A stretch of 24,000 nt of DNA from Mycoplasma sp. P36-A1 (GCF_049478495.1 NZ_CP168083.1:1832991-1856990); one strand, 5' to 3'. Counted from the first letter of the stretch, positions 1-24,000 are shown. The notes: generated from the letters alone by a model not told the origin. A program made the numbers and translations.

Positions 1-591
1 GTTAATTATATAACTCTTATGTATTCTAAAAAATTTATCATGGCTTAGCTTATCTTCTAAGTCTTGCATTTTTTCTGTAGTGGGTATTTCTTCTTTATCT
101 ATCGTATATATGTATGTTTTTCTATTAGCACTTTCAATATATACTATTTTATTTATGTCTATAAACTTTGTTTTTTTATTATATGAAATACTGAGTTTTT
201 CTAGTTCATGATCATATGCATATTCTATTGTTTTAAAATGATTTTTTAATCGATTGACTAAGATGTTAAATCTTTTTGGATCTAATGGTTTTGTAATATA
301 GTCAAAGGTTCCTATTTCAAAGCTATCTAATGCATATTGATCATATGCTGTTGCAAATATAATATTTATTTCTTGATTTATTTCTTTTAGCTTTTTCCCA
401 ATTGTTAGACCATCATAATCTCCTAAGTTCATATCGACAAAAGCTACATCAATTTCTTCTATTTGAGAATAGTCTAGCATTTGTTGTCCATTGATAAATT
501 CTATTATATTTATTTCTTTAAAGTTTTCATTTAAAAGATATCTTAATTCATCTCTAGCTGCTTTTTCATCATCTATTATTGCAAATAACAT
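1..591 (-). CDS. LytTR-family response regulator (receiver + LytTR DNA-binding domain); 3' end runs off the window
   Basis: Not in the ORF track because there is no stop inside the window. Own minus-strand translation from ATG 589-591 gives MLFAIIDDEKAARDEL..., with receiver Asp context MLDYSQIEEIDVAFVDMNLG. The last codons in the window read FFRIHKSYIIN, which is LytTR-like. AGGAGG lies at 603-608. The gene starts 6 nt after the stop of the upstream kinase. Confidence 0.8.
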   Translation of the reverse strand, partial: MLFAIIDDEKAARDELRYLLNENFKEINIIEFINGQQMLDYSQIEEIDVAFVDMNLGDYDGLTIGKKLKEINQEINIIFATAYDQYALDSFEIGTFDYITKPLDPKRFNILVNRLKNHFKTIEYAYDHELEKLSISYNKKTKFIDINKIVYIESANRKTYIYTIDKEEIPTTEKMQDLEDKLSHDKFFRIHKSYIIN

Positions 592-597
592 ATTATA

Positions 598-2250
598 TTA
601 ATCCTCCTTTATCGGTATAAACATTGTAACTATTGTATATTCATTAACTTTTGATTGAACTTGTAAGCCGTATTTTTTACCATATAAATTTGTAAGTCTT
701 TCACTTACATTTGATATTCCTATACTGTTGGTATTTCTTGAATTTGATGTTATTTCTTCTAATTTTTCTTTTGACATTCCTTTTCCATTATCTTTAATTA
801 TTATAATATAATCGTTTATATTTTTATTGATTATTACTTCTATTTTCCCTGATTCTAGACCTCGTAAACCATGTTTAATAGCATTTTCAACTATTGGTTG
901 TATACTAAATCTAGGTAGTTTTGGATTTAGATCTTGTTTATTATTTATTATTAATTTAATGCTTTCACCAAATCTTGCTTTTTCAAGTGTAAAATAGACT
1001 TCGATATTTTCTAATTCTTCTTCTAAAGGTATTAATTGATCTGGCTTTTTTAGCACTCCTCTGAAGTAATTACTTAAATCTACAAGTAATTTTCTTGATT
1101 TATCAGAATCAGTTCTTGATATAGATATTATTGTATTTAAAATATTAAAAAGAAAGTGTGGATTTATTTGTGCCTGTAGCATAGCATATTCTGCTTCTTT
1201 TACTTTTTCTTTATTGATGTCTATTTCTGCTAATTCTAGTTGCGTTGACACTATGCTTGCTAATCCTCTAATAAATTCATTATTTGATTCTTCTGTTAGA
1301 CTTTTATTTTTAAGTATTAAAACTAAGTAGCCTATCTTTTCTTTGTCTTGGTATAGAGTTGCTGCCACATAATTATCTTCATTATGTAGTAAATTGAATG
1401 GCTTTTTATTTCTTCTTTTGGTATCTTTGGCTAATAATTCATCTACAATATCATAATTTACATTGTATCTTTTATGCGCACTAGCTATTAATGTCTTTTT
1501 TTCACTATATATCATTGTATGTTTTATGTCACTATCTTCTTCTATTATTGATAATGCTTTACTTATATTTACAGGATCATTGATACCTTTTCTTAAAAAT
1601 GGCATCATTCTTCCTGCAAGTCTAAGTGCATGACTAGCTTTTTTTGAAGAATATAGCTCTACATGAAGTATGCTTTGTTCAAATACGCTTAATAGTAAAA
1701 CTGCACCCATACAATTTAAAATAAACATCATTGATAAACTATTTACTATAAATGATACTGCTTGATCAAATGGACGGGCTATCAATAGTATAAGCAATCC
1801 TTCGATAACACCCGCAATAGCCATTGCTATTGCAACTTTTTTTGAACGGTAGGGAAAAAAGTCTCTTTTATAACAAAAACTACCAATAATTCCAACTACT
1901 AGTGTTGATATTGAACACGCTATTGCGGTTAGATCTGCTGGAGAATAAAAATATCGATGTATTCCAGCTGCAAGACCTGAGGCTATTCCAACCCATGGGC
2001 CAAATAGTAGTCCACCTGAAAATACAACTACAGATCTTGTATTTACTATTCCTTCCATTCTCTGTGTACCAAATATTGTTGCACATATTCCTAGTATTGA
2101 GAAGATTAACGCTAAAGGAATAATGTCATTTTTAGCTAATTTTTCTTTAGTTAGCCAGTATGAAAAGTCTTTAAATCTTGTCATTAATTGTCCTGCCATT
2201 ACTAGTAATCCTAGATTTATTACTATTGTGTATACTGCTGCAAAGTCCAT
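598..2250 (-). CDS. LytS-type sensor histidine kinase (multi-TM 5TMR-LYT-like N-terminus, GAF-like middle, His_kinase + HATPase C-terminus)
   Basis: 550-aa ORF. The N-terminal ~200 aa are strongly hydrophobic. The QINPHFLFNILNTI motif is typical of LytS/YehU-type kinases. The C-terminus has ATPase motifs (IVENAIKHG, DNGKGM). It sits immediately upstream of a LytTR regulator. Confidence 0.85.
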   Translation of the reverse strand: MDFAAVYTIVINLGLLVMAGQLMTRFKDFSYWLTKEKLAKNDIIPLALIFSILGICATIFGTQRMEGIVNTRSVVVFSGGLLFGPWVGIASGLAAGIHRYFYSPADLTAIACSISTLVVGIIGSFCYKRDFFPYRSKKVAIAMAIAGVIEGLLILLIARPFDQAVSFIVNSLSMMFILNCMGAVLLLSVFEQSILHVELYSSKKASHALRLAGRMMPFLRKGINDPVNISKALSIIEEDSDIKHTMIYSEKKTLIASAHKRYNVNYDIVDELLAKDTKRRNKKPFNLLHNEDNYVAATLYQDKEKIGYLVLILKNKSLTEESNNEFIRGLASIVSTQLELAEIDINKEKVKEAEYAMLQAQINPHFLFNILNTIISISRTDSDKSRKLLVDLSNYFRGVLKKPDQLIPLEEELENIEVYFTLEKARFGESIKLIINNKQDLNPKLPRFSIQPIVENAIKHGLRGLESGKIEVIINKNINDYIIIIKDNGKGMSKEKLEEITSNSRNTNSIGISNVSERLTNLYGKKYGLQVQSKVNEYTIVTMFIPIKED

Positions 2251-2311
2251 TATTGTTCCCTCTTTTCTTTATATGTTATATTGCTTATTATAATTAATTA
2301 ATCTTTTTACA

Positions 2312-2320
2312 TGCTATAAT
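2312..2320 (+). promoter_or_regulatory. Extended -10 promoter (TGcTATAAT) for the DsbA-like gene
   Basis: TGCTATAAT at 2312-2320 and GGAGG at 2329-2333, 7 nt before ATG 2341. The -35 is weak. Confidence 0.45.
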
Positions 2321-2340
2321 CTATAAAAGGAGGTTTTTTT

Positions 2341-2922
2341 ATGATTTATTTAGCAGTTAGTCCATTTTGTCCCTATTGTTATGCAAATGATAGAATTTTA
2401 GAGCAGGAAATTCCTACTCTTGATGATAATGACATTACAATTATTCCACACTTATTAACACCTGATTTAGTTGATTATGATGAAATTTTATATAATAGTG
2501 CTATTAGTGCTTATAAAAAACATGCGTTGCCTTATTTAGAGAAAAAGAATTTATTTAATTCTAAACCTTATAAATATGAAAATGTCTTAACATCTAAGCT
2601 TGTTTTTTTATCTTATTATTATTTAAGAGAATTTAATCTAGGTCTTCAATTTTATCATGAAGTTACAAGAAGATTCTGGGAGTCTGACTTTAATTTTGGT
2701 ATACTTGAAAATCTTGCTTTGATAGTTAAAGATTTTGGTTTAAATGTAGATGATTATAAGATACATTATGACGACTTAGCTTATCAAGAGCAATATGACA
2801 AATATCTACAAATGCATGATGATTATGATGTTGATACTGTTCCTACTTATATTTTTGAAGATGAAATGATAGCAGGAGCTGGAAGTGCAATCAAAAAGGT
2901 AAAGGAAATTACAAAAAAATAA
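2341..2922 (+). CDS. DsbA/FrnE-like thioredoxin-fold protein (putative dithiol-disulfide oxidoreductase)
   Basis: 193-aa ORF with a strong RBS. It has an N-terminal CPYC (CxxC) motif in FCPYCY context and a C-terminal DTVPTYIF motif typical of the DsbA family. It is one of only two plus-strand genes in the window. Confidence 0.55.
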   Translation: MIYLAVSPFCPYCYANDRILEQEIPTLDDNDITIIPHLLTPDLVDYDEILYNSAISAYKKHALPYLEKKNLFNSKPYKYENVLTSKLVFLSYYYLREFNLGLQFYHEVTRRFWESDFNFGILENLALIVKDFGLNVDDYKIHYDDLAYQEQYDKYLQMHDDYDVDTVPTYIFEDEMIAGAGSAIKKVKEITKK

Positions 2923-2926
2923 GAAA

Positions 2927-2977
2927 AAAAATCTTTATGAAAACTAGTTAAAAAAGCTAGTAATCATAGAGATTTTT
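2927..2977. terminator. Bidirectional hairpin between convergent genes (DsbA-like gene and small ORF)
   Basis: AAAAATCTTTATG (2927-2939) pairs with CATAGAGATTTTT (2965-2977), with one T:G pair. An inner stem ACTAGT/GCTAGT forms in the loop. The structure is flanked by an A-run on the left and a T-run on the right. Confidence 0.5.
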
Positions 2978-3074
2978 ATTTGCTTACTATTTTTATTTTT
3001 GTCATGTTGTTAAAGTTAATCCATGTTACTAAGAATAGTAGCGTGGCACTTAGTATGAACCAAATTATATTCAT
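2976..3074 (-). CDS. Hypothetical 32-aa hydrophobic peptide (MNIIWFILSATLLFLVTWINFNNMTKIKIVSK)
   Basis: Own translation; the ORF is too short for the ORF track. GAGGTGGAG Shine-Dalgarno lies 4 nt upstream of ATG 3072-3074, and the stop is TAA at 2976-2978. It has its own promoter (3094-3122) and a terminator. It has one predicted TM segment and a Lys-rich tail. Confidence 0.4.
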   Translation of the reverse strand: MNIIWFILSATLLFLVTWINFNNMTKIKIVSK

Positions 3075-3093
3075 CAGTCTCCACCTCATATCT

Positions 3094-3122
3094 ATTATAC
3101 AACAATGTTTAAAATATGGCAA
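3094..3122 (-). promoter_or_regulatory. Sigma-A-type promoter of the small ORF
   Basis: On the minus strand: TTGCCA (3117-3122), a 17-nt spacer, then TATAAT (3094-3099). It sits ~20 nt upstream of the RBS and just downstream of the ftsH terminator. Confidence 0.5.
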
Positions 3123-3178
3123 TGTTTAGTTCAAAATATGTTCAATCTTAACAATCTAATAGTTTTTTAACTAAAAAC

Positions 3179-3203
3179 AAAAAAATACGATTTCTCGTAT
3201 TTT
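3179..3203 (-). terminator. Rho-independent terminator of ftsH
   Basis: Stem ATACGA (3185-3190) / TCGTAT (3195-3200) with loop TTTC, extendable by A:T pairs. It is followed on the minus strand by a T-run (A-run 3179-3184 on plus). It overlaps the ftsH stop codon. Confidence 0.6.
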
Positions 3204-5154
3204 AAAGTTCTTTTGGATCGTCAATTGACTCTAATTTTTGGTTTAAAGCGACTGGATCTTTAGAAATATTTTCATCTTTATCTATAGTTTGATCATTATC
3301 ATCTTCTACTTCTTTAGCAACTGGTACTGGTAATTTTCCAGTTGTAAATAATGAATATATTTCTTCTTTTGTTAGAGTTTCTTTTTCTAACAATGTTTTT
3401 GCTATTAATGTATGTAATTCTGAATTTTCTAATAAAATTTCTTTTGATTTTTCATAACATCCATCAATTATTTTTCTTATTTCTTTATCTATTTCATATG
3501 CTACATTATCAGAGAAGTTCTTTTTAGAGTTGTAATCTCTACCTAAGAAAACTGAACCTTCAGCTTGTCCATATTGAACTGTTCCTAATGCTGACATACC
3601 ATATTGTGTAACCATGTTACGTGCAATTTCTGTTGCTTTTTCAATATCATTTGAAGCACCTGTAGAAATATCTTGGAATTTAATTTCTTCTGCTACACGT
3701 CCTGATAATAATCCTACGATTCTTGCTTCTAATTGCTTTTTAGTCATTAGGAAACCATCATCTTTAGGAGTCATTAGAACATATCCTCCTGCATTACCTC
3801 TTGGTATAATTGTTACTTTTTGTACTACTTCTGCATCTTCTAAAATCAGACCAGTAACAGCATGTCCAGATTCGTGATAAGCAACTACTTCAATATCATG
3901 TTTGTTTAATTTCTTGCTTTTCTTAGCTGGTCCACCTATTACTCTATCTATTGCTTCATCAAGATCATTCATATCAATAACGTTTCTTCCTGATCTTACA
4001 GCTAATAAAGCTGCTTCATTTAGAATATTTTCTAAGTCTGCACCAGTAAATCCAGGTGTTCTTTCAGCTAAATAATCTAGTTTTACTTCTGGAGCTAACT
4101 TTTTATTTCTAGCATGGACTTTTAGTATTTCTACTCTACCTTCTCTATCTGGTCTATTTATTTCTATTTGTCTATCAAATCGTCCTGGTCTTAAAATAGC
4201 TGGGTCTAGTACGTCTGGTCTATTTGTGGCAGCAATCATAATAATTCCTGAGTTTTCATTAAATCCATCCATTTCAACTAATAATTGATTTAATGTTTGT
4301 TCTCTTTCATCATTTCCACCACCAACACCGGCACCACGTTGACGTCCTACTGCATCTATTTCATCAATAAAGATTATACAAGGAGCATTTAATTTAGCTT
4401 CTTTAAACATATCTCTTACTCTACTTGCTCCAACTCCAACAAATAACTCTACAAAGTCAGATCCTGAAATTGTATAGAATGGAACTCCTGCTTCACCTGC
4501 AACAGCTTTGGCAAGTAATGTTTTACCTGTACCTGGAGGACCTACTAATAATACACCTTTAGGTATTCTAGCACCCATTTCTAAGTATTTTTTTGGTCGT
4601 TTCAGATAATCTACTAATTCTATTAATTCTTCTTTTTCTTCTTTAACACCTGCAACATCTTTAAATGTTACTTTATTATTACCTTTATCAAGTTTTGCAC
4701 GGCTTTTTCCATATTCCATTCCTTTAGCTCCACCTTGAGATCTCATCATAAAGACTAAGAATCCTCCAAGTATTACTAATGGTATTATTGTTCCAGCAAG
4801 CTGGTACCATACATTACTTTGTTGTCCATTAAATTTGACATCAATTCCTTTATCACCTGCAACATCAATTAATTCTTGATATTGTTCGCTTGTTAAAGGT
4901 GCATTTCCTTCAAATATTTGTTCACTAGTGGCGTTATCACTACCTTTAGTAGTTATTCTACCTTGAACACTCATTACACCACTTTGTGTTGTTACCTCTA
5001 ATTTACTTACTTCTTTTGTTTCAATTGTTTTAATTAACTGTGTATAACTAAGATTTGTTACTCTTCCTGATGAAGTGAATGCTAGGTATGCAACAAATAA
5101 TAGTATCATTGAGACTAATAACAAGAAACTATATGAATTTTTTTTATTTTTCAT
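3202..5154 (-). CDS. ftsH: ATP-dependent zinc metalloprotease FtsH
   Basis: 650 aa with an N-terminal TM segment. It has Walker A GPPGTGKT, Walker B IIFIDEID, the SRH region, and the zinc motif HESGH. Confidence 0.97.
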
Positions 5155-5169
5155 TTATCCCTACCACCT

Positions 5170-5712
5170 CTACATGTAACATTCTTCTTTTAAAACTCCA
5201 ATATATGGTAAGTTGCGATATAACTCATCATAATCAAGTCCGAATCCAATTACGAATTCATTTGGCACTATGTAACCTACATAGTCAGCTTCCATTTCAA
5301 CTACTCTTCCATCAGGCTTATCTAGTAAAGTTGCTACTTTTAAAGTCTTAGGTGAACGATTAGTTAATATTCCCATTATTGTTTTTAATGTTTTTCCAGT
5401 ATCAACTATATCTTCAACAATTAATACATTGGCTTGACCTATTGTTCTAGTTAAGTCTTTTAATATTCTTACTTCTCCAGTGCTCATAGTACCACGGTAA
5501 CTACTAACATCCATAAAATCAATTTCACAATCAATTTTTATGTGTTTCATTAGTTCTGCAAGAAATGGTACTGAACCACTAAGTAGTCCTACTAATGTAA
5601 TTCTTTCACCTTTATAGTCTTCATTAATTTGATCTGCTAATTCTTTAATTCTTTTGATTATTTGGTCTTCACTAAATAATATTTTCTTTACATTCTTGTG
5701 CATGAATGCCAC
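5170..5712 (-). CDS. hpt: Hypoxanthine-guanine phosphoribosyltransferase
   Basis: 180 aa with the PRPP-binding motif VLIVEDIVDTGKTL. It occupies the conserved tilS-hpt-ftsH position. Confidence 0.93.
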   Translation of the reverse strand: MAFMHKNVKKILFSEDQIIKRIKELADQINEDYKGERITLVGLLSGSVPFLAELMKHIKIDCEIDFMDVSSYRGTMSTGEVRILKDLTRTIGQANVLIVEDIVDTGKTLKTIMGILTNRSPKTLKVATLLDKPDGRVVEMEADYVGYIVPNEFVIGFGLDYDELYRNLPYIGVLKEECYM

Positions 5713-5717
5713 CTCCG

Positions 5718-6842
5718 CTAGTAATTAAAAGCCCAATCTATTACAGTATCATTTTTTACAACTACTGGTAGACTGTCTTGAAGAAATTTTGCAATTTTTC
5801 TTTTTTTGATTTTTTGTAAATGTTTCTTCGTATTTTTCCCCATATTAGACAATTCTTTGTCTGTTATAGCTCTGATTATGTATGGATAATCAGTTGTGAT
5901 TTGTTTAAGATTAAAGTTAAAATTATCCTTGAAATATTGTTTAATCTTTATGTAATCTGTATCATTTGTTACTTCAAATTTATATTTTTTCACATTTGGA
6001 TACAACGTATAAATAATACCATAACTAACAATTACAGTTGTGTCTAAAAAGGTTTTTTGTAATGCTGATGCAGTCTCTATTTGACGTATTATTTCATCTA
6101 AATTTTTGGTTGTTACACTGTAATTTTTCATAATTGAATATAACCAACGTCGTTTAATATTTTGGTTCCATTTTTTAAATTCTGAGACTTTATAAAATGG
6201 TTTATTATTTTTTTGTAAAAATCTTATTTCTTTAAATAATCTCTCATTCTTTTCTAGTACTTCTTGATGAATTATATTTTTTTCTGCTACTGTAAGTTTA
6301 CTTAATTCATGTCTATTAACATTTCTTGTATAGTCTAGTGTCAAGTTAGATGAATCTTGGTGAAAAGGTACATTATTTATTTTACTATAATTATTAATAT
6401 CGCTTTTATACCAATCTAGCAACGGTCTAATTACTAGTAAGCTTTTATGCTGAGTTATTGATGCTATTCCATAATAACTATAAATTCCACCACGATTTTT
6501 TTGGAATAAGTAGGTTTCTAAGTAATCATCTTTATGATGAGCAACATATAGTATATTAGTATCATACTTTTTTGCTACTTCCATAAAGAAATCATATCTT
6601 ATATCTCTTGCTTGAGCCTGGAAATTTTCATGTGTATATTCTTCTTTTTTTACTGTTTTTGTTTCTAATATAATATTTTTATTTTTTATGTATTCTTTAA
6701 TTACTTCTAAATCGATATATGAATCTATTCTTTTTTGATAATTAACATGAGCTGCGACTATTTCAAAGTCTTTTTTATACATTATATCTAGTAGTACCAT
6801 TGAATCTATTCCGCCACTTAGGGCTATTATTATTTTTTTCAT
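5718..6842 (-). CDS. tilS: tRNA(Ile)-lysidine synthetase TilS
   Basis: The PP-loop SGGIDS lies directly after MKKIIIAL, followed by the HVNYQKR motif. The start is moved to ATG 6840-6842 (Met35 of the track ORF) because the longer form overlaps the upstream gene and adds non-conserved sequence. Confidence 0.88.
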   Translation of the reverse strand: MKKIIIALSGGIDSMVLLDIMYKKDFEIVAAHVNYQKRIDSYIDLEVIKEYIKNKNIILETKTVKKEEYTHENFQAQARDIRYDFFMEVAKKYDTNILYVAHHKDDYLETYLFQKNRGGIYSYYGIASITQHKSLLVIRPLLDWYKSDINNYSKINNVPFHQDSSNLTLDYTRNVNRHELSKLTVAEKNIIHQEVLEKNERLFKEIRFLQKNNKPFYKVSEFKKWNQNIKRRWLYSIMKNYSVTTKNLDEIIRQIETASALQKTFLDTTVIVSYGIIYTLYPNVKKYKFEVTNDTDYIKIKQYFKDNFNFNLKQITTDYPYIIRAITDKELSNMGKNTKKHLQKIKKRKIAKFLQDSLPVVVKNDTVIDWAFNY

Positions 6843-6864
6843 TATAGATAATAATGCACCAGAC

Positions 6865-7161
6865 TTACTCTGGTGCACTCTCACTTTCATCATCAGGTAA
6901 AATATATACTGTTGTTCCTTTTTCAGTTGAGAACATTGTTCCACTTACATAAGATTGTATATATTCATCATCTTTTAATTTAGTTACTTCATTGTTTAAT
7001 GTATCAGTCTCTGTTTTTAATTGCTCATTTTCTGTATTTGCTTTACTTAAAGCATGTTTTAATTGAACGGTTGAAAATAAATCGCTACTTATATTTAATA
7101 CCATAAATGCCATGAATGTAAGTAGAACTACTCTAGATATTTGTTTTACTCTTTTATTCAT
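6865..7161 (-). CDS. divIC: Septum formation initiator family protein (DivIC/FtsB-like)
   Basis: Small bitopic protein with an N-terminal TM (VVLLTFMAFMVL), a coiled-coil (NEQLKTETDTLNNEVTKLKDDEYIQ), and the conserved position upstream of tilS. ATG 7159-7161 is preferred over the TTG at 7176, which overlaps the upstream gene. Confidence 0.7.
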   Translation of the reverse strand: MNKRVKQISRVVLLTFMAFMVLNISSDLFSTVQLKHALSKANTENEQLKTETDTLNNEVTKLKDDEYIQSYVSGTMFSTEKGTTVYILPDDESESAPE

Positions 7162-7162
7162 A

Positions 7163-8041
7163 TTATTTTGCCTCAACTAAATCTAAATAATCTTGGAAAA
7201 ATCCTTTTGCTTTATCTAGATAGGCACTTGCAAAAAAGCTAAAGTCTACTGCTAATTCTTCTGATAGTCCTATTTGATGTTTATATTTTGCAACATTATG
7301 CCATTGCAAGCATTGAAACATTCTCCATGCATATAGTCTTTGGTATTCTTCTCTACCTGGGTTTTCAAAGTATACTTCCATTAAATCTTTTGCATGATCA
7401 AAATTAGCGTTACCATAACATGCAATGTCATATATTGGATCATTATTTCCTGCAAACTCCCAATCTAGTAAATATAATCTATCGTTACCTACTACAAAGT
7501 TACTTGTTTGTGAATCACCATGAGCTGCTACTAATGGTGCATCCTTTAGTACTATTTCATAGATGTCTAACCATTTGTCTTTCAATGCTAAGTACACTGG
7601 ATCTTTTGTTTCAGTAATACTTTCATATTTTTCTAATCTTTCTAATGGATTATAGTCATATTTGAACTTTGGAATTGAGTGTAGTTTCTTAAGTAACTGT
7701 GCAACAGCTTCTGTTGGTTTATTACTTAGTTCACTTACTGGTTCTCCTTCGACAAATGGAGCAATTTTATAACCAGTTTCTACATCAAAATAAATTGGTG
7801 CAGGTTGGAAATCATAAGGTTTTATTTCTCCTATAATTTCAAATTCCTTTTCTCTATCGGTAAAATGTTCTGCTCCTTTACCTGGAACTCTGAATGTATA
7901 TTTTTTATTATCAATTGTAATTACATAAGTATAATTAGACATTCCGCCCATTAAACGGAATTCTACATTACAATCACTGCAAATCACTTCTTTTACAACT
8001 TTCTTAATAATTTGTTCGTTGTTTTCAACACTATTTTTCAT
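7163..8041 (-). CDS. Choline/ethanolamine kinase family phosphotransferase (LicA-like, APH fold)
   Basis: 292 aa. Brenner motif HGDSQTSNF (HxDxxxxN) and choline-kinase motif LLDWEFAGNNDPIYDIA. RBS AAGGTGGTGG lies upstream of ATG 8039-8041. Confidence 0.7.
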   Translation of the reverse strand: MKNSVENNEQIIKKVVKEVICSDCNVEFRLMGGMSNYTYVITIDNKKYTFRVPGKGAEHFTDREKEFEIIGEIKPYDFQPAPIYFDVETGYKIAPFVEGEPVSELSNKPTEAVAQLLKKLHSIPKFKYDYNPLERLEKYESITETKDPVYLALKDKWLDIYEIVLKDAPLVAAHGDSQTSNFVVGNDRLYLLDWEFAGNNDPIYDIACYGNANFDHAKDLMEVYFENPGREEYQRLYAWRMFQCLQWHNVAKYKHQIGLSEELAVDFSFFASAYLDKAKGFFQDYLDLVEAK

Positions 8042-8061
8042 AGTACCACCACCTTAAGTAT

Positions 8062-8090
8062 ATTATAGAACAATGTAAATTTTTTTTCAA
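8062..8090 (-). promoter_or_regulatory. Sigma-A-type promoter of the kinase-divIC-tilS-hpt-ftsH cluster
   Basis: On the minus strand: TTGAAA (8085-8090), a 17-nt spacer, then TATAAT (8062-8067). It lies between the IS left end and the kinase start. Confidence 0.5.
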
Positions 8091-8162
8091 TTGAATAAGT
8101 ATATGTTATGTAAATATTAGCTTATTTTACTTATTAGTTAAGTTTCTATAATTTTTAAGCAA

Positions 8163-8170
8163 AAAAAAAT
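8163..8170. repeat. Target-site duplication, left copy (AAAAAAAT)
   Basis: These 8 bp immediately outside IRL are identical to the 8 bp immediately outside IRR (9687-9694). Confidence 0.8.
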
Positions 8171-8267
8171 GGTTCTATAATTTATAGGGTGGAATAACAA
8201 ATTCAAGTATTACTTGAAATGTTATCCACCCTTAAATTGTTAATATAAAGAAAAAGACATTTATCTT

Positions 8268-8276
8268 TGTTATAAT
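8268..8276 (+). promoter_or_regulatory. Extended -10 promoter (TGtTATAAT) of the transposase
   Basis: TGTTATAAT at 8268-8276, and AAGGAGA at 8297-8303, 8 nt before ATG 8312. Confidence 0.4.
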
Positions 8277-8311
8277 TTAAGCGACTAAAATAAATTAAGG
8301 AGATAAATGTC

Positions 8312-9592
8312 ATGATTAATAATAACATAATTAATAAAAACAATAAAGAATTAAAAGAAATTATTGGAATTAATGATTCCAATATTAATATATATAAATT
8401 TCAAGATGAAAAAATTAAAGATAATATTTCTAAAGTATTTTATGGAATTCTATTTTTTAATGATAATGTTTGCCCTAAATGTAATAAAGTTCATAATAAA
8501 TTTTATGTACATAATAAAAAAGTATCTCTTATTAAATTACCTATGGTTTCTGGTTTTGATGCTTATTTAAAACTTACTAAAACTCGTTATAAATGTATGG
8601 AATGTAATAAAACTTTTATTCCTGCTAATACCCTAACTAATCCTGGATGTTTTATTTCTAATAAAGTTAAATATCTTATTGCTCTTAAATTAACTGATAT
8701 GCTTACTTGTACTTATATTGCTAAAGATCATAATGTATCTACACATTCTGTTTTTAGAGTATTAGATACTTATGCAGAGGCTGCTAAATCTACTACTATT
8801 AAATCCTATTTACCAAAAGTACTTCATTTTGATGAGTTTAAATCTACTAAAGATGCTGATGGCAATATGTCCTTTGTTATTATGGATGGTGAAAAAAGAA
8901 AGCTACTAGATATCGTAGAAAACAGACAAAAAGCTTACTTAGAGAACTATTTTAGCTACTATACAAAAGAAGCTATTGATAATGTTGAATATATTGTAAT
9001 TGATATGTATACACCTTATATTGAAATCATTAAAAATGTCTTTACTAATGCTAAAATAATATTAGATAGATTTCATATTTATCAGAATTTAACTAGAGCC
9101 TTTAATAAAACTAGAGTTGCAATTATGAATGCAGATGAAAAAAACAGAAATAAGTTCAAAAATTTTTGGAAACCTATATTACAGTTAAAAGAGAATCTTT
9201 CAGAAGTGATGTTTAAGCATGCAACCTTTAATTATAAGTTCACAAACAATAAAGCAATTCTAAATTATTTAATCGAAAATAATGAGGACTTTAAAAATAA
9301 TTATGAAATATATCAAGATTTACTATTTTCTTTAAAATACAATAATATGGAAATGTTTAAGAAAACAATTGATCAGCCTAATAAATTAGCTTCAGATAAA
9401 ATTAAAACTTGTATATCTACCTTTATTAAGTATTTTGAATATATTAAAGATAGTTTCGATGTTGAGTATAATAATGGAATAATAGAAGGTACAATATCTA
9501 AATTCAAGAAGTTAAAAACAATATCTTGCGGGTTTAGAAGATTTGAAAGATTAAAAACTAGAATAATGATACAAGAATTATTAATTGTATAG
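8312..9592 (+). CDS. ISL3-family DDE transposase
   Basis: 426 aa. The N-terminal zinc-finger pairs are CPKC...CMEC. Characteristic ISL3 motifs are present: HFDEFKS, VIDMYTPY, LDRFHIYQNL, and C-terminal NGIIEGTISKFKKLKTISCGFRRFERLKTRI. Confidence 0.92.
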   Translation: MINNNIINKNNKELKEIIGINDSNINIYKFQDEKIKDNISKVFYGILFFNDNVCPKCNKVHNKFYVHNKKVSLIKLPMVSGFDAYLKLTKTRYKCMECNKTFIPANTLTNPGCFISNKVKYLIALKLTDMLTCTYIAKDHNVSTHSVFRVLDTYAEAAKSTTIKSYLPKVLHFDEFKSTKDADGNMSFVIMDGEKRKLLDIVENRQKAYLENYFSYYTKEAIDNVEYIVIDMYTPYIEIIKNVFTNAKIILDRFHIYQNLTRAFNKTRVAIMNADEKNRNKFKNFWKPILQLKENLSEVMFKHATFNYKFTNNKAILNYLIENNEDFKNNYEIYQDLLFSLKYNNMEMFKKTIDQPNKLASDKIKTCISTFIKYFEYIKDSFDVEYNNGIIEGTISKFKKLKTISCGFRRFERLKTRIMIQELLIV

Positions 9593-9686
9593 AAAAAGCA
9601 TAAAAAAAAGGATACAACATTTCTGTTATATCCTGTACTAACTCATATATCAAATTGTAAAATTCCACCCTATTTGACAAAGAGCC

Positions 9687-9694
9687 AAAAAAAT
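9687..9694. repeat. Target-site duplication, right copy (AAAAAAAT)
   Basis: Identical to 8163-8170. It overlaps the base and T-tract of the atp terminator. Confidence 0.8.
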
Positions 9695-9718
9695 GCTGAT
9701 AAGTACTATCAACATTTT
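9690..9718. terminator. Rho-independent terminator of the atp operon (palindromic, usable in both directions)
   Basis: ATGCTGATA (9693-9701) pairs with TATCAACAT (9707-9715) around loop AGTAC. There is one mismatch, which is a G:U pair in the minus-strand RNA. The stem is extended by A:T pairs. On the minus strand a run of 7 T follows, then the IS end. On the plus strand TTTTATTTTTTTT follows. Confidence 0.7.
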
Positions 9719-9725
9719 ATTTTTT

Positions 9726-10130
9726 TTAATTTCTAAATTGTTCGTAAGCATTTTTTCTATTTAGATTTTTTCCTAATTTTACTTCAGCTTGTTTTATTTC
9801 AAAACTAGTGCTTGCTGTTTCTATTGTTTTTTTACTTGCTTCTATTTCTGCTAATACTCTTTCTAAATCAATATCTGAAATATTTTCGGCTGAGTTTACA
9901 AAAATAGTTACTAAATTATTCCATACAAATAAGTATCCACTACTTACTGTCATTTCAAATCTTTCTCCATTTTCATCTTCATAAGTTAATATACCATCAT
10001 TAATCTTATCTACCATTGGTGCATGGTTTGTTAATATTCCTACCATACCATTTGATGTTGGTACATTTACTATTTTAGCTCTACCTTCAAATTGTTTTCT
10101 TTCAGCTTCAGAGATTACTAATGTAAACAT
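9726..10130 (-). CDS. atpC: F1 ATP synthase subunit epsilon
   Basis: 134 aa. It is the last gene of the atp operon. It has an N-terminal beta-sandwich-type sequence and a C-terminal helical part. Confidence 0.92.
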   Translation of the reverse strand: MFTLVISEAERKQFEGRAKIVNVPTSNGMVGILTNHAPMVDKINDGILTYEDENGERFEMTVSSGYLFVWNNLVTIFVNSAENISDIDLERVLAEIEASKKTIETASTSFEIKQAEVKLGKNLNRKNAYEQFRN

Positions 10131-10141
10131 TATATCAACTC

Positions 10142-13978
<3,837 letters not shown>

Positions 13979-13985
13979 TTATCTA

Positions 13986-14519
13986 TTATTTTTTTAAGAT
14001 CGTTGTTTTCATACGATCTAATTTATTTGCGATACTTCCATCTATTACTAAATCATTTATTACTACTTTTATTCCAGCAAGTAGTGTTTCGTCGATTCTA
14101 TTAATAGCAACATATTTTTGATTATATTTATTTTCTAAGGCATCTTTTATTTCTTCTAATTGAGTTTGATTTAACTCTTTAGTTGAGTAAATTATTGCTT
14201 CATGTATTTTATAGTGTTTAAGGTAAGCATTTTTATATGCTTTTGTAATATCAACAATGTATCTTACTCTTGATTTATCAACTAGTAACTTTAAAAAGTT
14301 TAGTACATCTTTGTCTAAGATATTTGAAAAAATATTTTCTATCATTTCTTTTTTGTTTATCTTAGATAAATTTTTACTTTCTAGTATTTTAACTAAATCT
14401 TTATTTGAAGAAATGATTTCATTAATGCTAGACATTTGTTCTAAAACTATATCTTGTTTATTGTCTTCTAGCGCTAAATCAAACATTGCATTTGCGTAAG
14501 CTACACTAACTGCTTCCAT
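13986..14519 (-). CDS. atpH: F1 ATP synthase subunit delta (OSCP)
   Basis: 177 aa in the canonical position between atpF and atpA. The N-terminus (YANAMFDLA) is OSCP-like. The ATG overlaps the atpF stop. Confidence 0.9.
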   Translation of the reverse strand: MEAVSVAYANAMFDLALEDNKQDIVLEQMSSINEIISSNKDLVKILESKNLSKINKKEMIENIFSNILDKDVLNFLKLLVDKSRVRYIVDITKAYKNAYLKHYKIHEAIIYSTKELNQTQLEEIKDALENKYNQKYVAINRIDETLLAGIKVVINDLVIDGSIANKLDRMKTTILKK

Positions 14520-15019
14520 TATTCGTTTAACTCCTTAATGAAGTCTTGAACAATATTTTCAGATTTTTGTTCATCAATATTTCCTTTAACAATTTTACGT
14601 GCAACATCCATTGCTATATCAACAACTTGACCTTCTACTTCTTTTTGTGCTGAAGCTTTTTCTCTTTCTATTTCAATACGTGCTTTTTCCATTTTATCTG
14701 TTGCTTCATTTTGTGCCTTATTAAGTATATCTTCTTTAATTTTTATCGCTTCATCTTTAGATTTATCTAAAATTGATTTTGAATCAATGCGAGCTTGTTT
14801 AAGTGCTTCGTTTGCTTGTTGTTCAAACTCTACTGCTTTTTTGTTTGAAGTTGATGCTGATTCAACTTGATTCAAAATATACTCTTCTCTTCTTTGTAAG
14901 AAGTCCATAAGTGAATTCCAAAAGAATTTCTTGAAGAAGAAGAATAATATTCCTGTACCTATCCAAACAGTTATTAATTTTGCAAGTGTAGGAAACAAAT
15001 TTATTTCTACATTACTCAT
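14519..15019 (-). CDS. atpF: Fo ATP synthase subunit b
   Basis: 166 aa with a single N-terminal TM followed by a long charged helix. It is in the canonical position. RBS AAAGGAG. Confidence 0.92.
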   Translation of the reverse strand: MSNVEINLFPTLAKLITVWIGTGILFFFFKKFFWNSLMDFLQRREEYILNQVESASTSNKKAVEFEQQANEALKQARIDSKSILDKSKDEAIKIKEDILNKAQNEATDKMEKARIEIEREKASAQKEVEGQVVDIAMDVARKIVKGNIDEQKSENIVQDFIKELNE

Positions 15020-15037
15020 ATTATTTTTCTCCTTTCA

Positions 15038-15274
15038 TTAAGACATTTTTGTAAAGATTAGAATTAATGCAATCAATAGTCCATAAAGTGCTGATGATTC
15101 AGCTACTGCTTGACCAATGATCATCATTGTTCTTATTTTTCCTTCTGCTTCTGGGTTACGTCCTACTGCTTGTGCAGCTCCTGATGCTGATACCCCTTGT
15201 CCTGCTCCAGTTCCACAACCTGTAAGTACAGCTAGTCCTGCACCTATTGCGATTAATCCATTATTTATATCCAT
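15038..15274 (-). CDS. atpE: Fo ATP synthase subunit c, copy 4 (last transcribed)
   Basis: 78-aa helical hairpin with the GxGxGxG motif (GCGTGAGQG), the loop RNPE, and the ion-binding Glu in AVAESS. It has its own RBS AAAGGA and a TAA stop. Confidence 0.93.
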   Translation of the reverse strand: MDINNGLIAIGAGLAVLTGCGTGAGQGVSASGAAQAVGRNPEAEGKIRTMMIIGQAVAESSALYGLLIALILIFTKMS

Positions 15275-15292
15275 AGTATTTTTATCCTTTCA

Positions 15293-15529
15293 TTAAGACA
15301 TTTTTGTAAAGATTAAAATTAATGCAATCAATAGTCCATAAAGTGCTGATGATTCAGCTACTGCTTGACCAATGATCATCATTGTTCTTATTTTTCCTTC
15401 TGCTTCTGGGTTACGTCCTACTGCTTGTGCAGCTCCTGATGCTGATACCCCTTGTCCTGCTCCAGTTCCACAACCTGTAAGTACAGCTAGTCCTGCACCT
15501 ATTGCGATTAATCCATTATTTATATCCAT
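15293..15529 (-). CDS. atpE: Fo ATP synthase subunit c, copy 3
   Basis: Protein identical to the other copies. By eye, the nucleotide sequence is identical to copy 2. Confidence 0.93.
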   Translation of the reverse strand: MDINNGLIAIGAGLAVLTGCGTGAGQGVSASGAAQAVGRNPEAEGKIRTMMIIGQAVAESSALYGLLIALILIFTKMS

Positions 15530-15547
15530 AGTATTTTTATCCTTTCA

Positions 15548-15784
15548 TTAAGACATTTTTGTAAAGATTAAAATTAATGCAATCAATAGTCCATAAAGTG
15601 CTGATGATTCAGCTACTGCTTGACCAATGATCATCATTGTTCTTATTTTTCCTTCTGCTTCTGGGTTACGTCCTACTGCTTGTGCAGCTCCTGATGCTGA
15701 TACCCCTTGTCCTGCTCCAGTTCCACAACCTGTAAGTACAGCTAGTCCTGCACCTATTGCGATTAATCCATTATTTATATCCAT
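15548..15784 (-). CDS. atpE: Fo ATP synthase subunit c, copy 2
   Basis: Protein identical to the other copies. It has its own RBS and stop. Confidence 0.93.
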   Translation of the reverse strand: MDINNGLIAIGAGLAVLTGCGTGAGQGVSASGAAQAVGRNPEAEGKIRTMMIIGQAVAESSALYGLLIALILIFTKMS

Positions 15785-15802
15785 AGTATTTTTATCCTTT
15801 CA

Positions 15803-16039
15803 TTAAGACATTTTTGTAAAGATTAGAATTAATGCAATCAATAGTCCATAAAGTGCTGATGATTCAGCTACTGCTTGACCAATGATCATCATTGTTCTTA
15901 TTTTTCCTTCTGCTTCTGGGTTACGTCCTACTGCTTGTGCAGCTCCTGATGCTGATACCCCTTGTCCTGCTCCAGTTCCACAACCTGTAAGTACAGCTAG
16001 TCCTGCACCTATTGCGATTAATCCGTTATTTATGTCCAT
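15803..16039 (-). CDS. atpE: Fo ATP synthase subunit c, copy 1 (first transcribed)
   Basis: Protein identical to the other copies. It has a unique upstream region with RBS GTGGGGGT inside the atpB 3' end, and two unique synonymous codons (GAC2, AAC5). Confidence 0.95.
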   Translation of the reverse strand: MDINNGLIAIGAGLAVLTGCGTGAGQGVSASGAAQAVGRNPEAEGKIRTMMIIGQAVAESSALYGLLIALILIFTKMS

Positions 16040-16041
16040 AT

Positions 16042-16797
16042 TTATTTACCCCCACTCTTTTGATTCATTGCATCAAAATCTAATTCTAAGCTAGTAAATA
16101 CAAGTGTTAGCAATGTAAATACAAATGCTTGAATTGCTCCGGCAAATACATCAAAATAGAAATGTAATGGTGGAGAAACTACACCACCTATTATATTCAA
16201 CAACGGTAATCCATCGGCATCAAGTGGTCCAAATACAAATATTTGATTTTGTAACCACGCTGTTGCGGTCATAAACACCATCATAATTAATGTTCCCGAT
16301 AATAAGTTACCAAAAATACGCATTGACATACTTAATGGTTTGGCAACTATGTCCATTAAGTTTAGAGGTAGCATAACAGGTACTGGTTCAAAGTAACCTT
16401 TAACCATGCTTTTTGCTCCATTAAACTTAAACTCATAAACGTATTTAAATGCAAACGTTATTAGCACTAATGCAAGTGGTATATTATAGTCTGTTGTCGG
16501 TGCATCTAATGGTAACAATAATGGTAGCCAGTTACATGTTAACAACAATAATATTAGCATTGTACAATAAGGTTTAAGTATACCTGCGCGTCCTTTGAAC
16601 ATTTGATCAACTAAACCACTCATCATATCATAATATATTTCTATGATTGTCATAAACTTGCCATTTTTTTTGAATGGATCTTGTTTATTAATGTAGTTTC
16701 CAGCAATTACAAACACTATACATAAGAATATTACTACTCCAATATAGGTAATTGTTTGTTGAGACTGTAGTTCTAAGAAGCTATTTACTATATTCAT
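16042..16797 (-). CDS. atpB: Fo ATP synthase subunit a
   Basis: 251-aa polytopic membrane protein. The essential Arg lies in LSMSMRIFGNLLSG. Confidence 0.93.
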   Translation of the reverse strand: MNIVNSFLELQSQQTITYIGVVIFLCIVFVIAGNYINKQDPFKKNGKFMTIIEIYYDMMSGLVDQMFKGRAGILKPYCTMLILLLLTCNWLPLLLPLDAPTTDYNIPLALVLITFAFKYVYEFKFNGAKSMVKGYFEPVPVMLPLNLMDIVAKPLSMSMRIFGNLLSGTLIMMVFMTATAWLQNQIFVFGPLDADGLPLLNIIGGVVSPPLHFYFDVFAGAIQAFVFTLLTLVFTSLELDFDAMNQKSGGK

Positions 16798-17143
16798 CCT
16801 TTATACCTCCTTTAATTCCATATATTAATATCGCTATTCTGATATTCATACAACCTAAGAAAGTGCATATTAATCCTTCAACATTCATCCATTTAATTGA
16901 AAGAATCATTACAAATGCATATAACACTATTCTTAACAGGTAATTACTCAGATTTCTAGTTATCCCTGATTTGCTTCCACTAATATCAAAAAACTTATCA
17001 TTTAATGTTAAATTAATATTGCTTACTAAAACCCCTAGAATATAACAAATTGCATATTCATATTTTTTTGTAGCAATCATTATTCCAACTATGAATAACA
17101 ATGCGATTATTAAACCAATTTTTCTAAATTCTTTAATTATCAC
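16781..17143 (-). CDS. atpI: ATP synthase protein I
   Basis: 120-aa hydrophobic protein directly upstream of atpB and overlapping it by 17 nt. Confidence 0.7.
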   Translation of the reverse strand: MIIKEFRKIGLIIALLFIVGIMIATKKYEYAICYILGVLVSNINLTLNDKFFDISGSKSGITRNLSNYLLRIVLYAFVMILSIKWMNVEGLICTFLGCMNIRIAILIYGIKGGIKDEYSK

Positions 17144-17381
17144 GACTAATCACCACCAACCTAATTAAACCTAAAATTACAAACAATATTCCTAATAAGA
17201 CTGTTACTATTACAGCTATTCCATTATTGTTAAAAAATTTGTCATCTAAATACATCCCAATCAAAACAGAAGCAGCCATATATCCACCTAGTGAACTTAA
17301 AGTTGAAACAATTTGACGGTTAGTTTGTGAGTTGTGATTACCTTTATTACTTCGTTCCAAACAAACGATCCCCTGCATCAC
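17133..17381 (-). CDS. AtpZ/AtpI-family small membrane protein (start uncertain)
   Basis: Two-TM pattern: GGYMAASVLIGMYLDDKF...IAVIVTVLLGILFVILGLIRL. It sits upstream of atpI. The annotated ATG start overlaps the upp 3' end by 35 nt, so the true start may lie further downstream. Confidence 0.5.
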   Translation of the reverse strand: MMQGIVCLERSNKGNHNSQTNRQIVSTLSSLGGYMAASVLIGMYLDDKFFNNNGIAVIVTVLLGILFVILGLIRLVVISRDN

Positions 17382-17973
17382 CTAGACCAGGAATTATATA
17401 ATTATTTTCATTTAATTTTTCATCTAATGAAGCTAAGACTATTTCTACATCTGGGTGTTTTTCATGAACTGCATTAATACCTTCCATAACACCAACTAAA
17501 CAAACTAGTTTAATTTTTTTAGCACCTGCTGCTTTAATTATATCTAAGACTGATGTAGCACTAACACCTGTTGCTAGCATTGGATCTAAAACCATTACAT
17601 ATGCATCTTCTATACCAACTGGTAATTTTTTAAAGTATTCTACAGCTTCAAATGTTTCTTCATCACGATATACTCCTACATGACCTATTTTAGCAGTTGG
17701 AACTAAACTTCTAATTCCATCAACCATTCCTAAACCTGCTCTTAAAATTGGCACTAATATTATATCTTCTGCTAATGTAACACCTGTTGTTGAAACTATA
17801 GGTGTATCTATTTCAATTTCTTTTGTTTTAACATCTCTTGTAATCTCATAAGCCATTAATCCTGCAATCTCATCTAGATTTTGTCTAAAATCTTTTGTAG
17901 ATGTATCTTTTTTACGCATGATTGTCAACTTATGCTTTATAAGTGGATGATCAAGAACTTTGTATTTTTTCAT
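17347..17973 (-). CDS. upp: Uracil phosphoribosyltransferase
   Basis: 208 aa with PRPP motif VMVLDPMLATGVSA and C-terminal YIIPGLGDAGDRLFGT. GGAGG RBS. Confidence 0.96.
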   Translation of the reverse strand: MKKYKVLDHPLIKHKLTIMRKKDTSTKDFRQNLDEIAGLMAYEITRDVKTKEIEIDTPIVSTTGVTLAEDIILVPILRAGLGMVDGIRSLVPTAKIGHVGVYRDEETFEAVEYFKKLPVGIEDAYVMVLDPMLATGVSATSVLDIIKAAGAKKIKLVCLVGVMEGINAVHEKHPDVEIVLASLDEKLNENNYIIPGLGDAGDRLFGTK

Positions 17974-17974
17974 A

Positions 17975-18415
17975 TTATTTTTCCTCCAAATTCATCATTT
18001 TATTAACGCGTCTTTCATGACGATCGCCTTCAAATGTTTCGTTTAACCAAGCATTGATGATTTCAATCATTAAACCTTGCCCAATTACACGTTGCCCAAA
18101 TGCTATCATATTAGCATTGTTATGTCTTCTTGACATTTTTGCACTAAATGTATCATGACATAATGCAGCTCTAATTCCTTTTACTTTATTAGCCGCAATA
18201 CTAATTCCAATACCTGTACCGCAAATTAAGATACCTGGGATACCCTCAAGTAATACTACATCTGCAGCTGCCTTTGCAATATCTGGATAGTCTACACTTT
18301 CACTGGTATGTGTGCCAACATCCATAACTTCATAACCATGTTCTAAAAGGTATTGCTTCAATACTTCTTTGTATTCAAAACCTCCATGATCGCTACCTAT
18401 AACTAATTTTTTCAT
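17975..18415 (-). CDS. rpiB: Ribose-5-phosphate isomerase B (RpiB/LacAB family)
   Basis: 146 aa with GSDHGG and ICGTGIGISIAANK motifs. Confidence 0.93.
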   Translation of the reverse strand: MKKLVIGSDHGGFEYKEVLKQYLLEHGYEVMDVGTHTSESVDYPDIAKAAADVVLLEGIPGILICGTGIGISIAANKVKGIRAALCHDTFSAKMSRRHNNANMIAFGQRVIGQGLMIEIINAWLNETFEGDRHERRVNKMMNLEEK

Positions 18416-18417
18416 AA

Positions 18418-19020
18418 CTAATCACTCACTCCCTTTAAATCATTTAGTGTTATTGTACCTTCTCTAAGAATTACAAATCCTTGATCGCTTACATTAACTA
18501 CTGTACTTGGCATTTGATGACCTGAGTCACCTTTTACGATAGCTTCAATGTGCCCATTGAATTGTTTATACACTTCATCAAAATCCTCTAAAGCAGGTTG
18601 GCCTGAAATATTAGCACTTGTAACATACATTGGTATTTGTATATTTTCTAACATCGTTCTAATCTCATCATCATCAGGTACCCTAATTCCCACAGTCTCA
18701 TCTAAACCAACTAAATTAACATTTGCTAATTTAGGTAAAACTATTGTAATTGGCCCTGGCATAAATTTTTCAATTACCTTTGCTGCAGTTTCATTGATTT
18801 GTGCATACTTTTTAATATCATTTACATTATGTAACATGAGAGTTAACTGTTTACTTTGAGGACGTTTTTTAGCGTCAAATAATTTGTTATACGCTAAAAA
18901 AGAGTCGCTTCTAATTCCAATTCCAAATACTGTCTCGGTTGGAAATGCAATGACTCCATCATTTTCTACTATTTCTTTTAAGTCTTTTGTTTTGTTTGAT
19001 TTTAGTATTTTTGTTAACAT
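18418..19020 (-). CDS. tsaC: L-threonylcarbamoyladenylate synthase, short YrdC/TsaC type
   Basis: VIAFPTETVFGIG motif. Only the YrdC domain is present (~200 aa, no Sua5 C-terminal domain). The start is set at ATG 19018-19020 (MLTKIL...), preceded by AAAGGATG. The longer track ORF would run over the predicted promoter. Confidence 0.85.
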   Translation of the reverse strand: MLTKILKSNKTKDLKEIVENDGVIAFPTETVFGIGIRSDSFLAYNKLFDAKKRPQSKQLTLMLHNVNDIKKYAQINETAAKVIEKFMPGPITIVLPKLANVNLVGLDETVGIRVPDDDEIRTMLENIQIPMYVTSANISGQPALEDFDEVYKQFNGHIEAIVKGDSGHQMPSTVVNVSDQGFVILREGTITLNDLKGVSD

Positions 19021-19066
19021 ATAAACATCCTTTTTGAACACAATTATCTCTATGATATTTATTGTT

Positions 19067-19094
19067 ATTATACTACTAACCACCTAAAAATCAA
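19067..19094 (-). promoter_or_regulatory. Candidate promoter of the tsaC-rpiB-upp-atp cluster
   Basis: On the minus strand: TTGATT (19089-19094), a 16-nt spacer, then TATAAT (19067-19072). Confidence 0.4.
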
Positions 19095-19334
19095 TACAAT
19101 TATTGAGTTATTTTCGTTTTTGTATTTGTCAACACCTATAAGTGCAATCATAGTGTGTTATCAAATTTGCCTATATGTAAATAACGATTGACAAATATAA
19201 TACATTTATACTATTATTAAACATTTTTATTATTGATTAGCGAATATTTATACCTTTTGTGACACAACTATAACTTTTGTTGATACTTTTTACTTTACGT
19301 AAAACTTTCTTAAAAATCATTGTGAATTTTAAAA

Positions 19335-19358
19335 CAAAAAAAATAGGCGTAGCCTATT
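19335..19358. terminator. Terminator of the cold-shock gene (A-run / hairpin / T-run, bidirectional form)
   Basis: ATAGGC-GTA-GCCTAT (19343-19357) is flanked by AAAAAAAA on the left and TTTTTTT on the right. The TAG stop (19354-19356) lies in the stem. Confidence 0.6.
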
Positions 19359-19551
19359 TTTTTCTGATATCATTTGCTTGTAAACCTTTGTCAGTTTCAA
19401 CAATTTCAAATGTTACGTCTTCGTTTTCTTCTAAAGTTTTGTATCCGTCTTCTTTGATTTGGCTGAAGTGAGCAAATACTTTTTGTCCATTTTCAGCTTC
19501 AATGAATCCGTAACCTTTAGTAGCGTTAAACCATAAAACTTTCCCGTTCAT
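19354..19551 (-). CDS. Cold-shock protein (CspA family, CSD)
   Basis: 65 aa: MNGKVLWFNATKGYGFIEAENGQKVFAHFSQI..., with RNP1-like KGYGFI and RNP2-like VFAHF. RBS GAAAGGA. The 110-aa track ORF is an upstream over-extension through the leader. Confidence 0.93.
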   Translation of the reverse strand: MNGKVLWFNATKGYGFIEAENGQKVFAHFSQIKEDGYKTLEENEDVTFEIVETDKGLQANDIRKK

Positions 19552-19703
19552 AAATTTCAGTTCCTTTCGTTTATTTAGAAACGGTTCTTCCCAGCCATTA
19601 TTATAAATCATACTATTACTTACAAATACTAGAATTAATCCTACTGTGCATGTGATAACTTCATTTCTACTGTTATTATAGCACAACCATTTTATTCTAA
19701 CAA
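19552..19703 (-). promoter_or_regulatory. csp promoter plus ~117-nt 5' leader
   Basis: On the minus strand: TTGTTA (19698-19703), a 17-nt spacer, then TGcTATAAT (-10 hexamer at 19675-19680). The long untranslated leader is typical of cold-shock mRNAs. Confidence 0.6.
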
Positions 19704-19946
19704 CGTTTGAATTAACATTGTAACTTCGATTTTAAACATTTTAATAATCTTAACAATGAATAATTGAATGTTTATGTATTTTAAAGCGGTTCAAAAGTAC
19801 TTTTATACTCAATATGTAAGCCTTTTCTTATATATTTTTTTATATGTTTATTATTTGTTGACATATGAACTTTTTTGTGTAACTTCAATTTTAACTAAAT
19901 TTTAACTTTCACAGTTGTCATAATACGTTTTATATTACTATATATA

Positions 19947-19971
19947 CAAAAAAAGCACTCAATTAAGTGCT
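19947..19971 (-). terminator. Rho-independent terminator after tagD
   Basis: AGCACT (19954-19959) pairs with AGTGCT (19966-19971) over a 6-nt loop. On the minus strand a T-run follows (A-run 19948-19953 on plus). Confidence 0.65.
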
Positions 19972-19978
19972 AGTTTAG

Positions 19979-20383
19979 CTATTTTTTTAAACTTTTTTCT
20001 AAATCTCTTTTAATCTTTGTAGTAGATATTCCTTCTGTTCTTGGTAAATAGATAACTTCAGTATAATCTTTTAAGAAGTCAAATTCACCTTTCCAGTCAT
20101 CACCTATTACAAACTTATCTGCTTCGTATTTAACAACGTCACTACTCTTTTGATCCCAATTTTCTTCTGGGATAACTAAATCTACATATCTAATTGAGTC
20201 TAACATCATTTTTCTTTCTTCATATGAGTGATAAGCTTTCTTACCTTTTTTTTCATTGAACTCATCTGTTGATAATGCAACTATTAAGTAGTCTCCTTCT
20301 TCCTTTGCACGTTTTAATAGACGTATATGACCCCAATGTAACAAGTCGTATGTACCATATGTTATAACTCTTGTAAATTTCAT
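19979..20383 (-). CDS. tagD: Glycerol-3-phosphate cytidylyltransferase
   Basis: 134 aa, collinear with my recollection of B. subtilis TagD. Motifs: ITYGTYDLLHWGH (HxGH), AYHSYEER and RTEGISTTKIK. Confidence 0.92.
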   Translation of the reverse strand: MKFTRVITYGTYDLLHWGHIRLLKRAKEEGDYLIVALSTDEFNEKKGKKAYHSYEERKMMLDSIRYVDLVIPEENWDQKSSDVVKYEADKFVIGDDWKGEFDFLKDYTEVIYLPRTEGISTTKIKRDLEKSLKK

Positions 20384-20385
20384 CT

Positions 20386-20919
20386 TTATTTCTCCTTTAA
20401 AACTCCTTGTACATAGTAATATAATTCTTTATCATAATTTTTTGTACAGGTTATTATTGTTATAGTATTTCTTTTTTCTAATGAAAGGCTTTTATTTCTT
20501 TCAATTATTCCTGTTTCTAATACTTCAAATGCTATTTGTTTATTATTAATTTTCAAATATAAGCTATCTGATTTTACTAGTTCAGGTATTCTATTAAAAA
20601 CCAAGTTATATGTATCTGTATAATGACCATATATTGTATAACCTTTTTCTGAATATTCATATAATGATACTAGATTATTGTTATCTATTATATTTTGTGA
20701 TTTTGAATATTCTGTGTTATAAACTGGTTTTTCTAATGATATTTTAGGTATTGATAATATATTATTATTAGATTCTAAATTTACTATCTTTTTTATTTCT
20801 TTTTCATCTTCTTTTGTTTGTAGTTCTAATAATACTTTTGCTTTATTTCCATCTACTATTATCAATATACTACATAATATTAAAAGTATTGTTGTTAATA
20901 CTTTTTGAATGAGCACCAC
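20386..20919 (-). CDS. Sortase-fold membrane-anchored protein (atypical: no Arg after the Cys)
   Basis: 177 aa with an N-terminal TM. Sortase landmarks are SIPKISLEKPVY, IYGH (catalytic His context), VFNRIPELVKSDSLYL and TIITC (TLxTC). The GTG start lies directly after the noc TAG, and the stop is 2 nt before the tagD ATG. Confidence 0.55.
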   Translation of the reverse strand: MVLIQKVLTTILLILCSILIIVDGNKAKVLLELQTKEDEKEIKKIVNLESNNNILSIPKISLEKPVYNTEYSKSQNIIDNNNLVSLYEYSEKGYTIYGHYTDTYNLVFNRIPELVKSDSLYLKINNKQIAFEVLETGIIERNKSLSLEKRNTITIITCTKNYDKELYYYVQGVLKEK

Positions 20920-21687
20920 CTACTTTTTCAATAATATTTCTATTTTCATTCCTTCTTCTGTTTCATAATTATCAAAAGTAACGTTAACTCCTGTTTTTTT
21001 TATCATATTAATTGATTGTTTTATGGTATTTACTTCTAATCTATAATCATTTTTTACTACAATTCTTTTTTTAAGTGGTTTCTTTATTTTAGCAATCTTT
21101 TTATCTATTAATGCTTCTGTTTGTGCTACATTAAGCTTTTTTTCAATAATTGTGTTTACTATTTCTTCCTGATCAGCTATTGAGCTAAATTTTAATAGTG
21201 CTCTTCCGTGTCTTTCATTTATATCTTTGTTTACAATATGCTCTTTAACTTTTTCACTTAGACCTAATAATCTAAGTTTATTAGCAATTGTTGACTGTGA
21301 TTTTCCTAATGAATTAGCTAATTGTGATTGTGTATAGTCATGTTCTTTTATTAATTTTTCAAATGCAATTGCTTCTTCAACCGAGCTTAAATTTTCTCTT
21401 TGAATGTTTTCTATTATAGCAATCTTAGCAGATTCTTTATCATTATAGTTTGTAACAATTGCTTGTATTTTAGGTTGTTTTAGATGCATTGTAGCTCTTA
21501 ATCTTCGTTCTCCAGCAACTAATTCATAACCATCTCTTGTTTGTCTTACAACTATAGGTTGTATTAATCCGTTCTCATTTATTGAGTCTGCTAGTTCTAT
21601 TATATGTTGTTCACTAAAATTTAGTCTTGGTTGATGTGGATTCAACATTATTGAATCAACTGTAATCTCTTTGATATCTTTCTCCAC
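20920..21687 (-). CDS. noc: ParB-family protein, Noc-like (nucleoid occlusion type)
   Basis: 255 aa with ParB box GLIQPIVVR and ELVAGERRLRA. The HTH segment GKSQSTIANKLRLL and the C-terminal RLEVNTIKQSINMIKKTGVNV...IEILLKK resemble Noc rather than Spo0J, judged from my recollection of the B. subtilis sequences. It sits directly after rsmG. GTG start with GAGGGGGG RBS. Confidence 0.75.
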   Translation of the reverse strand: MEKDIKEITVDSIMLNPHQPRLNFSEQHIIELADSINENGLIQPIVVRQTRDGYELVAGERRLRATMHLKQPKIQAIVTNYNDKESAKIAIIENIQRENLSSVEEAIAFEKLIKEHDYTQSQLANSLGKSQSTIANKLRLLGLSEKVKEHIVNKDINERHGRALLKFSSIADQEEIVNTIIEKKLNVAQTEALIDKKIAKIKKPLKKRIVVKNDYRLEVNTIKQSINMIKKTGVNVTFDNYETEEGMKIEILLKK

Positions 21688-21700
21688 TACTTTTCCCCCC

Positions 21701-22405
21701 TCATAGCGGCTTTTTCTTTATTTGCCCAAAACTTCTTGGGTATTTTATTGGTGTTTTATTTACCTTCTTATATAATAACAAATATCTTGTACTATGTTCA
21801 CTAGATAGTTCATATTTTTTTATGTTTAGTTCTTTTCCACCAAGTATATCTATTCCTTTTTTGGCTTCTTCTGCCTCTTCTAATCCTTGTTTACCCTTTA
21901 ATGCTAAAAAATATCCATTCTTTTTAACTAATGGCAAGCATAGTTCATCTAATATATTTAATCTTGCAACGGCTCTACCAGTTGCAATGTCATATTTTTC
22001 TCTATTATTAAGTGCAAATTCTTCTGCTCTTCCTGAAATAGCTGTAACATTTTCAATTTGAAGTCTGTTAATTAATTCTTTTAAGAAAATAATCCTTTTA
22101 TTTAAACTATCTACTATTGTAATTTTAAGATTAGGGAAAATAATTTTAAGAGGAATACTTGGAAATCCGGCACCTGCTCCTATGTCTACAATACTCTGAT
22201 CTGAAAAATCTATCATAGTTGAAGCTAACAAGCAATCATAAAAATGTTTTTCATAAACTTCATCTTCCTTAGTTATTGCAGTTAAATTCATTTTCTCATT
22301 CCATTCAACTAATGTCTTATAATAAATATCAAACTTATTTAATTGTTCTTCGCTAATATTAATATTAATTTCTAATAAAGCCTTAGTAAATTGTTGTTTA
22401 GTCAT
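21701..22405 (-). CDS. rsmG: 16S rRNA (guanine527-N7)-methyltransferase RsmG (GidB)
   Basis: 234 aa with SAM motif DIGAGAGFPSIPLKI. It overlaps the mnmG stop by 8 nt and ends in TGA. Confidence 0.93.
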   Translation of the reverse strand: MTKQQFTKALLEININISEEQLNKFDIYYKTLVEWNEKMNLTAITKEDEVYEKHFYDCLLASTMIDFSDQSIVDIGAGAGFPSIPLKIIFPNLKITIVDSLNKRIIFLKELINRLQIENVTAISGRAEEFALNNREKYDIATGRAVARLNILDELCLPLVKKNGYFLALKGKQGLEEAEEAKKGIDILGGKELNIKKYELSSEHSTRYLLLYKKVNKTPIKYPRSFGQIKKKPL

Positions 22406-24000
22406 TTAAACCTCCTGTTTTGATATACAGAAGTAAATTTTGTATATCACTTGGATTAATACCTGAAATTCGTGATGCTTGACCTATAGATTGAGGTCTA
22501 ATATTAGATAGTTTTTGTCTAGCCTCTAGTGCTAAATTAGAAACCATTTCATAATTTATTTTAGAAGGTATTATTTTATCTTCTAGTTCACGATATTTTT
22601 TTGCTTGATTAACAGCTTTTTTAATGTAACCTTCATACTTAACATCTACTTCTACTGCTTTGATTGCTTTATCATCAAATACAATGCTTTGATTAATGTT
22701 TTCTAGTAAGAATTTCACTGTTATTTCTGGTCTTTTTAACAATTCAAGAGCGCTTACGCCTTCGTATAGTGGACTTGAATCAATCTCTTTAAACCTTTTG
22801 TTTATTTCACTCTTTGGTGTAAATCTGCTTGTATTAAGTAAATTTTTTAACTGTTGTGTTTGTTCATCTATATTCAATAATGCATTATATCTTTCTTGTG
22901 ATACTAATCCAGCTTCATATCCTTTAATAGTTAAACGTTGTGAAGCATTATCTGTTCTTAATAATAAACGATATTCAGCTCTACTTGTTAATAATCTGTA
23001 TGGTTCAGCAGTACCTTTAGTTACAAGATCATCAATCATAACACCTATATAGGCTTCATCTCTTTTCAAGATAAGGGGCTCTTTTTGCATTAATGATAAT
23101 CCTGCATTAATACCAGCCATAATTCCTTGTCCTGCTGCTTCTTCATATCCACTTGTACCATTGATTTGACCAGCAAAATATAATCCATTTACTAATTTAG
23201 ACTCTAAACTTGCATAGAGTTGGGTAGAATCTATAGCATCATATTCTATAGCATAACCATATTTTAATATTTTAGCGTTCTCAAGACCTGCAATACTGTG
23301 AATCATTTTTTCTTGAACATCTCTAGGCATAGAAGTAGAAAATCCCTGTACATAGATTGAGTTCATCTCTCTTGATTCTGGTTCTAAAAATAATTGATGT
23401 CGATCTTTATCACTAAATCTAACTAACTTATCTTCAATAGATGGACAATATCTTGGTCCAATTCCTGTGACTACTCCTGAATACATACTTGATCTACTTA
23501 AATTATCATTGATAATTTTATGAGTTTCTAAATTTGTATAAGTAAGATAACAAGGTACCTGTAAGTCGTATGGAACATATTCTTTTGTCATGTCTGAAAA
23601 AGCGAGTTTTTCATTTGTACCGTACTCTACACTTGTTTTTGAAAAATCTACAGTATCAAGAGCGACTCTTGCAGGTGTTCCTGTTTTAAGTCGTTGTAAT
23701 TTAAAACCTAATTCTTTTAAACGAGCAGATAGTCCAATTACACTATCATATTCATCTGGTCCTTTACTAGTAACTTCATCACTTATAAGTTGACAACTCT
23801 CTAAATATGTACCAGATGTTATAATAACTTTTTCCGCATGAATTTCTTTTCCATTTTTAGTTATTACCCCGGTAATATTCTTTTTATTATCCACTATTAA
23901 ACTTATAACACTATCTTCTAGAACTTCTAAATTACTTTGGTTCAATACAACATCTTTCATAAATGCTGGATATTTAATTTTATCAACCTGTGCTCTAAGT
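22398..24000 (-). CDS. mnmG: tRNA uridine 5-carboxymethylaminomethyl modification enzyme MnmG (GidA); 5' end outside the window
   Basis: Motifs GPRYCPSIEDK and GQINGTSGYEEAAGQG. The reading frame stays open upstream of the track's Met (LRAQVDKIKYPAF-MKDV...) up to the window edge, so the gene is N-terminally truncated by the window. Confidence 0.95.
   Translation of the reverse strand, partial: LRAQVDKIKYPAFMKDVVLNQSNLEVLEDSVISLIVDNKKNITGVITKNGKEIHAEKVIITSGTYLESCQLISDEVTSKGPDEYDSVIGLSARLKELGFKLQRLKTGTPARVALDTVDFSKTSVEYGTNEKLAFSDMTKEYVPYDLQVPCYLTYTNLETHKIINDNLSRSSMYSGVVTGIGPRYCPSIEDKLVRFSDKDRHQLFLEPESREMNSIYVQGFSTSMPRDVQEKMIHSIAGLENAKILKYGYAIEYDAIDSTQLYASLESKLVNGLYFAGQINGTSGYEEAAGQGIMAGINAGLSLMQKEPLILKRDEAYIGVMIDDLVTKGTAEPYRLLTSRAEYRLLLRTDNASQRLTIKGYEAGLVSQERYNALLNIDEQTQQLKNLLNTSRFTPKSEINKRFKEIDSSPLYEGVSALELLKRPEITVKFLLENINQSIVFDDKAIKAVEVDVKYEGYIKKAVNQAKKYRELEDKIIPSKINYEMVSNLALEARQKLSNIRPQSIGQASRISGINPSDIQNLLLYIKTGGLND

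Follow-up and report, generated by a model that had tools for sequence, protein, structure and literature searches.

Multiple genes for the c subunit of F-type ATP synthases have been described in bacterial operons. Acetobacterium woodii carries atpE1, atpE2 and atpE3, of which atpE2 and atpE3 encode an identical 8-kDa c subunit (Rahlfs et al., 1999, as described in PMC7911925), the product of atpE3 being an exact copy of c2 (PMC7911925). Two atpE genes were reported in C. aceticum (PMC7911925), and two to four copies in Desulfatiglandales genomes (PMC13343851, published in 2026). These are anaerobic, Rnf-dependent bacteria (Brandt and Muller, 2015, a review cited in PMC13343851). The presence of several c genes or hairpins in one F-type operon is a feature shared with the locus reported here; divergent or fused multi-hairpin c subunits are interpreted in the literature as modulating ion binding. 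A first-pass annotation of the locus had presented A. woodii as the classic exception among bacteria; multi-copy atpE is indeed found there, but Desulfatiglandales and C. aceticum have to be placed beside it.

Other organisms meet the demand for c subunits differently. Escherichia coli has a single atpE, and its highly efficient initiation region is held to solve the supply of c. The mammalian genes ATP5MC1-3 differ in their targeting peptides. According to PMC8062469, these are three nuclear genes encoding an identical mature c subunit; they resemble the present case in that several genes yield one identical rotor subunit, and differ in being dispersed and separately regulated, with no tandem operon array.

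Here we describe an atp operon in a window of 24,000 nucleotides of Mycoplasma sp. P36-A1 (NZ_CP168083.1:1832991-1856990). It is similar to that of A. woodii in having several tandem atpE genes between atpB and atpF, in encoding identical single-hairpin c subunits and in the Q...E-S/T Na+ motif of these proteins. It differs in that four identical copies with near-identical DNA are present, compared with two identical ones in A. woodii, and in that it contains no gene for a double-hairpin, V-type-like c1 without one carboxylate, the subunit that in A. woodii gives rise to a hybrid c1:c2/3 ring.

Organization of the atp operon and identity of the host

Open reading frames and profile matches supported the proposal of four complete atpE genes located between atpB and atpF of a canonical atp operon. 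The operon is of the F type, is complete and has the gene order atpI-B-E-F-H-A-G-D-C; positions are counted from the first base of the window and all genes named below are on the minus strand. The atpI gene (16781..17143) encodes 120 amino acids and matched PF03899 (ATP-synt_I) with 28.9 bits (cut-off 25.1). A small membrane ORF 5' of atpI (17133..17381, 82 amino acids) is possibly atpZ-like, with a weak match to PF09527 of 18.4 bits, below the cut-off of 26.6; the ORF at the orthologous position in the related loci L035 and L096 also matched PF09527 weakly. The atpB gene, encoding F0 subunit a (16042..16797, 251 amino acids), was matched best by models of F0F1 subunit A, none of them at its curated cut-off (best NCBIfam match NF004485, E 2.7e-32, 112.3 bits versus a cut-off of 249), and the atpB orthologs of relatives matched PF00119.

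The array is followed by atpF, encoding F0 subunit b (14519..15019, 166 amino acids; TIGR01144, 105 bits, cut-off 65.5), atpH, encoding delta/OSCP (13986..14519, 177 amino acids; PF00213, 137.7 bits), atpA, encoding alpha (12434..13966, 510 amino acids; PF00006, PF00306 and PF02874), and atpG, encoding gamma (11559..12434, 291 amino acids; PF00231, 246 bits). The mechanically called ORF of atpD, encoding beta, runs to a TTG at 11581. The true start is likely to be an ATG at 11542 that follows GGAAGGAG; the resulting gene (10142..11542) encodes 466 amino acids, the same length as the beta subunit of relatives. The last gene is atpC, encoding epsilon (9726..10130, 134 amino acids; PF02823, 68.1 bits). 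For atpH, atpA, atpG, atpD and atpC the Pfam matches far exceeded their thresholds. A terminator-like hairpin with a T-run 3' of atpC (9609..9634, minus strand), a consensus match only in a region with three such sites against 3.2 expected by chance, is the probable end of the operon. The terminator scan found no minus-strand terminator-like site inside the atpE array, and a promoter scan was uninformative, with 36 sites against 43.8 expected in AT-rich DNA.

Assignment to the N-ATPases, an alternate F1Fo type with the gene order atpDCQRBEFAG, was considered and rejected. The alt_F1F0 c and a models TIGR03322 and TIGR03306 gave 30.4 and 59.3 bits, far below their cut-offs of 130.85 and 302.1, respectively, and the order found here is the canonical IBEFHAGDC, not one with atpQ and atpR.

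The host DNA is low in GC (29%) and belongs to the Bacilli lineage. In-frame TGA codons were present in none of 24 long ORFs of the window, in which 25 TGG codons are used for tryptophan. The window also contains a sortase gene, and the nearest c subunits were from 'Bacilli bacterium' isolates and MAGs and from Erysipelotrichaceae. The standard genetic code, the sortase and the affiliation of the nearest c subunits make the name doubtful and suggest that P36-A1 is not a true Mycoplasma.

Structure of the atpE array

Tandem Repeats Finder identified one array at 15017..16040 (minus strand) with a period of 255 and a copy number of 4.0; the score was 2006, with 99% matches and without indels. 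The repeat unit of 255 bp is composed of a 237-bp atpE gene and an 18-bp spacer. The six-frame ORF list contained four minus-strand ORFs of 78 amino acids with identical translations, each with an ATG start, a TAA stop and a ribosome-binding site. These results are in good agreement with the first-pass annotation, which had described four tandem atpE genes with an exact 255-bp period, each with its own Shine-Dalgarno (SD) sequence, ATG and TAA and all encoding one 78-amino-acid protein. It had given the span as 15020-16039; the array is located there, but its genes run along the minus strand. The last of them ends at 15038, and position 15020 belongs to the spacer between atpE and atpF. A 1-kb repeat with 99% identity makes a chance origin impossible.

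The array had also been called perfect, whereas it is near-perfect. Copy 1 (15803..16039, 78 amino acids) starts 2 nt past the atpB stop, has an upstream region of its own and shows three synonymous differences from both copy 2 and copy 3, located at gene positions 6, 15 and 214. Copy 2 (15548..15784, 78 amino acids) and copy 3 (15293..15529, 78 amino acids) were 100% identical across 255 bp in a unit-by-unit comparison, including the 18-nt upstream spacer with the SD sequence AAAGGA. Copy 4 (15038..15274, 78 amino acids) differs from them by a synonymous change at position 214, where it has C as in copy 1, and by two bases of its downstream spacer, the ribosome-binding region of atpF. All differences are located in the edge copies 1 and 4, and position 214 is C in these and T in the inner copies 2 and 3. 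Because copy 1, the inner pair and copy 4 can be told apart by sequence, at least three copies are proven, and the fourth depends on the assembler having separated the two identical inner units. In the public record of P36-A1, a single contig of 1,966,006 bp, the identical c protein appears under the consecutive accessions XRA52562-64.

The pattern of C214 at the edges and T214 inside is consistent with stepwise growth, in which a middle copy would have gained T214 and then been doubled by unequal crossing-over. The latest step, resulting in two identical inner units, may have been very recent and neutral.

Each repeat unit extends as far as the start codon of the gene that follows it. The spacer between atpE copies, TGAAAGGATAAAAATACT, is two bases apart from the spacer between copy 4 and atpF, TGAAAGGAGAAAAATAAT, a similarity indicating that copies 2-4 reuse an atpF-type ribosome-binding site. 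Copy 1 has an SD-like GGGGG inside the 3' end of atpB. Predicted SD:anti-SD energies were -12.4 kcal/mol for copy 1 and -9.4 kcal/mol for copies 2-4, compared with -13.4 kcal/mol for atpB and -12.7 kcal/mol for atpF, and little local structure was predicted at the initiation regions of atpE, atpB and atpF. By these predictions, none of the atpE copies has a stronger initiation region than atpB or atpF. A connection between a weak ribosome-binding site of the first copy and multi-copy status was rejected, as the related loci L001, with a single copy, and L003, with multiple copies, have the same strong GGAGG.

The c subunit and its Na+-binding signature

The 78-amino-acid c subunit matched PF00137 with 62.1 bits (cut-off 24) and TIGR01260 with 49.2 bits (cut-off 43.95). 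It could be aligned over its full length with c subunits of the single-hairpin type, bearing out the earlier description of all copies as simple single-hairpin proteins. The two helices are joined by a polar loop, GRNPE, and the helix-2 carboxylate, E59, is aligned to E65 of Ilyobacter tartaricus. The best four PDB matches were all Na+ c-rings, those of A. woodii c1 and c2 (4BEM; E 5.7e-29 and 3.6e-18, respectively), F. nucleatum (3ZK1) and I. tartaricus (1YCE). Residues Q26, E59, S60, S61 and Y64 align with Q32, E65, S66, T67 and Y70 of I. tartaricus, and the helix-2 stretch GQAVAES is the same in both. The Q...E-S/T motif is used to call the Na+ specificity of c subunits (PMC7911925; PMC4320612), and an earlier survey listed A. 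laidlawii and E. dolichum among the organisms with such c subunits (PMC2359735).

As judged by these alignments the c subunit carries a complete Na+-binding signature, which the first-pass annotation had overlooked and from which Na+ coupling of the enzyme is predicted. The c-rings of I. tartaricus, Propionigenium modestum and Fusobacterium nucleatum are likewise built of single hairpins, their ion-site residues are those found here, and the helix-1 glycine motif is common to all (GCGTGAGQG here, GIGPGVGQG in I. tartaricus). The c subunit of P36-A1 differs from them by a sequence identity of about 50% and in that its Na+ dependence is predicted from sequence. The Na+ signature is not particular to multi-copy genomes. 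A tblastn search of the window detected neither a duplicated four-helix c1 (about 16-18 kDa) nor any further c homolog.

Copy number of atpE in related genomes

Relatives were surveyed by 11 exact-protein look-ups of individual homologs, a sample of the clade and not a census. Of the 12 related lineages sampled (c subunits at least 72% identical), 8 had tandem atpE genes in two to four copies, the multi-copy lineages spanning 74-100% c-protein identity to the window protein. The gene context was kept in these relatives as (cspA)-tsaC-rpiB-upp-atpI-atpB-[atpE]n-atpF. In addition to P36-A1 with four copies, three copies were present in the MAG contig L035 (period 252, 93.5-97% DNA identity; NCBI MDR1782183-85) and two each in L095 (95.9% identity) and L101 (86% identity). 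The isolate 'Bacilli bacterium PM5-3' has at least three, distributed over two contigs: contig 11 stops just inside the second atpE copy, within the array, and contig 21 opens with a partial atpE unlike both the first and the last copies. At least two copies, located at contig ends, were found in L007, L003/L004, L094 and L100. A single atpE was present, as assembled, in three to four related lineages (L001/L002/L005, L036, L102 and L096-99). Because these contigs come from short-read assemblies, some single-copy metagenome contigs may be collapsed repeats.

About 35-40 more distant loci among the matches listed (52-69% identity, mostly Erysipelotrichaceae) had one atpE each, including the complete chromosome of Massilimicrobiota timonensis. 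Distant MAGs among the matches listed (L019-L024, L032 and L069-L091) had multiple c genes or hairpins per F-type operon, and many distant loci among these matches had a fused c subunit of four to five hairpins together with a single-hairpin c. The distant loci inspected encode divergent or fused multi-hairpin c subunits, some of whose hairpins are without the carboxylate, in contrast to the homogeneous array of P36-A1. Since relatives are multi-copy and distant loci single-copy, the amplification is a trait of the clade, neither of P36-A1 alone nor of the wider order. The single-copy relatives and the distant loci also indicate that an enzyme of this type can work without extra copies. The rarity of multi-copy atpE had initially been overstated: arrays are routine among the lineages sampled in this clade, an outcome that the first-pass annotation had itself named as speaking against novelty. 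A literature search identified no paper on strain P36-A1, the PM5-3 isolate, the clade or its atpE array.

Divergence and constraint among the copies

Paralogs within one genome had DNA identities of 86-100% (92.6-100% in the identity matrix, with the L101 pair at 86%). Copies from different genomes were at most 86% identical, with no positional orthology. Copies are more alike within than between genomes and in P36-A1 the edge copies are the most divergent, as is characteristic of concerted evolution; the arrays are the outcome either of concerted evolution or of repeated, independent duplication in each lineage. The suggestion that the array is a hotspot of copy-number change is supported to the extent that it looks recombinationally dynamic, with one to four copies among relatives and edge copies unlike the inner ones.

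Nearly all differences between paralogs were synonymous. The L094 pair (92.6% DNA identity) had 17 synonymous and no nonsynonymous differences (P=9e-11), PM5-3 had 8 and 0, L035 had 7-13 and 0-2, and L101 had 26 and 7, respectively. Across paralogs dS reached 0.70 and dN/dS ranged from 0 to 0.11, with neutrality probabilities down to about 1e-10. P36-A1 itself has only three synonymous differences (P=0.017), so that the case for selection on every copy rests mainly on the relatives. The low dN/dS together with dS up to 0.70 indicates constraint on the protein sequence of the extra copies, which in some lineages are old and not transient. Given this constraint, the extra copies are very probably expressed.

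Discussion

We consider it probable, at roughly 60%, that the locus is a selectively retained, recombination-homogenised dosage array of genuine tandem atpE genes, without a hybrid rotor. The duplicated unit would be the gene together with an 18-nt spacer whose ribosome-binding site first served atpF, and copies 2-4 would each be translated from an AAAGGA site. One polycistronic mRNA would then contain four c cistrons for each a, b and F1 cistron, which would help to meet a demand for ring monomers of about 10:1 without an exceptionally strong atpE initiation region. Purifying selection on every copy would keep the array, and unequal homologous recombination or gene conversion would homogenise and resize it, explaining why paralogs cluster by genome, edge copies diverge and copy number differs between one and four among relatives. 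As all four products are identical, the ring would be homomeric and the array could alter only the amount of c made per transcript, which favours dosage. The strong purifying selection on the paralogs of relatives and the predicted atpE initiation strength, no greater than that of atpB or atpF, make the dosage idea plausible.

The clearest competitor is neutral or near-neutral drift, in which duplicates arise readily by slipped or unequal recombination between short, similar junctions near the start codons, extra c is harmless, no dosage benefit exists and the four-copy state is transient. It would account for the range of one to four copies among close relatives, some of them single-copy, and for the full identity of copies 2 and 3, which implies a very recent expansion; an A/T-rich motif common to the atpB-atpE and atpE-atpF junctions (AAATAAATATG versus AAAATAATATG) is also in line with such an origin. 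Dispensable copies in a recombinogenic array would soon decay or be lost, however, and the paralogs of relatives have persisted to dS values of 0.13-0.70 with dN/dS of at most 0.11; that two thirds of the sampled lineages are multi-copy, over c identities of 74-100%, also speaks against drift, which we regard as unlikely though deserving of some weight. The variability itself might instead be selected, the array acting as a reversible copy-number switch that adjusts rotor supply to Na+ load, pH or energy state. The single-copy L001 and the multi-copy L003/L004 encode identical c proteins and co-occur in samples, and the variant pattern in P36-A1 fits an expansion from two to three to four copies; the diverged paralogs of L101 (86%) and L094 (92.6% DNA identity), by contrast, point to stable long-term arrays, and such a switch appears improbable to us.

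Two further explanations carry less weight than drift or a switch. Fewer true copies might exist if the assembler had over-expanded the repeat: copies 2 and 3 are indistinguishable, their number hangs on spanning reads, and in relatives assembled from short reads the contigs break, or the copies possibly collapse, at this point. Against such an artefact, three distinct copy types are present, a single contig of 1.97 Mb implies long reads that would easily span 1 kb, and L035, L095 and L101 assemble two to three diverged copies unambiguously, making this very unlikely. A heteromeric rotor as in A. woodii, in which different c subunits are mixed and the ion/ATP ratio or ion binding is changed, is how the literature accounts for multiple atpE genes (PMC13343851, citing Brandt and Muller, 2015; PMC7911925), and the paralog proteins of relatives do differ slightly, by 2 amino acids in copy 2 of L035, 2 in L095 and about 5 in L101. 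None of these substitutions falls on a Q/E/S ion-site residue, neither the window nor any close relative examined has a double-hairpin c1 or a carboxylate-less hairpin, and the identity of the four window products refutes a hybrid rotor for P36-A1, leaving it a negligible chance overall.

Within the dosage reading a stronger proposition can be advanced only tentatively, at clearly less than even odds: gene number, and not a specialised initiation region, might be the main setter of the c:a ratio in the predicted Na+ F-ATPase of this clade, with gain and loss of the 255-bp unit between one and four copies tuning rotor supply over short evolutionary times. The c:a ratio of about 10:1 obtained from one operon is usually put down to differential translation, on the model of E. 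coli. The present system shares with E. coli the need for about ten c per a from one polycistronic mRNA and differs in having four gene copies and a predicted atpE initiation that is not above that of atpB or atpF.

Multi-copy atpE is already known, including a pair with identical products in A. woodii, and to specialists who know that operon an array will come as no surprise. What is different here is a homogeneous array of four identical single hairpins, with no V-type-like partner and with a number that varies across the clade. Several atpE genes in a genome need not mean a hybrid rotor, which matters where ion/ATP ratios are deduced from genomes. The array breaks short-read assemblies of relatives or may collapse in them, so that MAGs of this clade can contain atp operons wrongly annotated as incomplete or as having one atpE. 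A homogeneous array of four atpE genes, conserved across the clade with two to four copies and subject to purifying selection, suggests that the stoichiometry of the enzyme might alternatively be reached through gene dosage. If the gene-number reading is true, the clade would be a natural and genetically tractable test of ATP synthase stoichiometry.

Host identity and further features of the window

The public record matching the window carries the name Mycoplasma sp. P36-A1. None of 24 long ORFs in the window contained an in-frame TGA, and 25 TGG codons were present, representing standard-code usage. Because of this codon usage, a sortase gene (20386-20919) and the size of the genome behind the matching record (1.97 Mb), the placement in Mycoplasma is probably wrong, and a walled bacterium, Bacilli or Erysipelotrichales-like, is the more probable identity.

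The mechanically called atpD ORF (minus strand; start region 11542-11581) begins with TTG at 11581 and overlaps atpG. An alternative ATG at 11542, with GGAAGGAG just before it, yields 466 amino acids, as in relatives; this ATG is the likelier start. An ISL3-family transposase (8312-9592, plus strand; PF01610, PF14690, PF13542) is encoded on the strand opposite atpC, starting approximately 130 bp past the atpC end, with a short 15-bp tandem repeat (8311-8342) at its 5' end. An imperfect tandem repeat (1461-1535; 24-26-bp period, 2.8 copies, 68% matches) falls within a 550-amino-acid sensor-kinase-like ORF (598-2250, minus strand).

Subunit c genes in other genomes

Short-read assemblies of relatives end precisely within the atpE array. 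Break sites were located at the end of L008 and the start of L006 (contigs 11 and 21 of GCA_029893765.1, isolate PM5-3), at the ends of L007 and of L003/L004, and in L100. These breaks give rise to 'partial' c-subunit annotations (for example, the 54-amino-acid protein P0066) and divide the atp operon between contigs.

Fused F-type c subunits of 319-416 amino acids with four or five hairpins were observed between atpB and atpF in distant MAGs (L020:1679-2899, L021:2623-3603, L022:1851-2846, L023:2455-3414, L024:2929-4179 and L032:25-1002), assigned to Desulfobacteraceae, other Deltaproteobacteria, one 'Proteobacteria' MAG and Hydrogenedentota. Each fused gene is followed by a single-hairpin c gene (82-108 amino acids). 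The carboxylate (AES/SES) is kept in only some hairpins of the fused subunits, the remainder having CQT, SQT or AQS, a design similar to the hybrid rotor of A. woodii but far more extreme. Several metagenome contigs (L069-L091) also contained multiple c-homologous segments. A Halanaerobiales MAG carries two c genes (L019:2198-2452 and 2926-3183) with an atpI-like ORF between them; the helix-2 carboxylate is missing from the first (GQVISGST), whereas the Na+ motif is complete in the second (GQAVAEST).

Within the clade, both c subunits of a two-copy relative (L095:2042-2562) have AVAEAS replacing AVAESS, placing Ala at the Na+ ligand position adjoining the carboxylate, which is otherwise Ser. 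This substitution suggests that ion specificity may differ in L095, within the same clade.
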